In this document: positions 1 through 64,000 of the stretch, in pieces
Numbering within the stretch: position 1 is the stretch's first letter
How the letters are laid out: the number at the start of each line of letters is the position of its first letter
Assembly (NCBI GenBank): GCA_017547655.1
Contig: JAFYPF010000001.1
Span: 72,643 to 136,642 of the forward strand
Source: Clostridia bacterium
GTDB lineage: Bacteria > Bacillota > Clostridia > Oscillospirales > CAG-272
Direction of reading: 5' to 3'
DNA length: 64,000 bases
Notes under the pieces: model-generated
Told to the model about the DNA's origin: nothing
Seen by the model: the letters and a program-made list of their open reading frames with translations, nothing else
Databases searched by the model: none
Translations under genes and position numbers: made by a program

Positions 1-344
1 TCGTATCCGAAAGAACCGGAATTTCAGTTGCTGAAATTTACGGTGTAGTTACATTCTATTCTTTCTTCTCGCTCCAGCCGAAAGGAAAGTATGTTGTTGG
101 CGTTTGTCTCGGTACAGCTTGCTATGTAAAAGGCGCACAGCAGATTATTGACAAATTCTCCGAGCTTTTGGGAATAGCTCCCGGCGGAACTACCGAAGAT
201 GGTATGTTTACACTTGACGCTCTTCGTTGTATCGGTGCATGCGGTATTGCTCCCGCTGTAACTATCAACGGAAAGGTATATCCTAAGCTCAAGGTATCCG
301 ATGTTCCCGGAATTGTTGAAGAATATCGCAAGATGGAGGCATAA
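1..344 (+). CDS. hydC: [FeFe] hydrogenase NuoE-like [2Fe-2S] subunit (HydC/HndA), 3' part; 5' end lies outside the window
   Basis: The frame ends at TAA 342-344. The translation contains VCLGTACYVKG and RCIGACGIAP, the C-x4-C / C-x3-C motifs of the thioredoxin-like [2Fe-2S] NuoE family. It sits directly upstream of the NuoF-like gene. Confidence 0.85.
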   Translation, partial: VSERTGISVAEIYGVVTFYSFFSLQPKGKYVVGVCLGTACYVKGAQQIIDKFSELLGIAPGGTTEDGMFTLDALRCIGACGIAPAVTINGKVYPKLKVSDVPGIVEEYRKMEA

Positions 345-349
345 GGATT

Positions 350-2221
350 ATGGAAAAGATTAAGAATTTTGAAGAACTTTCCGCTAAATGCGCTGTATGT
401 GCAGATGCATACGGCAAGAAAATTGAGGGCGGAAGTGGCAAGAGAGCTATAGTTCTTTGCGGTGGTACAGGTTGTATTTCCTCAAACTCTCTTGAAATAA
501 AGGCTAAATTTGAAAAGCTCGTAGAAGAAAAAGGGCTTTCCGATAAGGTTACTGTTAACCAGGTTGGTTGTTTCGGTTTCTGTTCTCAGGGACCTTTTGT
601 TAAGATTTATCCTGAAGACACTCTTTACAGACTCGTTACTATCGATGATGTTGAAGAGATTGTTGAAAAAGACATTATAGGCGGCGAAATTATAGATAGA
701 TTGCTCTATGTTGATCCCAAGACGCAGGAAAAGATTGTAAAGCAGGACGATATCGAATTCTACAAGAAGCAAGTTCGTATATCTCTCCACGGTTGTGGTA
801 CTATTGATCCGGAAAACATTGAAGAAGCTCTTGGTTCAGGTGCGTTTATCGGTCTTGCCAACGCTCTTAAGATGGATAGAAAGGCAGTTATTGATTCTGT
901 TCTTGCATCCGGTCTTCGCGGACGTGGCGGCGGCGGCTTCCCCACCGGTATGAAGTGGAACTTTGCTTACGGTCAGCCCGATGGCGAAAAGTACGTTGTA
1001 TGTAATGGTGACGAGGGTGACCCCGGCGCATTTATGGACAGATCTATTCTTGAAGGTAACCCCCTTGCGGTTATTGAAGGTATGGCTATTGCAGGTTATG
1101 CTATCGGCGCTCAAAATGGTTACTTCTATGTTCGTGCAGAGTATCCCATTGCTGTAAACAGACTTAAAATTGCTATTAAGCAGGCTGAAGAATTGGGACT
1201 TCTCGGTGACAATATTCTCGGCACAAACTTCAGCTTCCGTGTACATATCAGACTTGGTGCGGGTGCATTCGTTTGTGGTGAAGAGACTGCTCTTCTTAAC
1301 TCTATTGAAGGTCAGAGAGGTATGCCCAGACCTCGTCCTCCGTTCCCTGCAGTTAAGGGACTTTGGGGTTGTCCTACGATTGTTAACAACGTTGAATCGC
1401 TTGCTTGCGTACCTTACATACTCCGTGAGGGCGCTGAAAAGTTTGCTCAATACGGAACTGAAAAATCCAAGGGAACAAAAGTATTTGCTCTCGGAGGAAA
1501 GATTAACAATGTTGGTCTCGTTGAGATTCCTATGGGTACAACGCTCCGCGAACTTATTTATGATATCGGCGGCGGTATTCCCGACGGTAAGAAGTTTAAG
1601 GCTATTCAGACAGGTGGTCCTTCGGGCGGTTGCTTGACAGAAAAAGACCTTGACTCCGCTATTGACTTTGATACACTTGTTGCCAAGGGCTCAATGATGG
1701 GTTCGGGCGGTGCTATCGTTATGGACGAAGACAACTGTATGGTTGACGTTGCAAAATTCTATATGGAATTTATTTGCGACGAGTCTTGCGGTAAGTGTTC
1801 ACCTTGCCGTATCGGTACAAAGCGTTTGCTTGAACTTCTTAACAAGATTACCGACGGTAAGGCAACAATGAAGGATCTCGAAGAACTTGAAGAACTCAGT
1901 GAAACTATTAAGACAGGCTCTCTCTGCGCACTTGGTCAGACAGCAGCTAACCCCGTTCTTTCGACACTTCGTTCATTCAGAGAAGAATATGTTGCTCACG
2001 TTGTTGATAAGAAGTGTCCTGCAAAAGTATGTAAGAATCTTATGCAGTACGTTATTGAGGCTGATAAGTGTAAGAAGTGCTCACTCTGTGCTCGTCAGTG
2101 TCCTGTTAACGCTATTACAGGCGTTGTAGGTAAAGAACCCTACGTTATTGAACAGGATAAGTGTATTAAGTGCGGAATGTGCGTATCTTCTTGTAAGTTT
2201 AAGGCTATCATTAAGGAATAA
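350..2221 (+). CDS. hydB: [FeFe] hydrogenase NuoF-like flavoprotein subunit (HydB/HndC), NAD(P)H/FMN-binding with Fe-S domains
   Basis: 623 aa. It has an N-terminal thioredoxin-like 2Fe-2S region (CGGTGC...GCFGFCSQGP) and GRGGGGFPTG plus CNGDEGDPGAF, the NuoF FMN/NADH motifs. It also carries ESCGKCSPCR (N3-type 4Fe-4S) and two C-terminal CxxCxxCxxxCP ferredoxin motifs. Confidence 0.93.
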   Translation: MEKIKNFEELSAKCAVCADAYGKKIEGGSGKRAIVLCGGTGCISSNSLEIKAKFEKLVEEKGLSDKVTVNQVGCFGFCSQGPFVKIYPEDTLYRLVTIDDVEEIVEKDIIGGEIIDRLLYVDPKTQEKIVKQDDIEFYKKQVRISLHGCGTIDPENIEEALGSGAFIGLANALKMDRKAVIDSVLASGLRGRGGGGFPTGMKWNFAYGQPDGEKYVVCNGDEGDPGAFMDRSILEGNPLAVIEGMAIAGYAIGAQNGYFYVRAEYPIAVNRLKIAIKQAEELGLLGDNILGTNFSFRVHIRLGAGAFVCGEETALLNSIEGQRGMPRPRPPFPAVKGLWGCPTIVNNVESLACVPYILREGAEKFAQYGTEKSKGTKVFALGGKINNVGLVEIPMGTTLRELIYDIGGGIPDGKKFKAIQTGGPSGGCLTEKDLDSAIDFDTLVAKGSMMGSGGAIVMDEDNCMVDVAKFYMEFICDESCGKCSPCRIGTKRLLELLNKITDGKATMKDLEELEELSETIKTGSLCALGQTAANPVLSTLRSFREEYVAHVVDKKCPAKVCKNLMQYVIEADKCKKCSLCARQCPVNAITGVVGKEPYVIEQDKCIKCGMCVSSCKFKAIIKE

Positions 2222-2238
2222 TAAGGGGGAAATGAAAG

Positions 2239-4041
2239 ATGGCATTGATTAACATTATTATTGAAGGCGTTTCCTACCAGGTTGAGGAAGGAACGACTGT
2301 GCTCGAAGCTGCAAAGGCTTGTGGCTACGATATCCCCACTCTCTGTGCTTACAACCATGGTGAATGCTCAAAGGGCTCTTGCCGTGTATGTCTTGTAGAA
2401 GTTCAGGAAGGAAGAAAAAATGATCAGGGCGAAGTTATGTACGGTCCCCAGAGACTTGTTGCATCATGTGTATACCCTATTACTCCCGATATGAAGATTA
2501 TTATTTCTTCTCCCAAGGCTGTAAATGCCAGAAGAGCATCTGTAGAACTTTTGCTCTCCAATCACTCTATGAAGTGTCAGCAGTGCGATAAGAACGAATA
2601 CTGCGAACTTCTTTATGCGGCTAAAGTTACAGGCGCAAGAGAAGATATGTTCAAAGGTTCTATGACACCTATTACAATTGACCGACTTACTCCTTCTATT
2701 GTAAGAGATACATCAAAGTGCGTTCTCTGCGGACGTTGCGTTGAAAGATGTAAGAATGCTCACGGTAAGGGCGTTCTCGGCTTTGAGAAGAGAGGTTTCA
2801 ACACTATTGTTGCTCCTGCTGAAAACCGTTCTTTTGCTAACTCACCTTGTATTCTTTGCGGTCAGTGCGTAAGCGTATGTCCTACGGGCGCATTGGTAGA
2901 AAAGAGTGAAATAGCTTTGGTTGACAAGGCTATGGCTGAAGGTAAGTATGTTGTTGTTCAGACTGCTCCCGCAGTTAGAGCTGCTCTTGGTGAAGAGTTT
3001 GGTATGAAGGTTGGTACCGCTTGCACAGGCAAGATGGTTGCAGCCCTCAAGAGACTTGGATTTAAGAAAGTATTTGATACAAACTATGCTGCTGACCTTA
3101 CAATTATGGAAGAAGCTACAGAGCTCCTCGGCAGAATTAAGAACGGCGGTAAGCTTCCTATGATTACCTCTTGTTCTCCCGGTTGGATTAACTATGCAGA
3201 AATTAACTACGGAGATCTTCTCGGTCACCTTTCTTCTTGCAAGTCTCCTCATGAAATGTTCGGCGCAATTCTTAAGACATACTATGCAGAAGCAAACGGC
3301 ATTGATCCTAAAGATATGTTTGTTGTTTCCATTATGCCTTGTACAGCTAAGAAGGGCGAAAAGGATAGAGAACAGCTTGTTACTAACGGACTTAAGGATG
3401 TAGATGCTGTTCTTACGACAAGAGAGCTTGCAAAGCTTATCAAGCGTTCGGGTATTAACTTTACCAAGCTTCCCGATGAAGAGTTTGATAATGACGTTGT
3501 AGGTGATTACACAGGTGCAGGCGTTATTTTCGGTGTTACAGGTGGTGTTATGGAGGCTGCTCTCAGAACAGCTTACTATGTACTTACAGGTAAAGAACAC
3601 GAGGCTGTTAAGTTTGAAGCTGTTCGTGGATTTGACGGCATAAAAGAGGCATCTCTTGAACTCAATGGAACGACTATTTGGGTTGCTGTTGCTCATGGTA
3701 TGAAGAATGCAAAGGTTCTTCTTGATGAGATAAAGGCAGGTAACAGCAAGTACGCATTCATTGAAATTATGGGTTGTCCCGGTGGTTGTATTGCAGGTGG
3801 CGGTCAGCCTTATATTAAGCCTCAGTTCCTTCCTAACGAAGATGCTGATATTGTTGATACGTTTAAGGCTAAACGTGCTGCTGCTCTTTATTCCGAGGAT
3901 GAAAAACAGACTCTCAGACAGAGCCACAACAATCCTCAGATTAAGGCGCTTTACGAAAAGTTCCTTGGCGAACCCAATTCTCACAAGGCTCACGAATTGC
4001 TCCATACTTCTTATGCTGCAAGAGAAGCTTTTAAAGAGTGA
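2239..4041 (+). CDS. hydA: [FeFe] hydrogenase catalytic subunit (HydA/HndD type)
   Basis: 600 aa. N-terminal 2Fe-2S and 4Fe-4S ferredoxin modules are present. H-cluster motifs L2 MPCTAKKGE and L3 EIMGCPGGCIAGGGQP are canonical. L1 reads TSCSPGW instead of TSCCPxW (see findings). Confidence 0.93.
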   Translation: MALINIIIEGVSYQVEEGTTVLEAAKACGYDIPTLCAYNHGECSKGSCRVCLVEVQEGRKNDQGEVMYGPQRLVASCVYPITPDMKIIISSPKAVNARRASVELLLSNHSMKCQQCDKNEYCELLYAAKVTGAREDMFKGSMTPITIDRLTPSIVRDTSKCVLCGRCVERCKNAHGKGVLGFEKRGFNTIVAPAENRSFANSPCILCGQCVSVCPTGALVEKSEIALVDKAMAEGKYVVVQTAPAVRAALGEEFGMKVGTACTGKMVAALKRLGFKKVFDTNYAADLTIMEEATELLGRIKNGGKLPMITSCSPGWINYAEINYGDLLGHLSSCKSPHEMFGAILKTYYAEANGIDPKDMFVVSIMPCTAKKGEKDREQLVTNGLKDVDAVLTTRELAKLIKRSGINFTKLPDEEFDNDVVGDYTGAGVIFGVTGGVMEAALRTAYYVLTGKEHEAVKFEAVRGFDGIKEASLELNGTTIWVAVAHGMKNAKVLLDEIKAGNSKYAFIEIMGCPGGCIAGGGQPYIKPQFLPNEDADIVDTFKAKRAAALYSEDEKQTLRQSHNNPQIKALYEKFLGEPNSHKAHELLHTSYAAREAFKE

Positions 4042-4065
4042 GAATAGTTTAGTATAGTATAAAAA

Positions 4066-4104
4066 CGAGCGAGCCCAAAGAGATTTGAGGCTCGCTTGGT
4101 TTTG
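4066..4104 (+). terminator. Rho-independent terminator after hydA
   Basis: 8-bp GC-rich stem agcgagcc (4068-4075) / ggctcgct (4089-4096), followed by tggtttt. Confidence 0.7.
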
Positions 4105-4136
4105 TAATCAATTTGTTACAAAAAGGAGAATAATAT

Positions 4137-4613
4137 ATGAAGAATGCTGTAATTGAAATGGAAAATGGTGGTAAGATGACGTTGGAACTTTATTCCGAAA
4201 AGGCGCCTATTACCGTTGAGAATTTTGAAAAATTGGCAAATGAAGGCTTTTATAACGGTCTTATATTCCACAGAGTTATTCGAGGGTTTATGATTCAGGG
4301 CGGCGATCCCGAGGGAACGGGAATGGGCGGTCCGGGCTATAGCATTAAGGGCGAATTTGCGGCTAATGGCGTAAAAAATGACCTTAAACATACTCGCGGA
4401 GTTATATCTATGGCAAGATCTATGAACCCTAATTCTGCGGGTTCACAGTTCTTTATTATGCACGAGGATGCGCCTCATCTTGACGGACAGTATGCTGCTT
4501 TCGGAAAGATGACTGATGGTTTTGAGACTCTTGATGAGATTGCTACAACCAAGACCGGTTATGGCGACAGACCTATGTTTGATATGGTAATAAAGAGCAT
4601 TAAGGTGATGTAG
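4137..4613 (+). CDS. ppiB: Peptidyl-prolyl cis-trans isomerase, cyclophilin type
   Basis: 158 aa. It has the FHRVIRGFMIQGGDP cyclophilin signature and SQFFI. The RBS aaaggag lies upstream. Confidence 0.93.
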   Translation: MKNAVIEMENGGKMTLELYSEKAPITVENFEKLANEGFYNGLIFHRVIRGFMIQGGDPEGTGMGGPGYSIKGEFAANGVKNDLKHTRGVISMARSMNPNSAGSQFFIMHEDAPHLDGQYAAFGKMTDGFETLDEIATTKTGYGDRPMFDMVIKSIKVM

Positions 4614-4817
4614 TAAATACTACAGAAACTGAAATGAAGGCGACAAAAAGGAGTCCGATGGGCTTCTTTTTTTGTTTAATTTTGGGGTAATAGATAAAAA
4701 ATAGGTGCTTTTGATAGAATTTACAAAAAATTAAAATTTTGTTGAAATATGACAAAATACAAAAAAGTTTATATTGCGCTTTGTGTGTAAAATGTTGATG
4801 TAACTGCTTCTTTCCTC

Positions 4818-4846
4818 TTGACATTGATAATTTGTTGTGCTATAAT
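4818..4846 (+). promoter_or_regulatory. Sigma-A type promoter of the polysaccharide locus
   Basis: TTGACA (4818-4823), a 17-nt spacer, then TATAAT (4841-4846) with a TGn extended -10. It lies about 95 nt upstream of the first locus gene. Confidence 0.6.
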
Positions 4847-4939
4847 TGAAGTTAATATAATAATATAAATAATATACTGCATAAATATAGTCATTGATTT
4901 GTATATGCCGTTTGAATAGAGTAAAAGAGGGATTAAGAT

Positions 4940-5599
4940 ATGTACGAGAAGTTCTTGAAGAGATTGATTGATTTTTTATTGTCGTTTGTAGGGATAGTTG
5001 TTTTGTGTTTGCCGATTTTAGTGATAGTTGTTGCTATTAAACTTGACTCGAAGGGGCCGGTTTTCTTTAAGCAAAAGAGAGTTGGGATACATAAGACGCA
5101 TTTCAATATTTTGAAATTCAGAACTATGAGAATAGATACTCCGCATGATATGCCTACTCATATGTTGTCAAATCCGGATATGTGGATAACAAGAGTGGGT
5201 AAGTTTTTAAGAAAGACAAGTCTTGACGAGTTGCCTCAGTTGTTTAATATTTTTGTTGGGGATATGTCTATAATCGGACCCCGTCCGGCACTTTGGAATC
5301 AATATGACCTCATTGCAGAGAGGGATAAATACGGAGCTAATGATGTGAAACCCGGACTTACGGGCTGGGCGCAGATAAACGGAAGAGATGAGCTTGAAAT
5401 TGATGTGAAAGCAAAACTTGACGGCGAATACGTAGAAAAAATGAGCATAGGATTTGATGCGAAGTGTTTCTTTGGAACAATAACTTCTGTTCTTAAATCA
5501 GACGGCGTTGTAGAAGGCGGCACAGGTGAAATGAAGAGGGCTGCAAATCAAGAGAGTGATTCCGAAGAAACTAAGAAAGAGGAAACAGTAACGAAATGA
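4940..5599 (+). CDS. Small monotopic undecaprenyl-phosphate sugar-phosphate transferase (initiating 'bacterial sugar transferase', PglC/CapM-like)
   Basis: 219 aa. One N-terminal hydrophobic helix, then KQKRVG, LKFRTM, DELPQLFN, GPRP and GLTGWAQ, which are typical of the PGT family. Confidence 0.88.
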   Translation: MYEKFLKRLIDFLLSFVGIVVLCLPILVIVVAIKLDSKGPVFFKQKRVGIHKTHFNILKFRTMRIDTPHDMPTHMLSNPDMWITRVGKFLRKTSLDELPQLFNIFVGDMSIIGPRPALWNQYDLIAERDKYGANDVKPGLTGWAQINGRDELEIDVKAKLDGEYVEKMSIGFDAKCFFGTITSVLKSDGVVEGGTGEMKRAANQESDSEETKKEETVTK

Positions 5600-6477
5600 A
5601 GAAGATCCTTATTACTGGTGCAAATAGCTATGTCGGGATGTCATTTGAAAAATATATCAAAGAAAATTTCCCGAATGACTATGCCGTCGATACCGTTGAT
5701 ATGATCGACGGTTCTTGGCGAAAAAAGAGTTTTGCTGGATATGATTCTGTGTTTCATGTTGCAGGAATAGCACACTCCGACAATGGTGAAATCAGTGCCG
5801 AAAAAGAAAAACTATATTATGCGGTCAACACCGATCTTACTATTGAAACTGCAATGAAAGCTAAGGCTGACGGCGTTAATCAGTTTGTTTTCATGAGTTC
5901 TGCAATTGTGTACGGCGATAGTGCACCGATTGGAAAGAGTAAGGCAATCACACGAGATACTTCGGTTTCTCCGGCTAATTGTTATGGCGATAGCAAGGTT
6001 CGGGCGGAGAACGGGATCAGACTCCTGAATGATGATAATTTCAAAGTGGTTATTCTCCGTCCACCGATGATTTATGGTAAAGGTAGTAAAGGTAACTACC
6101 CGTTGCTTGCTAAAATCGCACTTAAAATGCCCCTTTTCCCTTATGTAAAAAACGAGCGTTCAATGCTTTATATTGAAAACTTGTGCGAGTTTGTTCGTCT
6201 TATGGCAGAAAACGAAGAGGACGGGATATTCTGGCCTCAAAATGACAGATACAGTAATACGTCCGAACTTGTAAGAATGATTGCCGGGGTTTGCGGAAGA
6301 AAAGTGTTAATTATCAAGGGGTTTGGATGGGCTTTAAAGCTTTTGAGTAGGGTTACGGGACTGGTGAATAAAGCTTTTGGAAATTTGAGTTATGATATGA
6401 GTATGAGTGAGTACAAAGAGAATTACCGCGTGTGCGGATTGGAAGAATCTGTTGAAAGGACAGAGAAGAGTATATGA
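5596..6477 (+). CDS. NAD-dependent epimerase/dehydratase family SDR (UDP-sugar 4-reductase/epimerase-like, CapN/WbpV-like)
   Basis: 293 aa. It has ITGANSYVG (Rossmann) and YGDSK (YxxxK). The start overlaps the upstream stop (ATGA). Confidence 0.75.
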   Translation: MKKILITGANSYVGMSFEKYIKENFPNDYAVDTVDMIDGSWRKKSFAGYDSVFHVAGIAHSDNGEISAEKEKLYYAVNTDLTIETAMKAKADGVNQFVFMSSAIVYGDSAPIGKSKAITRDTSVSPANCYGDSKVRAENGIRLLNDDNFKVVILRPPMIYGKGSKGNYPLLAKIALKMPLFPYVKNERSMLYIENLCEFVRLMAENEEDGIFWPQNDRYSNTSELVRMIAGVCGRKVLIIKGFGWALKLLSRVTGLVNKAFGNLSYDMSMSEYKENYRVCGLEESVERTEKSI

Positions 6478-7661
6478 AAATACTTATAGTAACCCAGTAC
6501 TTTTACCCTGAAACTTTCAGAGTAAATACTTTGTGCGAAGAACTTGTAAAGCGTGGGAACGAAGTAACGGTATTGACGGGATATCCTCAATATCCGAGAG
6601 GAGAAATATACGATGGCTATGGATTCAAAGTTCCCTATGAAAAAGAATGGAAGGGCGCAAAGATAGAAAGAATAAAGGTTTTACCGAGAGGTAAAACTCC
6701 GTTGGGATTGTTGCTTAATTGTTACACTTTTGTTGCAGAAGGTAAAAAGTGGGTAAAAAAGTGTAAAGAAAAGTTTGATGCAATATACGTATTCGAGGTT
6801 TCTCCGGTAACGGTGGGTCTGCCCGCCGTGGCATATAAAGAAAAATTTGGAACTCCTATATTTTTTAACGTTCAAGACCTTTGGCCCGAAAATGTAGAAA
6901 TCGTACTCGGTATACGTAACAAACTTATTATAGGTGTTATCAACAGGATAGTAGACAAGATATATTCAGCCAGTGATAAGATACTTTGTTCATCAAAGTC
7001 TTTTGTGAAGAATATTGCAGAACGTGGAGTAAGCGAAGAAAAGCTGGTTTTTTGGCCTCAGTTTTGTTCGGAGTCCGGTGTTGAAAGTAAAGAAAAGCCG
7101 GAGTGTTACACTGATGAATATTTTAATATTGTTTTTGCGGGAAATATAGGTGAGGCTCAGGGACTTGATCTTTTGGTGGATACCGCAGAAAAGGTAAAAG
7201 AAACAAAAGTGAGATGGTATCTCGCGGGAGATGGTAGGGCAAAGGACAGACTTGAAAAGCGTGTGAAAGACAAAGGCCTTGATAACAGAGTGTTTTTTGT
7301 AGGTAAACTGTCCGAGCAAGAGGCTGACAGATATATTCATTTTGCTGATTGTGCGTATTTGTCATTCAAGAAAAATAAGTTGTTTGATATGACTCTTCCG
7401 GCAAAACTACAATCGTATATGGCTTGCGGAACGCCTATAATTGCGGCAGCCGGCGGTGAGAGTGCAAGAGTTATTGAAGAGGCTGAATGCGGTTTTGTGT
7501 GCGAACAGGACGCTGATGCTTTGGCGAAGATGATTGAAGAAAAAGTGCTGAAATCAAACTGTTTGGCAACTATGGGCGAAAATGCAAGAAAATATTATGA
7601 AACGAATTTTTCAATGGATAAGGTTATAGATAAATTAGAAAATTTAATGAACGGTGATTGA
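6474..7661 (+). CDS. Glycosyltransferase family 4, WbuB/CapL-like (L-fucosamine transferase type)
   Basis: 395 aa. The N-terminus MKILIVTQYFYPETFRVN...GYPQYP resembles WbuB-type GT4 enzymes, which normally accompany fnlABC. Confidence 0.75.
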   Translation: MKILIVTQYFYPETFRVNTLCEELVKRGNEVTVLTGYPQYPRGEIYDGYGFKVPYEKEWKGAKIERIKVLPRGKTPLGLLLNCYTFVAEGKKWVKKCKEKFDAIYVFEVSPVTVGLPAVAYKEKFGTPIFFNVQDLWPENVEIVLGIRNKLIIGVINRIVDKIYSASDKILCSSKSFVKNIAERGVSEEKLVFWPQFCSESGVESKEKPECYTDEYFNIVFAGNIGEAQGLDLLVDTAEKVKETKVRWYLAGDGRAKDRLEKRVKDKGLDNRVFFVGKLSEQEADRYIHFADCAYLSFKKNKLFDMTLPAKLQSYMACGTPIIAAAGGESARVIEEAECGFVCEQDADALAKMIEEKVLKSNCLATMGENARKYYETNFSMDKVIDKLENLMNGD

Positions 7662-7677
7662 CTTAAAGGAGCATAAT

Positions 7678-8820
7678 ATGGAAAGAGAATATAAAATATG
7701 CCAAAAATGCGTTATGGATTCGAGCGACAAAACATTGACGTTTGATGATAAAGGAGTTTGCCCCCGTTGTAACGAATATGAAACACGCATTGTAAAATGG
7801 TGGAATCACGGAGAGGGGCACGAAGAAGAACTGAATAAACTTTTGGATGAAGTAAAAGCATCGGGAAAGGGAAAGAAATACGATTGTATTTTAGGACTCA
7901 GCGGCGGATTGGATAGTAGTTATCTTCTTCACTTGGCAGTTGCAAAATGGGGACTTAGACCATTTGTGTTCCATGTAGATGCAGGTTGGAATTTGCCTGT
8001 AGCCGAACAGAATATTCGCAGAATATGCGATAAGCTGGGCATTGAACTCCATATCGAGAAAATAGATTTTGAAGAGATGCGCCAGATGCAATTAGCGTTT
8101 TTTAAGACCGGACATGCGGGGCTTGATGCACCTCAAGACCATGCATTTATTGCTCAGGTAGATAAATTTTCAGAAAAACTTGGGGTTAAGTACATACTTA
8201 ACGGTTACAATATTTGTACTGAGATAGTCGCAAATCCTGCTTCTTGGAACGAAGGGGCCGGGCCTACTGCGGACAAAACATATCTTAAAGATGTTATGAA
8301 AAAACACGGCGGTTTCAAAACAAAGAATTATGTATACACAACCGGATTTAGACATAAATTTTGGCTTCCGTATGTAAAGGGCGTGAAAACTGTACACCTT
8401 TTGAATTACGTGCCTTTTACAAAAAAGGAAATGATAGAAACGTTGGTTAATGAGTATGGTTATGAACCGTACAAACAAAAACATTTTGAGGACTTGTTAA
8501 CAAAGTTTATCGAAGGTTGGTGGTTGCCCACTAGATTTGGTTATGATATCAGAAAAGCACAACTGTCGAGTTTGGTGGTTACAGGGCAAATGACTCGAGA
8601 AGAGGCGTTGGATATTTTGAAGGAGCCTCCGCTTACCGAAGAAGAATCAAAAGAGTTGTTCTCTCAAGTTGCAAAAAAACTGCAGATTAGCGAAGAAGAG
8701 CTTATGAGTTACCATAGAATGCCTAAAAAATATATAAAATATCGTAATAAGAGTTGGGTATTTAAATTGGGGATAAAATTGTATACTATGTTGGGGCTAG
8801 ATAAGCGAATCAGACGATAA
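7678..8820 (+). CDS. N-acetyl sugar amidotransferase (PP-loop ATP pyrophosphatase; WbpG/WbuX/PseA type, makes acetamidino sugars)
   Basis: It has an N-terminal CxxC...CxxC zinc ribbon and the SGGLDSS PP-loop. ATG 7678 is preferred over the in-frame GTG 7654 because of the RBS aaaggag 8 nt upstream. Confidence 0.8.
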   Translation: MEREYKICQKCVMDSSDKTLTFDDKGVCPRCNEYETRIVKWWNHGEGHEEELNKLLDEVKASGKGKKYDCILGLSGGLDSSYLLHLAVAKWGLRPFVFHVDAGWNLPVAEQNIRRICDKLGIELHIEKIDFEEMRQMQLAFFKTGHAGLDAPQDHAFIAQVDKFSEKLGVKYILNGYNICTEIVANPASWNEGAGPTADKTYLKDVMKKHGGFKTKNYVYTTGFRHKFWLPYVKGVKTVHLLNYVPFTKKEMIETLVNEYGYEPYKQKHFEDLLTKFIEGWWLPTRFGYDIRKAQLSSLVVTGQMTREEALDILKEPPLTEEESKELFSQVAKKLQISEEELMSYHRMPKKYIKYRNKSWVFKLGIKLYTMLGLDKRIRR

Positions 8821-8868
8821 AATTGTTGATAACATATAGTTTGGAAGGATATAAACGGAGGGTGTGCA

Positions 8869-9930
8869 ATGATTTCTTATGGGATAAACATAAAACCATT
8901 TTTAAATAAAAGTAAAGATATAATTACTGTTTCAAGAGTTGTTGCGCTGCTCTCTATTGTATGCGCTCATTGTTCCATGGTTAATGATGATGTTAGCATA
9001 TCAACTCGTTTTATAGGCGGATTCTTTCAATGTTTTGGTCCTTGGGGGGTATCGTTGTTTTTCTTTATCTCTGGTATGCTCTTTGCTAGAAATAATAAGA
9101 AGTTTGGTGCGTTTTGGAGAGGAAAGGCGTTTTCGCTTTTTATACCATGGTTTTTTTGCTCGACCGTGGTGTATTTGTATGTGTCACTTAGAAAAGATTC
9201 GTTTGATCTTGTAGATTGCATATTGTCAGTTTTGGGGTATTCATCTTCGTTTTGGTTTTGTTTTTCATTGGTGTTGATTTATATGATTTTGTTTGCTTTG
9301 CCTAAAAACAAAGCATCGTGTGTGTTTCTTGTAGTGTTGTCGCTTTCATATAGGATTCCGCTTGGTTTAGGCATGTTTCCCAAAAATAATTTTTTTGCAT
9401 ATATTAACCCTTTGAATTGGTTATGGATTTTTTGTATAGGAATGTTGTGCACAAACTTGTTGTGCGTAATTGTTGAAGAAAAGGCAAATAAGGTTGGGGC
9501 ATTTTTTGCTACTTTTATTGTTTCGTTAATTGCTTTGCTTTTTGTTCTTGGCTGGAATTCATATAAAGGTATTTATGTTTCTTATACGCATATTTTTTAT
9601 GTTTTTATCGCGTTATTGTTTGTGGTATTTGGTATAACCTTATCTGCGGTTTTGGTAAATTATAGGAAAATAACAAGTGTATTAAAATGGGTTGGAGAAA
9701 GATCCTTTTCTGTATATTTGTTGCATGAATTGGGGTTTGCAGGATTGATAACCAATTTGTGTTCTCGTGTGGATTCACCTATTTTTGTTATTATAAGACC
9801 TTTTCTGGTTATTTGTTTTTGTTTGCTTGCAATTGAATTAGGCAGATGGGGGGCTGGAGTTATAGGTATGTCGAGATTTTATGCATTGTTAGTTGGTTCT
9901 CGTTTTGTTAAAGATGGAGTAGAAAAATGA
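8869..9930 (+). CDS. Membrane acyltransferase family 3 (polysaccharide O-acetyltransferase)
   Basis: 353 aa, polytopic and hydrophobic throughout. The AT3-like N-terminus has a conserved His (VCAHC) and the SFSVYLLH motif. Confidence 0.75.
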   Translation: MISYGINIKPFLNKSKDIITVSRVVALLSIVCAHCSMVNDDVSISTRFIGGFFQCFGPWGVSLFFFISGMLFARNNKKFGAFWRGKAFSLFIPWFFCSTVVYLYVSLRKDSFDLVDCILSVLGYSSSFWFCFSLVLIYMILFALPKNKASCVFLVVLSLSYRIPLGLGMFPKNNFFAYINPLNWLWIFCIGMLCTNLLCVIVEEKANKVGAFFATFIVSLIALLFVLGWNSYKGIYVSYTHIFYVFIALLFVVFGITLSAVLVNYRKITSVLKWVGERSFSVYLLHELGFAGLITNLCSRVDSPIFVIIRPFLVICFCLLAIELGRWGAGVIGMSRFYALLVGSRFVKDGVEK

Positions 9931-11132
9931 AAGTTTTATTAATTGATGTCAATTGTGAGGATAGCAGTACAGGTAAAATTGTTTATGATACATACAATTA
10001 CATTATAAAAAATAACGACCAAGCAGCGGTTTGTTATGGTCGCGGAAAAAAGATAAAAGAGAATAATATCTTTAAGTTTGGAATTGACATCGAAACTTAT
10101 CTACATGCATTGCTTACAAGAATAACGGGATTTACTGGAGTTTTTTCACCCTTATCAACTATGAGGTTGTTGAGATATATCAAAAAATTCAGACCAGATG
10201 TAGTCCATATACATGAGCTTCACGCGTATTTTTTGAATGTCTCAATATTGTTGAGATTTTTGGAAAAAAATAATATTCCAGTTGTTCACACGCTTCATTG
10301 TGAATTCTCATATACGGGGAAGTGTGGACATGCAGATGAATGTGAACAGTGGAAGACAGAGTGTAAAAACTGTCCAAAGGTAAGAGAATATCCACAAAGT
10401 ATGTTTTTTGATCAAACTCAAAAAATGTTTAAGAAAAAAAAGAATGTTTTTTCTAAATTGAAAAAAATGATTATCACTACTCCGTCAAATTGGATTACAG
10501 AGAGAGCGAAGCAATCGTTTCTCGGAAATCGCGAAATTAGAACGATATATAATGGGATCAATACTGAAATATTTTGCCCCCAAAATAGCGGGGATTTTAT
10601 TAGAAGAAAATATGGAATATCCGAGCAGCAAAAAATTGTCTTATCTGTTGCTCCTAATATATTATCTTCAAGAAAAGGCGGAGAATATGTTTTGCGGTGC
10701 GCAAATACGTTGGGGGAAAAAGGGTATTTCTTTATATTGATTGGTGCTGATGAAGCGGACAAATGGAATCAAAAAAATGTTCTTGTTTTGCCCAAGATAT
10801 ATGACAAAGAACTTTTGGCTAAATTTTATTCAGCAGCGGACGTTTTTGTGTTGTGTAGCAAAAAAGAAACTTTTTCTTTAACTTGTGCTGAGGCATTATG
10901 TTGCGGAACTCCTGTTGTTGGATTTAAGTGTGGTGCTCCAGAAATGATATTTCCTGAACCGTATGCAAAGTTTGTGGAATATGGAGATATTGATGCACTG
11001 TCAACTTTAATCACAGAAATTACATTGAATAATATTGATGCGGAGGAAATAAGTAAGTTTAGTATAAGTCGTTATTCAAATGATAAAATGTTGGAGTCAT
11101 ATTATGAAATCTACAGGAAAATTGGAGAATAA
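9927..11132 (+). CDS. Glycosyltransferase (GT4/GT1 fold)
   Basis: 401 aa. The C-terminal half has an E-x7-E-like region (FSLTCAEALCCGTPVV). The start overlaps the upstream stop. Confidence 0.75.
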   Translation: MKVLLIDVNCEDSSTGKIVYDTYNYIIKNNDQAAVCYGRGKKIKENNIFKFGIDIETYLHALLTRITGFTGVFSPLSTMRLLRYIKKFRPDVVHIHELHAYFLNVSILLRFLEKNNIPVVHTLHCEFSYTGKCGHADECEQWKTECKNCPKVREYPQSMFFDQTQKMFKKKKNVFSKLKKMIITTPSNWITERAKQSFLGNREIRTIYNGINTEIFCPQNSGDFIRRKYGISEQQKIVLSVAPNILSSRKGGEYVLRCANTLGEKGYFFILIGADEADKWNQKNVLVLPKIYDKELLAKFYSAADVFVLCSKKETFSLTCAEALCCGTPVVGFKCGAPEMIFPEPYAKFVEYGDIDALSTLITEITLNNIDAEEISKFSISRYSNDKMLESYYEIYRKIGE

Positions 11133-12243
11133 AAAAATAAGAGTACTTTTTATAACCAACATTCCATCCCCGTATAATGTTGATTACTTAAATGAGCTTG
11201 GAAAACTGTGTGATGTTACAGCAGTCTTTGAGCAAAAAGTATCAACTGAAAGAGATTCGAGTTGGGAAATATTCGATGCGAAAAATTTTAAGTGTGTGGT
11301 TTTAAGAGGCATTCGCGTAAAGCGAGATATGTCAATTTCTGTTGGTGTTATTAAATACATAAAAAAATTCAAAAATGATTTTGACAGAGTGGTTATTGGG
11401 AATCCAGCTTCTCCAACTGGAATTATCGCCATTAACTATTGTAAGTTGTGTAAAATTCCCTTTATACTTCAAAGTGAAGGGGGATTTGCGGGAGCTGGAA
11501 AAGGATTTAAAGAGTGGTTCAAAAAAAATCTTATGTCTGGAGCAAAATTATATTTGAGCGGAATGAATTCCGACAATGATTATTTTTTAGCTTATGGCGG
11601 TAATAAAGACAATATTTTTAGTTATCCATTTTCATCTTATTTCCAGAACGAAATACTTACTAAAGTGCCTACAAGGCTTGAGAAAGATACTGTTGCAAAA
11701 GAACTAGGATTGAATGATGATTATCGCATATTGTATGTTGGTTCAATTGCATATCATAAAGGGGTAGATGTTCTTTTGAGGGCATTTAAAAAAATAGAAA
11801 ACAATGCGCATTTATACATGGTTGGTGGAAAACCAAATGAGGAGTTGTCTAATCTAATATCAGTGTTGGATATTAAAAATATTCATTTTGTTGGATTTGC
11901 GCAAAAAGAGTTAGTTCGAAAATATTATATTGCCTGCGATTTATTGGTTTTGCCAACTCGCGGGGATACTTGGGGACTTGTAATAAATGAGGCTATGTCT
12001 CATGGTTTGCCTATAATTACAACTAAAAAGTGTGTTGCTGGGAATGAACTTATAAGTGATTATCAAAATGGATTTTTGATAAATAACGAAGACCATGAAA
12101 TGCTACACGAGCGTATTATGGAACTGATGTTAGATGAAAGTTTGGCGCACAAGATATCTGAAAATAATATTGAAAAAATGCAACAGTATAGCTTGGAAAA
12201 TATGGCGAAGGTTATTTATGACGCATTAAATACGAGCAATTAA
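11104..12243 (+). CDS. Glycosyltransferase family 1/4
   Basis: It has GDTWGLVINEAMSHGLPIITT (E-x7-E region). ATG 11104, with ggag 7 nt upstream, is preferred over the longer ORF start at 11080. Confidence 0.8.
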   Translation: MKSTGKLENKKIRVLFITNIPSPYNVDYLNELGKLCDVTAVFEQKVSTERDSSWEIFDAKNFKCVVLRGIRVKRDMSISVGVIKYIKKFKNDFDRVVIGNPASPTGIIAINYCKLCKIPFILQSEGGFAGAGKGFKEWFKKNLMSGAKLYLSGMNSDNDYFLAYGGNKDNIFSYPFSSYFQNEILTKVPTRLEKDTVAKELGLNDDYRILYVGSIAYHKGVDVLLRAFKKIENNAHLYMVGGKPNEELSNLISVLDIKNIHFVGFAQKELVRKYYIACDLLVLPTRGDTWGLVINEAMSHGLPIITTKKCVAGNELISDYQNGFLINNEDHEMLHERIMELMLDESLAHKISENNIEKMQQYSLENMAKVIYDALNTSN

Positions 12244-12344
12244 TTAAATTGAGTAATATAGTCGTAAGAAAAATACCAATTATGAGCGAATTGATAAATC
12301 GTTGGTATAAATTGATTTTTCGGGGGAAGTGGAGGATAAGCGCG

Positions 12345-13619
12345 ATGAATATAAAGAAGAGCGAGTTAGCGCTTACTTTTTTGATTATTCTTACTTCTTT
12401 GCATGGTCAAAACAATAGTTTGGACTATGCAATTGAAGTTTCGTGGATAATAATTTTGTTATGTGCTTTTAAGAATCAAAAACTATTTTATGGAATTATT
12501 GCAGGGGTGTCGCTTTTTGCATCTCAACTTTTTGTGCCAGTTATATCACTTCTAACCATAAATGTTTTTGCAGTAATAATCAGTTTGTATTTTTTGATCA
12601 GGAAGTTTAACGATAAATCGGTGCATATTAACGCTCGAATTTTTGGTTTTTATGTTATAGTACTGTTATATGTTGTGCTGGTCTTGGGCGCATTTATTGG
12701 TAAAACAACACAGATTATAATGGTCTTGGCAATTATGCTTCTCTGTTGTGAACTGGCGATTAAACTCAAAGATGAAGAAAATCTGGTGGTGTTTGCAAAA
12801 TATTTTGTGTTAGCAACCATTAGCGCAAGTTTATATGGATTGATAGGAAATTCTTCTTTTGTAGATGCGTCAGATAGATTTTGTGGTACAAGCACGGATC
12901 CTAATTACTTTGGGTATTTTTTGGTCATATCATTTGTTTTTCTTGGTATAATTAAAAAGCATATTCCTAACTGGGTATATATATCGGGGAAAATAGCATT
13001 GGCTATTTTGATTGTGTTTACCGGAAGTAACACAGCGTTAATTGCGTTGTTCCTTATGCTTATTGTAAATATTTTAATGCGAGATATTTCGTTTGCTTCA
13101 AAGGGGATTTATGTTCTTGTGTTAATCATAGTATGTGGTGTTGTGTATTTTGAAAGAGCTAATATTGGAAAAGCCTTCTTAAGTATTAATTCTGAGAATT
13201 ATTTTGCAGATAGATACTTAACAACATTTGGCAATTTGCTCATTGGAGAATCTAATGCGGCTACTTCCGGAAGAACAAATATAGTAGGAAGTTATTTGCG
13301 GTCATTTAGTGAGTTTTCATTCTTTGAAAAAATATTCGGCGGACATGTTTGTGGGATTTTTGGTGTCGATGCAAATTATGCAAATGATTTATCATTACAT
13401 TTGCCACATAATTTGAATATTGACGTTTTGTTTTCGATTGGAATATTTGGTTTGTTGTATGTGTATTCAATTGTTTTTTCAAGTTTCAGATATTGGTTTG
13501 GAAAAAGAGGTAGTGAAGTAGGAAAACATATGATATTATTGAAATTGATTGTTGTGTTGTACACATTCTCTCTTTCTTATTTCTTAGGATTTCCGTCGAT
13601 GATTTTTTTGTTTTTGTGA
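12345..13619 (+). CDS. wzy: O-antigen polymerase/ligase family membrane protein (Wzy-like)
   Basis: About 10-12 predicted TM segments with one larger loop, and no cytoplasmic domains. Its position in a Wzx-dependent locus fits. ATG 12345 is preceded by ggagga, while the ORF-track start at 12249 is a TTG with no RBS. Confidence 0.65.
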   Translation: MNIKKSELALTFLIILTSLHGQNNSLDYAIEVSWIIILLCAFKNQKLFYGIIAGVSLFASQLFVPVISLLTINVFAVIISLYFLIRKFNDKSVHINARIFGFYVIVLLYVVLVLGAFIGKTTQIIMVLAIMLLCCELAIKLKDEENLVVFAKYFVLATISASLYGLIGNSSFVDASDRFCGTSTDPNYFGYFLVISFVFLGIIKKHIPNWVYISGKIALAILIVFTGSNTALIALFLMLIVNILMRDISFASKGIYVLVLIIVCGVVYFERANIGKAFLSINSENYFADRYLTTFGNLLIGESNAATSGRTNIVGSYLRSFSEFSFFEKIFGGHVCGIFGVDANYANDLSLHLPHNLNIDVLFSIGIFGLLYVYSIVFSSFRYWFGKRGSEVGKHMILLKLIVVLYTFSLSYFLGFPSMIFLFL

Positions 13620-13627
13620 GGAATAAA

Positions 13628-14812
13628 ATGAAAAACAAAATTTTGTATAGTGGTAATTTTTTAAATAAATCAGAACTTGGAAAGTTTAGGGGACCTGCAG
13701 TTTCTGCCAATAGAATGCAATTGGGGCTTTTACAAGAGCTTGATAAAGTTTTGGGCGATTTTGATTTAATATCTGTTCTTCCAATTGCAGCGTATCCAAC
13801 GGAAAAAATGATTGTTGAAAAGAAAATAGCCAAGTTGGTTGATAGTGGGGATAAAGAATATTATCAGTTGCCTTTTTTAAATTTGCCATATATAAAACAA
13901 CTATCGATTAGACGAAATTTGTACAAAGAATTGAAAAAATCAAAGGCGGATTTGATTATAAATTTTAATCCGTATTATGAATTGCAGAAAGCGACATTAG
14001 GGTATTGTCATAAATATAATAAAAAATCTATATGTATTGTTGCTGATATTCCAGTTACCATCCCCAAACAATATTCTTTTTTGAAAAAATGTTTCAGAAG
14101 ATATGAGATAAAGGAATATTATAAAGCGATTTCTAAGTATGATGGTGTTATTGTCTTAAACAAGCTTGTTTTAGAAGAGTTTGGTTTGAATTGCCCTTAT
14201 TATTTGATGGATGGCGGGGTATCAAGAGAAGAGATAGAAAGCAGTGTTGTATGTGACAAATCTGAACGTGTTGCAAATAGAATTTTATACACTGGTGCAT
14301 TGGAAGCATATAACGGTGTAATGGAGTTGATTGAGGGTTTTTTGCTTGCAAAAACACATGGACTTGAACTTGTGATTTGTGGTGGAGGGACTCTTTGGGA
14401 TTCTATAAAAGAACGCATTGCTGATCACGATAACATTATATTAAAAGGGAATGTTCCTAATGAAGAGGCAAAAAAATTACAACGTGAATCTGGCTTGTTA
14501 ATAAGTACAAGACCGACAAATGAATATGCACTTAGATTGACGTTTCCGTCTAAAATTATAGAATATCTTCTGAGTGGGACTCCTGTGTTGACGACTAAAC
14601 TTAATGGATTGGCAGATTCGTATGATGATTATGTGTATTATTGTGGCGAAAATATTCAAGAAATTGCAGATGGTATAGATGATATTTTTTCGATACCATA
14701 TGAAGAAAGAGAGAAAAAAGCTATATTAGCAAAAGAGTTTGTTTCTCGAGAGAAAAACTACGAAAAACATATTGTTGGTTTCAAAAAAGTTATAGAAGAG
14801 GTATTGGGATGA
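13628..14812 (+). CDS. Glycosyltransferase family 1/4
   Basis: The C-terminal GT-B half has LLISTRP...FPSKIIEYLLSGTPVLTT. ATG 13628 follows gagga. Confidence 0.75.
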   Translation: MKNKILYSGNFLNKSELGKFRGPAVSANRMQLGLLQELDKVLGDFDLISVLPIAAYPTEKMIVEKKIAKLVDSGDKEYYQLPFLNLPYIKQLSIRRNLYKELKKSKADLIINFNPYYELQKATLGYCHKYNKKSICIVADIPVTIPKQYSFLKKCFRRYEIKEYYKAISKYDGVIVLNKLVLEEFGLNCPYYLMDGGVSREEIESSVVCDKSERVANRILYTGALEAYNGVMELIEGFLLAKTHGLELVICGGGTLWDSIKERIADHDNIILKGNVPNEEAKKLQRESGLLISTRPTNEYALRLTFPSKIIEYLLSGTPVLTTKLNGLADSYDDYVYYCGENIQEIADGIDDIFSIPYEEREKKAILAKEFVSREKNYEKHIVGFKKVIEEVLG

Positions 14813-15954
14813 AGTGTTTATTGTACGGTAATGGCGAAATAGATAATTTGGGGTGTGAAGCCATATCAAAGAGTGCTACATACATTTTGAAGAAATTAAA
14901 TCATAAAACCATAGTAGATATAACAACCCAGTTGCCAGACAAACATAGCGAAGATATTGAAAAGTTTGCAGACCATGCAATACCATTAAAAAGAGGAAGA
15001 CAAGGGATAAGCAATATAATTAGTGAAATCCTTGTTAGATTTGGGTTTGGCAAATTATCACTTCTTATTCCTAACTATGATGCAATAAAAATGTCGCAGG
15101 GGTACGAATTCTCTTTTTCGGTAGGCGGAGATAATTATTGCTATTCTTTTAAAGAAAAATTTTATCGTTTAAATAATGCGGTTCGAAAAAATAATTCTAT
15201 AAACGCTTTTTGGGGCTGTTCAATTGAACCTGATGAGATAAACTCTGCAATGGTAAAGGATTTGTCTGGGTTTGATTATATATTTGCAAGAGAATCAATC
15301 ACTGCAACTGCATTAAAAGAAAAGGGGTTGAACAATGTTCATCTTTGTTCAGATCCTGCATTTCAGCTTCAGCCATCTGTGGTTGAGGGAATGGATTTTC
15401 ATAATTATATTGGAGTTAATTTAAGTCCACTTATTTATAGTTATGCAACAGACAAAGAAATGGTTTGCAAAAACGTTGTTGTTGCATTGACTGATATTCT
15501 TAATAATACGTCGTATAACCTCTGTTTTATACCACATGTATTAGGAACAAACGGAGATTATAATATTCACCAAAAAATAGCTGAGCAATTGCCGTTTCAG
15601 GAAAGAATTGCTCTTGTTAATGAGGGGTATAATTGCGAACAAACAAAGTACATTATAAGCAAACTTGAAGGCTTGATATGCTCGAGAACGCATGCATCTA
15701 TCGCGGGCTATTCTTCTTGTGTTCCCACTTTTGTTTTGGGATACAGTGTGAAAGCTAAAGGTATTGCAAAGGATATTTATGGTGATTATACTGGTCATGT
15801 GTTGCCAGTACAGGATATTATATCGAAAGATATATTGAGAGAACAGATTAATAACTTTATAGGTAATTTGGAGAGCGAAAGAGCTTACTTGAATTCGTTT
15901 ATTCCTGAATACAAAGAAAAAGCATTGGAGATTGAAAAGGTTTTTAAAAAATGA
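14809..15954 (+). CDS. Polysaccharide pyruvyl transferase family protein (CsaB/WcaK-like)
   Basis: 381 aa. The overall pattern (GNGEIDNLGCEAI..., ARESIT..., SRTHASIAGYSSCVPT) is typical of the PS_pyruv_trans family. Confidence 0.7.
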   Translation: MKCLLYGNGEIDNLGCEAISKSATYILKKLNHKTIVDITTQLPDKHSEDIEKFADHAIPLKRGRQGISNIISEILVRFGFGKLSLLIPNYDAIKMSQGYEFSFSVGGDNYCYSFKEKFYRLNNAVRKNNSINAFWGCSIEPDEINSAMVKDLSGFDYIFARESITATALKEKGLNNVHLCSDPAFQLQPSVVEGMDFHNYIGVNLSPLIYSYATDKEMVCKNVVVALTDILNNTSYNLCFIPHVLGTNGDYNIHQKIAEQLPFQERIALVNEGYNCEQTKYIISKLEGLICSRTHASIAGYSSCVPTFVLGYSVKAKGIAKDIYGDYTGHVLPVQDIISKDILREQINNFIGNLESERAYLNSFIPEYKEKALEIEKVFKK

Positions 15955-17120
15955 AATTACGAGATAAAATTAAATGCACCGGATGTGGAGCATGTGTAAA
16001 TATCTGTCCTAAAAGATGCATTTCAATGAAGCAAGATAAAGAGGGTTTTTGTTATCCGGTTATAGAAGAAAGCGCATGTATTGGATGTAAAAAATGTGAA
16101 AAAGTATGCGGAAATTTAGATGTTCAAAAAAATAATATTCCTCAATCTGCACACATAGGATATTCAAAAAAATATCAAATGGACGGCTCAAGTGGTGGTA
16201 TTATTGGAGAATTGGCTAAATGCGTTCTTGAAGATGGCGTAGTTTATGGCGCGGCATTTGCTGATGATTTTTCAGTAGAGCATATTAGGGTTGAAACTTT
16301 AACTGATTTGCCTCAAATATTCAAGTCTAAATACACACAAAGCCGAGTAGGTGATAGCTTTATAAATGTAAAAAAAGATTTGGAAAATAATAAAAATGTT
16401 CTTTTTACGGGAACGTCGTGTCAAATTGCGGGATTGAATGCTTTTTTGGGGAAAAAATATGAGAATTTGATAACGGTTGAGATGATATGCCATGGTGTAC
16501 CATCTCCTGGGATATGGCAGTCTTACCTGAAAGAGAGGGCCAATGAAAGAAGTATTGAAGATGTAAATTTCAGAGATAAGAGAATTTCTTGGAATAAATT
16601 TTGTATTTCAATGAAATTTAGCGATGGAAGTGAGTATTGTTCTGTTGCCGGGGAAGATGATTATATGAAGCGATTTCTTGGAGATTATATTTTGAGGAGC
16701 AGTTGTTATAATTGCGAATTTCGCGGCGTAAAACGCGTAGCAGATATCACTTTAGGTGATGCTTGGTGTGAAAAAAAAGTTTTGTCAAAACTTCCGCAAT
16801 ACACAAATGGTGTATCATCGGTAATTATAAATTCCAAGAAGGGATTGGAACTGTTCCAGAAAACCCAAGAAAAACTTTATTTTGTCAAAGTACATTTTTC
16901 GGAAGCGATTGGGTATAATAATAGTTATTTCTTATCTCCTTTTAGACCAACATCTCGTAAAAGTATGAAAGTTGGTGTAGAGAATGTTACCGAAATCCCG
17001 TCATCTCACTCTAAGAAAGATAAATTGTTGTATTTCATATATAGAGTAAAAGCCAAACTCTTGTGTTTAATATTAAAAAAACGGATGGATCGAAATGAAA
17101 AGAATTTTGATAATTATTGA
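15951..17120 (+). CDS. FrhB/FdhB-like Fe-S flavoprotein (coenzyme F420 hydrogenase/dehydrogenase beta-subunit family) with N-terminal 2x[4Fe-4S] ferredoxin domain
   Basis: It has CTGCGACVNICP and CIGCKKCEKVC, followed by the FrhB-type core (GTSCQIAGL, ICHGVPSP). Confidence 0.75.
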   Translation: MKLRDKIKCTGCGACVNICPKRCISMKQDKEGFCYPVIEESACIGCKKCEKVCGNLDVQKNNIPQSAHIGYSKKYQMDGSSGGIIGELAKCVLEDGVVYGAAFADDFSVEHIRVETLTDLPQIFKSKYTQSRVGDSFINVKKDLENNKNVLFTGTSCQIAGLNAFLGKKYENLITVEMICHGVPSPGIWQSYLKERANERSIEDVNFRDKRISWNKFCISMKFSDGSEYCSVAGEDDYMKRFLGDYILRSSCYNCEFRGVKRVADITLGDAWCEKKVLSKLPQYTNGVSSVIINSKKGLELFQKTQEKLYFVKVHFSEAIGYNNSYFLSPFRPTSRKSMKVGVENVTEIPSSHSKKDKLLYFIYRVKAKLLCLILKKRMDRNEKNFDNY

Positions 17121-18291
17121 AGCAATCAATATAGGTGGCACGGGAAGTAGTTTGAAAAATTTGCTTGCTAATGCAAAAGAGGGTGACTATGACATTACAG
17201 TTGGCATTTTGTCAAACTATGAGAAATCAGTTCAGCAAATTGGCGATTATATCAAGACAATACCTATTGATTCGTTTTCGAGGCCGTCGATGAGTAAAAT
17301 CCAGAAGATAAAAACACTGTTTTTTTGTAAACTTGGATTTGGTTTTTTCATTAATTATTTAGGTTGGTTGATAAACGAGAAGAACAGACAGGCAATGGTT
17401 GCTTCTGCTCAAATTTCAGAATTGATATGGGTTTCAAAGTTAGATACAATTGATTTTACAGAAGAATATGACGTTGTCATTTCATGGTGCGAGATGTACA
17501 CGAATTATCTTTTAGCAAATAAGATTAAAGCCAATAAAAAAGTCGGTTTTGTTCATCCGGATTATATAGGTGCAAAATTTACGCCGAAATATGATAAACA
17601 AACGTTTGAAAAACTTGATTGTATTTGCGCTGTATCGAAAACTGGAGCGAATTCGTTAAAAACTGCATTCCCTGAGTATTCAAAAAAAATAAGATATGTT
17701 TATAATAAGCTGCAAGTAAACAATATTGTGGAAAAGTCAAACGCAACCAGTTTTGAATATTCAAAAGATTTGTTGAACATAGTTACTGTTGCACGAATGC
17801 AAAATCTTTCAAAAGGTTTTGATAGAATTGTTCGAGTTGCAAAAAGGTTGTCGGCTGATGGTCTGGATTTTGTTTGGAGAATTGTCGGAGATGGTGAAGA
17901 CCGTCAATCAACACAAAAACAAATTGATAAAAATGGGCTTGCAGAAAAGGTTATTATTGAGGGTATGAAAGAAAATCCATATCCATACGTTGCTCAAGCG
18001 GATTTGTTTGCACTATGTTCTTATTATGAAGGGTTTCCGATGGTTGTTGATGAAGCTTTGGCTTTGGGAGTCCCTTGCTTTGTTACAGAATATTCTTCCG
18101 CAAGAGAACAGGTTTCCGAAGATGTTGGTTTTGTGGTAGAAAATAACGAAGACGCAATATATAAAGGTTTAAAAAGTATTATTACTTATCCCGAGCAGTT
18201 GGTTGAAAAACGAGAAAGATTGAGTGAAAAATCGAACGATTCTTTTGCGGATTGTAGCGATTTTTATGAAATGATAGAGAGTGTTTTATGA
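17095..18291 (+). CDS. Glycosyltransferase family 1/4
   Basis: 398 aa. It has YYEGFPMVVDEALALGVPCFVT (E-x7-E). It overlaps the upstream gene by 26 nt. Confidence 0.78.
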   Translation: MKRILIIIEAINIGGTGSSLKNLLANAKEGDYDITVGILSNYEKSVQQIGDYIKTIPIDSFSRPSMSKIQKIKTLFFCKLGFGFFINYLGWLINEKNRQAMVASAQISELIWVSKLDTIDFTEEYDVVISWCEMYTNYLLANKIKANKKVGFVHPDYIGAKFTPKYDKQTFEKLDCICAVSKTGANSLKTAFPEYSKKIRYVYNKLQVNNIVEKSNATSFEYSKDLLNIVTVARMQNLSKGFDRIVRVAKRLSADGLDFVWRIVGDGEDRQSTQKQIDKNGLAEKVIIEGMKENPYPYVAQADLFALCSYYEGFPMVVDEALALGVPCFVTEYSSAREQVSEDVGFVVENNEDAIYKGLKSIITYPEQLVEKRERLSEKSNDSFADCSDFYEMIESVL

Positions 18292-18839
18292 CAAGTAAAT
18301 TTATATTCAAACTGATAAATCATTTGCGTGTATGTTGGTATTACAAGCTGGAGATGAAATATATTCAATCTCTGTTTGCTTTCTGCGGACAAAATGTGGT
18401 TGTATCAAATGAATGTATTATTGCTGGACACAATAATATTTCGATTGGAAACAATACATATATTGGCCCCAGATGTTTAATGTATTCAACGGAAGCAAAA
18501 CTATTGATTGGAGATGATGTAACAATTGGCCCTCAGGTTTCGATTGTTACAGGAGATCACCGTTTTGATGTTATTGGAAAGCTTATACGAGAAAATACAG
18601 AAAAACTTCCTGAAAATGATCAAGACGTAATCATAGAAAATGATTGTTGGATTGGAATGAATGTTAATATTTTGAAGGGCGTTACAATCGGAAAAGGTTC
18701 GATAGTTGCTGCAGGTGCAACGGTGATAAAAGACATTCCGCCATATAGCATATATGTATCAAAGGACAACGTTTATAGACGTTTTTCTGATGAGCAGATG
18801 GTTGAACACGAGCGTTTGTTGGCCGGAGGAAATCAGTGA
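18288..18839 (+). CDS. Hexapeptide-repeat (LbH) O-acetyltransferase, maltose/galactoside acetyltransferase-like
   Basis: 183 aa with imperfect hexapeptide repeats (IGNNTYIGP, IGDDVTIGP, IGMNVNILKGVTIGKGSIVAAGA). Confidence 0.8.
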   Translation: MTSKFIFKLINHLRVCWYYKLEMKYIQSLFAFCGQNVVVSNECIIAGHNNISIGNNTYIGPRCLMYSTEAKLLIGDDVTIGPQVSIVTGDHRFDVIGKLIRENTEKLPENDQDVIIENDCWIGMNVNILKGVTIGKGSIVAAGATVIKDIPPYSIYVSKDNVYRRFSDEQMVEHERLLAGGNQ

Positions 18840-20287
18840 TGGAAAGTAATCTGAAAAAACGTGCTATTGCGAGCACAATATGGAAGTTTTCAGAACGTAT
18901 TCTTGCGCAGGTCGTCTCGCTTTTTGTCTCAATTATCATTGCAAGAATTTTGGACCCATCGGATTATAGTGTTGTAAGTTTGGTTACAATTTTTTTCACG
19001 ATTGCCAACGTATTTATTTCTGGCGGTTTTAATACGGCGTTGATACAAAAGAAGGATGCAGATCCAGAGGATTATTCATCTGTTATATTTATTAGTGTTA
19101 TAATCTCTCTTGTTGCTTATTTAGCACTTTTCTTAAGTGCCCCGCTGATTGCTACAAAATATGAGCAACCGATTCTTGTTGGGGTTATCAGAGTTATGGG
19201 CTTGACGTTACCTGTAAATGCAATAAAATCAATTTGGTGTGCATATATTTCTTCAAGCTTACAGTTCAAAAAATTCTTTTTTGCGACAATAGGCGGAACT
19301 GTATTATCTGGTGTTGTCGGTGTTACAATGGCTGTTTGTGGTTTGGGTGTTTGGGCTTTGGTTGCTCAACAAATGACGAATACAGTGGTTGATACGTTGA
19401 TTCTCATTATAACAACTCGAATCAAATTCGCAAAAAGTATCTCATTCTCAAGACTGAAATCACTGTTTCAATATGGCTGGAAGGTTTTTGGGTCTTCATT
19501 AATAGGTATAATATATTCCGAAACTACCCCTCTTGTTATAGGATTGAAGTTTGCCCCAAGCGATTTATCGTTCTATACAAAAGGGAAAAGCTTCCCTGGA
19601 TTGTTGTCAACAACGGTAACAAACACTTTGTCGGCGGTATTGTTTCCCGTAATTGCAAAATGCCAGGATGACAAAGAGAAGGTTTTGCTTTCCACAAGAA
19701 TGTTTGTTAGATACGGTTCTTTTATAACGTTTCCCGCTTTGTTGGGTTTTCTTGCTGTTGCTGATAATTTCGTTGAAGTAGTTTTGGCTGCAAAATGGTT
19801 AGATGCTGTATATTATATCAGGTTGTTTTGTATTGTTGCGATGTTTGATATAATAGGTATTGGTAATTGCGAATCAATAAAAGCAATTGGGAAAAGCGGT
19901 GTGTATCTAATTATGGAAATAATAAAGAAATCACTTTATTTCTTGGTTCTGATTTTCTTTATTACTTTGTCTCCAAGTGCAGAAACCCTTGCTTTGTCTT
20001 ACGTTGTTTGTGCATTTATTGCTTTGACAGTAAATTCTATACCTAATATTACTTTGATTGGTTATAAAATCAAGTATCAATTTTTAGATATGTTTCCAAG
20101 TATGATTTGCTCGCTTCTTATGATGGCCTTGGTTTTATTGGTTGGAAAAATTGAAATGCCTTTGGTTTTATCTTTATTAGTACAGGTGTTGTTCGGAGGA
20201 ATATCATACGTTTTGATATCTATGATGCTGAACAGAGCATTGTTTAGTGAGGTTTTGGGCATGATGAAGGGATTGAAAAAAAGATGA
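18839..20287 (+). CDS. wzx: Wzx-type oligosaccharide flippase (MOP/PST family)
   Basis: About 482 aa with 12-14 TM segments. The N-terminal WKFSERILAQVVSLFVSIIIARIL is typical of 'polysaccharide biosynthesis protein'. The ATG overlaps the upstream TGA. Confidence 0.8.
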   Translation: MESNLKKRAIASTIWKFSERILAQVVSLFVSIIIARILDPSDYSVVSLVTIFFTIANVFISGGFNTALIQKKDADPEDYSSVIFISVIISLVAYLALFLSAPLIATKYEQPILVGVIRVMGLTLPVNAIKSIWCAYISSSLQFKKFFFATIGGTVLSGVVGVTMAVCGLGVWALVAQQMTNTVVDTLILIITTRIKFAKSISFSRLKSLFQYGWKVFGSSLIGIIYSETTPLVIGLKFAPSDLSFYTKGKSFPGLLSTTVTNTLSAVLFPVIAKCQDDKEKVLLSTRMFVRYGSFITFPALLGFLAVADNFVEVVLAAKWLDAVYYIRLFCIVAMFDIIGIGNCESIKAIGKSGVYLIMEIIKKSLYFLVLIFFITLSPSAETLALSYVVCAFIALTVNSIPNITLIGYKIKYQFLDMFPSMICSLLMMALVLLVGKIEMPLVLSLLVQVLFGGISYVLISMMLNRALFSEVLGMMKGLKKR

Positions 20288-21519
20288 ATGTTTTTTCGAA
20301 AATAAAAGTTAGACTGAAACTTGTGTTTGATTCATGTTTCTTGTTTTTTCGTTTTCTTTGCGTATATATAGTACTTCAGTTGAAACATCGTGATTGGTTG
20401 GAAAAAGACATTTGGTTAATTCGAGAAAAACCTAACGAAGCAAGAGATAATGGATATCATTTTTTTAAATACATGCGAAATAACCACCCCCAAATACAAA
20501 CGTTTTTTGTGATTTCTAAAAACGCACCTGATTATTCAAAGGTGGAAAGTTTTGGAAACATAATTGAAACAAATAGTTTTCAACACGTTTTGTTGTACCT
20601 GGCTTGTAGATATAGTATTTCTTCACAGGCTTATGGCGCATATCCTTTTAAGATGGATATGAAGCAAATAAAGATGAGTAGCAGATTTTGCAATAAAAAT
20701 CAGAAAGTGATATTTCTTCAGCACGGAATAACAAAAGATAGTTTATCACACTCAGCGTTTGACGAAGATAAGTGCAATATAGACTATTTTGTTACAAGTA
20801 CAGAGCAAGAATATCAGTTTATAAAAGAACGCCATGGGTATAACGAAAAGAATATTGGCTGCACTGGTTTGTGCAGATTCGACAACTTGTTCAAAGCAAA
20901 AGGAACCGAAGAAAATATTATTTTGATTATGCCAACATGGAGAACTTGGCTTGGTTCAAGTGATCCCAATATGGTAGTTACTGAAGCAGAAAAACAACAA
21001 TTTGCATCGAGTGACTTTTATAATCGTTATGTTAAATTGCTCACAGATCCAACGCTGAAAGAAATACTGGGGAAATACGATTTTAAGATTGTTTTCTATT
21101 TGCATTATCAAATTCAAAAATATACCGAGCTTTTTGTGCCTTTGTGCGATGAACGTGTTATCATTGCTGGAAAAAAAGCTTATGATGTTCAAGACTTGCT
21201 TATGAAATCAAAAATAATGATTACAGATTACTCGTCGGTGTTTTTTGATTTTGCATATATGAAGAAGCCTCTTATATATTATCAATTTGATGAGAATAGA
21301 TTCTTTTCAAATCATTATCAAAAAGGATATTTTTCATATTATGATGATGGGTTTGGTGTGGTGTGTCATGGTCATAATGAGGTTGTTAGCGAACTACAAG
21401 GCATTTTTGAAAACGGGTGTCAGCTAACAGATAAATATTTGAAAAGAATCGAAGGTTGTTTCAAATATACGGATGCTGGCAATTGCCAGAGAACTTATGA
21501 AGCTATTTTGAAGTTATAG
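20284..21519 (+). CDS. CDP-glycerol glycerophosphotransferase family protein (TagB/TagF-like)
   Basis: 411 aa. It has MPTWR and ITDYSSVFFDFAYMKKPLIYYQFD, both characteristic of the TagF family. Confidence 0.8.
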   Translation: MNVFSKIKVRLKLVFDSCFLFFRFLCVYIVLQLKHRDWLEKDIWLIREKPNEARDNGYHFFKYMRNNHPQIQTFFVISKNAPDYSKVESFGNIIETNSFQHVLLYLACRYSISSQAYGAYPFKMDMKQIKMSSRFCNKNQKVIFLQHGITKDSLSHSAFDEDKCNIDYFVTSTEQEYQFIKERHGYNEKNIGCTGLCRFDNLFKAKGTEENIILIMPTWRTWLGSSDPNMVVTEAEKQQFASSDFYNRYVKLLTDPTLKEILGKYDFKIVFYLHYQIQKYTELFVPLCDERVIIAGKKAYDVQDLLMKSKIMITDYSSVFFDFAYMKKPLIYYQFDENRFFSNHYQKGYFSYYDDGFGVVCHGHNEVVSELQGIFENGCQLTDKYLKRIEGCFKYTDAGNCQRTYEAILKL

Positions 21520-21537
21520 ATATAAGGAGAAATAAAC

Positions 21538-22584
21538 ATGTCATCATTTACAAACAAAACATTACTTATTACAGGTGGTACAGGTTCGTTTGGTAACGCT
21601 GTGCTCAATAGATTTTTGAAGACTGATATCGGAGAAATACGTATTTTTTCGCGCGATGAGAAAAAGCAGGACGATATGCGTCACGAGTTTCAGGCAAAGA
21701 TGCCTGAAGTAGCTGACAAAATTAAATTCTACATCGGTGACGTTCGTGATATCGCAAGTGTAAAAAATGCTATGCACGGTGTTGACTATATTTTCCATGC
21801 GGCAGCACTCAAACAGGTTCCGTCCTGCGAATTCTTCCCGATTGAAGCTGTAAAAACAAACGTTCTCGGTACTGAAAACGTTCTCACTGCTGCAATTGAT
21901 GCCGGTGTAAAAAATATCGTTTGTCTTTCAACCGATAAAGCGGCATATCCTGTTAACGCTATGGGAACTTCAAAGGCAATGATGGAAAAGGTTATTGTCG
22001 CAAAAGCGAGAACGGTAAACCCTGAAAAAACTAAAATTTGCTGCACACGTTACGGAAACGTTATGTGTTCTCGCGGTTCTGTTATTCCGCTTTGGATCGA
22101 CCAAATCAGAAGCGGTCAGCCTATAACACTTACCGACCCCACAATGACTCGTTTTATTATGTCGCTTGATGAGGCGGTTGACCTTGTTCTCTTTGCGTTT
22201 GAGCACGGTGTTTCAGGTGATATACTTGTTCAAAAAGCTCCTGCTTGTACCATTCAGACACAGGCTGAAGCGGTATGCGAATTGTTTGGCGGCGACAAGA
22301 ATAATATCAAGGTTATCGGTATTCGTCACGGCGAAAAAATGTACGAAACTCTTCTCACAAACGAGGAGTGCGCAAATGCTATCGATATGGGTAATTTTTA
22401 TCGTGTTCCCTCGGATAAGCGTGGTCTTAACTATGATAAGTATTTCAAAGACGGTAACGTCGAACGTAATACTCTTACTGAATTTAATTCAAATAATACT
22501 ATGCTTCTTACTGTTGAAGAAACAAAAACAAAAATTGCTTCATTGGAATATATTCAGGAAGAACTTGCAAAGGATGCTAAATAA
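21538..22584 (+). CDS. fnlA: UDP-N-acetylglucosamine 4,6-dehydratase/5-epimerase (FnlA/CapE/WbjB)
   Basis: 348 aa. It has LLITGGTGSFGNAV and IRIFSRDEKKQ. The gene order matches the FnlB-like and FnlC-like genes that follow. Confidence 0.88.
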   Translation: MSSFTNKTLLITGGTGSFGNAVLNRFLKTDIGEIRIFSRDEKKQDDMRHEFQAKMPEVADKIKFYIGDVRDIASVKNAMHGVDYIFHAAALKQVPSCEFFPIEAVKTNVLGTENVLTAAIDAGVKNIVCLSTDKAAYPVNAMGTSKAMMEKVIVAKARTVNPEKTKICCTRYGNVMCSRGSVIPLWIDQIRSGQPITLTDPTMTRFIMSLDEAVDLVLFAFEHGVSGDILVQKAPACTIQTQAEAVCELFGGDKNNIKVIGIRHGEKMYETLLTNEECANAIDMGNFYRVPSDKRGLNYDKYFKDGNVERNTLTEFNSNNTMLLTVEETKTKIASLEYIQEELAKDAK

Positions 22585-22586
22585 CT

Positions 22587-23786
22587 ATGAATATACTTGT
22601 TACAGGGGCGGCGGGGTTTGTCGGTAAAAATCTTGTTGCTTCGCTAAAAAATATTAAAGATGGCAAAGATAAAACGCGCCCCAATATTCAAATTGAAGAA
22701 ATTTTTGAATATGACATTGACACTGATCCTGCTTTGCTTGACGGATATTGTAAACAAGCGGACTTTGTGTTCAATCTTGCCGGCGTAAACCGTCCTCAAA
22801 ATCCCGAAGAGTTTATGCAGGGGAATTTTGGGTTTGCATCAACATTGCTTGATACGTTGAAAAAGTATAATAACACTTGCCCGATTATGATTTCATCGTC
22901 AATTCAAGCAACTTGCATTGGCAGATATGACAGCGACTATGGCAGAAGCAAGAAGGCAGGCGAGGAGCTTGTATTTGATTATGCAGAACAAACGGGTGCA
23001 AAAGTTTTGGTGTATAGATTCCCAAACCTCTTTGGCAAGTGGTGCAGACCAAACTATAATTCTGCAGTTGCTACGTTCTGTAATAATATAGCTAATGATT
23101 TACCTATTCAGGTGAATGACAGAGCTATTCAGCTTGAACTTCTATATATAGATGACCTCGTTCAAGAAATGTTTGATGCTTTGGAGGGCAAAGAGCATCG
23201 TTGCGAGTTTGACGGAATTGATACTGTAATTTGTGAAAATGGCAAATACTGTGCTGTTCCTATAACGCATAAAGTTACCTTGGGTGAGATAGTTGACTTG
23301 CTTGACTCGTTTAAGAATCAGCCGCGTTCTTTGGTAATGCCCGAGATTCCCGATAATTCGTTTGCAAAAAAATTATATTCTACATATCTTTCGTATCTTC
23401 CCAAAGAAAAGGCGATCTTTCCTCTTAAGATGAACGTAGATGCTCGTGGAAGCTTTACAGAGCTTATTAAAAGCGAAAACTGTGGACAAGTTTCAGTCAA
23501 TATATCAAAGCCGGGAATAACTAAAGGACAGCATTGGCATCATTCAAAATGGGAGTTCTTTATTGTAGTCAGTGGACATGGACTTATTCAAGAACGTAAA
23601 ATTGGCTCTGATGAGGTTTTGAATTTTGAGGTTTCCGGAGATAAAATTGAGGCAATACATATGCTTCCCGGATATACACACAATATTATAAACCTTTCGG
23701 ATACAGAAGACCTTGTTACTGTTATGTGGGCGAATGAACAGTTTGATCCCAATAAACCCGACACTTTTTTTGAGGTGGTTGAGTAA
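22587..23786 (+). CDS. fnlB: UDP-2-acetamido-2,6-dideoxy-hexulose reductase/epimerase with C-terminal cupin (FnlB/CapF/WbjC)
   Basis: 399 aa. An N-terminal SDR (VTGAAGFVGKNL) is joined to a C-terminal cupin (GQHWHHSKWE), the two-domain architecture characteristic of CapF. Confidence 0.82.
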   Translation: MNILVTGAAGFVGKNLVASLKNIKDGKDKTRPNIQIEEIFEYDIDTDPALLDGYCKQADFVFNLAGVNRPQNPEEFMQGNFGFASTLLDTLKKYNNTCPIMISSSIQATCIGRYDSDYGRSKKAGEELVFDYAEQTGAKVLVYRFPNLFGKWCRPNYNSAVATFCNNIANDLPIQVNDRAIQLELLYIDDLVQEMFDALEGKEHRCEFDGIDTVICENGKYCAVPITHKVTLGEIVDLLDSFKNQPRSLVMPEIPDNSFAKKLYSTYLSYLPKEKAIFPLKMNVDARGSFTELIKSENCGQVSVNISKPGITKGQHWHHSKWEFFIVVSGHGLIQERKIGSDEVLNFEVSGDKIEAIHMLPGYTHNIINLSDTEDLVTVMWANEQFDPNKPDTFFEVVE

Positions 23787-24301
23787 TGAGACTTATCATT
23801 ATAGGCGCCGGCGGCTACGGCAGGGTTATTGCTGAAATTGCTGAAAGAACGAACAAATATAGTAAAATAAGTTTTCTTGATGACAACAGCACCGATAGCA
23901 GAGTGGTGGGGAAATGCGGCGATTATTTAGAGTATATTAACGGAGAAACCGAGTTTTACGTTGCGTTCGGAGCAAATGAATTCAGACTTGATTGGGTTAA
24001 TAAGCTTCTTGCAAAGGGAGCTAACGTTGCTACCATCATTGACGAGAGTGCATATATAAGTCCAAGTGCAGTAATTGGTATTGGTTCAGCCGTTCTTCCA
24101 AAAGCTGTGGTTAATACCAAATGCGTTATAAACAATGGTGTAATCGTTAATTGTGGCGCTGTAATTGACCACGATTGTATTATAGGAGAGGGTACTCATA
24201 TTTGTCTTAATACAGTGATAAAAGCAGAAAACAGCATTCCTGATCTTATAAAGATTGATGCTGGCGTGGTAATTGAAAACAGAAAATATCCCATAAAATA
24301 A
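23786..24301 (+). CDS. NeuD/PglD-family hexapeptide sugar acyltransferase
   Basis: 171 aa. IIGAGGYGR forms an N-terminal Rossmann-like subdomain, followed by a C-terminal LbH (NNGVIVNCGAVIDHDCIIGEGTHI). Confidence 0.75.
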   Translation: MRLIIIGAGGYGRVIAEIAERTNKYSKISFLDDNSTDSRVVGKCGDYLEYINGETEFYVAFGANEFRLDWVNKLLAKGANVATIIDESAYISPSAVIGIGSAVLPKAVVNTKCVINNGVIVNCGAVIDHDCIIGEGTHICLNTVIKAENSIPDLIKIDAGVVIENRKYPIK

Positions 24302-24313
24302 TAGAGGTGTAAT

Positions 24314-25498
24314 ATGGATATCAGAACAGACTATAGTGATATAAAATTTAAAGATAATGGCAAACTGAAGCTTCTCATTATAGTGGGCACAAGGCCGGAA
24401 ATTATTCGTCTTGCGGCTGTAATAAATAAGTGTAGAAAGTATTTTGACACAATTCTTGCGCATACAGGCCAAAACTATGACTATAACCTTAACGGTGTAT
24501 TTTTTCGTGATTTGAAGCTTGACAATCCCGAAGTATATATGGATGCTGTAGGCGATGACCTTGGCGCGACGGTTGGAAATATTATTAACTGTTCATACAA
24601 GCTTATGAATCAGATTAAGCCTGATGCGCTACTCATTCTTGGTGATACGAACTCATGTCTTTCGGCAATTGCTGCAAAGAGACTTCATATTCCGATTTTC
24701 CATATGGAAGCGGGAAATCGCTGTAAAGACGAGTGTTTGCCTGAAGAAACAAACCGCCGTATTGTTGATATTATATCTGACGTTAACCTTGCGTATTCCG
24801 AACATGCAAGAAAGTATCTACACGAGTGTGGTCTTCCCAAAGAAAGGGTTTATGTTACAGGCTCACCTATGGCGGAAGTTTTGCACAAAAATCTTGCTGA
24901 AATTGAGGCTTCTGACGTTCATAAACGTTTAGGACTTGAAAAGGGTAAATATATTCTTCTTTCTGCTCACAGAGAAGAGAATATTGATACCGAAAATAAC
25001 TTCCTTAGTTTGTTTACGGCTATAAATAAAATGGCAGAAAAGTACGATATGCCTATATTGTATTCTTGCCACCCGCGTTCGAGAAAGCGTTTGGAGCAGT
25101 CCGGATTTAAGCTTGATAAGAGGGTTATTCAAAATGAACCTTTGGGCTTCCATGACTATAACTGTTTGCAAATGAATGCGTTTGCGGTTGTGTCCGATTC
25201 GGGTACGCTTCCCGAAGAAAGCAGCTTCTTTACAAGTGTCGGATATCCTTTCCCCGCAGTATGTATCAGAACTTCGACAGAACGCCCCGAAGCGTTAGAT
25301 AAGGCTTGTTTCGTACTTGCGGGTATTGACGAAAAGAGTCTTTTGCAGGCTGTTGATACGGCTGTATCAATGAACGTTGATGGTGAACTTGGAATTCCTG
25401 TTCCGGACTATGTTGAGGAAAACGTATCAACCAAAGTTGTAAAGCTTATTCAAAGCTACACCGGTGTTGTTGATAAAATGGTTTGGAGAAAGTATTAA
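24314..25498 (+). CDS. fnlC: UDP-N-acetylglucosamine 2-epimerase, non-hydrolysing (FnlC/CapG/WbjD)
   Basis: 394 aa. It has VGTRPEIIRL, HTGQNYD, GDTNS and EAGNR, the motifs of the WecB/FnlC family. Confidence 0.88.
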   Translation: MDIRTDYSDIKFKDNGKLKLLIIVGTRPEIIRLAAVINKCRKYFDTILAHTGQNYDYNLNGVFFRDLKLDNPEVYMDAVGDDLGATVGNIINCSYKLMNQIKPDALLILGDTNSCLSAIAAKRLHIPIFHMEAGNRCKDECLPEETNRRIVDIISDVNLAYSEHARKYLHECGLPKERVYVTGSPMAEVLHKNLAEIEASDVHKRLGLEKGKYILLSAHREENIDTENNFLSLFTAINKMAEKYDMPILYSCHPRSRKRLEQSGFKLDKRVIQNEPLGFHDYNCLQMNAFAVVSDSGTLPEESSFFTSVGYPFPAVCIRTSTERPEALDKACFVLAGIDEKSLLQAVDTAVSMNVDGELGIPVPDYVEENVSTKVVKLIQSYTGVVDKMVWRKY

Positions 25499-25541
25499 AA
25501 AAATCTCCCTTCTTTTTTTGAAGAAGGGAGATTTTTTTTAT
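25497..25541. terminator. Bidirectional Rho-independent terminator (end of polysaccharide operon / end of spoIVB)
   Basis: Perfect 12-bp stem aaatctcccttc (25501-25512) / gaagggagattt (25523-25534), flanked by A-run and T-run. Confidence 0.85.
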
Positions 25542-26797
25542 TCCATTATTTCGGGCATGTTTTTGAGCATATTTTCGATAAAGATTCCATAACCCTTTGT
25601 TGGATCATTTACTAAAACATGTGTGATGGCACCGACAAGTTTTCCGTTCTGGATAATCGGACTTCCCGACATACCTTGAACTATTCCGCCTGTTGCCTCT
25701 AATAACCGTTTGTCTGTTATCTTTATCACAAAATTCTTTTGCTCGCCCTCTTTGTTGCCTATCTTTACAATTTTCGCAGTATACTTTTCAACATCTTTCG
25801 ATATTGTGCAGTATATCTCTGCATCACCTATTTCAACATCATCTTTTAATCCTATCTTTAATGGCTCACTGTGGGATAAATCTATTTTTTCACTCATTAT
25901 ACCATATACGCCGCACGTCTTGTTGCCTATAAGTGATCCCGTACGTCCCGGCAAAAATACTCCCTTCAATTCTCCCGGAGTCCCCGTAACGCCCTTTGTT
26001 ATTCCTTTTATGCTTACGTCTACAACGGTTCCTTTCCGTAACGGCATAACTATTCCTGTGTCTACGTCACAAATCCCATGTCCAAGTCCTGCAAAACCGT
26101 TATTGTTAGGCGAAATAAAAGTAACCGTACCTATACCTGCCGTGCTGTCTCGCAACCACATTCCTGCCCTATACATTTTATCTGTTTCAGACAATGCCGG
26201 CTCTATCTCAATATTTAGTTCTTTGTTTGCTCTTACTACTGTAAATGCAATTTTCTTTCCTCCGCTTTGTTCTATCGCGGTACATATTTCGTCGGTTGTA
26301 TTAACTTCGTTTTCGCCTATCTTTTTTATTATATCACCGACTTTAATTCCCGCATTGACCGCCGGAGTTTTCTTCCCGTTTGCAGTTTCAACTCCCGATA
26401 CACCCGCAACAATTACGCCGTCAGTATAAAGCCTTACACCAAACGGCATTCCTCCGGGATATAATGTTATTTCACGAAATACATCAACGTTAACCTTTTT
26501 TAATGGTAATACACCAAATATTTTTGTGTTTGCTGACAGCAGTGAATAAAGTCTGTCTTCAGCTTTCGACTGAGATACTCTTTCACTTATTGGGACTGAT
26601 TCAATGTCGGCAGATACAAATGGTACGCTTATTTCCCGTGTAATCTCTTTATCTGTTATGTTTGAAAAAACAGATATAGTGTCGGGGATAATAAAATCAT
26701 ATATGCCTATTGTAGCTATACTGATAATGCATATAATAAAAATGATACGAAAAGCGTTTTTTACTTTTTTGTTTTGCATTTGAGTATCCCTTTTCAT
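25538..26797 (-). CDS. spoIVB: SpoIVB peptidase (S55 signalling serine protease, PDZ domain)
   Basis: 419 aa. It has an N-terminal TM, a PDZ region (GIKVGDIIKKIGENEV) and GMSGSPIIQNGKLVGAITHV, the catalytic Ser motif of S55. Confidence 0.88.
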   Translation of the reverse strand: MKRDTQMQNKKVKNAFRIIFIICIISIATIGIYDFIIPDTISVFSNITDKEITREISVPFVSADIESVPISERVSQSKAEDRLYSLLSANTKIFGVLPLKKVNVDVFREITLYPGGMPFGVRLYTDGVIVAGVSGVETANGKKTPAVNAGIKVGDIIKKIGENEVNTTDEICTAIEQSGGKKIAFTVVRANKELNIEIEPALSETDKMYRAGMWLRDSTAGIGTVTFISPNNNGFAGLGHGICDVDTGIVMPLRKGTVVDVSIKGITKGVTGTPGELKGVFLPGRTGSLIGNKTCGVYGIMSEKIDLSHSEPLKIGLKDDVEIGDAEIYCTISKDVEKYTAKIVKIGNKEGEQKNFVIKITDKRLLEATGGIVQGMSGSPIIQNGKLVGAITHVLVNDPTKGYGIFIENMLKNMPEIME

Positions 26798-27000
26798 ATT
26801 TTTTGCTCTAAATGATTTTGTTTTTCTGTCTGTTTCTATCTTGTGTTATTTAGTTAATGTTTATGTTATGAAAAAAATAGATTTACTGTATAATAATTTT
26901 CTCCTTGAGCAAAACTCATATTGAAAATTCTATTGCAAGATGAATTAAAATATGATATACTATTTGTAACAAGTAACTTAAATGTAGGAGAAGTTTTAAA

Positions 27001-28092
27001 ATGTCAAAAAATTATGATGATTATAAACCTTTGAATCCTATGCCGCCGAGAAGAAGGTCTAATTCAGTTCTTTCTTTTGTGCAGTATTCAATTATTGTAT
27101 TGCTTGTTGTTGCGCTAATTGCGGCAGGTGCATTTTTTATGGTTTTGCATAATAATTATGATGGCAATTCTACTCCGATTGAATCGGTAGAAACCTTATT
27201 TCCGAATGAAACAGAAGAATCGCCTTATCAGCAGCCCGGGGAGTCAGAAAACATAGGTGTGCAGCCGGATGAGCCTATTGAGCAAATACCTGAACCTGAT
27301 TCTGATACGTATGTTGAGATTCAGCTTTCCAAAGATGACATTCATAAAGGAAGTCTTATTTATGTCGGCAGCAATTATAAAGTTGTTTATCCTACAGAAG
27401 ACTTGATACCTCTTTTTGAAAATAAAACTAAATCCTATTCATTAAGCAGTAACAGTGTTATGATTAACAAGTGTATTTTAAGTGACCTTAATGCTATGAT
27501 GGATACTTTTAAGGAGGCATCAGGCAAAGCCGGGCTGACTGTTTGGACTGCATTCAGAGATGAGAAGACACAAGAACAAATATACAATGATTATGTTGCA
27601 AAAAATGGTGAGGAGGCTGCTAAAAAAGTTGTATCAAAACCCGGAGAGAGCGACCATAATACGGGACTTGGATTTTCACTCAAGGTCTTTACAAATGGTG
27701 TTGCATATCAGCTTTGGGAAATTGACGGATATGAGTGGATTAAAGAAAATTGCTATAAATACGGTTTTATTGAGCGTTATCCTGAATATAAGATTGACAA
27801 GACTAACATAAATTATTCTACAGCTTATTATCTGCGTTACGTTGGTATTCCGCACGCTGAAATAATGAATGCCGGTGATTATTGCCTTGAAGAATATCTT
27901 ACTTTTATAAAAGACTTTTCTTTTGCCAATGCTCATTATGAGTATATATCGGATAACGGAGACAAGTACGAGATTTACTATGTTAGTGCAGAAACGGAGA
28001 CGGACTCTGTTAATGTTCCGGTTCCTAAAGATTCTGAATATACCATATCCGGTGATAATATGAATGGTTTTATTGTTACCGTAAAAAAATAA
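27001..28092 (+). CDS. Membrane-anchored D-alanyl-D-alanine carboxypeptidase, VanY/M15B family
   Basis: 363 aa. An N-terminal TM and an acidic low-complexity linker are followed by SKPGESDHNTGLGF (SxHxxGxAxD-like Zn motif) and a later H motif (YVGIPHA). Confidence 0.75.
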   Translation: MSKNYDDYKPLNPMPPRRRSNSVLSFVQYSIIVLLVVALIAAGAFFMVLHNNYDGNSTPIESVETLFPNETEESPYQQPGESENIGVQPDEPIEQIPEPDSDTYVEIQLSKDDIHKGSLIYVGSNYKVVYPTEDLIPLFENKTKSYSLSSNSVMINKCILSDLNAMMDTFKEASGKAGLTVWTAFRDEKTQEQIYNDYVAKNGEEAAKKVVSKPGESDHNTGLGFSLKVFTNGVAYQLWEIDGYEWIKENCYKYGFIERYPEYKIDKTNINYSTAYYLRYVGIPHAEIMNAGDYCLEEYLTFIKDFSFANAHYEYISDNGDKYEIYYVSAETETDSVNVPVPKDSEYTISGDNMNGFIVTVKK

Positions 28093-28144
28093 TAAAATCC
28101 CTTTCAGAATTGATTTTTTCTGAAAGGGATTTTGTTTTTATAAA

Positions 28145-29002
28145 TTAAGTATATTTTAGATTTTCAAAATATACCTTCGGGGTTGTCCCGATATGTTTTT
28201 TGAACAATCTGTATCCGTATGATATATCGGTTATACCCACACATCGACAAGCGTCATCAAAACTTATATCCCGTGTCTTTTTTAGTTCTATAAGCATATG
28301 TATTTTTTCTCTTGCTATATATTGTCCTATCGAGGTTCCTTCTACCTTACTGAAAACAGAATTAAGATAGTTGGGGGATTTGCCTATATCTTTTGCAACG
28401 TCTGCAAGGGTAAATTGTTTTGTTATGTTGGCTGAAATATATCTTTTTATCTTATAACACAAAATTGAAGATGAAATATCGTTCTTTTCAAAAAGTGTAC
28501 TTTTACATATTTGTGATAATTCACCTAAAAGCCCCAACGTGGTTATAGCGCAAGCTAACGAGTTGCTTTCGGTGGCATTGTAGTCGTTTACTATTTGGAT
28601 TAACTTTTTTGATAACCTTTTTGTCTCTTCCGACGGAGGAAGATAGAACGGTAGAAGAAGTACATTTTCGGTGGAATTAAATGTTTCTGCGACATTGTCT
28701 GTCAGGGTGCAGTCGTAGTCAAGCTCAATGTCACAGGTATAATGCATATGGATTATACCTTTTTCTGCTTTAAATATCGACGGACCTGATTTTCGGCAAA
28801 AAATCAAAAAGCTTCCTTGCGGAACTCTTTCGTGTTTTCCGTATATTTCTACATCAAAATATCCGTTTTTTACATATACAAGCTCAATCTGTGAGTTTGA
28901 AGTAAAATATTCCTGTTTGTAATCTTTCTTGGCAAAATAATGGGCAAATTTCACGCTTGGGAGTGATTTTGGAACTATCTTGTAGTATAACATTTCTATC
29001 AC
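28145..29002 (-). CDS. AraC family transcriptional regulator (N-terminal cupin-like sensor, C-terminal HTH)
   Basis: 285 aa. The C-terminal double HTH has LADVAKDIGKSPNYLNSVFSK...FKKHIGTTPKVY. Confidence 0.85.
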   Translation of the reverse strand: MIEMLYYKIVPKSLPSVKFAHYFAKKDYKQEYFTSNSQIELVYVKNGYFDVEIYGKHERVPQGSFLIFCRKSGPSIFKAEKGIIHMHYTCDIELDYDCTLTDNVAETFNSTENVLLLPFYLPPSEETKRLSKKLIQIVNDYNATESNSLACAITTLGLLGELSQICKSTLFEKNDISSSILCYKIKRYISANITKQFTLADVAKDIGKSPNYLNSVFSKVEGTSIGQYIAREKIHMLIELKKTRDISFDDACRCVGITDISYGYRLFKKHIGTTPKVYFENLKYT

Positions 29003-29254
29003 CTCTTATAGCTATTATATAATATTATAGTTGTTTTGTCCATAAAAAATAAATTGTTTATTGAAATTCTTTTAAAATACAGTAAAATAAAAAAAGATAT
29101 ATTTCATCTGCGGTTAAAGCTTGAATATAATTTTATTAACTATGGAGGTTTGGTTTTCTGCTACAAGATTGATTTGAAATTTGTGCAAAGGCAAGAGTGA
29201 GACCTACTAAAACGAAATTTGTCTCAATTCGTTTTTTTTTGTTATATTTAACTA

Positions 29255-29283
29255 TTGATATAATTTTTAAAATGGTATATAAT
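29255..29283 (+). promoter_or_regulatory. Sigma-A type promoter for AEC transporter gene
   Basis: TTGATA (29255-29260), a 17-nt spacer, then TATAAT (29278-29283). Confidence 0.5.
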
Positions 29284-29329
29284 TACCGACGGAAGTTCTT
29301 ATAGTTTTATTATTTTAGGCTGGTGAATT

Positions 29330-30304
29330 ATGGAAGTTTTTAGGTTGACTGTCAGTCAAATGCTTGTTATATTCTTATTTATATTTGTGGGGTATTTACT
29401 GCGAAGATATAATGTGGTTGAAAAAAATGCCTATGCAAACCTTTCAAAAATGGAAATGTTTGTTTTTATGCCGGCGTTGAATCTATATACTCAAATGACA
29501 AAGTGTACGGTAAAAAATTTTAAAGAGAATGCTCCGTTGATTTTGTACGGCGGTGTTATAATTATTGTTGCTATTTTGATTGCGAGTTTTCTTTCAAGGT
29601 TTTTGGTTAGAAATTATAAGGAAAATAAAGAAGCAGAATATCAAAGAAATATATATAAATATGCCATTGCTTTTGCGAACTACGGTTTTTTCGGTAATTT
29701 TTTGGTTTTGTCAGTTTTTGGCGATGATATGTTGTTTAAGTATTCGATGTTCTGTCAAATTTTGAACATATTTACATACGCTTGGGGAATGTATGTACTA
29801 ATCCCGAAAGATAGAAACGCCGGAATTATGAGAAATTTAATTAGAGGTGTTACTTCAGTTCCTATGTTAGCTATCTACTTGGGTATGATACTCGGACTGA
29901 CGGGTGTCGGAGATAAGATACTTGAGGTAATGTTTATAAATACAGTTTTGAAAAATGCTTCTGACTGTATGGGGCCTATTGCAATGTTACTTGCAGGTAT
30001 GGTGCTTGGTAACTATCCTTTGGGGGATTTGTTTAAAGAAAAAAGAGTATATATAGTTTCGTTATTGAGACTTATACTAATACCTGCATTCTTTGTTGTT
30101 GTGCTTAAGCTTATTGGTTCAAATGATATAGTAATAATGCTTACATTGATTGCATTTGCCGCTCCCTTGGGACTTAATACTATTGTGTACCCTGCAGCGT
30201 ACGGCGGAGATACTAAAACAGGCGCGTCTATGGCGTTGATTTCAAGCTTATTTGCCGTTGCTACGTTGCCTATAATGTATTATATTTTTATACAGCTTTG
30301 GTAA
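29330..30304 (+). CDS. AEC (auxin efflux carrier) family permease
   Basis: 324 aa with about 10 TM segments in two halves. The overall pattern is that of the Mem_trans family. Confidence 0.75.
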   Translation: MEVFRLTVSQMLVIFLFIFVGYLLRRYNVVEKNAYANLSKMEMFVFMPALNLYTQMTKCTVKNFKENAPLILYGGVIIIVAILIASFLSRFLVRNYKENKEAEYQRNIYKYAIAFANYGFFGNFLVLSVFGDDMLFKYSMFCQILNIFTYAWGMYVLIPKDRNAGIMRNLIRGVTSVPMLAIYLGMILGLTGVGDKILEVMFINTVLKNASDCMGPIAMLLAGMVLGNYPLGDLFKEKRVYIVSLLRLILIPAFFVVVLKLIGSNDIVIMLTLIAFAAPLGLNTIVYPAAYGGDTKTGASMALISSLFAVATLPIMYYIFIQLW

Positions 30305-30425
30305 AAGAAGTTAACGCAAAATGGAGAGTTTATAAATTCACTTGACATATCTGCAGTGTTGGAGCAATACTTATTGTTGACATTTACTTTTAGATAAAAA
30401 TATATTGAAAAATTTTAAAAAGCTC

Positions 30426-30454
30426 TTGACATTTGCAATTTATGGTGCTAAAAT
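30426..30454 (+). promoter_or_regulatory. Sigma-A promoter driving the T-box leader
   Basis: TTGACA (30426-30431), a 17-nt spacer, then TAAAAT (30449-30454) with TGn immediately upstream. Confidence 0.7.
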
Positions 30455-30481
30455 ATATAAAAATTTGAATATCACAAACAA

Positions 30482-30749
30482 CGACTATGATGAAGACGGT
30501 CGGAATGAGAAGCTTTTCAGAGAGTTGCCGGTGGGTGCGAGGCAATAGTAGATTTTTCCAATGACCTATCACTTCTGAGTCGGAGGACCGAAAGGTGTTG
30601 TCCGAGTAGACTCCTTCCGTATTGCTGCGTAAAAGCAAAGAGCTTGTTTGAGCTTGTTAAGTGACGGTGAAGAATTGATTTACCGTAATTTGAGTGGTAC
30701 CGCGGGTTTGATAACTCGTCTCAAAGAATTCTTTGGGGCGAGTTTTTTT
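30482..30749 (+). promoter_or_regulatory. T-box riboswitch leader (probable Ile, AUC specifier) with antiterminator/terminator
   Basis: - Stem I base cgact (30482-6) / agtcg (30578-82), and a GA/K-turn element (atgat).
- Helix gaag (30492-5) / cttc (30572-5).
- AGAGAG bulge at 30519-24 and a GGUGGGUGCGA distal loop.
- Specifier position AUC-A at 30568-71.
- T-box core aatttgagtggtaccgcg at 30687-30704.
- Terminator ctcgtctcaaag-aatt-ctttggggcgag plus T7, 30715-30749. Confidence 0.9.
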
Positions 30750-30809
30750 GTTTTATTCAAATCAGTAACCATTAAACAAAAACAGTTAGTGTTGAAAGGA
30801 GACAACAAA

Positions 30810-33113
30810 ATGGATTACAGTTTGAAAGACGTTGCAGGCAGAATCAAGGACCTGCGAGAAGCAAAAGGATACACACAAGAGGAGTTGGCAAAGCTCACAG
30901 GTGTATCGGCAGAAGATTATAAAGTTTTGGAAAAAGGCGAAACTGATTTTAGTTTTACTTTTATTTACAAGTGTGCAAAAGCTTGCGGTGTTGAAGTTGT
31001 AGATTTGCTTGAGGGAACAAGTACGACTTTGACTTCATTTGCTATCACAAGAAAAGGTGATGGTCTTAAAATTTTAAAACAGCATGGCGTTGAGTATAAC
31101 AACCTTGCGCCTAAATTTAAAGATAAACTTGCAGAGCCTTTCTTGGTTAAATTCCCATATCTTCCCGAGGAACAGAATGTTCCTATGAAGCTGAACTCTC
31201 ATAACGGTCAAGAGTTTGACGTTATTGTAAAGGGTTCGCTTAAGGTTCAGGTAGGTAATCACGTGGACGTGCTTAATGAAGGCGACTCGATTTTCTATAA
31301 CAGCCTTATTCCTCACGGTATGATTGCTGTCAGCGAGGGTGGCTGTGAATTCCATGCGGTTGTTCTTAATCCTCAAAATGGTCAGGTTAGTGAAGAATAT
31401 CCCGAAGCGCCCTATGTTGTTTCTAAAATTGTAGAAAAAGAAGAAAATACAACTACTGTTGCGGATAATTATGTAGAATCATTTTATGATGAAAACGGAG
31501 TATTCAGCGGAATCGAATTTAAAAATGATGATAAATTTAATTTTGCATTTGACTGCGTTGACGCTATTGCCGATAAGAACCCCGATAAACTTGCAATGCT
31601 GTGGGTTGGAAATGACAAATCCGATCGTAAATTTACTTTTAGCGATATGAAGAAATACTCGGCTAAAACAGCTAACTATTTTGAGTCACTCGGAATCAAA
31701 AAAGGTGATACGGTAATGCTCGTTCTTAAGCGTCATTATCAGTTCTGGTTCTGTATGCTTGCGCTTCATAAGCTTGGCGCAATTGCAATCCCTGCTACAA
31801 ATCAGCTTGTTGAACACGATTTTACATATAGATATAATGCTGCAAAGGTAAAGGCCATTGTTTGTACTGCTGACGGAGACGTATCTGCCGAAGCCGAAAA
31901 GGCGGCAGCTGAATTCCCCGATATGATTAAATTGTTGGTTGGCGGGAAAAAAGATGGTTGGAATGACTTTAACGTTGAAATGGAACGTTTTAGTACCCAC
32001 TACGCACGCACAGAAAATACACCTTGCGGCAACGATCCTATGCTTATGCTATTTACTTCGGGTACAACTGGTTATCCTCGTATTGCAACGCACTCATATA
32101 AATATGCATTAGGACATTATCCTACAGCAAAACATTGGCACAACGTAAATCCCAACGGTTTGCATTTCACAATTTCCGATACAGGTTGGGGTAAGGCGCT
32201 TTGGGGTAAGCTTTACGGTCAATGGCTCTGTGAGGCGGGTGTGTTCACATACGACTTTGACAGATTCCGTTCGGAAGATATACTTCCTATGTTTGCAAAA
32301 TACGGAATTACAACATTCTGTGCGCCTCCTACAATGTATCGTTTCTTTATTAAAGAAGATTTGTCAAAGTACGACCTTTCTTCTATTGAGTATGCAACGA
32401 CTGCCGGAGAGGCACTTAACCCCGAGGTGTTCAATCAGTTTAAGAAAGCAACGGGACTTACCATTATGGAAGGTTTTGGACAGACTGAAACCACACTTTC
32501 TATCGCAAACTTTGTTGGTTCTACTCCCAAAATCGGTTCTATGGGTAGACCGAGTCCTCTTTATGACGTTGTTGTTCTTGATCCCGACGGCAAGGAATGT
32601 AAAACGGGTGATACAGGCGAAATCTGTATTCGCGTAAAAGACGGCAAAGCACCTTGCGGACTCTTTATTGGTTATTATCTTGATGAAGAAAAGACAAAAG
32701 AAGTTTGGCATGACGGCTACTATCATACGGGCGATACTGCAACGATGGACGAAGAGGGCTACCTTTGGTACGTTGGTCGTATCGATGACGTTATCAAGTC
32801 TTCGGGTTATCGTATCGGTCCTTTCGAAATCGAAAGTGTAATTATGGAGCTTCCTTATGTTTTAGAGTGTGCAATTACACCTGTTCCCGATGAAGTTCGT
32901 GGACAGATTGTAAAAGCTACCATCGTTCTTGTAAAGGGAACTGTAGGTACTGATGAACTTAAAAAGGAAATTCAGGAATACGTTAAGACACATACAGCGC
33001 CCTACAAGTATCCCAGAATTGTTGAGTTTGTAGATGAACTTCCCAAGACTATCAGCGGTAAGGTAAGACGTGTAGAAATCCGTAAGAACGATATGGAAAA
33101 AATGAGCAAATAA
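30810..33113 (+). CDS. Fusion protein: XRE-family HTH + cupin sensor domain + medium/short-chain acyl-CoA synthetase (AMP-forming, ACSM/MACS-like)
   Basis: 767 aa counted from ATG 30810 (RBS aaaggagac).
- aa 1-65: HTH_3 (GYTQEELAKLTGVS).
- About aa 120-190: cupin (GDSIFYNSLIPHG).
- The rest is an adenylate-forming enzyme: LMLFTSGTTGYPR (A3), TAGEALN, GYYHTGD (A7), GRIDDVIKSSGYRIGP (A8), PKTISGKVRR (A10).
The upstream in-frame extension to 30648 lies inside the T-box RNA and is rejected. Confidence 0.88.
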   Translation: MDYSLKDVAGRIKDLREAKGYTQEELAKLTGVSAEDYKVLEKGETDFSFTFIYKCAKACGVEVVDLLEGTSTTLTSFAITRKGDGLKILKQHGVEYNNLAPKFKDKLAEPFLVKFPYLPEEQNVPMKLNSHNGQEFDVIVKGSLKVQVGNHVDVLNEGDSIFYNSLIPHGMIAVSEGGCEFHAVVLNPQNGQVSEEYPEAPYVVSKIVEKEENTTTVADNYVESFYDENGVFSGIEFKNDDKFNFAFDCVDAIADKNPDKLAMLWVGNDKSDRKFTFSDMKKYSAKTANYFESLGIKKGDTVMLVLKRHYQFWFCMLALHKLGAIAIPATNQLVEHDFTYRYNAAKVKAIVCTADGDVSAEAEKAAAEFPDMIKLLVGGKKDGWNDFNVEMERFSTHYARTENTPCGNDPMLMLFTSGTTGYPRIATHSYKYALGHYPTAKHWHNVNPNGLHFTISDTGWGKALWGKLYGQWLCEAGVFTYDFDRFRSEDILPMFAKYGITTFCAPPTMYRFFIKEDLSKYDLSSIEYATTAGEALNPEVFNQFKKATGLTIMEGFGQTETTLSIANFVGSTPKIGSMGRPSPLYDVVVLDPDGKECKTGDTGEICIRVKDGKAPCGLFIGYYLDEEKTKEVWHDGYYHTGDTATMDEEGYLWYVGRIDDVIKSSGYRIGPFEIESVIMELPYVLECAITPVPDEVRGQIVKATIVLVKGTVGTDELKKEIQEYVKTHTAPYKYPRIVEFVDELPKTISGKVRRVEIRKNDMEKMSK

Positions 33114-33128
33114 TCTTAAATATATAAA

Positions 33129-33170
33129 AAAGCAAAAGATTTGATTTTTTTCAATCTTTTGCTTTTTTTG
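33129..33170 (+). terminator. Rho-independent terminator after the fusion gene
   Basis: Stem agcaaaagatt (33131-41) / aatcttttgct (33153-63), followed by T6. Confidence 0.8.
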
Positions 33171-33302
33171 TTTAGAATCAAAGTTATCTAAACTTTTTCC
33201 TTATTTACTATTACTTATTACTTTTCAAAAAATTCGTATATAGATGTTTTTAGGGAAGAGGTAATAGGTAATAAGTAAAAAAAGCCGCATAAATGCGACT
33301 TT

Positions 33303-33414
33303 TTTCTGGTGGGCCATCAGGGACTCGGTCTCGCGCGACCTGCGCGCTCGGTCTTCCGCGGCTTTTGACAGTCCACCGGACTGTCAATTCACTACCGCTT
33401 CCCCTTCGAGTCCC
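33303..33414 (-). repeat. Duplicated tRNA 3'-end (25 nt) joined to a GC-rich structured segment; att-like scar or tRNA-derived small RNA
   Basis: Positions 33303-33327 are identical to 33460-33484, which span the tRNA T-loop through the CCA plus 4 flanking nt. The adjoining 33328-33414 is far more GC-rich than its surroundings. It contains gggactcg/cgagtccc closing arms, a perfect 10-bp hairpin (ttgacagtcc-ggt-ggactgtcaa on the minus strand) and a GCGCG hairpin. Confidence 0.6.
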
Positions 33415-33421
33415 TTTTCAG

Positions 33422-33456
33422 TACAAAAAAACAAAAAGACACTTGGTAGTGTCTTT
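33422..33456 (-). terminator. Rho-independent terminator immediately after the tRNA
   Basis: Minus strand aaagacac-uaccaa-gugucuuu (plus-strand 33435-33456), followed by a U-rich run (plus-strand A-run 33423-33434). Confidence 0.75.
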
Positions 33457-33463
33457 CTGTTTC

Positions 33464-33540
33464 TGGTGGGCCATCAGGGACTCGAACCCCGGACCAACCG
33501 GTTATGAGCCGGTAGCTCTAACCAACTGAGCTAATGGCCC
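33464..33540 (-). tRNA. tRNA with CAU anticodon; elongator type, features favour tRNA-Ile2 (lysidine-modified) over tRNA-Met
   Basis: 77 nt with encoded CCA: GGGCCAT-TA-GCTC-AGTTGGTTA-GAGC-T-ACCGG-CTCATAA-CCGGT-TGGTC-CGGGG-TTCGAGT-CCCTG-ATGGCCC-A-CCA. The cloverleaf is perfect. It is not an initiator, because 1:72 is paired and the anticodon stem has no 3x GC. C4:G69 and C5:G68 resemble the TilS determinants of E. coli tRNA-Ile2. Confidence 0.93.
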
Positions 33541-33566
33541 GATTTCTTTTTCAATCGGCTTTTAGA

Positions 33567-33595
33567 ATTATATCATAAGATAACTTTTATGTCAA
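33567..33595 (-). promoter_or_regulatory. Sigma-A promoter for the tRNA gene
   Basis: On the minus strand: TTGACA (33595-33590), a 17-nt spacer, then TATAAT (33572-33567), about 26 nt upstream of tRNA position 1. Confidence 0.7.
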
Positions 33596-33661
33596 TATTA
33601 CATCAAAAGAAAAGTGTAAACAAAATATGAACGGGAGGCGTTTTGCCTCCCACCCGTAATA

Positions 33662-34858
33662 TTACTTATCAAATGCATTTTCTGCAATGCTCTGTGGCTT
33701 TGTACCTTTATATATTACTTCTGTTAGGTTTACACATTGAGCAAACGCACTATCCTCAATAGTTTCAACAGAATCGGGGATAGTTATTTTTGTGAGTTTC
33801 AAAGACGGCGAAAATGCGCTTGCAGATATTTTCGTTACCGAATTCGGTATCGTATATTCAGTCGCTGTATTGGCTATAGGATAATAAAGCAACGTGGTCT
33901 TATCTTTATTGAACAGTACGCCTCGCGCATCTGACGTGAAGTTTTGGTTGTTATCAATAACAGTGAATTCACTTACAGAGGTACACATAAAGAATGCTGA
34001 AATCCCAACCACTTCTACTGTTTCGGGGAAATATACACTTTCAAGTTCAGTGCACCAAGCAAACGCCGATTCGCCTATCTTCTTTATAGACGTACCAAGT
34101 TCAATTGTATTAAGTTTTGATTCGTTAAAAGCAAAGCTGCCGATTTCTTCGAGCCCGTTCTTGAAGCTTATTTCCTTTAAACTTGACGCCTGAAATGCGT
34201 AGCTGCTTACTGTTTTTACCGTTTCGGGGCAGGTTACCTTTTCAAGATATTGCGCTTTTTCGAATGCGTAACTTGCTATAGACGTTACGTTATTGGGAAC
34301 CTCATAGTTTGTATTTTTACTGCCCAAGGGGTATTGAATAAGTTCTTTATTGTCTTTTGTGAATAATACGCCGTTTCTTACGCTGAAGTTCTTGTTGTCT
34401 GTTGAAATATCGATATTTTCCAAAGAAGTACAGCCGGTAAATGCGCATATACCGATAGCATTTACATTACTTGATATATCTACCTTTTTAAGCCCTCTGC
34501 AGTTTGCAAATGCAGTATTGCCTATTGTTTCAAGTGATTCGGGGAGTTTTATTTCTTCGATACTGATACAAAGCTCGAAGGCTGACTGACCAATCTTCTT
34601 TATTGTTTTTGGAAAAATAATTTCTGTTACATCATAGTTTTCCTTAAATGCATTTCTACCTATTTCTGTAACAATATAATCCCCAAATTTTTCCGGAATA
34701 ACAATGGATTCTTCATTTCCGTTGTATTTGGTTATTGTAACCGTCTTGTTTTCTTTGTCAAAATCGCACTCGAAGTCTCCTGTATCGGGAAGTTTTGCAC
34801 ACGCAAAGCAAGTTAATGTTATAGCTACAATTAAAGAGACAAAAATTAACCTTTTCAT
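33662..34858 (-). CDS. BspA-type leucine-rich-repeat surface lipoprotein
   Basis: 398 aa. The signal peptide has a lipobox-like LTCFAC motif. It is followed by about 12 tandem ~23-aa repeats of the pattern IP..V..IG..AF..C..L..I. Confidence 0.8.
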   Translation of the reverse strand: MKRLIFVSLIVAITLTCFACAKLPDTGDFECDFDKENKTVTITKYNGNEESIVIPEKFGDYIVTEIGRNAFKENYDVTEIIFPKTIKKIGQSAFELCISIEEIKLPESLETIGNTAFANCRGLKKVDISSNVNAIGICAFTGCTSLENIDISTDNKNFSVRNGVLFTKDNKELIQYPLGSKNTNYEVPNNVTSIASYAFEKAQYLEKVTCPETVKTVSSYAFQASSLKEISFKNGLEEIGSFAFNESKLNTIELGTSIKKIGESAFAWCTELESVYFPETVEVVGISAFFMCTSVSEFTVIDNNQNFTSDARGVLFNKDKTTLLYYPIANTATEYTIPNSVTKISASAFSPSLKLTKITIPDSVETIEDSAFAQCVNLTEVIYKGTKPQSIAENAFDK

Positions 34859-34881
34859 ATTTTTCTCCTTGGGGTAGGGGC

Positions 34882-36978
34882 TTATTCTGTTATATTGAAA
34901 TACTTATTAAACAGTCTTTTGAGTGTAATACCGCAGTCATTACTTCCGCCCGCCTGTTCGATAACGCACGTTGCTACTATTTGCGGCTCATCATAGGGGG
35001 CAAATGCCATAAAAATACCATTGTTACTTTTTGTTTTTCCGACCTGCGCCGTTCCGGTTTTGCCTCCAAGCTCGATTGGATAGTCAGCAAACACGGGGGC
35101 TGCTGTACCGTTTTCCATAACGTTTCTCATACCAAGCCTTATTGTTTCAAGGTTTTCTTCGGAGAGCTGAACCGTATTTAATACGTTGGGAGTGGGTTCG
35201 TAGATTATTTCGTTTGTGCCGTATTCGCGTACCGAATGAAGTATGTGGGCCTGATATCTTGTTCCGCCGTTAATGAGGGTTGATAGGTACATTGATATTT
35301 GCATCGGTGTGAAGTTATTGTCAGACTGTCCGATTGATGCTTGTATAGTATCTCCGGGAACCCATACCTTGTTGATGGAGGCTCTGTATTCGGGACCTGC
35401 CAATATTCCTGTAGCTTCGGGGATTTCTATTCCCGTAAGCACGCCAAGGCCTAATGATTTACAATATTCGTTAAGTCTTTCTATGGTCAATTGTCTGCCT
35501 ACGTCATAAAAGAAATAGTTGCACGAATTTTGTATTGCTGATATAACGTTGACGTTTCCGTGGCCGTAGCCGTAAGAGGTATATATCCAACAGTGCGGCT
35601 GAAAGTCGTTGTAATACTTATACACCCCGCTGTCGAAAATGGTTGTATTTCTGTTTATAATCCCATTTTCGAGAGCTGCAGCCGCCACGCTTATCTTAAA
35701 TGTTGAGCCGGGTTCGTATGTACCCATAAGCGCTCTGTTGAAGAGGGGATTGTTTTCTGTGTTAAGCAAGTTGTTGTATTCTTTTACGTAGGTTGTTAAA
35801 TTAAAAGTGGGGTTAGAGGCAATTGCCAACACTTCGCCGTTGTGTGGGTTAACTACGGTAGCAGCTCCCGAGCTTACGTCTTCGCCGATATATTGAGAAA
35901 TTTTTGCATCCGGACTAATTGTGCCGTCGGGGAGTGTATATTTTGCCGTATCTTGCGCTATCTTTTCGTTGGCTTTGTTTCGAATATACTGTATATTATA
36001 AGCTAACGCATCTTCGGCGGTAATTTGCATATCAATGTCTATTGTAAGATATACGTCCTTACCGGGAACCGGCTCTTTCTTATAGTATTCGTCTACTCTG
36101 TTTCCTTGCTTATCTTCAACTATAACAAGTATTCCGTCTTGTCCGCGTAGATATTCTTCAAAGGCTTCTTCTGCACCTCCGATGCCGACAATGGCGTCCA
36201 TAGAGTAGCCTTTTTCCGTGTAATAATCAAGCTTTTCCGAGGGGATTTTTCCCGTTCTGCCCAGTATGTGACTTGCATAGGACGGATAGTTATAGACTCT
36301 TTGAGCCTTTTTTTCAATACATACGCCGTTTAAGTTTGCTTCCTCAATTGCCGTAAGCTGAACTTTTGAAATATCATAAGCAACAGTAAATGGATTGAGA
36401 GAGCTGAAATTCAGCCTTTCGGATTCATAGCGTATCGCCATAACGGAAAGGTAATATTCTTTTCCGACTGTAAGATTACCGTTTGAATCAATAAGCCCAT
36501 ATCGTTTTTCTAAAAATTCTGCCAAGCTAACAGCTTCAGTATCTCGGGAGAGTGCATATCTGTCGAGCATTTTTAAAAAATATTTTTCTTTTTGGCTGTC
36601 GTTTTCATACGCTTTGTATTCAATAATTTCTTCATTTTTTTGGAGAGGGAAATATTCTGTTTCAACGGAGTCTTCTAAAATATCTATAAGAGATACTATT
36701 TCGCGGTTTATTGCATAATTGGTTTTTGGGAAACTGCCGCCGTCAAGATATACGTTGTAGGTGTATTCGTTGGATACCAACGGATTACCGTTTCTGTCAA
36801 ATATTTCTCCGCGCAGAGCTTTTACTGTTAAAGTTCTGACGGTTAAGTCTGAAGTGTTTGCTTTTTCGGGGGCAGTTACCTGCAAGTAAATTATTCTTCC
36901 GACGAAAAATGTACATATTAAAACGAAAAGGGAAGCAAGTAATATGTATCTAAAATGATGTCTGCCCGATCTTTTCAA
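34882..36978 (-). CDS. mrdA: Penicillin-binding protein 2 (elongation-specific class B transpeptidase)
   Basis: 698 aa. It has an N-terminal TM and the SxxK (GSTFK), SxN (NSCN) and KTG (GGKTGTA) motifs. It follows mreBCD. Confidence 0.88.
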   Translation of the reverse strand: MKRSGRHHFRYILLASLFVLICTFFVGRIIYLQVTAPEKANTSDLTVRTLTVKALRGEIFDRNGNPLVSNEYTYNVYLDGGSFPKTNYAINREIVSLIDILEDSVETEYFPLQKNEEIIEYKAYENDSQKEKYFLKMLDRYALSRDTEAVSLAEFLEKRYGLIDSNGNLTVGKEYYLSVMAIRYESERLNFSSLNPFTVAYDISKVQLTAIEEANLNGVCIEKKAQRVYNYPSYASHILGRTGKIPSEKLDYYTEKGYSMDAIVGIGGAEEAFEEYLRGQDGILVIVEDKQGNRVDEYYKKEPVPGKDVYLTIDIDMQITAEDALAYNIQYIRNKANEKIAQDTAKYTLPDGTISPDAKISQYIGEDVSSGAATVVNPHNGEVLAIASNPTFNLTTYVKEYNNLLNTENNPLFNRALMGTYEPGSTFKISVAAAALENGIINRNTTIFDSGVYKYYNDFQPHCWIYTSYGYGHGNVNVISAIQNSCNYFFYDVGRQLTIERLNEYCKSLGLGVLTGIEIPEATGILAGPEYRASINKVWVPGDTIQASIGQSDNNFTPMQISMYLSTLINGGTRYQAHILHSVREYGTNEIIYEPTPNVLNTVQLSEENLETIRLGMRNVMENGTAAPVFADYPIELGGKTGTAQVGKTKSNNGIFMAFAPYDEPQIVATCVIEQAGGSNDCGITLKRLFNKYFNITE

Positions 36979-37535
36979 TACAATCCGCCTCTCTTTCTAA
37001 TTGCATATATAGGTAACTCAAGTGCTTTTACCAGAATAAATACGGGAATACATATAACGAGTGTATATAGAAATTCGGGTAAAAGTGTGTATACAAAAAG
37101 CATCTTAAAATCAATGCTGCCAAAATATCTTAACAAATGAAAAACAAATGAAAATGCTGTTCTTGAGAGGCATAAAAGCGGAAGCGAAACGAGATATGCA
37201 GCAAATCGGGCATTATTTCTTGCGTTAAATCCTATTCTGCCGCATACGTATCCCACTAAAGTGTAAAACAACGGAAGAAGAGAAATGTCTGTGCTTCCTA
37301 AAGCTTCAACACAAAGTCCTGCCCAAAGCCCGAAAAGAGCCGCTGTGTTTTCGCCTTTGTATATACCAATGCAGCATATAGCTCCTATTATAATATCCGC
37401 TACTGCGTAAAATACTGTTAGACGAGGCATAAGTGTTGTTTGAAGAACGGCAAGTAATGCTCCCAAAATTCCATATAAAATTATATCGAGGATAATGGAA
37501 AGGTAAGAAAATTTATTATTCATAAGCAGCCTCAA
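36975..37535 (-). CDS. mreD: Rod shape-determining protein MreD
   Basis: 186 aa polytopic membrane protein located directly after mreC. Confidence 0.75.
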   Translation of the reverse strand: MRLLMNNKFSYLSIILDIILYGILGALLAVLQTTLMPRLTVFYAVADIIIGAICCIGIYKGENTAALFGLWAGLCVEALGSTDISLLPLFYTLVGYVCGRIGFNARNNARFAAYLVSLPLLCLSRTAFSFVFHLLRYFGSIDFKMLFVYTLLPEFLYTLVICIPVFILVKALELPIYAIRKRGGLY

Positions 37536-38355
37536 ATTCGGTTATGACCATAACGGTATTTACATTTTCCAAATCTGCCGCAGGTTTTATATATGCTATT
37601 TTTTCTCTTGTAAGTGAATCGGTTTCTATTGTTTCAACCGTGCCTATCAACATTCCTTTGGGAAACATAGCGCTGTCATCGGAGGTTATAATTCTGTCTC
37701 CTACTTCAATGTTCGTGTTTTTGGAAAGATATGAAAGTACACACAGTCCTTTTTTTGATGCGGTAAATGAGCCGGAACAAATGCCTGTTTCGCCGGTCCT
37801 TTCAACAACAGCGCCAAGTGAAACGTCGGGCTCTGTCAATGGTGTAACTTTAGCCCAAGTTAAGCCTACTTCGCTGATGCAACCTAAAACACCGTATTTG
37901 TCAATAACGGGCATCCCGGGGGTTAAGCCGTGGAGTGTACCCTTGTTGATGGTGTATAACACGGTATAAGTGGTTGATTGCCTACCCGTAATCTTTGCGT
38001 TTTCAAAGCTACAGTCAAGATGCTCTTCCTTTATGCCGAAAAATTCTTTCAGGGTTTCATTTTCCTGCAAAGCAAGTTCTGCATTTGCGAGAGCTTCTTG
38101 ATTTTCAGCTAACTGTTGCTTTAAATCTTCATTTTCTTTTTTTAGCTCGTTATATTTTTCTTTTGAAGAAAAAATATCTTCAAAACCGTCAAAAACAAAG
38201 TTTAATCCTTTTTGCACGGGTGTTAAAACAATACCTATGGCATTTCTGACATAAGACGTGTATCCCAAAGCGGATATAAAGGACGTTGTGCCTACAAGCA
38301 ATATCGCTATTACTATCAGCACTATCATAAATTTGTTTTGAAACAGATTTTTCAA
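37516..38355 (-). CDS. mreC: Rod shape-determining protein MreC
   Basis: 279 aa. It has an N-terminal TM, a coiled coil (ELKKENEDLKQQLAENQEAL) and a beta-rich C-domain (GMPV...GLIGTV-like). Confidence 0.88.
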   Translation of the reverse strand: MKNLFQNKFMIVLIVIAILLVGTTSFISALGYTSYVRNAIGIVLTPVQKGLNFVFDGFEDIFSSKEKYNELKKENEDLKQQLAENQEALANAELALQENETLKEFFGIKEEHLDCSFENAKITGRQSTTYTVLYTINKGTLHGLTPGMPVIDKYGVLGCISEVGLTWAKVTPLTEPDVSLGAVVERTGETGICSGSFTASKKGLCVLSYLSKNTNIEVGDRIITSDDSAMFPKGMLIGTVETIETDSLTREKIAYIKPAADLENVNTVMVITEFEAAYE

Positions 38356-38373
38356 TTTGGTTTTCTCCTATGT

Positions 38374-39372
38374 TTATTTTTCGTTAAAGCTTATTGCGTC
38401 AGGGAGAAGCTCGATGATTTTTTGAATTCCCACAACACAGCAGTCAAGGGGATTTTGTGCGCATTTTACTTCAAAACCAAACATTTTTGAATAATATTCT
38501 TGTATTCCGTCGATTAAAGCTCCGCCGCCCGAAAGTGTTAATCCGTATTCGTAAATGTCGGCTGAAAGCTCGGGGTGAAGCTTTTCTAAAGTTGCTTTTA
38601 TACATTCGGTGATTTTTGAAAGCTGTTCTTCTATAGGCTCTTTTAGCTCTGTGTTTTTTACCGTTATAGTCAGAGGTAATCCACTTGCGGCATCTCTTCC
38701 GTAGATTTCCTGCGTTTTTTCTTCGCTTGTTAACGACAGAGTGCCGAGCGTTCTTTTTAATTCTTCGGCATCTGTGAGTGTTACTATAAGATTATGCTTT
38801 CTCTTTAGGTATGCCGCAATTGCCTCGTCAATCTCGTCGCCGCCAACCCTTACCGAGTTGCTTTGTATTATTCCTCCGAGACTCAATACCGCCACGTCGG
38901 TAGTTCCTCCGCCGATATTAACTATCATATTTCCTCTCGGTTCTTCAATGGGCAGTCCCGCTCCCATTGCCGCCGCAAAAGGTGATGGGATAATTGCAAC
39001 GCTCCGAGCTCCTGCTTCTGCGGCTGCTTCTTCGAGCGCTCTTTTTTCAACTTCCGTAATGCTGTTTGATACGGCAAGTACAACGTTAGGTCTGTTTAAG
39101 CTTCCTTTGCCCGATGCTTTTACAAAAAAACCGTGGAGCATAGCAACCGTTATATCAAATTCGGAAATAACACCGTCTTTTATCGGTTTTACCGCTTTTA
39201 CTCCCGCAGGTTCCTTGCCTATCATATTGTACGCATCTTCGCCGAGAGCTACAACGCGGCTTTTTTCTTCGTCTATAGCAATAACAGATGGCTCTCTTAC
39301 GACGATCCCTCTTCCTTTTCTGTATATGTATGTATTTGATGTGCCGAGGTCAATTCCAATAATTCTTGCCAT
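38374..39372 (-). CDS. mreB: Rod shape-determining actin homologue MreB
   Basis: 332 aa. It has IGIDLGTSNT, NIGGGTTDVAV and LSGGGALI, the actin-fold phosphate and adenosine motifs. Confidence 0.93.
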   Translation of the reverse strand: MARIIGIDLGTSNTYIYRKGRGIVVREPSVIAIDEEKSRVVALGEDAYNMIGKEPAGVKAVKPIKDGVISEFDITVAMLHGFFVKASGKGSLNRPNVVLAVSNSITEVEKRALEEAAAEAGARSVAIIPSPFAAAMGAGLPIEEPRGNMIVNIGGGTTDVAVLSLGGIIQSNSVRVGGDEIDEAIAAYLKRKHNLIVTLTDAEELKRTLGTLSLTSEEKTQEIYGRDAASGLPLTITVKNTELKEPIEEQLSKITECIKATLEKLHPELSADIYEYGLTLSGGGALIDGIQEYYSKMFGFEVKCAQNPLDCCVVGIQKIIELLPDAISFNEK

Positions 39373-39388
39373 TACTACACCTCTTTTT

Positions 39389-39985
39389 CTAATCTAAATT
39401 AAATAAGTCTATTTTAAATTCATCTAAAATCATATTGCGCAGTTTTAATATAGGCAAACCTACAACGTTGTTTATATCACCGTTTACGCTTTCAACAAAA
39501 TATCCGCCCTTTTCTTGAATTCCGTATGAACCCGCTTTATCCTTGTGTTCTCCGGTTTCAATATATCTTTTGATTTCTTGGTCGGTAATTTTTCTGAATT
39601 TTATTTTTGTCTTTTCACTGCTTGAAACGGTTTTGCCGTTATATACAGCGCATACTCCCGAATATACGTAGTGGGAAGTATCACTCATACTGCGGAGCAT
39701 ATTTCTCGCATCATCGTCATCAATTGGCTTGCCGAGAATATTGTTTTTTAATGCAACTACCGTATCTGCCGCAATAATGAGAGCATCGGAGTCTTTTATA
39801 TCCTCAAAACAGCCTTCGGCTTTTGCCTTTGCAAGAAGCTCAACCTGTTTAGAGGGCGGAAATTTTTTGATTTTGTCTTTTAAGCTGTTTTCGTCTACCT
39901 CGCCGTCCCATAAGATGTGCTCAATTTTCAGCTCGTCAAACATTTTTCGTCTGCGGGGAGACTTTGAAGCCAATATTATTTTCAT
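39389..39985 (-). CDS. maf: Maf-like nucleoside triphosphate pyrophosphatase
   Basis: 198 aa. It has ILASKSPRRR, AADTVV and GSYGIQ. Confidence 0.9.
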   Translation of the reverse strand: MKIILASKSPRRRKMFDELKIEHILWDGEVDENSLKDKIKKFPPSKQVELLAKAKAEGCFEDIKDSDALIIAADTVVALKNNILGKPIDDDDARNMLRSMSDTSHYVYSGVCAVYNGKTVSSSEKTKIKFRKITDQEIKRYIETGEHKDKAGSYGIQEKGGYFVESVNGDINNVVGLPILKLRNMILDEFKIDLFNLD

Positions 39986-40001
39986 ACTGCCTGTCCTTTG
40001 T

Positions 40002-40259
40002 TTAGCGTTTGAATATGTATTTTGAGATTATAAGGCAGAAAGTGATGCAAATTATTGTAGCTACGTTCAAATTGACAGCCAAGCCGAAAGTCAAATCAAT
40101 TATACCGAGGTTGAGAACAAGCGGATTTTCCATGCCGAATACAAGTCCGTATGACAACCATGAAAGTGAGCCTATATCCTTTGTGAACGTGGCGAGCATC
40201 ATACCGAATACTATTCCGCATAAAACGGGAAATCCCGTATACTTCCAAAATCTGACCAT
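40002..40259 (-). CDS. Small membrane protein (DUF4321-like)
   Basis: 85 aa with 2-3 TM segments. Its position between zapA and maf is conserved in Clostridia. The assignment comes from memory of the family, not from a search. Confidence 0.5.
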   Translation of the reverse strand: MVRFWKYTGFPVLCGIVFGMMLATFTKDIGSLSWLSYGLVFGMENPLVLNLGIIDLTFGLAVNLNVATIICITFCLIISKYIFKR

Positions 40260-40273
40260 TTTTGATAATCTCC

Positions 40274-40528
40274 TTATTTGTTGTTCTTTAATGTTTCTAT
40301 TTCTGCTTTAAGTTTTTCGTTTTCTTTTGCGAGTTTGTTTCTTTCGTCAAGATAGTCAAGCGCACAAAGCAGTAACGCCTCGTTCTTTTGGCGTGTAGAT
40401 GATGAAATTACAAGATCGCTGACTCTGTTTTCGAGAAGTCTGCCGAGTTGTTTTACATATTCGGGATCGTTTTCCGTTACTATATTTATTAAGATTCCCG
40501 ATACTACTAAAGTTATTTTCTGTTTCAT
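40274..40528 (-). CDS. zapA: Cell division protein ZapA
   Basis: 84 aa. An N-terminal beta region (ITLVVSGILINIVT) is followed by a C-terminal coiled coil. Confidence 0.75.
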   Translation of the reverse strand: MKQKITLVVSGILINIVTENDPEYVKQLGRLLENRVSDLVISSSTRQKNEALLLCALDYLDERNKLAKENEKLKAEIETLKNNK

Positions 40529-40690
40529 TGTTTTTTCTCCTGTTTTATTGTTGCATTATTAGCTGAAAATAATGCGAAACCTACTTGAAAAATTATCGAA
40601 AATATAATATAATACCATTATAATATATTTTTCATTAGATTAAAAGGGTTTTTTGAAAAAAATTTATCGTTAGAGAAAGAAATATAGATT

Positions 40691-41485
40691 ATGGAAAGAG
40701 TAAAAAACGCAAAAAGAATAGTTGTGAAGGTTGGTTCTTCGACACTTACTTATGAAAACGGTAAGCTTAACTTGCAGAGAATAGAAAAAATGTGTCGAGT
40801 TTTGAGCAGTTTGAAAAACACCGGCAGAGAAGTGGTTCTTGTATCTTCGGGTGCGGTAAGTGCGGGTATTGGTAAGCTTAATCTGAAAAAACGACCTTCT
40901 TCTGTTGAGGAAAAACAGGCTTTGGCAGCTGTCGGACAGGGCGTTCTTATGATGATTTACGAAAGATTTTTCGGGGATTACGGGCATACCGTTGCGCAGA
41001 TACTTTTGACGAGGGATACCGTTGTCAATGACGTTCCTCGAACCAATGCAGAAAATACGTTTGCAACTCTTTTGAAAATGGGATGTATTCCGATAGTAAA
41101 CGAAAATGATACCGTTGCATTTGACGAAATTAAATTTGGTGACAACGATACGCTTTCGGCACACGTTTCTGTACTTGCAAACGCAGATTTGCTTATAAAT
41201 ATGAGTGACACCGATGGCTTCTACGACAGCGACCCGAGAACCAACCCGAATGCGGAGATGCTTAAGAGAATTCCTAAAGTTGACGAGGCTCTTTATGCTT
41301 GCGCCGACGGTGCGGGATCTGCAAGAGGTACAGGCGGAATGACGTCAAAACTTCACGCCGCTGAAATAGCATGCGGGAACGGAATTCCTATGATGATTGT
41401 AAGCGGTGAGGATTTCTCTATCCTTTACGATATGCTTAACGACGGAATTCAGCACGGTTCATATTTTGAACCCTTTACAAAGTAA
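40691..41485 (+). CDS. proB: Glutamate 5-kinase (short form, no PUA domain)
   Basis: 264 aa. It has VVKVGSSTLT, LVSSGAV, NENDTV and GTGGM. Confidence 0.92.
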   Translation: MERVKNAKRIVVKVGSSTLTYENGKLNLQRIEKMCRVLSSLKNTGREVVLVSSGAVSAGIGKLNLKKRPSSVEEKQALAAVGQGVLMMIYERFFGDYGHTVAQILLTRDTVVNDVPRTNAENTFATLLKMGCIPIVNENDTVAFDEIKFGDNDTLSAHVSVLANADLLINMSDTDGFYDSDPRTNPNAEMLKRIPKVDEALYACADGAGSARGTGGMTSKLHAAEIACGNGIPMMIVSGEDFSILYDMLNDGIQHGSYFEPFTK

Positions 41486-41499
41486 AAAGAGGAAATGTT

Positions 41500-42762
41500 A
41501 TGGAATTTACAAAAGAAATTTACGATTATATCGAACAACTGTGTAAGTCGGTGAAAGCGGCGGAAAGTTCTATTGCGAACAGTTCTTTGCCGCAAAGAAA
41601 CAACGTTCTTGCGCGTATTGCGCAGAAGATTCTCGATAATAAGGAAGCTATTTTAGAGGCAAATGCAATTGACGTTGCAAACGCTGAAGAGAACGGCGTT
41701 ATTCCCACTATGATTGACAGACTTACTCTTAATGAAAGCAGGATTAAGGGCATAAGCGATGCTTTGCTTGAGCTTGTTGGACTTAAAGATGTTCTTGGAG
41801 GCGGCGACGTATGGACCCGCCCAAACGGTATTGAAATTAAAAGAGTAAAAGTTCCGCTTGGTGTTGTTGCGATTATTTTTGAGGCTCGTCCAAACGTAAC
41901 GGTTGATGCTGCGGCTCTTTGCATAAAGACGGGTAACGCGGTGGTTCTCCGTGGCGGCAAAGAGGCTATTTATACAAACAGAGTTTTTGTTGCTCTTATG
42001 AAAGAGGCTATGAAAGAAGAGGGCATTTGTCCCGAGGCTTTGGCTCTCGTTGATAATACTTCTCGCGAGGGCGTATCGGTTCTTATGGGTATGCGTCAAT
42101 ACATTGACGTGCTTATTCCTCGTGGCGGCAAGGGGCTTATCAGAAACGTTGTTGAGAATGCGGCGATGCCGGTTATTGAAACGGGGGCGGGTAACTGTCA
42201 CCTTTACGTTGATTCGGCGGCTGATATAGATATGGCTGTTAAGGTTGCTTCTAATGCGAAGAACCAAAGGCCGTCTGTTTGTAACGCTATTGAAACTTTG
42301 CTTGTACATTCGGCAGTTGCAGAAGAATTTTTGCCCAAATTTGCAGAGGTGTCGAAGCAGTTTGATCTTGAAATAAGAGGTTGCGAGAAAACAAGAAAAA
42401 TTCTTGAAGGTGCTAAAGAGGCTACCGAAGAAGATTATGAAACCGAATATGACGATTACATAATTGCCGTAAAGGTCGTTGACGGTGTTGAAGAAGCAGT
42501 AGCGCATATTAACAAGTACAATACAAAGCACAGCGAGGGTATTATTACAAACGATATAACAAATGCCGAATATTTCAAAAAGACTGTTGATGCGGCGGCG
42601 GTATATGTAAATGCGTCGACACGCTTTACCGACGGAAACGAATTTGGATTTGGCGCAGAAATAGGTATTTCGACACAGAAACTTCACGCAAGAGGTCCTA
42701 TGGGGCTTGAAGCCTTGACTACGGTTAAATATCTTATTTCGGGTAACGGTCAGATAAGATGA
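41500..42762 (+). CDS. proA: Glutamate-5-semialdehyde dehydrogenase
   Basis: 420 aa. It has PLGVVAIIFEARPNVT, the catalytic CNAIETLLVH and HSEGIIT. Confidence 0.93.
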   Translation: MEFTKEIYDYIEQLCKSVKAAESSIANSSLPQRNNVLARIAQKILDNKEAILEANAIDVANAEENGVIPTMIDRLTLNESRIKGISDALLELVGLKDVLGGGDVWTRPNGIEIKRVKVPLGVVAIIFEARPNVTVDAAALCIKTGNAVVLRGGKEAIYTNRVFVALMKEAMKEEGICPEALALVDNTSREGVSVLMGMRQYIDVLIPRGGKGLIRNVVENAAMPVIETGAGNCHLYVDSAADIDMAVKVASNAKNQRPSVCNAIETLLVHSAVAEEFLPKFAEVSKQFDLEIRGCEKTRKILEGAKEATEEDYETEYDDYIIAVKVVDGVEEAVAHINKYNTKHSEGIITNDITNAEYFKKTVDAAAVYVNASTRFTDGNEFGFGAEIGISTQKLHARGPMGLEALTTVKYLISGNGQIR

Positions 42763-43403
42763 CGAAAGATAAAAGGCTAAAACTTAAAGCTGTTGAGGTT
42801 GCGAACAGATTAAAAGAGCATTATTCGTCGGAATGTGCTCTTGAATATCAAGGTGAACCTTGGAAATTGCTTGTTCTTGCGAGGCTGTCTGCGCAGTGTA
42901 CCGATAAAAGAGTGAATATTGTTGCAGTTCCTCTTTTTGAGGCGTTTCCTACGCTTGAGGCTATGGCAGAAAGTGATATTACAAAGCTTGAAGAGATAGT
43001 AAAACCTTGCGGTTTGTATCGAATGAAAGCCAAAGAAATTAAACAAAGCTGTCAGATGCTTGTTGAAAAGTTTAACTGCCGCGTTCCCGACAATATGGAC
43101 GATTTGCTTGAGTTGCCCGGTATCGGAAGAAAAATAGCCAACCTTATTATAGGGGATATCTACGGCAAACCTGCGGTGGTTGCGGATACGCATTGTATAC
43201 GAATATCGGGCAGACTGGGTTTTACCGAAAGTGATGAAAAGTCCCCCGTTAAGGTTGAAATGGCGCTGAAAAAGTATCTTCCCGAAGAAGAACAGTCGGA
43301 TTTTTGCCACAGAATAGTTCAGTTCGGCAGAGAAGTATGCTCGTCGCGTTCGCCCAAATGCGATGACTGTTTTATGGCGGATTTGTGCAAAATGAAAAAA
43401 TGA
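42759..43403 (+). CDS. nth: Endonuclease III
   Basis: 214 aa. It has the HhH-GPD LPGIGRKIAN, DTH, and the C-terminal [4Fe-4S] loop C-x6-C-x2-C-x5-C (CSSRSPKCDDCFMADLC). Confidence 0.92.
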   Translation: MTKDKRLKLKAVEVANRLKEHYSSECALEYQGEPWKLLVLARLSAQCTDKRVNIVAVPLFEAFPTLEAMAESDITKLEEIVKPCGLYRMKAKEIKQSCQMLVEKFNCRVPDNMDDLLELPGIGRKIANLIIGDIYGKPAVVADTHCIRISGRLGFTESDEKSPVKVEMALKKYLPEEEQSDFCHRIVQFGREVCSSRSPKCDDCFMADLCKMKK

Positions 43404-43420
43404 TATATAAGACAAAAAGG

Positions 43421-43452
43421 GCTGATTTTGTTAGAAATCAGCTGTTTTTTTG
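43421..43452 (+). terminator. Rho-independent terminator after nth
   Basis: Stem gctgattt (43421-8) / aaatcagc (43436-43), followed by T7. Confidence 0.8.
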
Positions 43453-43534
43453 TTTTTATGGTGTTGAATTAACTTATAAAATTTTTTGTAAGATTCGACA
43501 TACAAAAAATCTTTTACGTAAGGTGTTTTTCGTA

Positions 43535-43564
43535 TTGACAAAAGTTTGCTTGATGTGATATAAT
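43535..43564 (+). promoter_or_regulatory. Sigma-A promoter for minD-like/mgsA
   Basis: TTGACA (43535-40), an 18-nt spacer, then TATAAT (43559-64) with a TGn extension. Confidence 0.55.
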
Positions 43565-43608
43565 TTAATTACTATATCTATATTTTGCGGAAATGCGGGG
43601 TGTGCTGA

Positions 43609-44394
43609 ATGGCGTGCAGAGTTGTTACCGTTACCTCATTTAAGGGCGGTGTAGGTAAGTCAACCGTTGCCGCAAATATTGCTCTTATGTGGGCAATTGC
43701 AGGGAAAAAGACGTTGCTTGTTGATTGTGATTTCCGTATGAGGAGCCTTGATGTGTTGCTCGGTCTTGAAAATGAAGTTGTACACGATTCGGGTGACGTT
43801 CTTTCTGGAAAGGTTGTTCTTGAAAAAGCTATAATACCTTATCCGGGAAACCGAGATTTACTTTTTTTACCCGCACCTTTTAACTTTAAAAACGGGATAG
43901 ACAAAAAGGCGTTTTCTGATATGCTTGAAGAAGCAAAGGAAAAATATCAGCTTGACTATGTTGTTCTTGATACACCCGGCAGTTCAGGGGAGGAGTTTTC
44001 GGCGGCGGCATCTGCAAGTGAATTGGCATATATCGTTGCCACCCATTCGTTCCCGTCGATAAGGGCGGCGGAGTGTACCGGCCGTGAGCTTGAAGAAATG
44101 GGCGTTGCTGACAGAAAGCTCATAATAAATATGTTTGATACGTCGGGCAGAGACGTTGATAAAAAGCCGTCGGTTGTGGATATAATAGATAAGACGGCGC
44201 TTTGCCTCGGAGGTATAATTCCTTATGATTCGGGACTTATTCTTATGCAGGACAAGGGAGAGCTTATAGACAAATCTGAGGGGCTGAATGTTTATAAAGC
44301 ATTCTTGAACATTCGCCAAAGAGCTGAGGGAAGAAACGTTCCTTTGTTTACCGGATTTCGCGGCATAAACAGGAAAAAGCTTTTAAATTATTAA
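43609..44394 (+). CDS. MinD/ParA-family P-loop ATPase (MinD-like)
   Basis: 261 aa. It has the deviant Walker A SFKGGVGKST and LVDCDFRMRSLDVLLGLE, which is MinD-like. No minC or minE lies adjacent. Confidence 0.75.
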   Translation: MACRVVTVTSFKGGVGKSTVAANIALMWAIAGKKTLLVDCDFRMRSLDVLLGLENEVVHDSGDVLSGKVVLEKAIIPYPGNRDLLFLPAPFNFKNGIDKKAFSDMLEEAKEKYQLDYVVLDTPGSSGEEFSAAASASELAYIVATHSFPSIRAAECTGRELEEMGVADRKLIINMFDTSGRDVDKKPSVVDIIDKTALCLGGIIPYDSGLILMQDKGELIDKSEGLNVYKAFLNIRQRAEGRNVPLFTGFRGINRKKLLNY

Positions 44395-44444
44395 GATTAA
44401 ACAAAAAGATTAAACTTCTTATACATATACAAGGGGAGGAAAAA

Positions 44445-44849
44445 ATGCAGATTGCGATTATAGCAGGAGAAAAGAAAAAGGAATTAATGGCCCAATTTTG
44501 TATTGCTTATTGCGGTATATTGAGTAAGCACGAGCTTTTTGCTACGGGTACTACCGGTAAGTATATTTCCGATGCTACAGGACTTAACATTGAATGCCTT
44601 CTTTCAGGACAGCAGGGCGGTGCAGAACAGGTTGCATCACGTATATCCTATGACGAAATTGATATGCTTCTGTTTTTCAGAGATTCCGACTACAGTTTCG
44701 AAACGGATAACAATCTCGTAAGACTTTGTGATATTCATAACGTTCCTTTGGCGACTAATATTGCTACGGCAGAGGTTCTTGTACGTGCGCTCGACAGAGG
44801 TGACCTCGATTGGAGACAGATTGTTAACCCCAAGTATTCTAAAAAGTAA
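44445..44849 (+). CDS. mgsA: Methylglyoxal synthase
   Basis: 134 aa. It has IALIAHD-like IAIIAGEKKK, ATGTTG, SGQQGGAEQ and TN.ATAE. Confidence 0.85.
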   Translation: MQIAIIAGEKKKELMAQFCIAYCGILSKHELFATGTTGKYISDATGLNIECLLSGQQGGAEQVASRISYDEIDMLLFFRDSDYSFETDNNLVRLCDIHNVPLATNIATAEVLVRALDRGDLDWRQIVNPKYSKK

Positions 44850-44880
44850 TATTTTTTATTCGTGCAGATAATAGATATAT

Positions 44881-45190
44881 AAAGCGTTTGATGAAAAAAA
44901 TGCAGTCATATATACCGCACAGAGAAACGGTGGTTGGTGAGAACCGTATGGGTACTTTGATTGTTTTCCGTTTTCAGAGCTTTGCTTCGGTGATGAGCTG
45001 AAGAGGGGGCGCCCTTTACAGCGCATAGGGTAGGTGTTATTTGAAAACGTTTACCCTGTACGAGAGGCGCATTTTTGCGCAATGTGGGTGGCACCGCGGA
45101 GCATTTCCGTCCCATTTGTTTTAAGTTTTTTTGGCTTTTTTTTGAGCTGTTATTAAAACATACGTGGGAATAGGAAAGGCTTTTTTTGTT
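44881..45190 (+). promoter_or_regulatory. T-box riboswitch leader, Ser (UCC) specifier, upstream of serS
   Basis: - Base helix aaagc (44881-5) / gcttt (44979-83), with GA motif tgatg.
- Specifier UCC-G at 44967-70, directly before helix uuuuc.
- AGAGA at 44921-5, and a GGUGGUUGGUGAGA distal loop.
- T-box core aatgtgggtggcaccgcg at 45081-98.
- Antiterminator GGG-UGGCACC-GCGG...CCGU-CCC.
- Probable terminator 3' arm tggga..ggaaa (45165-77) plus a T-run. This arm is the least certain part. Confidence 0.85.
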
Positions 45191-45227
45191 TTTTATTTTT
45201 GTAAATAATATATAGGAGATTATAGAA

Positions 45228-46508
45228 ATGTTAGACATCAAATTTTTACGTGAAAATCCCGAAGTGGTAAAAGAAAATATCAAGAAAAAGTTTCAGGACG
45301 ACAAGCTTTCTCTTGTTGATGAAGTAATTGAGCTTGACGTTCAGAACAGAGAAGCAAAGGCAAAGAGAGACTCTATTCGTGCTATGAGAAATATCGTAAG
45401 CAAGGAGATTGGTAAGCTTATGGCTCAAAGTAAGAGAGAAGAGGCTGAAGCTGCAAAAAAGCAGGTTAGTGATGCGGCAAGTGAGCTTGCGGCTCTTGAA
45501 GAAAAGATTGAACAGCTTGAAAATGAAGTTAAGTCAAGAATGATGGTTATTCCCAATATTATTGACGAATCTGTTCCCGTAGGCAAGGACGACAGCGAAA
45601 ACGTTGAGGTTGAGCGTTTTGGTGAGCCTGTTGTTCCCTCGTTTGAAGTACCTTACCACGTAGATATTATGGAAAAGCTTAACGGTATTGACCTTGACAG
45701 CGCAAGAAGAACAAGCGGTAACGGTTTCTACTATCTCTGCGGAGACATCGCAAGACTTCATTCTGCAATTATTTCTTATGCTCGTGATTTTATGATAGAC
45801 AAGGGCTTTACTTATTATATTCCGCCCTTTATGATCAGAGGCGACGTTGTTACCGGTGTTATGAGCTTTTCTGAAATGGAAAATATGATGTATAAGATTG
45901 AGGGTGAAGACCTTTATCTTATCGGTACGAGTGAACACTCTATGGTTGGTAAGTTTATCAACACCATTACCGATGAGGCTGAATTGCCAAAGGCTATGAC
46001 GAGTTATTCTCCTTGCTTCAGAAAAGAGGTTGGCGCTCACGGCATTGAAGAAAGAGGAGTATACAGAATCCATCAGTTTGAAAAACAGGAAATGGTTGTT
46101 ATTTGTAAGCCCGAGGAGAGTATGGATTGGTTCCACAAGATGTACTCATATACCGTTGAATTTTTCAGAAGCCTTGATATTCCCGTAAGAACACTTGAGT
46201 GTTGTTCGGGCGACCTTGCTGACCTTAAGGTTAAGAGTATTGACGTTGAGGCTTGGTCTCCCCGTCAGCAGAAATATTTTGAAGTTGGAAGCTGTTCCAA
46301 CCTCGGTGATGCTCAAGCAAGACGTCTCGGTATCCGTGTTAGAAGAAAAGAAAAGGACAACTACTTCCCCCACACTCTTAACAATACCGTTGTTGCTCCC
46401 CCCAGAATGCTTATCGCATTCCTTGAAAACAATCTTCAGGAAGACGGTAGTATTCGAATTCCCGAGCCTCTTCGTATGTATATGGGCGGTAAAGAAATCA
46501 TCAAATAA
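45228..46508 (+). CDS. serS: Seryl-tRNA synthetase
   Basis: 426 aa. It has an N-terminal coiled-coil arm and class II motifs (YSPCFRKEVGAHG, GSCSN, RTLNNT-like HTLNNT). Confidence 0.95.
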   Translation: MLDIKFLRENPEVVKENIKKKFQDDKLSLVDEVIELDVQNREAKAKRDSIRAMRNIVSKEIGKLMAQSKREEAEAAKKQVSDAASELAALEEKIEQLENEVKSRMMVIPNIIDESVPVGKDDSENVEVERFGEPVVPSFEVPYHVDIMEKLNGIDLDSARRTSGNGFYYLCGDIARLHSAIISYARDFMIDKGFTYYIPPFMIRGDVVTGVMSFSEMENMMYKIEGEDLYLIGTSEHSMVGKFINTITDEAELPKAMTSYSPCFRKEVGAHGIEERGVYRIHQFEKQEMVVICKPEESMDWFHKMYSYTVEFFRSLDIPVRTLECCSGDLADLKVKSIDVEAWSPRQQKYFEVGSCSNLGDAQARRLGIRVRRKEKDNYFPHTLNNTVVAPPRMLIAFLENNLQEDGSIRIPEPLRMYMGGKEIIK

Positions 46509-46515
46509 TAAATCA

Positions 46516-46550
46516 AAATGGATATGGTCGAAAACCATATCCATTTCTTT
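46516..46550. terminator. Bidirectional terminator between serS and truB
   Basis: 12-bp stem aaatggatatgg (46516-27) / ccatatccattt (46535-46), followed by a T-rich tail. Confidence 0.8.
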
Positions 46551-47470
46551 TATATAATAAATTGTTTTATAGGCTTTATAGCTCTGCCGTCGGGATAATC
46601 TCTTGCTTCTCCCAAAGCAAAAAATCCGTTTTCATCGCACAGTCTAACCCTAGTGCCCGTCGGTATTGAATCGGGCGATATATAAATCTTTTTTGCGTAT
46701 ATTTCAAGACCGCTTTTTGCTAATTTTTCAAAAAATGGCGGCAACTTGATTTCCTCAATATCCGAAAAAAGCGCATCTATGGGGTAGAGAAGAGAAACGC
46801 GTTCTTCTTCTGTCATATTTTCAAGCTGTTCTATCGTATAACTGCTTTTTATATCAAAGTTTCCGCTTTTTGTTCTGCAAAGACTTGTCATAATAGCGCC
46901 GCACCCAAGCTTTTCACCTATATCCGTGCAAAGCGTACGGATATACGTTCCTTTCGAACACTCCACATTGAGTCGATATTTTCCAATATTTTCGTCAATA
47001 AGCTCTAAAGATATTGATTTTATATAAATATCTCTTGACTTTCGCTCCACTTCTATGCCTTTTCTTGCGAGGTCGACAAGCTTTTGACCGTTGACCTTTA
47101 AAGCACTGTACATAGGTGGTGTTTGCTTTATTGTTCCTATAAATGTATTTACAACACTTTTAACGGATTCATAGCTTGGAATAACGTTATTTTGTGATAT
47201 TATATTTCCGGTAATATCACCCGAATCCGTAACAATACCAAGCTGCATTTCAGCAATATAGCCTTTATCTTCGGCAGTTAAATACTCTGATGCCTTGACC
47301 GCACGCCCCACCATAACGGGCAAAACGCCCGTCGCCATAGGATCGAGAGTGCCTGTATGCCCCACTTGTTTGGTGTTATACAGTCTTCTGATCATATTTA
47401 CAATTGTGTGGGAGGTTACGCCTTGGTGCTTGTTGATACAAATTACGCCCATAAGGGTATTATCTGTCAT
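46550..47470 (-). CDS. truB: tRNA pseudouridine(55) synthase
   Basis: 306 aa. It has GHTGTLDPMATGVL (catalytic Asp), PPMYSALK and a C-terminal PUA-like region. Confidence 0.93.
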   Translation of the reverse strand: MTDNTLMGVICINKHQGVTSHTIVNMIRRLYNTKQVGHTGTLDPMATGVLPVMVGRAVKASEYLTAEDKGYIAEMQLGIVTDSGDITGNIISQNNVIPSYESVKSVVNTFIGTIKQTPPMYSALKVNGQKLVDLARKGIEVERKSRDIYIKSISLELIDENIGKYRLNVECSKGTYIRTLCTDIGEKLGCGAIMTSLCRTKSGNFDIKSSYTIEQLENMTEEERVSLLYPIDALFSDIEEIKLPPFFEKLAKSGLEIYAKKIYISPDSIPTGTRVRLCDENGFFALGEARDYPDGRAIKPIKQFII

Positions 47471-47487
47471 TTTTATGTATATTCCTT

Positions 47488-48483
47488 TTATTTTATTTCG
47501 GTAAGAGCAGCATTAACTACAAGGTTTATAGCTTCTTCTTTGGTGTTGGCAATAACAAGTCCGCCCGCAGCGCATACGTGTCCGCCGCCGTTGAGCATTT
47601 TACATACAGCTCCTGCATTTGTTCCGGGACGGCTTCTCATAGAAATTTTGTAGTTTCCGGGTTTATCCCCTTTTTCTTTTAGCGTTGCGCCAATTATCAC
47701 GTCATCAATTTCTATCGGGATTTGAGCCAAATCGGCAATATCATCTTCGGAAAGTCCTTTTTCCTCACGCATTAAATTTGTTATGCAGGTTACGGCAATC
47801 TTTCCGTCTGCAAAAAATTCAAGATTGTTGTAAGCCATTTTTAATGCTTCTATTTCTTTTTTTGTTTTATTTCCGAAAAGCTTTTGGTTAATCAAAGCCG
47901 AGTCGACATTTCTTGAAATAAGATATGCCGCCTTTTCGTGTGTTTCTTTTGTTACGTTGGAATGTTTAAAACACCCAGTATCAAAGCTTATTCCCGCATA
48001 TAAAAGTTCACATACTTTGTCACTCATATTTGGAGTGAGTATATTTATTAAATCATAAATGATTTCCGAGCAGGATGCGCTTTCGGATACCGTGTAATTG
48101 TGGTCAGCAAACTGCTCATCGGATTCGTGGTGGTCTATCTTTATTGATTCCGCAATAGAGATAAGCTCTTTGCAGTTTCCGAGCATGGAATTGCTTGCTA
48201 CGTCTACAGATACCACAAGGTCAGGCGTAAAATCTTTCGGAAGCTCATTTGGTAAATATACAGTGTCGTCGCAAAGGAAGGAGAGTCTGTCAGCAACTTT
48301 ATCGCTTGATGAGCATATGATTTTCTTTCCCATTTCCTCAAGCACCGATTTTAAGGCGAATGCTGATGCCAAGGTGTCTCCGTCGGGACGAATGTGGCAA
48401 ATAAGCAATATTTTGTTTCGCTTTTTAAGGATTTCCGCTATTTCGGAAAGTGTAATGTTATTAGTCATGCAAGTCGTCCTCAA
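47488..48483 (-). CDS. nrnA: DHH/DHHA1 phosphoesterase (NrnA-type oligoribonuclease/pAp phosphatase)
   Basis: 331 aa. It has HIRPDGDTLAS, VDV, KIDHHESD and GGGHVCAAGG (DHHA1). Confidence 0.85.
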   Translation of the reverse strand: MRTTCMTNNITLSEIAEILKKRNKILLICHIRPDGDTLASAFALKSVLEEMGKKIICSSSDKVADRLSFLCDDTVYLPNELPKDFTPDLVVSVDVASNSMLGNCKELISIAESIKIDHHESDEQFADHNYTVSESASCSEIIYDLINILTPNMSDKVCELLYAGISFDTGCFKHSNVTKETHEKAAYLISRNVDSALINQKLFGNKTKKEIEALKMAYNNLEFFADGKIAVTCITNLMREEKGLSEDDIADLAQIPIEIDDVIIGATLKEKGDKPGNYKISMRSRPGTNAGAVCKMLNGGGHVCAAGGLVIANTKEEAINLVVNAALTEIK

Positions 48484-48814
48484 CTTGTTTCAGAAGTCTG
48501 TTTATATTTGCTCCGTATTCAATAGAATCGTCGGGGATAAATTTAAGCTCCGGAGTTTGACGAAGATTAAGTCTTACGGCTATTTGCTTTCTCATAAAGC
48601 CCGATGCGCTTTCAAGTCCTTTTTTTACTTCCGCTTTGTCGGCGTTTCCTATGCACGAGAAGTATATTTTTGCGTACTTCATATCTGCTGTTACGTCAGC
48701 GGCAGTTATGCTTACAATCGCTTTTTGTACACGGGGATCCTTTACCTCGCGTACTATGGAAGCAAGCTCTCTTACAACCTCTTCGTTTATACGTCCTCTT
48801 CTGTATCCTGCCAT
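48461..48814 (-). CDS. rbfA: Ribosome-binding factor A
   Basis: 117 aa counted from the internal ATG (MAGYRRGRINEEV...). The KH-like RbfA pattern is ITAADVTADMKYAKIYFS. The longer ORF (to 48877) adds a non-conserved 21 aa with no RBS. Confidence 0.85.
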   Translation of the reverse strand: MAGYRRGRINEEVVRELASIVREVKDPRVQKAIVSITAADVTADMKYAKIYFSCIGNADKAEVKKGLESASGFMRKQIAVRLNLRQTPELKFIPDDSIEYGANINRLLKQVEDDLHD

Positions 48815-48936
48815 TATGTTTTTCCTCGTTTCGTTAATCTTAATTGTATTATAACATAATCTATACAAATAATTCAATAATAAAGTTGAAAAAATATAAA
48901 GATAGGTGTATAATATACCTACGGAGGTAGGGAAAT

Positions 48937-50067
48937 ATGGTAAAAGTATTACATTGTGCCGATCTTCATCTTGATGCGCCTTTTGTTTGCGGAGATGCTA
49001 TGAAGTCGGAATTGAGAAGAAATGAATTGTTGGCTACCTTTTCATCTATGATGAATTACGTCAAGATGAATGGTGTTGATATAGTTGTTATAAGCGGCGA
49101 CCTTTTCGAATGCGCGAACGTTACACGTGATACTGTCGCTATGGTGAAAAGGGAGTTTGCGGACAACCCTTTTTGTAAGTTTGTTATTGCACCCGGTAAC
49201 CATGACCCGTATACGCCTGAAAGCGTATATTGCAAGACTGATTTTCCGTCTAACGTATATATTTATGAAAACACCGGCGTTTCCTGCTTTTCTTTTGACG
49301 AGTTGAACGTTGATATATATGGCTATGCATTTACGGATACGACGCTTGAATATAATCCGTTTAAGGGGATAAAACCTAAAAATCCCGCAAGAGTTAATAT
49401 TCTTCTTGCTCACGGTGAGTTAACTTCTTCAGGGAAAGGTGTTTGCCCCATATCAAACGATGATATAAAAGGTAGTGAGTTTGACTATATAGCATTAGGT
49501 CATATTCATTTGGGCTCTGACGTTGAAAGGCTCGGCGAAACGTTTTATGCATATTCGGGCTGTCTTGAGGGAAGAGATTTCGGTGAGTGCGGTTACAAGG
49601 GAGCAATTCTTTGTGAGCTTGAAAAAGACAGATGTGAGCTGAAAAGCGAATTTAAGAAGCTTCGTTTTTGCAAGCGTCATTATGAAACCGAAAACGTTAA
49701 CGTTACAGGCGCGCAGAATATTTCGGATATTTTGCCTAAAGTAAAAGAAATAATAACAGAGAAAAACTATTCGAGAGATGCTTTGGTAAGAATAATTCTT
49801 GAGGGTGACGTTTCGTCCGACCTTGTTGTTTCAAAGAGTGCGTTTACCTCTCTTGAGGATAATCTTTTTTATCTTGAGGTTATAAATAAAACGAGACCTT
49901 TTTATGACGTTGAAAAACTAAAAAACGATCCTACTGTAAGGGGCGCATTTTACGAAGAGCTTTTACCTATGCTTGAGTCGGAAGACGAAAGAACACGCGA
50001 AATTGCTTGTTTTGCCTTAAAATACGGTCTTTCGGCGCTTGGCGGCAATAATGTCGTTGATTTTTGA
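48937..50067 (+). CDS. Metallophosphoesterase DNA-repair exonuclease, SbcD/Mre11-like (YhaO-like)
   Basis: 376 aa. It has the calcineurin-like motifs HCADLHLD, SGDLF, GNHD and GHIH. Confidence 0.82.
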   Translation: MVKVLHCADLHLDAPFVCGDAMKSELRRNELLATFSSMMNYVKMNGVDIVVISGDLFECANVTRDTVAMVKREFADNPFCKFVIAPGNHDPYTPESVYCKTDFPSNVYIYENTGVSCFSFDELNVDIYGYAFTDTTLEYNPFKGIKPKNPARVNILLAHGELTSSGKGVCPISNDDIKGSEFDYIALGHIHLGSDVERLGETFYAYSGCLEGRDFGECGYKGAILCELEKDRCELKSEFKKLRFCKRHYETENVNVTGAQNISDILPKVKEIITEKNYSRDALVRIILEGDVSSDLVVSKSAFTSLEDNLFYLEVINKTRPFYDVEKLKNDPTVRGAFYEELLPMLESEDERTREIACFALKYGLSALGGNNVVDF

Positions 50068-50075
50068 GGTTTGTT

Positions 50076-52379
50076 ATGTATATAGAGAATATAAAAATTG
50101 GAAATTTCGGCAAGTTATCAAACCGTGAGTTTGATTTAACTTGCGGCGTCAATATTCTTGAGGGAAGAAATGAATCGGGAAAAAGTACGCTTTGTGAATT
50201 TATAAAGTTTGTTTTTTATGGGTTATCTAACAAGTCACTCGGCGGTGAAATGAGCGAAAGAAAAAGACATATAAGCTGGAAAACGAATGGTGTTTCGGGA
50301 AGTATTGTTTTGAACTGCGGTGAAAAATGTTATCGTATCGAACGTTCAATGATTGCTCACGGAGCGGGATATAAAGACGAAATAACAGTTGTTGACCTTG
50401 AAAAAGGTTCTGTTTCGGAGGGAATAAAAAATCCCGGTGAATACTTTTTTGGTGTGCCCGAAGAAGTGTTTACGAAAACCGTTTATATACGCCAGAACGA
50501 AGGTGCGTATTTTAACGGAGGAGACATAGGTCAGGCGGTTGAAAATATATTTTATTCTGCAGACGAAAGCATTAATACCGATAAGGCGTTGAAGAAGCTT
50601 GATGATGCACGAGTTATGATAAGGCACAAAAAGAATACGGGCAGAGGTATGCTCGATTCTCTCGAGAGAGAGCGTGATGAGTTAACAGAAAGGCTTATTG
50701 CGGCAAGACAGGTCAACGAAAGTATTATGCAAAACGAGTCTTCACTTGGATTTGCTGTTTCGGCTGTGGAAAAGAATAAAAAAGATTGCGAAAAAATGGA
50801 AGCTCAAATGAGAAAAACAGAGCTTCACTATCTCCTCTCAAAGTTTGCGGAAAAGAAGAAAATCGAAAAGCAAATAGCTGAATTTGAGCGCGGTGAAAAG
50901 CAAGTGGTTGAAGCCATGACTTTTGATGGATTTTTCCCGACAAGAGAATACGGCGAAGAGTTAGAAAAGGCGCAGAGAGAAGTTGAATTTTTGGTTAAAG
51001 AGCTTGACTCCGCGAGTGACGTATCCGATTGCGGCGAGGCGGCGGGATATTCAAAAGAGCAGGCTGAGTATATTGAAGAGCAAGGCGGAAAGTTGGGTAT
51101 ATCTGAGCTTCTTGATTACCTCAAAAAACAAAAGAAAAGGTTTTTATTTGTTGGTTTGGGATTGATTGCATTAGGTGTAATTCTTGCTTGTGTTGCGATT
51201 ATATATTCAAACGCCTTTGGGAACATGGGTAGGTTTTTGTATATGGGCGGAACTGTACTTGCGTTAAGTGCGGTTGTCAGCTTTGTTCTGTCGCACAGAG
51301 CAAAGAATAAGATATACAATTTGTTTGACTTTTTTGAGGCTGAAGATGAAGAGTCCCTTATGGAGGCTGTAAGCAAGACCGAAGCGGCTGAAAGCTATGA
51401 CAGGAGCAGGGCTGAACTTTTGAAATACAGAGAACTGCAAAAAAACGAAGTACAAAAGAAGCTCTCCGTTAGTATAAGCAGTGCTTGCACACTTCTTGAA
51501 AAGTGGGGAATCGTTCCCGAAAACCTTACTGCCGATGCTGTTATTGGCTGTATGAATGATGCTGTTTCCGATATAAACGAAATTTCCAACAACATAGATA
51601 TATACCGCAAGGAAATAGAAAAGAATGAAGCTGTTTTATCGGTTGTTGCGCAACAGCTTCAAGGGTATGACGAAAAGGTTCTTAAGGAAGAATACGATTC
51701 GATTGAATTTGACTTTGATCCCGATGCTCAAACGGAACTGAAGAAACGATTTGATTTTGTTTCAAAAGCCAAAGAAAGTCTTTTGGAAAAAGTTTCAACC
51801 TTGGAAAAGACTCTTGTGGAGTTGAAATCCAAATCTGATGACGTTTCGAATATTGAAAGCAGACTTCAGGGTGTGAATGAAAGAATAAAGGAGCTTGAAT
51901 TTAAGCACGAGGCTTACGTTCTTGCCTACGAAAAGCTTCAAAAGGCAGGCGCTAATTTGAGGAATAAGCTTGCCCCAGGACTCTCGCTCGCATCAGGTAA
52001 GCTTATGGCGGGATTAACCGACGGTAAATATGCTCAAATAGGGGTTTCTGATAATCTTGAAATGACCTATACGTTCGAGGACGAGGGATCTGTTTATACC
52101 AAGACTATTGACAGTGTAAGCTCGGGTACGCAGGATATTGCATATATTTCGTTGCGATTGGCTTTGGCTGAAATGTTCGGTAGCTCGGGCGAAAAGCTTC
52201 CTGTGGTTTTTGACGAAAGTTTTTCGAGGTTGGATAATATAAGGCTAAAAAATATGTTGATTATTGCCGACAGATACGCCGAGAACTCTCAAGTTCTTAT
52301 TATGACCAGCCACAACAGGGAGGCAGAAATAATAAGCGATATTCCGAATTTCAAAAATGTTAACCTGTTGTCCCTCTGA
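50076..52379 (+). CDS. SbcC/Rad50-like AAA ATPase (YhaN-like) with central transmembrane hairpin
   Basis: About 767 aa counted from ATG 50076. It has Walker A GRNESGKST, long coiled-coil-like regions, two hydrophobic helices at nt 51141-51296, a C-terminal signature region (SSGTQD) and Walker B LPVVFDESF. Confidence 0.78.
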   Translation: MYIENIKIGNFGKLSNREFDLTCGVNILEGRNESGKSTLCEFIKFVFYGLSNKSLGGEMSERKRHISWKTNGVSGSIVLNCGEKCYRIERSMIAHGAGYKDEITVVDLEKGSVSEGIKNPGEYFFGVPEEVFTKTVYIRQNEGAYFNGGDIGQAVENIFYSADESINTDKALKKLDDARVMIRHKKNTGRGMLDSLERERDELTERLIAARQVNESIMQNESSLGFAVSAVEKNKKDCEKMEAQMRKTELHYLLSKFAEKKKIEKQIAEFERGEKQVVEAMTFDGFFPTREYGEELEKAQREVEFLVKELDSASDVSDCGEAAGYSKEQAEYIEEQGGKLGISELLDYLKKQKKRFLFVGLGLIALGVILACVAIIYSNAFGNMGRFLYMGGTVLALSAVVSFVLSHRAKNKIYNLFDFFEAEDEESLMEAVSKTEAAESYDRSRAELLKYRELQKNEVQKKLSVSISSACTLLEKWGIVPENLTADAVIGCMNDAVSDINEISNNIDIYRKEIEKNEAVLSVVAQQLQGYDEKVLKEEYDSIEFDFDPDAQTELKKRFDFVSKAKESLLEKVSTLEKTLVELKSKSDDVSNIESRLQGVNERIKELEFKHEAYVLAYEKLQKAGANLRNKLAPGLSLASGKLMAGLTDGKYAQIGVSDNLEMTYTFEDEGSVYTKTIDSVSSGTQDIAYISLRLALAEMFGSSGEKLPVVFDESFSRLDNIRLKNMLIIADRYAENSQVLIMTSHNREAEIISDIPNFKNVNLLSL

Positions 52380-52475
52380 AATGCTTAAAATTTTGGCAAT
52401 GGCTTGAAAAATATGCATTTTAGATGTATAATGTTTTTGGATAAAGTCTAGATAAGGATTATAAGGATAAACGAT

Positions 52476-53372
52476 ATGAACGAAAACAAGAAGATTGCAA
52501 GGTTGTACGTGTTTCTTGCTACGGCAATTGCCATAGCGGCGGTGTTGTTTCAGTATATTTTGTATGAAAACTATCTTGAGTTAGACACCGGTATTTATAT
52601 TCATAATGCAAAGACTCCGGGGGCGTTTTATATTTTTATTATTGTTGCGGTGATACTGATGGCGACACCCGCTTTGATATTCAGAAAAGACCTTTTGCCA
52701 ACTGAATTGAAAAGGGGAACGTTTATTACTGCCATAACCGCGCTCTTGTCTGCGGGAACTGTTGCTTTTTGCAGTATTTCATTCTTTATGGATAAAAGTA
52801 AAATTTCGTTAATAACCGGTGTTAACTTGGATACGGTGGAAAAAATTAAGACAGCTTGTGCAGTGGTTGGCTTTTTGGCGGCTGTTTACTATTTTTTCGT
52901 CGCATTTTCCGGGGAGAATAAGTCGAATTTTATTACGTTTTTATCGTTTTTTCCGGTAATATGGACTTTACTTTTGCTTATGTGTCTTTATTTTGACCGT
53001 TCGGGTGTTATTAACAGTCCTATTAAGGTTTTAAAACAAGTTGCACTTATTGTTTTTATGCTGTATTCGCTTTTTGAGGCAAGAGCGTCTTTGGGTAAAT
53101 CAAAGCCGATTATTTACTTTGTTTTTTCGAACTTGGCTGTGATTTTTCTTTCGGCGGCTTTTGTTCCCGAAATTATATACATTTTGCGTGGCACTATAGA
53201 ATTGACTGTTGATTCCGTATTCAGTATCTATTGCGGAGCATCTGTTCTGTATATCCTTTCTCGTTCAATTGCATTTGCCGAAAGCAGTAACGGCAATATA
53301 GTATATGCAAAGAAAAAGAGCTCGCACAAGCATAAAGACAGTCTTTTTGAGCCTGAAGAGGATTCTGAATAA
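52476..53372 (+). CDS. Hypothetical polytopic membrane protein
   Basis: 298 aa with about 8 hydrophobic segments and a charged C-terminal tail. I recognise no motif in it. Confidence 0.55.
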   Translation: MNENKKIARLYVFLATAIAIAAVLFQYILYENYLELDTGIYIHNAKTPGAFYIFIIVAVILMATPALIFRKDLLPTELKRGTFITAITALLSAGTVAFCSISFFMDKSKISLITGVNLDTVEKIKTACAVVGFLAAVYYFFVAFSGENKSNFITFLSFFPVIWTLLLLMCLYFDRSGVINSPIKVLKQVALIVFMLYSLFEARASLGKSKPIIYFVFSNLAVIFLSAAFVPEIIYILRGTIELTVDSVFSIYCGASVLYILSRSIAFAESSNGNIVYAKKKSSHKHKDSLFEPEEDSE

Positions 53373-53430
53373 TTTTTTGTGGCGGAGTTCATTCTCCGCC
53401 TTATTTAAAATAAAGGGGGGAGATTGATAT

Positions 53431-55569
53431 ATGGATTTTTTAACACCGATTGGCTCTTTGGCGGGTATTGGAAAAAAGAGAAGAGAATCATTTTTTGCTC
53501 TTGGGATTACCAATGTAGAAGAACTTTTATATCATTTTCCCCGAGCATACCAAAACAGAGGAAACATTTTATCTCTTGCTATGACTCCCGACGGTACGGT
53601 TGGCGCATTTGTTCTTACCGTTGCTTCAAATCCGCAGACGTTTATGCTCAAAAACAGAAAGCAAATTACAAAGTTTATTGCTTTTGATGATACGGGGAAA
53701 TGTACGGTTACATTTTTTAATCAGCCTTTTGTGAAAGACGTTTTTCATATAGGCGACGAATTCAGATTCTACGGAAAATTGAACGTTAAATACGGCAGCA
53801 GAGAAATGTCATCGCCTATATACGAGCCTATTGTTTCGGGAAAGAAATTGCCTTCGCTCGTGCCCGTCTATCCTCTTACGGAAGGATTGACGCAAAAGAT
53901 ACTTAAATCAACTACAGAATATGCGCTTAATACTCTTATATATGAAAACTATGATTTTCCCGAGGTGTTTAGAAAGATAACCATTGAAAAAATGGGGCTT
54001 ATGAGTCTTAAAGAAGCTTTGAGGGAGATTCATTTTCCTACCGATATAGAGAAAGTAAAAAAAGCAAGGGAGCGTTTTGTTTTTGAGGAGCTTTACGCAT
54101 TTGCTTTGGGGCTTTCTATTTCCAAAAAGAACATAAAAAAGAACGGTAACGGTATAGTTATGAAAGATGCCGACGTTTCGGATTTTTTGAAGCTTTTACC
54201 ATATTCTTTGACGGGGGCGCAGTCACGGTCCATAAAAGAAATAATTGCCGATATGTCAAATAAGCAAGGCGTTTCTATGAGCCGACTTCTTTCGGGAGAC
54301 GTTGGAAGCGGTAAGACTGTTTGCGCGGCGGCGGCTTTATACGTTGCTGTAAAAAACGGAGCGCAGGGAGCTTTTATGGCGCCTACCGAAATATTGGCGA
54401 CACAGCACTATAATGAAATGTCTGTTCTTTTTGAAAGGTTGAATATAAAAACTGCACTTTTGACCGGCTCGACACCCGCTTCCGAGAAGAGAAGGGTTTG
54501 CGATTTGGTTTCAGTGGGCGGTATTGATATCGTTATAGGGACTCATGCTTTGCTGAATGATAAATTGGTTTTCAAAAAGCTTGGATTAGTTATAACCGAT
54601 GAACAGCATAGATTTGGAGTTCGCCAACGTTCATTACTTGCCGAAAAAACAAAAGAAATGGGATATAATCCTCACGTTCTTGTTATGTCGGCAACACCTA
54701 TACCGCGAACTCTTGCTTTGATACTATATGGTGATCTTGATATTTCCGTTTTGGACGAGCTTCCGCCGGGCAGAAAAAAGGTTGATACTTTCTTGGTTGA
54801 TGAAAGCTATAGAGATAGACTTAACGGCTTTATTCGAAAAAATGCATTGTCAAACCAGGTTTATATAGTATGTCCTCTTGTGGAGGATGCCGACGGAGAG
54901 GAAGAGGCGCTTTTGCCTTTTGATTTTACTTCCGACGATATGGAGGTAAATGAGAAAAAGTATATGATGTCTGCTACAACACTTGCAGAAAAGTTGCAGA
55001 ATGAAGTTTTCCCCGATATTCGTGTAGGTCTTATTCACGGTAAAATGAAGGCTTCGGAAAAGAATGACGTTATGCGGGATTTTGAGCAGAATAAGATAAA
55101 AATTCTCGTTTCGACTACTGTTATAGAGGTTGGAGTTAATGTGCCTAACGCTGTGCTGATGGTTATTGAAAACGCTGAAAGATTTGGTCTTTCGCAGCTA
55201 CATCAGTTGAGGGGAAGAGTAGGCAGAGGGGCAGATAAATCATATTGTATTCTCGTTTCTTCAACCGAGAATGAAAAGTCAAGGGAAAGACTTAACGTTA
55301 TGTGTTCGACGAATAACGGATATAAGATTGCCGAAGCCGATCTTGAACAACGCGGCCCCGGTGACTTCTTCCCGAATGCTGTGGGTGACGTTAGACAAAG
55401 CGGAGGTTTGAGGTTTAGATTTACTTCGCTTTGCGATATGGGGTTGTTGAAGAGGGCGTTTGAAGAGGCGGAAAGCGTACTTGCCGAGGATGATAAGCTT
55501 TCACATCCTGAAAATAAAGGTGCGTTTGACTATATGCAGAAGCTCTTTTCAAGACTCCGAAATTCATAA
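53431..55569 (+). CDS. recG: ATP-dependent DNA helicase RecG
   Basis: 712 aa. It has an N-terminal wedge/OB domain, GDVGSGKT (Walker A), DEQHRFG, SATPIPRT and QLRGRVGRG. Confidence 0.95.
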   Translation: MDFLTPIGSLAGIGKKRRESFFALGITNVEELLYHFPRAYQNRGNILSLAMTPDGTVGAFVLTVASNPQTFMLKNRKQITKFIAFDDTGKCTVTFFNQPFVKDVFHIGDEFRFYGKLNVKYGSREMSSPIYEPIVSGKKLPSLVPVYPLTEGLTQKILKSTTEYALNTLIYENYDFPEVFRKITIEKMGLMSLKEALREIHFPTDIEKVKKARERFVFEELYAFALGLSISKKNIKKNGNGIVMKDADVSDFLKLLPYSLTGAQSRSIKEIIADMSNKQGVSMSRLLSGDVGSGKTVCAAAALYVAVKNGAQGAFMAPTEILATQHYNEMSVLFERLNIKTALLTGSTPASEKRRVCDLVSVGGIDIVIGTHALLNDKLVFKKLGLVITDEQHRFGVRQRSLLAEKTKEMGYNPHVLVMSATPIPRTLALILYGDLDISVLDELPPGRKKVDTFLVDESYRDRLNGFIRKNALSNQVYIVCPLVEDADGEEEALLPFDFTSDDMEVNEKKYMMSATTLAEKLQNEVFPDIRVGLIHGKMKASEKNDVMRDFEQNKIKILVSTTVIEVGVNVPNAVLMVIENAERFGLSQLHQLRGRVGRGADKSYCILVSSTENEKSRERLNVMCSTNNGYKIAEADLEQRGPGDFFPNAVGDVRQSGGLRFRFTSLCDMGLLKRAFEEAESVLAEDDKLSHPENKGAFDYMQKLFSRLRNS

Positions 55570-55605
55570 TATTTAAATTTTCTTACAAAAATTTACATTT
55601 ATTAC

Positions 55606-55634
55606 TTGCAAGACCTTTGTTTTGGGTATATAAT
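55606..55634 (+). promoter_or_regulatory. Sigma-A promoter for yajC
   Basis: TTGCAA (55606-11), a 17-nt spacer, then TATAAT (55629-34). Confidence 0.5.
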
Positions 55635-55679
55635 GTTTACATCAAAAAATATTGACATATATTCAGGAGGTAAACGAAA

Positions 55680-56009
55680 ATGTTTATTAGATTGTTGACA
55701 GAGACTACAGGAGATGTTGCTACAGGCGGTATAGGTTCTTGGGGCGGTATCTTGATGATAGTTTTGATGCTTGCTGTTATGTATTTCTTTATGATTAAAC
55801 CCCAGAAGAAGCAGGAGAGAGAAATACAGCAGATGAGAAACAACCTTCAGGTTGGCGATGAGATTACCACTATCGGCGGTATTATCGGTAAAATCATAAG
55901 CATCAAAGAAGAAACTTGTCTTATTGAAACAAGCGGCGACAAGACTAAAATCAGAATTCTTAAGAGTGCTGTTAAGGTTGTTGACGTAAAAGCGGAAGAC
56001 GCTGAATAA
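55680..56009 (+). CDS. yajC: Preprotein translocase subunit YajC
   Basis: 109 aa. A single TM is followed by PQKKQEREIQQM...LQVGDEITTIGGIIGKI, the YajC signature. Confidence 0.9.
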   Translation: MFIRLLTETTGDVATGGIGSWGGILMIVLMLAVMYFFMIKPQKKQEREIQQMRNNLQVGDEITTIGGIIGKIISIKEETCLIETSGDKTKIRILKSAVKVVDVKAEDAE

Positions 56010-56065
56010 TTTTCTTCGAATAAAAGTACAAACCCTTTCATAAACATTTAACAAAAGATGTTTTT

Positions 56066-56488
56066 ATGAAAGGGTGTATTTTTTTGCAAACGGGATTTTT
56101 GAAAAACAGTGTTAAAGGTTTTCTTGTAGCGATTCTTTCGAGTGGGATTTTACTGCTTCTTTTTGGTTGGATTTGTTATACGAGGGAGGATCCTTCGGCT
56201 TTGTCGGGGATACTCGGCAGGGCAGCCTTGTATATCAGCGCATTTTTAGGCGGCTTTTTTGCGGCAAGGTTTAACAGAGAAAAGGGGCTATTGTCGGGAC
56301 TTGCAACAGGCGGGGCTTTTATGCTGTTTGTTGCGTTATTGTCGATGCTTTTGAGAGGCGAAAGTGAGCCTATTCGGTTTATGACTTGGGTGATGTTTTT
56401 GCTTATACTTCTTGTTGGAACGGTGGGTGGTTATCTCGGTGTCCCATCGGGTAAAAGACGCAAAAGAAAAAATAAAAAGAAAAGATAA
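56066..56488 (+). CDS. Small membrane protein (TIGR04086/YrzE-like) with polybasic C-terminus
   Basis: 140 aa with 4 TM segments and the tail GKRRKRKNKKKR. The family assignment is from memory only. Confidence 0.5.
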   Translation: MKGCIFLQTGFLKNSVKGFLVAILSSGILLLLFGWICYTREDPSALSGILGRAALYISAFLGGFFAARFNREKGLLSGLATGGAFMLFVALLSMLLRGESEPIRFMTWVMFLLILLVGTVGGYLGVPSGKRRKRKNKKKR

Positions 56489-56912
56489 AATATACAGATG
56501 TAAATAGAACGTTTGTGTGGAATTTTAGAATGCAAGAAAAACTCAGATTGATTATTTTTGGATTTTATAATATAATTAAGTGAATCAATAATGTTGATTG
56601 AAAACGTTGGGTAAATAAGCCTTCTCCCGCAGGAGAAGGCTTGTAAAGTGAGTGCTTGTTTTATATTTCTGCATAGAGGCAAGTTTTTAGCGTGACGTCG
56701 AGGCGCCGTCACCTACCAATCAGAGATTTTATTCGTGCAAATAATATTGAAACGCACAAACCAAGAGAATTAAGTTTTCTTTGCCTACTTTCTTTCGAAA
56801 AAAATCCCTCTCCGTCAACCTTTGGTTGATACCTTTACCGAAGGGCGAGGCTTTAAGTTCACACAAACCAAGTGAGGCAAGTTCTTTGCCGAGCATTCTT
56901 CGAAAGAAAGCG

Positions 56913-56950
56913 AAATTAAGTCCTTTCCGGATTGGAAAGGACTTAATTTT
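56913..56950. terminator. Bidirectional terminator downstream of yebC
   Basis: Perfect 16-bp stem aaattaagtcctttcc (56913-28) / ggaaaggacttaattt (56934-49), with T/A runs on both sides. Confidence 0.85.
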
Positions 56951-56954
56951 ATGT

Positions 56955-57689
56955 TTATTCTTCTTCGGGGGATTCCCAGTTGTGATAGATTTCCTGAACG
57001 TCGTCGTGTTCTTCGAGGTATTCAATAAGAAGACGCATCTTTTTGAGGTCATCTTCGTTATCAAGCGTAACGTAGTTTGAAGGAATCTTATCTTTTTCTG
57101 CAGATTCAATCTTATAGCCTTTATCTGTAAGTGTCTGGTTTACAAAGTCGAGGTCTTCGGGAGTTGTGTAGATTTCAAAAATTTCGCCTTCATCTACAAA
57201 ATCTTCTGCACCTGCTTCAAGAGCATCTTCCATAAGCTTATCTTCATCAAGACCGTCAGCCTTTGCTACAATAATTACACCCTTATCTGCAAAAAGGTAA
57301 CTAACGCAGCCTGTCTGACCGAGAGAGGCGCCGTATTTATCAAAGTAGTGTCTAACGTCGCCGCCTGTACGGTTACGGTTGTCTGTTAATGCTTCAACGA
57401 TTACCGCAACGCCCGAAGGGCCGTAGCCTTCATATACAATCTCTTCATAGTTTGCGCTGTCTGCAGCGGTTGCTTTCTTAATAATACGGTCAATGTTATC
57501 GTTAGGAACATTGAGGGATTTTGCTTTTGCAATAAGGTCACGCAATTTGCTGTTGGAAACAGGGTCGGGACCGCCTTCCTTAACGCAAACGGTAATCTCC
57601 TTACCTACTTTTGAAAAAACTTTTGCTTTCTGCGCGTCTGTTTTTTCTTTCTTGTGCATAATATTTTTCCATTTTGAATGTCCTGACAT
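56955..57689 (-). CDS. yebC: YebC/PmpR family DNA-binding transcriptional regulator
   Basis: 244 aa. It has MSGHSKWKNIMHKK and NRNRT. Confidence 0.93.
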   Translation of the reverse strand: MSGHSKWKNIMHKKEKTDAQKAKVFSKVGKEITVCVKEGGPDPVSNSKLRDLIAKAKSLNVPNDNIDRIIKKATAADSANYEEIVYEGYGPSGVAVIVEALTDNRNRTGGDVRHYFDKYGASLGQTGCVSYLFADKGVIIVAKADGLDEDKLMEDALEAGAEDFVDEGEIFEIYTTPEDLDFVNQTLTDKGYKIESAEKDKIPSNYVTLDNEDDLKKMRLLIEYLEEHDDVQEIYHNWESPEEE

Positions 57690-57709
57690 TTTTCTATCTC
57701 CTTAAAATC

Positions 57710-59425
57710 TTATATCTTTTCGGTTTTTCTCATGCAAATGAGAGAGAAAGCATTTCCGAGAACGTAATTAACGGCTTCAGTAAGCTTAATACGGAATACT
57801 TTGGTGCTTTCATCATCTGCGCCGAGTATCTGGCAGTCATGGTAGAAACCGTTGAAGTCTGTGCATACGTCAAGAATGTATCTTGTTATAACGGACGGCT
57901 CGTAATCGTTTATAGCCTGAAGCACTTTTTCGGGGAAGAGTGATAACGTACGGAGAAGCGCTTTTTCTTTATCGTTCATATCATACGAAATCGAAACGTC
58001 CTTTTCCACATCTTTTGCTTTTTCAAGAACGCTGCAGGTTCTTGCATAGGTGTACTGTGCATAGGGGCCTGTATTTCCGTCAAAGTTCAAAGCATCTTCG
58101 AGCATAAAATTTATATCTTTAATTCTGTTGTTTGAAAGATAGTAGAAAACAATAGCGCCAACGCCGACAGCTTCAGCTTTTGCATCTCTGTTTTCAAGGT
58201 TGGGGTTCTTTTCGTTCATTATATCTTTTACTTTTTCAATAGCAGAAGCAAAGAGGTCTTTAAGAAGAATAACGTTACCCGTCCTTGTTGCAAGCTTTTC
58301 TCCGTTAAGGCTTACCTTGCCGTAGGGAACGTGAACGAGGTTTTTCGCCCACTCGTATCCCATAAGCTCAACAACCTTGAACCACTGTGCAAAGTGGAGA
58401 GACTGACCTGCATCGGTAACGTATATAACCTTTTCAAAATCGTAGGTGTTCTTGCGGTAGAGTGCTGCCGAAATATCTCTTGCGGGGTAGAGTGATGAAC
58501 CGTCTCTCTTAAGAATGAGACAGGGCGGCATCTTGTATTCTTCAAGGTCTACAACAGATGCGCCGTCGTCTATCTTAAGCAAGTTCTTTTGCTTCATTTC
58601 TTCGATAACAGCAGGCATCTTGTCACTGTAGAAGCTTTCGCCGCAATAGCTGTCAAATTCAATGTCAAGCTGTTTGTACGTTTTCTTGTATTCTTCAATG
58701 CTTATATCTATAAACCATTTCCAAAGCTTAATATTTTCTTCGTCAAAGTGTTCGAGCTTTGTAAATTCTGCTCTTGCTTTATCATTCAAGCTTTGGTCTT
58801 CTTCAGCTTCCTTGTGGAATCTTACGTAGAGCGCAACAAGCTCATCAATGCCTTTTTCTTCGATTGTTGCTTTGTCACCCCAAAGGTGATATGCAACAAT
58901 AAGCTTACCGAACTGCGTTCCCCAGTCTCCGAGGTGGTTAACGCCTACACAGTTATAACCTGCAAACTCGTGTAGCTTTTTCAATGAATGACCGATAACG
59001 GTAGTTCCGAGGTGTCCTATGTGGAAGGGTTTTGCAACGTTGGGGGAAGAGTAGTCGAGAACTACTGTTTTGCCGTTACCGAAATCGAATGAGCCGTATC
59101 TGTTGCCCTTTTCTAAAACGCCTCCCAAAACTTTTTCGGAAAAATAGCTTTTTTTGATGTATATATTGAGGTATCCGTTTACCGTTTCAATTTTTTCTAT
59201 ATTTTCGTCACTTAACTCCGAAGCGATTTTTTCGGATATCATAACGGGAGACATACGAAGAGATTTTGAAAGCTTAAAGCAGGGGAGAGCTATATCACCC
59301 ATTTTTTCATCGGGGGGATATTCCAGCATCTGCGCTATCTTTTCTTCGTCAAGCCCGTGAGAAGTATTCAGTGAGTCGAGGACTGTTTTCAGACCGCTTG
59401 ACAGACTTTTCTTGAACTGTAACAT
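57710..59425 (-). CDS. argS: Arginyl-tRNA synthetase
   Basis: About 571 aa counted from the ATG at 59425 (RBS aaagga). It has SSPNVAKPFHIGHL (HIGH) and a C-terminal DALR anticodon-binding domain. The 14-codon upstream extension is rejected because it has no RBS. Confidence 0.92.
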   Translation of the reverse strand: MLQFKKSLSSGLKTVLDSLNTSHGLDEEKIAQMLEYPPDEKMGDIALPCFKLSKSLRMSPVMISEKIASELSDENIEKIETVNGYLNIYIKKSYFSEKVLGGVLEKGNRYGSFDFGNGKTVVLDYSSPNVAKPFHIGHLGTTVIGHSLKKLHEFAGYNCVGVNHLGDWGTQFGKLIVAYHLWGDKATIEEKGIDELVALYVRFHKEAEEDQSLNDKARAEFTKLEHFDEENIKLWKWFIDISIEEYKKTYKQLDIEFDSYCGESFYSDKMPAVIEEMKQKNLLKIDDGASVVDLEEYKMPPCLILKRDGSSLYPARDISAALYRKNTYDFEKVIYVTDAGQSLHFAQWFKVVELMGYEWAKNLVHVPYGKVSLNGEKLATRTGNVILLKDLFASAIEKVKDIMNEKNPNLENRDAKAEAVGVGAIVFYYLSNNRIKDINFMLEDALNFDGNTGPYAQYTYARTCSVLEKAKDVEKDVSISYDMNDKEKALLRTLSLFPEKVLQAINDYEPSVITRYILDVCTDFNGFYHDCQILGADDESTKVFRIKLTEAVNYVLGNAFSLICMRKTEKI

Positions 59426-59644
59426 AATAACATCCTTTCCGGTATATTGTTTTTGTTTTTGGCACACAAAAACCCATTTTAACCTATGTATTATAGCACA
59501 CTACAATTGGCATTTCAAGTGCTTATTTTAAAAAAATTCAGCATATTTGTTTTTCTTTGATACAAAAGTGTTGCAAAATTTGAAATAATAGTTTATAATT
59601 AAACGGAATAGACTAAAAATGTATCGGAGAAGGAGGAGCCTTGT

Positions 59645-60676
59645 ATGGCAAGATATATCGGTATTGACCTTGGAACTTCATCTGTTCTTATATATGTCAA
59701 GGGAAAAGGAATAGTACTTGACGAGCCTTCTGTCGTTGCGGTAAACGATGAGTCGGGGGAGCTTGTGGAGATAGGAAAAGATGCTCTTTTAATGCTTGGG
59801 AAAACACCTGAAGGAATTTCTGTTATCAGACCTATGAGTGAGGGCGTTATAAGCAAATATGAGGTTACTCTAACGATGCTTCAGCATTTTATAAAAAAGG
59901 CAACGGCGATATCGCAGATTTTTAAGCCTATAATTGCTGTATGCGTTCCGAGCGGAATAACCGACGTTGAAGAGAGAGCGGTGAGGGATGCGGCAACTCA
60001 AATAGGAGCAAGATATACTTATCTTATAGAAGAACCTCTCGCTGCAGCAATAGGCGCGGGGATAGATATAATGAGTCCAAATGCGCAGATGGTTATAGAT
60101 ATTGGTGGAGGCACTACCGATATTGCCGTTATTTCATACGGGCAAATAGCGTTTTCCGAGTCCGTAAGAGTGGGTGGAGATAAGTTTGACGATGCTATAA
60201 CCCGCTATATCAGAAGAAGACATAATCTGCTTATAGGTGAAAAAACTGCGGAAAGAGTAAAAAAAGAAATAGGAACTGTTTGGCAGAGAGATGAGTCTGT
60301 TACGCTTGAGGTTAGCGGAAGAGGATTGCTTGAGGGCTTGCCTAAATCTATCAAGTTGAATTCGTCGGAAATGGTCGGAGCACTTGAAGAGCCCATTACG
60401 GCGATAGTCGAAGCTATATGTGCGGTAATTGAAAAGGTACCACCCGAAATGCTCAAGGATATAATGAAAAACGGAATTGTTATGACGGGCGGTGGAAGTA
60501 TGCTCTATGGTCTTGACAGACTTATTGCCAACGTTACGGGCATAAAAACCAAGGTGGCGGAAAATGCTATATCTTGTGTTGCTATCGGTACCGGTAAGGC
60601 GCTTGAAAGGTATTTGAAGAACCCCGATAAAGCAATCAGCTTTACGAAAGAAAAGAAACACTACGAATTTGAATGA
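59645..60676 (+). CDS. MreB/Mbl-family actin homologue (second paralogue)
   Basis: 343 aa. It has IGIDLGTSSV, DIGGGTTDIAV and MTGGGSML. The RBS is ggagaaggagga. Confidence 0.9.
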   Translation: MARYIGIDLGTSSVLIYVKGKGIVLDEPSVVAVNDESGELVEIGKDALLMLGKTPEGISVIRPMSEGVISKYEVTLTMLQHFIKKATAISQIFKPIIAVCVPSGITDVEERAVRDAATQIGARYTYLIEEPLAAAIGAGIDIMSPNAQMVIDIGGGTTDIAVISYGQIAFSESVRVGGDKFDDAITRYIRRRHNLLIGEKTAERVKKEIGTVWQRDESVTLEVSGRGLLEGLPKSIKLNSSEMVGALEEPITAIVEAICAVIEKVPPEMLKDIMKNGIVMTGGGSMLYGLDRLIANVTGIKTKVAENAISCVAIGTGKALERYLKNPDKAISFTKEKKHYEFE

Positions 60677-60748
60677 GAAGATGTTTTTACATCGATGAGT
60701 GTTAGCTTTAGAATCTAATTTTGTACGGATAACATGATTATTGAAAAA

Positions 60749-60786
60749 AAGAATGGTGCTTTTGATGAAAGTGTCATTCTTTTTTG
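60749..60786 (+). terminator. Rho-independent terminator after mreB paralogue
   Basis: Long stem aagaatggtgcttt / aaagtgtcattctt (with G-U pairs), loop tgatg, followed by T5. Confidence 0.65.
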
Positions 60787-61047
60787 TGTTAAACATAGTA
60801 TTTATTGTACGTTGATTGAAGTAAGAATACTGTTGCAACCGAGTTTCTTTATAAAAAGAAAAAGATTATCTGATTTCAACATTTGCTCGCCGATTTGTAA
60901 TGTGGGTGCAAAGATGGAGCGTGAGGTTATGAATTGCATCATTTCTTGTGATAGCATGCTAATTTGAAAAGAATGTAACGTCATCTTGAAATTAAATTAG
61001 ATAATACAGAATATTGGATTGAAAAAATGTAAACTTTTTATTTTTTA

Positions 61048-61076
61048 TTGACAAATATTATAGGTGATGGTATACT
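61048..61076 (+). promoter_or_regulatory. Sigma-A promoter for solute-binding protein gene
   Basis: TTGACA (61048-53), a 17-nt spacer, then TATACT (61071-76). Confidence 0.55.
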
Positions 61077-61111
61077 TAAAATGTAAAAAATTATTTTAAG
61101 GAGATAATGCT

Positions 61112-62578
61112 ATGAAAAAAACAACATTAGCAAGACTTTTGGCACTTCTTCTTGTTGCTGTAATGGCTGTATCTGTTCTCGCTGCTTGTGGCGGTTCTGG
61201 TGATGGTAATGGTGACGGCGAAGAAAAAATTGACTTCCAAGGCAAGCCTGAACTTGACCCGAAGATTGAAAAGCAAGACTACAACGGCTATGAGTTTACG
61301 TTTGTTTGCCAGCCCTACTTGTCCGGCAATGCATATTCCGTAAACTATATGGTATCCGACGGTGAAACACAGAACGTTCTTCTTGATGCTGTATACCGCC
61401 GTAACGAGCTTCTCAAGCAGAAGTACAATATTGACTTCAAACAGTTACAGGTAACAGACCTTATTACAACAGTTCGTACACAGGTAATGGGCGGTGAGGT
61501 CGAATTCGATATGATTGTCGGTACTTGTAAGGGTCTTGCAACGCTTGCAAAGGAAAACCTCCTTCTCGACCTTTCTTCTGTTGATCGTTTTGATATGACA
61601 AAAGAATATTGGGATGGAAATGCTGCAGAACAGCTCAAGATAGGTGAAAAGCTTTACTTCACAAACTGCGACCTCAATGTACAGGAAGTTGCTTTCGTTG
61701 TATACTTCAACAAGCAAATGATTGAAAACGAAAATCTTACAAGCCCCTATGAGTACATGAAAAATAATGAATGGACTCTTGATAACTGGGCAAACCTTGT
61801 TATGGCTGTATCTGATGACGTAACAGGTGAAGGCGAAATGACTGAACTTGACAAGTACGGAACTCTTTATGAAAACCATAACGGAAGAATGTTCCTTTAC
61901 GGTGTAGGTGTAAGAGCTACAACTAATGATGAGTCAGGTTATCCGAAAGTAACATTGTTTGATACAGACAAGACTGTAAATACTTATGAAAAGTGCAAGC
62001 AGGTATTCTCATCTGCATCCAGCTGGAGCATTGACGGTATGCCTAACTCTGAAACACACGGCTACAACGATAAGTGGGACTATGCACGTTCTCTCTTCTG
62101 TCAGGACCTCTACCTTTTCCACTATGAAGGTACAAACATTATTCACCAGTTTGCAGATATGGAAAGCGAATTCGGTATAGTTCCTTTCCCCAAGTATGAT
62201 AAAAATCAGGCAGAATACTACTCAATGTATCCTATAAACTGTGCAATGGTTGCTATTCCTAACATAGACGAAAACCTTGAAAGAACAGCAAACATTGTTG
62301 AAGACCTCAACTACTACTCAAACGTTCTTCTTAAGCCCGCTTGGTATGACCAGCTTCTCAGCAGAAGATACGTTCGTGATGACGAATCAGAAGATTCTCT
62401 CGACATCATTCTAGCAGGAAGAGTATATGACGTTGGTATGTACTATAACTTTGGCGGAATCAAAGATATTCTTAATGCTGACGTAACAAAAACTAACATC
62501 AGCACAAGTTATGCAAGAATTAAGAAGGCTGTTGACGCTGATATTAAGACCACATACAGAGACTTTGGATTGGTATAA
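61112..62578 (+). CDS. Extracellular solute-binding lipoprotein (ABC transporter family 1, large sugar-binding type), no cognate permease adjacent
   Basis: 488 aa. The signal peptide carries the lipobox LAAC-GGSG. Its size and composition fit LplA-like oligosaccharide-binding proteins. Confidence 0.7.
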   Translation: MKKTTLARLLALLLVAVMAVSVLAACGGSGDGNGDGEEKIDFQGKPELDPKIEKQDYNGYEFTFVCQPYLSGNAYSVNYMVSDGETQNVLLDAVYRRNELLKQKYNIDFKQLQVTDLITTVRTQVMGGEVEFDMIVGTCKGLATLAKENLLLDLSSVDRFDMTKEYWDGNAAEQLKIGEKLYFTNCDLNVQEVAFVVYFNKQMIENENLTSPYEYMKNNEWTLDNWANLVMAVSDDVTGEGEMTELDKYGTLYENHNGRMFLYGVGVRATTNDESGYPKVTLFDTDKTVNTYEKCKQVFSSASSWSIDGMPNSETHGYNDKWDYARSLFCQDLYLFHYEGTNIIHQFADMESEFGIVPFPKYDKNQAEYYSMYPINCAMVAIPNIDENLERTANIVEDLNYYSNVLLKPAWYDQLLSRRYVRDDESEDSLDIILAGRVYDVGMYYNFGGIKDILNADVTKTNISTSYARIKKAVDADIKTTYRDFGLV

Positions 62579-62601
62579 TATTACTATAGTCTAATAAAAT
62601 T

Positions 62602-62636
62602 GGCTGCTTCATAAAGAAGCAGCCTTTTTGTTTTTT
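62602..62636 (+). terminator. Rho-independent terminator after SBP gene
   Basis: Stem ggctgcttc (62602-10) / gaagcagcc (62616-24), followed by T5. Confidence 0.85.
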
Positions 62637-62719
62637 GTGTTGTTATAGGCTGATTGATAAGGGTGTTGCTTGTTGGCCTTGAATTGTGATGAAAAGCAAT
62701 CTACCGGGCGTTGCAGTCG

Positions 62720-62752
62720 CAAAAATAACTCCCCCGCATTAGCGGAGGAGTT
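62720..62752 (-). terminator. Rho-independent terminator after NagB-like gene
   Basis: Minus-strand hairpin aactcctccgc-uaau-gcgggggagtt, followed by auuuuu. Confidence 0.75.
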
Positions 62753-62778
62753 TTGAATTGTAAAACTAAAAATATAAA

Positions 62779-63729
62779 TTAGTTACATTCAGCAGTGAGA
62801 GGACCTGCAAGGTCTTCGAGGAAGAATAATCTTCCGGGCATTGTAGGCATATAGCTGGAGGGAATCCATCTTGTAGGACCATGGCGGAGAGTCATCCAGA
62901 AACTCATACCCTGCCACTGCATGCCACGGTTGAATACGCCGTCGCATCCACCAATGATGTAATCTGCCTGCAAGAAGAGTCCGGGGCCTATTGTGTTTGC
63001 GCGGCAAGGAACAAGGGGAGTGCGAGACTTGAAACTTGTGATAGCGTTCTGTTCTATTGTGAGGGGGTGGAGTTTTGCGCCAATGCGGTAGCACTGCTTC
63101 TTCCATTCTTCATCTGTAGCAAACTCTGCTGCAAACTGGGGTTCCCAGAAAGCGATGTGGCACATTCTGCCTATACCGAATACAAGAATAAGCTTTGCGC
63201 CTTCAGCCTTGAGAGCTGCGATTTTTTCGGGATATGTGGGAAGGTTTGCCTTTGTTGCGAAGTTTCTCTGTTCCTTGGGAATGGTGTATTCGCCGAGGGG
63301 ATTAAAGAATGCATCTTCCATAGCACACTGGAATGCTGCCTTGTTTGTGGAGGGAAGTGTGTTACCTTCGCTGTCTGCCCATTCATCCATATTGAATGTG
63401 TAAACGTGGTCGCACTTGATTTTCCATTCTCTGAGAAAGTAAACTGCCCACTTGTACATACCCATAGGACCTACGGGGAGAATGAAAGCAATTTTTTCAC
63501 CTGCTTCTTTTGCTTCTTTGATCTTGAGCGCAATTTCGTGTCCCATAAGGGTATCGAATGCATAAATGTTATCACACTTTACGGGTGTGAAATCTTTGTG
63601 CCAGAAAGGCTGGGGCTCTGTGGCTGCCTCGGGAGCAAAATCCATACATTTGTTGATTTTGTCGAAATCCCAACCTGCAGGGTAGAAACCTTCGAGTAAT
63701 GAACCTTTAACGGTTGACATGAAATCCAT
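62779..63729 (-). CDS. Glucosamine-6-phosphate deaminase/6-phosphogluconolactonase superfamily protein (NagB-like, long form)
   Basis: 316 aa. The motifs [10 protein letters not shown]...FNMDEW resemble the NagB/SugarP_isomerase fold. Substrate unknown. Confidence 0.5.
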
Positions 63730-63775
63730 ATTGAATGAACCTCCTAAATGTTATATAAATATATTTTTTTGTTAC

Positions 63776-64000
63776 TTATGGAAGGAGTGTGCCGGGTACA
63801 ACCTTGGGCCAGAAGTTACACTTTGTAAATCCTTCTGCGTAAGCTACACCGCACTGGAGACCACGAAATGCTGCGCAAGTTTTAACAAATTCTGTAAAAT
63901 CAATGTGGTCATGCTCAAGCATCCACTTAATCTGGCTTTCGTGACAGTTAAGCATTTCGAGTTTAAGGTCAATGAACTCGGAAATATCAACGTATTCAGT
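63776..64000 (-). CDS. C-terminal part of a probable PIG-L/LmbE-family deacetylase (5' end outside the window)
   Basis: Open frame on the minus strand from the window edge to TAA (63778-63776). Translation: TEYVDISEFIDLKLEMLNCHESQIKWMLEHDH...AYAEGF. The CHESQ ... AEGF pattern resembles C-termini of the PIG-L family. Confidence 0.45.
   Translation of the reverse strand, partial: TEYVDISEFIDLKLEMLNCHESQIKWMLEHDHIDFTEFVKTCAAFRGLQCGVAYAEGFTKCNFWPKVVPGTLLP

What the first reader, a model, noticed from the sequence alone, without database searches (positions are those of the whole stretch)
30402..33113. Single polypeptide fusing an XRE HTH, a cupin ligand-binding domain and a complete adenylate-forming acyl-CoA synthetase (BirA-like regulator-enzyme logic?)
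The 767-aa product has three parts:
- a DNA-binding HTH_3 domain (GYTQEELAKLTGVS);
- a cupin_2 domain, which is the usual small-molecule sensor partner of XRE regulators;
- after a linker of about 60 aa, a full ACSM/MACS-like synthetase with A3, A7, A8 and A10 motifs intact.

Regulator and enzyme are normally separate genes. A covalent fusion recalls BirA, where an adenylating enzyme doubles as a repressor and its acyl-adenylate acts as co-repressor.

The gene would then be under two layers of control. The first is tRNA charging through the T-box. The second is possible autoregulation through the HTH.

An imperfect inverted repeat brackets the promoter: ATATTGAAAAATTT (30402-30415) and AAAAATTTGAATAT (30459-30472), 11 of 14 positions complementary. 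It is a candidate operator, but it is weak evidence in AT-rich DNA.
Basis: partly seen in the sequence, partly recalled or inferred. Interest (0 to 1): 0.65.

Follow-up and report, generated by a model that had tools for sequence, protein, structure and literature searches.

The report
T-box-gated branched-acid CoA ligase with regulator-like head

Summary
**Observation: confirmed.** The gene at 30810-33113 encodes one 767-aa protein: HTH_3, Cupin_2, then a complete Macs-type acyl-CoA synthetase. A T-box leader lies upstream at 30478-30726.

**Not an artefact.** More than 120 protein clusters, and 68 of 80 related genome loci, carry the same intact architecture.

**What it most likely does.**
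- The T-box specifier is AUC (Ile).
- The closest solved enzyme is the *M. acetivorans* Macs, which prefers 2-methylbutyrate.
- Many genomes have a tandem paralogue behind a Val (GUA/GUC) T-box. Where the flank reaches far enough, a VorB-type 2-ketoisovalerate:ferredoxin oxidoreductase follows it.
- Within the synthetase, the Ile and Val types differ consistently only at residues 461 and 464, beside the known acyl-pocket Trp.

**BirA-like autoregulation: not supported.**
- The proposed inverted repeat is at chance level. Its upstream arm lies in an UP-like A/T tract.
- Its downstream arm belongs to a conserved 5' leader element. That element's real partner sits just after the terminator, and it behaves like an RNA helix.
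- No palindromic operator is shared by 89 promoters.
- The HTH is acidic in every family member.

The role of the invariant HTH-cupin head remains open.

The parts
30399..30424 (+). A/T-rich UP-element-like tract upstream of the -35.
   Evidence: Semi-conserved as GAAAAATTTTTnAAAAAA in 24 orthologous promoters. T-tract/A-tract pairs are the only palindrome class enriched in 89 promoters. The UP-element reading is inference.
30426..30454 (+). Sigma-70-type promoter: -35 TTGACA (30426-30431), then an extended -10 TGcTAAAAT (30446-30454).
   Evidence: 11/12 consensus match with TG. Both hexamers are conserved in 24 orthologues while the spacer varies.
30462..30475 (+). Conserved 5' leader element AATTTGAATATCAC at or next to the presumed transcription start.
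   Evidence: Near-invariant in 24 clade-A loci while the flanking discriminator varies. Its core ATTTGAATA (30463-30471) is complementary to 30754-30762.
30478..30726 (+). T-box leader (stem I with K-turn, specifier loop, stem II/III region, T-box sequence and antiterminator).
   Evidence: RF00230, 90.4 bits, E = 2e-20, full model 1-219. The TGGTACCGCG motif is present 75-190 nt upstream of the start in 72 of 80 loci.
30568..30570 (+). Specifier codon AUC (Ile), followed by A at 30571.
   Evidence: Codon column of the Rfam alignment. ATC sits at this position in 69 family T-boxes while the neighbouring bases vary.
30713..30751 (+). Intrinsic terminator of the T-box (14-bp stem plus T-run).
   Evidence: The alternative antiterminator is predicted in the consensus fold.
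30754..30762 (+). TATTCAAAT, the partner of the 5' leader element. Together they form a candidate RNA helix that closes the whole leader in read-through transcripts.
   Evidence: 9/9 complementary. Conserved right after the T-run in clade A. RNAalifold pairs 9 columns with 0 broken pairs in 24 sequences; the only changes are U-A to U-G.
30795..30803 (+). Ribosome-binding site GAAAGGAGA.
   Evidence: Read from the sequence. Conserved before the ATG in orthologues.
30810..33113 (+). CDS of the 767-aa HTH-cupin-acyl-CoA synthetase fusion.
30822..31013 (+). XRE-type five-helix HTH domain (aa 5-68). It is acidic.
   Evidence: Pfam HTH_3. AlphaFold2 helices at 5-19, 23-30, 34-41, 49-58 and 63-68. 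Net charge is -1 to -10 in 80 homologues.
31065..31367 (+). Cupin barrel (aa 86-186) with invariant H131, E135 and H169 (nt 31200-31202, 31212-31214, 31314-31316).
   Evidence: Pfam Cupin_2. pLDDT above 90. Invariant columns. The triad aligns with Psf4/HppE.
31368..31517 (+). Variable linker (aa 187-236). Residues 189-213 are predicted disordered.
   Evidence: pLDDT about 33. Only 1 invariant column in 46.
31518..33110 (+). Macs/ACSM-type adenylate-forming acyl-CoA synthetase (aa 237-767).
   Evidence: 3etc, E = 2e-201. Best NCBIfam match is MbcS at 444 bits, below its cutoff of 850.
32190..32204 (+). Acyl-pocket segment G461-K462-A463-L464-W465. Residues 461 and 464 are the only synthetase positions that separate the Ile-type from the Val-type paralogues.
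   Evidence: W465 aligns with Trp259 and K462 with Lys256 of the M. acetivorans Macs (alignment; residue roles from PMC10455477; the numbering offset is my inference).

Best explanation
The gene encodes a short branched-chain acyl-CoA synthetase, most likely a 2-methylbutyrate:CoA ligase. Its transcription beyond the leader is allowed only when tRNA-Ile is uncharged, through a T-box with an AUC specifier.

The 2-methylbutyryl-CoA product is then reductively carboxylated by a 2-oxoacid:ferredoxin oxidoreductase to 3-methyl-2-oxopentanoate and transaminated to isoleucine. This is the classical rumen route from branched-chain volatile fatty acids to branched-chain amino acids.

The gene belongs to a family, widespread in gut and rumen Clostridia, with Ile-specific and Val-specific members. 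Each member sits behind the matching T-box.

The conserved N-terminal HTH-cupin head is most likely a metal- or small-molecule-binding regulatory module that acts on the enzyme itself, for example by sensing substrate, 2-oxoacid or end product. It is probably not a repressor of the gene's own promoter.

In the window's clade, the 5' end of the leader also pairs with a segment just past the terminator. This would close the leader in read-through transcripts.

**Shown:** the architecture, the T-box and its specifier, the match between paralogue type and specifier, the adjacency to Vor, the pocket differences, and the absence of a conserved operator.

**Inferred:** the substrate, the direction of flux, the role of the head, and the RNA helix.
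For: - **T-box.** Full-length T-box with an AUC specifier. ATC is conserved in 69 family T-boxes. The codon column is confirmed by covariance-model alignment for an Ile and a Val example in L043.
- **Closest enzyme.** The closest solved structure is 3etc, the *M. acetivorans* Macs (E = 2e-201). Its preferred substrate is 2-methylbutyrate (PMC10455477). The best NCBIfam model is the *S. aureus* 2-methylbutyryl-CoA synthetase MbcS.
- **Clusters match specifiers.** The 80 full-length proteins fall into three clusters (Ile-A, Ile-B, Val) that match the T-box specifier without exception.
- **Pocket differences.** Within the 530-aa synthetase, only G461 to A and L464 to M separate Ile from Val types. 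These flank the residue equivalent to Macs Trp259. The Ile type shares Gly with Macs, and the Val type has the bulkier Ala, as expected for C5 versus C4 acids.
- **Vor adjacency.** Val-type genes are followed on the same strand by a P-loop NTPase in 16 loci. Where the flank reaches (L042, L061, L070, L078), a 2x[4Fe-4S] delta ORF, VorB (NF005507, 556 bits against a cutoff of 399), a TPP beta subunit and a gamma subunit follow.
- **Against self-repression.**
- **Head under selection.** The HTH has 17% invariant columns and the cupin 21%, against 2% in the linker.
- **Background.** Branched-chain volatile fatty acids are growth factors for ruminococci and are incorporated into branched-chain amino acids (Allison et al. 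1962, cited in PMC7356843).
Against: - No enzymology: the substrate and the direction of flux are inferred.
- The window itself holds no Vor genes. The window's own neighbours are not conserved near the gene in other genomes.
- The score against the MbcS model is well below its curated cutoff.
- The two discriminating pocket positions could reflect one old divergence rather than selection for specificity.
- The proposed cis-regulatory role of the head has no direct evidence. XRE-cupin proteins that have been studied are DNA-binding repressors of neighbouring metabolic genes (PMC7901475).
- The RNA helix shows no double compensatory changes, because its 5' arm is invariant.
Confidence: 0.55

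Rival explanations
1. Trigger-enzyme reading. The HTH-cupin head binds DNA as a dimer and represses this promoter or other promoters. Binding of substrate, acyl-AMP or acyl-CoA releases it. The gene would then need both Ile starvation (T-box) and available precursor.
For: - HTH_3 is a significant match above Pfam's cutoff.
- AlphaFold2 gives a canonical five-helix XRE bundle.
- The best full-length sequence match in PDB for the head is a V. cholerae HTH_3-cupin putative regulator (1y9q).
- Characterised XRE-cupin proteins are local repressors that sense the pathway precursor through the cupin (PMC7901475).
- The HTH is conserved over more than 50% divergence.
- TTGAATA-like words recur near the start site in a minority of distant family promoters.
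Against: - The proposed operator is at chance level and is not conserved as a repeat.
- The conserved arm behaves like one strand of an RNA helix.
- No shared palindrome in 89 promoters.
- The HTH has net charge -1 to -10 in all 80 members, with conserved E35 and E/D36 in the recognition helix. By contrast, the aligned 1y9q segment is basic (sequence, my count).
- In many family promoters only 5-15 nt separate the -10 from stem I, which leaves no room for a downstream operator.
Confidence: 0.25
2. The head is a second catalytic domain: a mononuclear-metal cupin with an HTH-like lid, as in HppE, Psf4, HEPD and MPnS. It would carry out a reaction coupled to acid activation, such as isomerisation or epimerisation of the acid or the 2-oxoacid.
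For: - The top structural matches are HppE, Psf4, HEPD and MPnS.
- H131-x3-E135...H169 and the LNEGDSIF...PH segment align with Psf4.
- The triad and several polar cupin residues are invariant.
- Sister systems fuse other metal-enzyme folds to CoA ligases: an AP_endonuc_2 TIM barrel in the Leu-T-box operon and Glyoxalase/VOC in P0129.
- A CooC/NUBPL-like P-loop NTPase, possibly a metallochaperone, is a conserved neighbour of the Val type.
Against: - The known HTH-cupin enzymes use O2 or H2O2, which is implausible in these strict anaerobes (my knowledge).
- The ligase-Vor-transaminase route needs no extra chemical step.
- Isobutyrate is achiral, so an epimerase cannot explain the Val type.
- From memory, regulators such as PuuR also carry the H-x3-E...H pattern, so the triad would not discriminate; this was not checked here.
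Confidence: 0.1
3. The enzymology is the same but the purpose differs. The acyl-CoA primes branched-chain fatty-acid synthesis (MbcS-like), sparing Ile when it is scarce, rather than being carboxylated to the amino acid. Alternatively, the Ile-type enzyme activates propionate for 2-oxobutyrate synthesis.
For: - The best family model is MbcS, which serves branched-chain fatty-acid synthesis in S. aureus.
- No Vor genes lie in the window or next to clade-A genes.
- Macs also adenylates C3-C8 acids.
Against: - T-boxes report amino-acid-specific tRNA charging.
- Co-transcribing a ligase with Vor under a Val T-box makes sense only in the carboxylating direction. Oxidative Vor would make the ligase redundant (inference).
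- The Ile type has the larger pocket (Gly, as in Macs) and the Val type the smaller. This is the opposite of what a propionate-using Ile type would predict.
Confidence: 0.1

Closest known systems
[quoted passage not shown]
   Same: The synthetase part (aa 237-762) aligns end to end with 3etc at E = 2e-201, with all core motifs. It also shows the alternative acyl pocket: the W465 equivalent of Trp259, and Gly at 461 as in Macs. These enzymes prefer 2-methylbutyrate and isobutyrate.
   Different: Macs and MbcS are stand-alone proteins of about 530-560 aa, with no HTH-cupin head and no known T-box. The score against the MbcS model (444 bits) is far below its equivalog cutoff of 850.
XRE-cupin transcription factors (PuuR, PauR, PsdR, ErfA; V. 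cholerae 1y9q)
   Same: Same two-domain order, with an HTH_3 five-helix bundle followed by a Cupin_2 barrel, and about the same size (190 aa). Like them, it is associated with one specific metabolic enzyme.
   Different: It is covalently fused to the enzyme instead of being encoded next to it. The HTH is acidic. No palindromic operator was detected at family promoters. Known members are stand-alone dimeric repressors.
T-box regulons of amino-acid biosynthesis and transport genes
   Same: Canonical stem I, specifier, T-box sequence and terminator/antiterminator. The specifier matches the amino acid whose supply the downstream gene would restore.
   Different: The regulated gene is an acid-activating CoA ligase, with Vor in the Val operon. 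This is a salvage route from volatile fatty acids, not a de novo pathway gene, an aminoacyl-tRNA synthetase or a transporter. I found no report of this target in the searchable literature. In clade A the leader also has a 5'/post-terminator closing helix.
Bifunctional enzyme-repressors ('trigger enzymes'): BirA, PutA, NadR
   Same: An enzyme and a DNA-binding-type fold in one chain. BirA is also an adenylate-forming enzyme (my knowledge).
   Different: There is no evidence of an operator at its own promoter, and the HTH type differs. Control by tRNA charging is already provided in cis by RNA.
HppE / Psf4 / HEPD / MPnS (HTH-like domain plus cupin iron enzymes)
   Same: They are the best structural matches for the head. 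The H-x3-E...H triad and the LNEGDSIF...PH segment are shared.
   Different: Those are oxygen- or peroxide-dependent phosphonate enzymes from aerobes, not fused to a synthetase. Sequence identity is 22-24% and rmsd about 10 A, because the domain orientation differs.

Membership tests
T-box leader (Rfam RF00230) | Match to the covariance model over its full length | tested here: met
   90.4 bits, E = 2e-20, model positions 1-219 of 219. This is 2.6 bits under the curated gathering score of 93. Family T-boxes in L043 score 86.7 and 90.4.
T-box leader (Rfam RF00230) | Specifier codon in the stem I loop followed by a purine, plus a UGGN T-box sequence and a competing terminator/antiterminator | tested here: met
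   AUC-A at 30568-30571. UGGUACCGCG at 30695-30704. Terminator at 30713-30744. The antiterminator appears in the consensus fold. The S-turn (AGUA) is deleted in the alignment.
T-box leader (Rfam RF00230) | Read-through induced by uncharged cognate tRNA | not testable with these tools
   Needs in vitro transcription or a reporter assay.
ANL superfamily, Macs/ACSM-type acyl-CoA synthetase | AMP-binding and AMP-binding_C domains with core motifs A3, A7, A8 and A10 | tested here: met
   The motifs can be read in the translation and align with 3etc.
ANL superfamily, Macs/ACSM-type acyl-CoA synthetase | Macs-type acyl pocket: Trp259 equivalent present, and Gly in place of the Acs Trp | tested here: met
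   W465 aligns with the Trp assigned as Trp259 (with residue roles). The numbering offset is inferred from Gly459, Tyr460 and Lys461.
ANL superfamily, Macs/ACSM-type acyl-CoA synthetase | 2-Methylbutyrate as preferred substrate | not testable with these tools
   Inferred from homology, the Ile specifier and the G461/A461 contrast.
NCBIfam MbcS equivalog (NF047394) | Score at or above the curated cutoff | tested here: not met
   444 bits against a cutoff of 850. It is related to MbcS but is not an MbcS orthologue.
XRE-cupin transcription factors | N-terminal HTH_3 followed by Cupin_2 | tested here: met
XRE-cupin transcription factors | Stand-alone protein of about 180-200 aa encoded next to its target | tested here: not met
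   Fused in all 68 loci with a complete gene. No split version was found beside the unfused homologue P0125.
XRE-cupin transcription factors | Palindromic operator at the regulated promoter | tested here: not met
No enriched palindrome other than A/T tracts in 89 promoters. Operators elsewhere in the genome were not searched.
XRE-cupin transcription factors | Sequence-specific DNA binding released by a ligand | not testable with these tools
   Only indirect evidence: the HTH is acidic and the recognition helix carries conserved Glu/Asp.
BirA-like bifunctional enzyme-repressor | Enzyme and DNA-binding fold in one chain | tested here: met
BirA-like bifunctional enzyme-repressor | Binds an operator in its own promoter, with the adenylate as co-repressor | tested here: inconclusive
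   No operator is detectable by comparative analysis. Binding itself was not tested.
HppE-class HTH-like plus cupin metalloenzymes | 2-His-1-carboxylate triad in the cupin, with an alpha-helical HTH-like domain | tested here: met
   H131, E135 and H169 are invariant and align with Psf4. These enzymes are the top fold matches.
HppE-class HTH-like plus cupin metalloenzymes | Phosphonate gene-cluster context and oxidative chemistry | tested here: not met
   The neighbours are T-boxes, CoA ligases, Vor and LeuA-like genes. No phosphonate genes were seen. The hosts are anaerobic gut Clostridia.

The most novel reading that the evidence does not exclude
The HTH-cupin head is a working nucleic-acid-binding or effector-sensing switch. 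That would make this protein a new class of trigger enzyme: an adenylate-forming CoA ligase whose fused XRE-cupin domain reports precursor availability, layered on a T-box that reports tRNA-Ile charging. The two together would form a two-input AND gate built from one RNA and one polypeptide. It would be duplicated with re-tuned specificity for Val and shared by hundreds of gut and rumen species.
Probability: 0.25. Interest if true: 0.8.

Novelty: new variant of a known kind. Interest (0 to 1): 0.62.

Why it matters
Since the 1960s, cellulolytic and other gut and rumen Firmicutes have been known to need isobutyrate, 2-methylbutyrate and isovalerate, and to build Val, Ile and Leu from them. Isoacids are now used as feed additives. 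I found no paper that links this route to these genes or to a T-box.

Here the T-box specifiers act as built-in labels. They assign an Ile-specific and a Val-specific CoA ligase, and for Val a co-transcribed Vor, to this route in many uncultured species.

This gives concrete candidates for:
- enzymology;
- isotope tracing;
- metabolic models of amino-acid cross-feeding.

It also extends the known T-box regulon from de novo synthesis and uptake to salvage from fermentation acids.

The invariant but unexplained HTH-cupin head, and the analogous TIM-barrel head in the Leu operon, suggest an unrecognised layer of control or chemistry on these ligases.

Tried and rejected
- **Frameshift or assembly artefact: rejected.** The same intact ORF occurs in more than 120 protein clusters and 68 genome loci.
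It fails the shuffle test and is not conserved as a repeat.
- **Palindrome search across 89 family promoters.** It found only A/T tracts, plus a TCACA-N9-TGTGA pair that is part of the leader and K-turn.
- **CodY-box reading of AATTTGAATATCAC: dropped.** By eye it matches 8 of 15 consensus positions, which is too weak.
- **Split versions.** The nearest unfused homologue (P0125) has no T-box and no XRE-cupin neighbour. P0123 has an unrelated lipoprotein-like N-terminus.
- **Conservation of the window's neighbours (Mem_trans, AraC, VanY, LRR, PBP2) near the gene in 83 loci.** None found. A role for the upstream Mem_trans transporter in acid uptake is therefore unsupported.
- **Vor, P-loop NTPase or LeuA-like genes in the window.** None found.
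- **Ile-versus-Val discriminating positions as a clue to the cupin ligand.** 11 of 13 relaxed positions lie in the head. The head also evolves faster and the Val clade is shallow, so this says little.
- **Full-length AlphaFold2 with a diverse alignment.** A shallow alignment would not have given a reliable inter-domain arrangement, so I did not run it.
- **Literature searches** for the fusion or for T-box control of an acyl-CoA synthetase found nothing relevant.

Full report
**1. What is there**

The ORF starts at ATG 30810, preceded by GAAAGGAGA, and stops at 33113, giving 767 aa. Pfam finds four domains:

| Domain | Residues | E-value |
|---|---|---|
| HTH_3 | 12-65 | 2.8e-11 |
| Cupin_2 | 129-184 | 3.8e-8 |
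| AMP-binding | 253-610 | 5e-57 |
| AMP-binding_C | 673-751 | 1.7e-21 |

Upstream features:
- A near-consensus promoter: TTGACA-17-TAAAAT with a TG.
- A complete T-box leader at 30478-30726. It scores 90.4 bits against a gathering score of 93, with E = 2e-20.
- The T-box terminator at 30713-30744.

At gathering threshold the only Rfam hit in the whole window is a tRNA. The T-box therefore appears only in the permissive search, but its features are canonical.

**2. The fusion is real and old**

- The protein search returned at least 120 clusters at 87-93% identity. All are about 766 aa with all domains. Their names are generic, such as 'AMP-binding protein' or 'acetyl-CoA synthetase'.
- In the library of 50% cluster representatives, full fusions appear at 88%, 54% and 41% identity. 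Several N-terminal fragments also appear. Unfused Macs-like enzymes start at about 58% identity.
- A genome scan with an alignment of the N-terminal 250 aa confirmed 492 stretches in species-representative genomes.
- The best 80 stretches are all gut or rumen Clostridia MAGs: Acutalibacteraceae, Oscillospiraceae, Ruminococcus, some Lachnospiraceae and Christensenellaceae.
- Wherever the contig allows, the ORF is 745-769 aa.

**3. The T-box tells what the enzyme is for**

- The exact T-box core TGGTACCGCG lies 75-190 nt upstream of the start in 72 of 80 loci. The rest are mostly truncated, or are second genes of an operon.
- In the specifier loop the triplet ATC is constant while the bases before it vary. 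It is followed by A, G or C and the 4-bp lower stem. In the window this is AUC at 30568-30570.
- Many loci have a second T-box about 2.6 kb away whose specifier is GUA or GUC, meaning Val. The wobble change GUA/GUC, and the form GUC-A-CUUC in L064 and L076, rule out a Cys (UGU) reading.
- The Rfam alignment places GUA and AUC in the codon columns of the two L043 T-boxes.
- The gene behind the Val T-box is again an HTH-cupin-synthetase fusion of 762-765 aa.
- The 80 full-length proteins fall into three clusters: Ile-A (which includes the window), Ile-B and Val. Cluster and specifier agree without exception.

**4. Substrate inference**

- The synthetase aligns over its full length with PDB 3etc, the *M. 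acetivorans* Macs, at E = 2e-201.
- That enzyme prefers 2-methylbutyrate and has an alternative acyl pocket built around Trp259 (PMC10455477).
- The best NCBIfam model is *S. aureus* MbcS, well below its cutoff.
- I compared 57 Ile-type with 17 Val-type proteins. The only synthetase positions that separate them are 461 (Gly versus Ala) and 464 (Leu versus Met).
- Both positions lie in the segment W460-G-K-A-L-W465. This aligns with Macs ...W-G-K-C-V-W..., where the second Trp is Trp259 and the Lys is Lys256. I derived the numbering offset from Gly459, Tyr460 and Lys461.
- The Ile type keeps the Macs Gly and the Val type has a bulkier residue. That fits a C5 versus a C4 acid, and argues against propionate as the Ile-type substrate.

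**5. Pathway context**

- Val-type genes are followed by a 221-aa P-loop NTPase of the CbiA/ParA/NUBPL type in 16 loci.
- Where the 5-kb flank reaches (L042, L061, L070, L078), four further genes follow:
  - a small 2x[4Fe-4S] ORF;
  - an alpha subunit that passes the NCBIfam VorB model (556 bits against a cutoff of 399);
  - a TPP beta subunit;
  - a gamma subunit.
- All of these lie on the same strand with short or overlapping gaps.
- A ligase co-transcribed with Vor under a Val-starvation switch is what reductive carboxylation of isobutyryl-CoA to 2-ketoisovalerate needs.
- That rumen bacteria make branched-chain amino acids this way is classical knowledge (Allison et al. 1962, as cited in PMC7356843).
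- In the window itself no Vor gene is present. Its neighbours (Mem_trans, AraC, VanY, BspA-LRR, PBP2/MreCB) are not conserved near the gene elsewhere. The T-box plus gene therefore behaves as a self-contained unit.

**6. The proposed operator**

- The 11/14 repeat is real but not unusual. Shuffles of the 174-nt, 25% GC spacer give about 4 such pairs on average, and 82% of shuffles have at least one.
- I aligned 24 orthologous promoters. The conserved parts are:
  - the -35 and -10 hexamers;
  - a near-invariant 14-mer, AATTTGAATATCAC, at the presumed start site (window 30462-30475), which holds part of arm 2.
- The spacer and the discriminator are free to vary.
- The 14-mer's true partner is TATTCAAAT at 30754-30762, immediately after the terminator T-run, with 9/9 complementarity. 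It is conserved there in clade A.
- Internal variants of the 3' arm are TATTCAGAT, TATTCGAAT and TATTCGGAT. All are A-to-G changes opposite U, so RNA pairing is kept.
- RNAalifold on 24 leaders predicts this closing helix together with the antiterminator. Across its 9 pairs, 0 are broken and 8 cells show U-A to U-G.
- There are no double compensatory changes, so this is suggestive rather than proven. A helix that sequesters the 5' end only in read-through transcripts could stabilise them; that is speculation.
- In the other clades the -10 is often only 5-15 nt from stem I, and nothing comparable is conserved.
- A search for gapped palindromes in 89 promoters found only A/T tracts.

**7. The head**

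- AlphaFold2 on a 10-sequence alignment gives a five-helix bundle (aa 5-68), a confident cupin barrel (aa 86-186, pLDDT above 90) and a disordered linker (aa 189-213).
- Foldseek's best PDB matches are HppE, the uncharacterised *V. cholerae* HTH_3-cupin protein 1y9q, Psf4, HEPD and MPnS.
- By sequence, 1y9q matches the whole head (1.8e-5). Psf4 matches the cupin, including H-x3-E, LNEGDSIF and PH.
- H131, E135 and H169 are invariant, as are C179 and several Gly, Asp and Gln residues. A metal site is therefore likely.
- From memory, regulators such as PuuR show the same H-x3-E...H pattern, so the triad does not separate regulators from enzymes.
- What is unusual is the HTH. Its net charge is -1 to -10 (mean -5.8) in all 80 members. 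The start of the recognition helix carries conserved Glu35 and Glu/Asp36. Known XRE repressors have polar or basic residues at these positions (my knowledge; the 1y9q segment is basic).
- Both head domains are under clear purifying selection, with 17% and 21% invariant columns against 2% in the linker. The head therefore does something.
- Studied XRE-cupin proteins are local repressors that sense a precursor metabolite (PMC7901475), which keeps the regulator reading alive.
- I rank the options as follows: a cis-acting sensor on the enzyme, then a DNA-binding regulator, then a second catalytic activity.

**8. Comparison and novelty**

- The parts are known kinds: a T-box, a Macs-type ligase and an XRE-cupin fold.
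- What appears undescribed in the searchable literature:
  - the covalent fusion;
  - its strict coupling to Ile- or Val-specific T-boxes;
  - the paralogue pair with a two-residue pocket switch;
  - the Vor linkage.
- I therefore file it as a new variant of known kinds.
- Confidence differs by part. It is good for the salvage function. It is low for the mechanism of the head. It is fairly high that the specific operator proposal is wrong.

Noticed in passing
L008:625-4596, L016, L024, L004, L010, L014, L020, L036, L042, L052 (directly upstream of the Ile T-box gene): A Leu-specifier (CUC) T-box precedes a LeuA-like gene (HMGL-like plus LeuA_dimer, below the IPMS cutoffs). Next comes an approximately 820-aa fusion of a xylose-isomerase-like TIM barrel (AP_endonuc_2) to a FadD-type CoA ligase. 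In six loci an Amidohydro_2 protein follows. With the Ile and Val units this forms a three-amino-acid 'starvation island'.
   Followed up: partly
L043:9907-10572, L061:7268-7951, L067:9942-10607 and 13 other loci; L066:7544-8300: A 221-aa P-loop NTPase (CbiA/ParA/NUBPL-like) always follows the Val-type fusion. In L066 it has its own T-box, whose specifier I could not read with confidence (GCA or UGC), and VorB-like genes follow it. It may be an Fe-S or metal-delivery factor.
   Followed up: partly
P0124, P0139, P0129 (representative proteins): The same Macs clade is also found fused at its C-terminus to a GNAT acetyltransferase or to a Glyoxalase/VOC domain. The latter is the fold of methylmalonyl-CoA epimerase.
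   Followed up: no
L050:2529-7271, L056:2515-: Two fusion genes lie back to back, 17 nt apart in L050, behind a single Ile T-box and with no second T-box between them.
   Followed up: no
window 30462-30475 and 30754-30762: The conserved 5' leader element and its complement just after the T-box terminator form a candidate leader-closing RNA helix specific to the window's clade. Such a helix is not part of the standard T-box model.
   Followed up: yes
window 33464-33540 (-) and 33567-33595 (-): A tRNA with a CAT anticodon (called Met; an Ile2/lysidine tRNA was not excluded) sits behind a perfect 12/12 consensus promoter with TG. A strong terminator lies at 33629-33655 (-), upstream of that promoter and just after the LRR gene; I did not assign it to a gene.
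   Followed up: no
window 4940-25498 (+): A long same-strand run of about 20 ORFs. Of those scanned, one is an O-acyltransferase (Acyl_transf_3), one a Polysacc_synt_3 flippase and one a UDP-GlcNAc 2-epimerase. This looks like a surface-polysaccharide cluster.
   Followed up: partly
window 30342-30454: Three TTGACA boxes in tandem (30342, 30377, 30426) precede the leader. Only the last aligns with the conserved promoter of the orthologues.
   Followed up: partly
window 350-2221 (+); 34882-39372 (-); 53431-55569 (+): General context: a NuoF/HydB-like flavoprotein with Fe-S domains; a PBP2, unassigned 186-aa ORF, MreC and MreB operon; and RecG.
   Followed up: no

What the first reader, a model, noticed from the sequence alone, without database searches (positions are those of the whole stretch)
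30482..30749. Textbook T-box leader with a probable isoleucine specifier, placed before an acyl-CoA synthetase gene rather than an aaRS, biosynthetic or transporter gene
All canonical T-box elements can be read directly:
- K-turn/GA motif;
- AGAGAG bulge and GGUG-type distal loop;
- the 18-nt T-box core;
- an antiterminator GAG-[UGGUACC]-GCGGG...CUCGU-CUC;
- a competing 12-bp terminator plus U7.

The serS leader in this window (44881-45190) gives UCC, as expected for Ser, when the codon is read immediately 5' of the conserved purine that precedes the helix above the K-turn. The same positional rule applied here gives AUC-A (30568-30571), which is Ile.

The variable base of the UGGN acceptor-pairing bulge is U here, pairing with an A73 discriminator as in tRNA-Ile. 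It is C in the serS leader, pairing with G73 as in tRNA-Ser. The two leaders therefore behave consistently.

T-boxes normally control aminoacyl-tRNA synthetases, amino-acid biosynthesis or uptake. An Ile-sensing T-box on a short/medium-chain acyl-CoA synthetase suggests the enzyme feeds isoleucine supply. One route would be activation of 2-methylbutyrate for reductive carboxylation to the Ile keto-acid, a pathway classically described in rumen and gut anaerobes that require branched-chain volatile fatty acids.
Basis: partly seen in the sequence, partly recalled or inferred. Interest (0 to 1): 0.7.

Follow-up and report, generated by a model that had tools for sequence, protein, structure and literature searches.

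The report
Isoleucine T-box controlling a 2-methylbutyrate-type CoA ligase
A real isoleucine-sensing T-box RNA switch sits in front of a gene for a regulator-like domain fused to a branched short-chain acid-CoA ligase, and related gut bacteria place such genes next to the enzymes that turn these acids into amino acids, which points to the long-unidentified genes for making isoleucine from 2-methylbutyrate.

Summary
Window 30478-30726 matches the Rfam T-box model end to end (90.4 bits, E 1.7e-20; cut-off 93). A 14-bp terminator plus U7 follows. The model places AUC-A (30568-30571) in the specifier slot. AUC and the UGGU bulge are invariant in 74 of 74 orthologous leaders, and 18 helix pairs show compensatory changes.

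The downstream gene (30810-33113, 767 aa) is more than a plain synthetase. It fuses an XRE-type HTH, a cupin and an AMP-forming acyl-CoA synthetase. The enzyme domain is 56% identical to MacsMa (PDB 3ETC), whose preferred substrate is 2-methylbutyrate.

More distant relatives have two paralogues. One lies behind an Ile T-box. The other lies behind a Val T-box and heads an operon with a four-subunit 2-oxoacid:ferredoxin oxidoreductase, a branched-chain aminotransferase and, in one locus, glutamate dehydrogenase. Leu and Phe T-boxes in the same genomic islands precede other acid-CoA ligases.

Most likely, uncharged tRNA-Ile switches on 2-methylbutyrate activation for isoleucine synthesis by reductive carboxylation. 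The partner enzymes were not seen in this organism, and nothing was tested experimentally. No published precedent was found in the searchable literature. The RNA is an ordinary T-box; the target gene and the regulon logic appear new.

The parts
30426..30454 (+). Sigma-70-type promoter: -35 TTGACA (30426-30431), 17-nt spacer, TG-extended -10 TAAAAT (30449-30454).
   Evidence: 11 of 12 consensus matches, TG present. A TTGACA/TATAAT pair is also seen in the consensus of the orthologous leaders.
30461..30475 (+). Conserved 5' leader element AAAUUUGAAUAUCAC, probably the very 5' end of the transcript. It is complementary to 30754-30762.
   Evidence: one copy per locus, always at the leader start; complementarity, with G-U-preserving changes on the 3' strand.
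30478..30726 (+). T-box leader (RF00230), full-length match.
   Evidence: 90.4 bits, E 1.7e-20, model positions 1-219; covariation in 74 leaders.
30484..30580 (+). Stem I, comprising the K-turn (30487-30493 / 30575-30580), the specifier loop, the AG bulge CAGAGAG (30518-30524) and the distal loop GGUGGGUGCGA (30530-30540).
30568..30571 (+). Specifier codon AUC (Ile) plus the following purine A.
   Evidence: covariance-model alignment. ATC in 74 of 74 leaders; next base A in 63, C in 8, G in 3; the bases 5' of ATC vary.
30583..30629 (+). Stem II (30583-30616) and the Stem IIA/B region (30618-30629).
30664..30686 (+). Stem III.
   Evidence: (6 of 7 pairs with compensatory changes).
30691..30723 (+). 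Antiterminator with the T-box bulge. UGGU (30695-30698) would pair with the ACCA 3' end of uncharged tRNA-Ile.
   Evidence: GAGUGGUACC is invariant in 74 of 74 leaders.
30713..30749 (+). Competing intrinsic terminator: a 14-bp stem (30714-30727 with 30730-30743) followed by U7 (30743-30749).
   Evidence: -19.5 to -20.7 kcal/mol, z = -3.2; 98.4% of cells paired across 74 leaders.
30754..30762 (+). Post-terminator element UAUUCAAAU, complementary to the 5' leader element. It is present only in read-through RNA.
30810..33113 (+). Regulated gene, 767 aa, with RBS AAAGGAGA at 30795-30802. It encodes an HTH-cupin-acyl-CoA synthetase fusion.
   Evidence: Homologues are 761-776 aa with the same four Pfam domains.
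30843..31004 (+). XRE-type helix-turn-helix domain (aa 12-65).
   Evidence: HTH_3, 43.7 bits against a cut-off of 23.
31194..31361 (+). Cupin_2 domain (aa 129-184).
   Evidence: 33.4 bits against a cut-off of 27.2; 1Y9Q, an HTH_3-cupin regulator, E 2e-5.
31566..33062 (+). AMP-forming acyl-CoA synthetase: AMP-binding (aa 253-610) and AMP-binding_C (aa 673-751). It is of the Macs type.

Best explanation
This is a transcriptional T-box riboswitch specific for tRNA-Ile(GAU). It controls a monocistronic gene for an HTH-cupin-acyl-CoA synthetase fusion protein.

How it most likely works:
1. When isoleucine is scarce, uncharged tRNA-Ile pairs its anticodon with AUC in the Stem I specifier loop.
2. 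Its free ACCA end pairs with the UGGU bulge. This stabilises the antiterminator over the 14-bp terminator, so RNA polymerase reads into the gene.
3. The Macs-type enzyme domain then activates an exogenous branched short-chain acid, most likely 2-methylbutyrate, to its CoA thioester.
4. A VOR-type 2-oxoacid:ferredoxin oxidoreductase reductively carboxylates that thioester to 2-oxo-3-methylvalerate.
5. A branched-chain aminotransferase converts the oxoacid to isoleucine.

This is the route Allison described in rumen bacteria.

Shown here:
- The T-box anatomy, the specifier and their conservation.
- The domain architecture of the protein.
- The similarity of the enzyme domain to the 2-methylbutyrate-preferring MacsMa.
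- In relatives, the pairing of Ile and Val T-boxes with paralogues of this gene, and their operon linkage to oxidoreductase, aminotransferase and glutamate dehydrogenase genes.

Inferred:
- tRNA-dependent read-through.
- The real substrate.
- The existence of the downstream enzymes in this organism.
- The role of the HTH-cupin module.
For: RNA:
- Full-length RF00230 match, E 1.7e-20.
- AUC-A lies in the model's specifier slot.
- AUC and UGGU are invariant in 74 of 74 orthologous leaders while flanking bases vary.
- 91.8% of cells are paired and 18 pairs have compensatory changes; 0 of 500 shuffles reach this, and slid-partner controls give 35-50% paired.
- The terminator is 98.4% paired, and its changes are confined to U-A to U-G.

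Enzyme:
- Pfam finds AMP-binding and AMP-binding_C.
- The best NCBIfam model is the methylbutyryl-CoA synthetase MbcS.
- The best PDB match is 3ETC/MacsMa, at 674 bits against 393 for the next hit, with 56% identity over 522 aligned residues.
- Trp259, Gly459, Tyr460, Arg490, Lys519, Tyr525 and Tyr527 are conserved, as is the Gly that replaces the acetate-gating Trp of Acs.
- MacsMa prefers 2-methylbutyrate (PMC10455477).

Context in relatives:
- L083, L084 and L085 show an Ile T-box before paralogue A. A Val T-box (GUA) precedes paralogue B, followed by a CbiA-like gene, a ferredoxin, POR_N, TPP_enzyme_C and POR-gamma, with Aminotran_4 in L084 and L085 and glutamate dehydrogenase in L085 only.
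- L081 has AUC and GUC leaders on its two paralogues.
- L086 and L087 have AUC, with an aminotransferase downstream in L086. L089 (Solobacterium) has GUC. In L088 the fusion genes lie divergent from a VOR-type operon.
- Tally of T-boxes on this gene family: Ile 80, Val 5, any other amino acid 0.
- In the same islands, Leu T-boxes precede a LeuA-like gene plus a TIM-barrel-ACS fusion, and Phe T-boxes precede a PaaK-like ligase plus an ACT protein.

Pathway background: 2-methylbutyrate to Ile, isovalerate to Leu and phenylacetate to Phe are documented in rumen organisms (PMC7356843; PMC2812497).
Against: - No oxidoreductase or aminotransferase gene lies in the 64-kb window. None lies within 5 kb of the gene in the 80 closest loci either. 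The pathway partners are therefore not shown for this organism.
- Sequence similarity cannot separate 2-methylbutyrate from isobutyrate specificity. The window protein is 55-63% identical to the Ile-linked paralogues and 54-61% to the Val-linked ones, and the tree is unresolved. The substrate assignment rests on the T-box specifier and on MacsMa.
- The window copy scores 2.6 bits below Rfam's cut-off, and its specifier loop lacks the AGUA/GAA S-turn consensus.
- In S. aureus, the MbcS precedent uses the same product, 2-methylbutyryl-CoA, to prime branched-chain fatty acids. A dual use cannot be excluded.
- No tRNA-Ile gene was available to confirm A73.
- There is no experimental evidence of any kind.
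Confidence: 0.75

Rival explanations
1. The switch and the enzyme are as described, but the 2-methylbutyryl-CoA serves mainly as a primer for anteiso branched-chain fatty acids, as with MbcS in S. aureus. In that case the Ile T-box would act to spare isoleucine when it is scarce, not to make it.
For: - The best NCBIfam model is MbcS.
- MbcS activates 2-methylbutyrate and isobutyrate for FabH priming (PMC10026030).
- The window gene has no amino-acid-synthesis neighbours.
- MaoC-type dehydratase genes are neighbours in 11 loci.
Against: - The score against the MbcS model is 444 bits, against a cut-off of 850.
- In relatives, the paralogue under a Val T-box is co-operonic with an oxidoreductase, an aminotransferase and, in one locus, glutamate dehydrogenase. 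Lipid priming needs none of these.
- T-boxes respond to tRNA charging, which new amino acid raises directly.
- The two uses are not mutually exclusive.
Confidence: 0.12
2. The enzyme activates propionate. Propionyl-CoA is reductively carboxylated to 2-oxobutyrate, which enters the ordinary ilv pathway to isoleucine.
For: - This route to Ile is known in some anaerobes (my own knowledge, not checked here).
- MacsMa adenylates propionate (PMC10455477).
- An Ile T-box would fit this route equally well.
Against: - MacsMa does not complete CoA-ester formation with propionate, only with 2-methylbutyrate.
- The parallel Val-T-box paralogues cannot be explained by propionate. They fit a one-acid-per-amino-acid scheme: isobutyrate for Val and 2-methylbutyrate for Ile.
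Confidence: 0.05
3. The protein is primarily a transcription factor. On this reading the HTH-cupin module is the business end, the synthetase domain acts as a ligand sensor, and the T-box simply sets the regulator's level.
For: - The HTH_3 and Cupin_2 domains score above Pfam's thresholds.
- The HTH-cupin architecture matches a solved regulator, 1Y9Q.
- The module is retained in every lineage down to 41% overall identity.
- In L088, which has no T-box, the genes lie divergent from the VOR-type operon.
Against: - All catalytic and CoA-binding residues studied in MacsMa are kept except K461R, which the paper found to have little effect on CoA binding or catalysis.
- The enzyme domain is the best-conserved part of the protein.
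- No conserved operator palindrome was found.
- This rival is compatible with the main explanation as an added function.
Confidence: 0.08
4. The element is a decayed or misread T-box. Either it is not regulatory, or its specifier is a different codon of the same loop, such as CUA, UAU, UCA or ACC.
For: - The score lies just under Rfam's gathering cut-off, and the S-turn consensus is missing.
Against: - E = 1.7e-20 over the full model.
- Four of the five orthologous leaders scanned score 95.7-100 bits, above the cut-off.
- Covariation is strong.
- ATC is invariant, whereas the overlapping frames vary: CCT, CTT, CCC and TCT precede it, and A, C or G follows it.
- More distant leaders again carry AUC in the same slot.
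Confidence: 0.02

Closest known systems
Ile-specific T-box leaders (RF00230), as found before ileS and ilv-leu operons of Firmicutes
   Same: - Full Stem I, II, IIA/B and III architecture with an antiterminator and terminator.
- An AUC specifier, which TBDB reports as the preferred Ile specifier (PMC7778990).
- A UGGU bulge.
- Transcriptional attenuation.
   Different: - The regulated gene is an acyl-CoA synthetase fusion, not a tRNA synthetase, a classical biosynthetic gene or a transporter.
- The specifier loop lacks the AGUA/GAA S-turn consensus.
- A conserved 5' element pairs with sequence just beyond the terminator.
MacsMa, the medium-chain acyl-CoA synthetase of Methanosarcina acetivorans (PDB 3ETC)
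   Same: - 56% identity over the whole enzyme domain.
- Gly in place of the Acs acetate-gating Trp.
- The alternative pocket residue Trp259 and the CoA-site residues are conserved.
   Different: - MacsMa has no HTH-cupin extension and no T-box, since it is archaeal.
- The substrate of the window enzyme has not been measured.
MbcS, the methylbutyryl-CoA synthetase of Staphylococcus aureus (NCBIfam NF047394)
   Same: - It is the best-scoring NCBIfam model.
- It activates 2-methylbutyrate and isobutyrate taken from the environment.
   Different: - The score of 444 bits is far below the equivalog cut-off of 850.
- MbcS feeds fatty-acid priming.
- The papers read here report neither a T-box nor an N-terminal fusion for MbcS.
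Reductive carboxylation of branched-chain and aromatic volatile acids to amino acids in rumen microbes (Allison and co-workers)
   Same: The acid-to-amino-acid pairs match the T-box-to-ligase pairs found here:
- 2-methylbutyrate to Ile.
- Isobutyrate to Val.
- Isovalerate to Leu.
- Phenylacetate to Phe.

Sources: PMC7356843, PMC2812497.
   Different: The classical work is physiological. In the literature I could search, no genes for the activation step were assigned and no tRNA-sensing control was described.
BirA, the biotin protein ligase and repressor (comparison from my own knowledge, not tested here)
   Same: An adenylate-forming enzyme carrying an N-terminal DNA-binding domain, so that one protein could couple catalysis to transcription.
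   Different: - The enzyme fold and the HTH type differ.
- A cupin is inserted between the two modules.
- DNA binding by the window protein is unproven.

Membership tests
T-box leader (Rfam RF00230) | Covariance-model match at or above the curated gathering score (93 bits). | tested here: inconclusive
   - The window copy scores 90.4 bits, E 1.7e-20, over the full model 1-219. It is therefore missed by the default scan.
- Orthologous leaders score 91.9, 95.7, 95.9, 96 and 100 bits.
- The shortfall comes from 4 deleted positions in the specifier loop.
T-box leader (Rfam RF00230) | Stem I with a K-turn, a specifier loop, an AG bulge and a distal loop. | tested here: met
   alignment, with coordinates. 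Stem I helices are supported by compensatory changes across 74 leaders.
T-box leader (Rfam RF00230) | A specifier codon on the 3' side of the specifier loop, followed by a purine, that matches one amino acid. | tested here: met
   AUC-A at 30568-30571 in the model's specifier slot. ATC is present in 74 of 74 leaders.
T-box leader (Rfam RF00230) | The AGUA/GAA S-turn consensus in the specifier loop. This feature is frequent but not universal, so it is not defining. | tested here: not met
   The model's aaAGUA positions are deleted, and the 3' side reads GACC where the consensus has GAA. The same holds in the Ile and Val leaders of distant relatives. The Leu and Phe T-boxes of the same islands do keep AGUA...GAA.
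T-box leader (Rfam RF00230) | A conserved T-box sequence forming an antiterminator with a UGGN bulge. | tested here: met
   GAGUGGUACCGCGGG is present, and GAGUGGUACC is invariant in 74 of 74 leaders.
T-box leader (Rfam RF00230) | A mutually exclusive intrinsic terminator that shares the 3' half of the antiterminator. | tested here: met
   14-bp stem plus U7; 98.4% of cells paired across the leaders.
T-box leader (Rfam RF00230) | Read-through induced by uncharged cognate tRNA. | not testable with these tools
   This needs in vitro transcription or in vivo reporters. The tRNA-Ile A73 discriminator is taken from general knowledge, because no tRNA-Ile gene was in the window or the loci.
Macs-type (MacsMa-like) AMP-forming acyl-CoA synthetase | AMP-binding plus AMP-binding_C domains, with full-length similarity to MacsMa. 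| tested here: met
   E 1e-201; 56% identity.
Macs-type (MacsMa-like) AMP-forming acyl-CoA synthetase | Gly at the position of the Acs gating Trp, together with the alternative pocket residue Trp259. | tested here: met
   FGQTET is conserved, and W465 aligns with MacsMa Trp259. The roles of these residues come from PMC10455477.
Macs-type (MacsMa-like) AMP-forming acyl-CoA synthetase | A preference for 2-methylbutyrate. | not testable with these tools
   Enzyme kinetics are required.
MbcS (NCBIfam NF047394, equivalog) | A whole-protein score at or above the curated cut-off (850 bits). | tested here: not met
   444.1 bits. It is related to MbcS but is not filed as MbcS.
XRE-HTH plus cupin transcription regulators | HTH_3 and Cupin_2 domains, in that order. 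| tested here: met
   One search matches 1Y9Q across both domains (E 2e-5).
XRE-HTH plus cupin transcription regulators | Sequence-specific DNA binding modulated by a ligand. | not testable with these tools
   No conserved operator was found. EMSA or ChIP would be needed.

The most novel reading that the evidence does not exclude
The gene is one arm of an undescribed regulon in gut and rumen Firmicutes that runs on tRNA charging and converts volatile acids into amino acids.

- Ile, Val, Leu and Phe T-boxes each switch on a dedicated acid-CoA ligase.
- The Val arm also carries the shared oxidoreductase and aminotransferase.

In addition, the HTH-cupin-synthetase fusion may be a BirA-like bifunctional enzyme and transcription factor. 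Its cupin would sense the matching acid or amino acid. The evidence for that is that cupin similarity tracks the T-box specificity. Control would then be two-tiered: tRNA charging through the RNA, and ligand availability through the protein.

A conserved helix between the 5' end of the leader and the sequence just after the terminator could further mark or stabilise read-through transcripts only.
Probability: 0.3. Interest if true: 0.85.

Novelty: new variant of a known kind. Interest (0 to 1): 0.72.

Why it matters
**A candidate gene for a classical pathway.** Rumen and hindgut bacteria have been known since the 1960s to need branched-chain volatile acids and to build amino acids from them. 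The literature I could search assigns no genes to the activation step and describes no control of the pathway. A T-box specifier is an unusually direct functional label, because it says which amino acid the cell is short of when it turns the gene on.

**A testable set of pairings.** The labels read as follows:
- Ile on a 2-methylbutyrate-type ligase.
- Val on a paralogue joined to an oxidoreductase and an aminotransferase.
- Leu and Phe on other acid-CoA ligases.

Together they give a gene-level hypothesis for the whole set of reductive carboxylations. The family is very common in ruminant gut genomes, so the result bears on isoacid feed supplementation and on predicting auxotrophies from metagenomes.

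**Relevance for riboswitch biology.** The known T-box target range would extend beyond tRNA synthetases, classical biosynthesis and transport to an acyl-CoA synthetase. The HTH-cupin-synthetase architecture is uncharacterised.

Tried and rejected
1. The default Rfam scan of the whole window found no T-box. This was explained by the 93-bit cut-off, not by absence.
2. The neighbours of the gene in the window were scanned for pathway partners, and none are related: SpoIVB, VanY, AraC, an AEC-type transporter, BspA-LRR, PBP2, MreC, MreB, Maf, serS and others.
3. A conserved operator for the protein's own HTH was sought.
   - The AAATTTGAATATCAC element occurs once per locus and nowhere else.
   - The only palindrome at the promoter is imperfect, and its upstream half is not conserved.
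   - The operator idea is not supported, and an RNA-level role fits the element better.
4. Assigning the window protein to the Ile or the Val paralogue group by sequence did not work. The identities differ by only 1-2 points, and the NJ tree has unresolved deep nodes. Only the cupin region leans towards the Ile paralogues.
5. A tRNA-Ile(GAU) gene was sought to read the discriminator base. None is present in the window or in 60 loci.
6. The literature was searched for precedent. The combinations tried were:
   - T-box with acyl-CoA synthetase;
   - T-box with phenylacetate-CoA ligase;
   - T-box with ferredoxin oxidoreductase.

   Nothing was found. Two key surveys, Vitreschak 2008 and Gutierrez-Preciado 2009, are not held, so the absence of precedent is not proven.
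7. Catabolic use of the oxidoreductase operon was considered and rejected, by reasoning rather than by a test. An AMP-forming ligase does not conserve energy in the acid-forming direction, and induction by uncharged tRNA fits synthesis rather than breakdown.
Full report
**1. Is the T-box there?**

A default Rfam scan of the whole window at gathering thresholds returned only a tRNA. This is a threshold effect, because Rfam 15 sets the T-box cut-off at 93 bits.

Searched with permissive filters, window 30478-30726 (+) matches RF00230 over all 219 model positions, at 90.4 bits and E = 1.7e-20.

- The two halves of the K-turn, at 30487-30493 and 30575-30580.
- The CAGAGAG bulge, at 30518-30524.
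- The GGUGGGUGCGA distal loop, at 30530-30540.
- Stem II (30583-30616), the IIA/B region (30618-30629) and Stem III (30664-30686).
- The antiterminator (30691-30723), with its UGGU bulge at 30695-30698.

A 14-bp terminator (30714-30727 paired with 30730-30743) and a run of seven U overlap the 3' half of the antiterminator. A TG-extended sigma-70-type promoter lies at 30426-30454.

There is one departure from the consensus. The AGUA/GAA S-turn of the specifier loop is absent: four model positions are deleted and the 3' side reads GACC. This accounts for the score falling just short of the cut-off.

**2. Which codon is the specifier?**

The covariance-model alignment puts 'GACC u AUC A' directly before the CUUC strand that closes the helix above the K-turn. 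In the serS leader the same slot holds UCC-G and the bulge reads UGGC. The gene downstream of that leader is a seryl-tRNA synthetase.

I then fetched 80 loci from species-level genomes that encode the same protein at 89-94% identity. All are MAGs from ruminant gut samples, labelled Acutalibacteraceae, Oscillospiraceae, Eubacteriales or Clostridia. For the 73 loci with enough upstream sequence, plus the window:
- Every leader has the T-box core.
- ATC is invariant in 74 of 74. The base after it is A in 63, C in 8 and G in 3, and the bases before it vary among CCT, CTT, CCC and TCT. No overlapping reading frame is conserved.
- UGGU is invariant.

**3. Is the structure under selection?**

I projected the Rfam structure onto the 74-leader alignment. 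91.8% of cells form standard pairs. 18 of 47 pairs show changes on both sides, and 0 of 500 column shuffles reach that number. Sliding the 3' partners by one to three columns drops pairing to 35-50%. Stem III alone has six covarying pairs.

The terminator is 98.4% paired. Its 5' arm is shared with the antiterminator and never varies. Its 3' arm changes only between A and G opposite U, which is what two mutually exclusive structures would impose.

**4. What does the T-box control?**

The ORF starts at the ATG at 30810, eight bases after AAAGGAGA, and ends at 33113. It stands alone. A tRNA gene on the opposite strand follows it, and the flanking genes are unrelated.

The 767-aa product has four Pfam domains:

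| Domain | Residues |
|---|---|
| HTH_3 | 12-65 |
| Cupin_2 | 129-184 |
| AMP-binding | 253-610 |
| AMP-binding_C | 673-751 |

The N-terminal 220 residues resemble an HTH_3-cupin regulator of known structure, 1Y9Q (E 2e-5).

The enzyme domain has one outstanding relative among solved structures, 3ETC, at E 1e-201 and 674 bits. The next hit, a 4-hydroxybutyrate-CoA ligase, scores 393 bits.

- 3ETC is MacsMa of Methanosarcina acetivorans. Its preferred substrate is 2-methylbutyrate, the only acid it carries through to the CoA thioester (PMC10455477).
- Identity is 56% over 522 aligned residues.
- The Gly that replaces the acetate-gating Trp of acetyl-CoA synthetase is conserved. So are the substitute pocket residue Trp259 and six of the seven CoA-site residues studied in MacsMa. 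The exception is K461R, at a position the paper found to have little effect on CoA binding or catalysis.
- Among NCBI's family models the best is MbcS, the S. aureus methylbutyryl-CoA synthetase. The score is only 444 bits against a cut-off of 850, so the protein is related to MbcS but is not an MbcS.

**5. Context in the closest relatives**

Gene neighbourhoods vary, but one arrangement recurs in about 14-18 of the 80 loci:
1. A T-box, then a LeuA-like gene and a TIM-barrel (AP_endonuc_2)-AMP-binding fusion.
2. The Ile T-box and the HTH-cupin-synthetase gene.
3. Often LysR, a sodium:solute symporter and a MaoC dehydratase.
4. A third T-box, followed by a PaaK-like phenylacetate-CoA ligase and an ACT-pair protein.

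The Rfam alignments and a tabulation over all loci give the specifiers:
- CUC, or CUG in one case, which is Leu, for the first T-box.
- UUC, which is Phe, for the third.

So three T-boxes of three specificities precede three different acid-CoA ligases.

**6. Context in distant relatives: the decisive evidence**

A search of 50%-identity cluster representatives showed that the full fusion architecture also exists at 54% and 41% identity to the window protein. I searched with those two proteins and fetched contigs for nine members.

In L083, L084 and L085, two fusion paralogues lie in tandem, each behind its own T-box.
- Paralogue A's leader carries AUC (Ile).
- Paralogue B's leader carries GUA (Val).
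- Paralogue B is followed on the same strand, with gaps of 0-50 bases, by:
  - a CbiA-like P-loop protein;
  - a 68-aa 4Fe-4S ferredoxin;
  - POR_N/PFOR_II, TPP_enzyme_C and POR-gamma subunits, which together make a four-subunit VOR-type 2-oxoacid:ferredoxin oxidoreductase;
  - in L084 and L085, a class IV (branched-chain) aminotransferase;
  - in L085, a glutamate dehydrogenase.

That is the complete path from acid to acyl-CoA to 2-oxoacid to amino acid, with regeneration of the amino donor.

The other distant loci:

| Locus | Finding |
|---|---|
| L081 | AUC and GUC leaders on its two paralogues |
| L086, L087 (Clostridiales MAGs) | AUC before the first of two tandem fusion genes; an aminotransferase gene downstream in L086 |
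| L089 (Solobacterium) | GUC |
| L088 (Lachnospiraceae) | No T-box; the two fusion genes lie divergent from a ferredoxin/POR_N/TPP_enzyme_C operon |
| L090 | No T-box and no informative neighbours |

In all, T-boxes on this gene family read Ile 80 times, Val 5 times and nothing else.

The Ile and Val leaders share a near-identical antiterminator, and both lack the S-turn consensus. This points to duplication of leader plus gene followed by a specifier switch.

**7. Mechanism**

The best-supported account runs as follows.
1. When tRNA-Ile is poorly charged, the uncharged tRNA binds Stem I through the anticodon-AUC pairing and through its elbow on the distal platform.
2. Its free ACCA end pairs with UGGU. 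The antiterminator wins over the terminator, and the fusion protein is made.
3. The enzyme domain activates exogenous 2-methylbutyrate.
4. A VOR-type enzyme carboxylates the thioester reductively, and an aminotransferase yields isoleucine.

The T-box steps follow the established mechanism (PMC7583486; PMC7778990). The metabolic steps follow the rumen pathway summarised in PMC7356843 and PMC2812497.

Direction matters here. An AMP-forming ligase and induction by uncharged tRNA both argue for synthesis rather than breakdown. That argument is my inference.

**8. Weak points**

- The oxidoreductase and the aminotransferase were not seen in the window or near the gene in its 80 closest relatives.
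- The 2-methylbutyrate assignment rests on MacsMa and on the specifier. Sequence identity does not separate the Ile-linked from the Val-linked paralogues.
- Only the cupin region leans towards the Ile paralogues. Within the same genomes, identity to the window protein is 53 against 46, 46 against 41, 56 against 44 and 49 against 46 percent.
- The 2-methylbutyryl-CoA could also prime anteiso fatty acids, as in S. aureus.
- The function of the HTH-cupin module is unknown. It is retained in every lineage sampled, but no conserved operator was found.

**9. Novelty**

The RNA is an ordinary member of the T-box family. What appears new is the target.

None of my searches returned a paper that describes this. 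The combinations tried were:
- T-box with acyl-CoA synthetase;
- T-box with phenylacetate-CoA ligase;
- T-box with ferredoxin oxidoreductase and branched-chain.

The T-box surveys I could read do not list such targets either: Wels 2008, TBDB 2020, and Sun 2013 with its supplements.

Two major surveys are not held, and TBDB itself could not be queried. An unremarked database entry therefore cannot be excluded. I rate the finding as a new variant of a known kind, with interest 0.72.

Noticed in passing
window 30461-30471 and 30754-30762: The first bases of the leader (AAAUUUGAAUA) are complementary to UAUUCAAAU, which lies just after the terminator U-tract and so exists only in read-through RNA. 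Both elements are nearly invariant in 70 of 74 leaders. Almost all changes on the 3' strand are A-to-G opposite U, which keeps a G-U pair, as expected for an RNA helix rather than a DNA palindrome. The duplex energy alone is not significant (22 of 300 shuffles do as well). This may be a 5'-3' clamp that stabilises or marks read-through transcripts.
   Followed up: partly
window 30470-30475 and 30567-30572: The hexamer UAUCAC, which contains AUC-A, occurs both in the conserved 5' element and in the specifier loop. This may be coincidence.
   Followed up: no
window 33464-33540 (-): A tRNA with anticodon CAU, called Met by ARAGORN, lies convergent to the T-box-regulated gene. It has C4:G69 and C5:G68 and a CUCAUAA anticodon loop. 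From memory, these are the determinants for lysidine synthase, so it may be tRNA-Ile2 rather than tRNA-Met. The adjacency is not conserved in related loci.
   Followed up: partly
window 44878-45117 (+), gene 45228-46508: The serS T-box (UCC specifier, UGGC bulge) scores 82.8 bits, which is also below Rfam 15's 93-bit cut-off. Default Rfam annotation would therefore miss both T-boxes in this window.
   Followed up: yes
L030:426-660, L056:423-666, L083:11662-11912 and about 14 other loci: Leu T-boxes (CUC, once CUG) precede an operon of a divergent LeuA-like synthase (about 462 aa) and a fusion of a xylose-isomerase-like TIM barrel with an acyl-CoA synthetase (about 820 aa). In L054 the TIM-barrel-synthetase gene has its own CUC T-box. 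This is a candidate isovalerate arm of the same logic.
   Followed up: partly
L030:7418-7669, L056:10572-10823, also L005, L026, L058, L061, L063: Phe T-boxes (UUC) precede a PaaK-like phenylacetate-CoA ligase (527 bits against a cut-off of 646) and a 143-aa ACT-pair protein. In L057 a closely similar UUC leader precedes pheA and aro genes. This is a candidate phenylacetate-to-Phe arm.
   Followed up: partly
L040:7370-8779 and about 10 other loci: A 470-aa protein with an ACT domain and a metallo-beta-lactamase fold starts at a GTG about 25-35 bases after the fusion gene's stop codon, with its own RBS. It is probably co-transcribed under the Ile T-box. Its function is unknown.
   Followed up: partly
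window 31035-31469 (aa 76-220) compared with L081 and L083-L085: In the linker-cupin region, the window protein is consistently more similar to the Ile-T-box paralogue than to the Val-T-box paralogue of the same genome. The enzyme domain shows no such bias. The cupin may be the specificity-bearing sensor.
   Followed up: partly
L088:1-7268: In a Lachnospiraceae MAG, two tandem fusion genes have no T-box and lie divergent from a ferredoxin/POR_N/TPP_enzyme_C operon. This hints that control there may rest on the proteins' own HTH-cupin modules.
   Followed up: partly
window 350-25498 (+): About 25 consecutive same-strand ORFs, many overlapping by a few bases, form one long gene cluster. It was not annotated here.
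   Followed up: no
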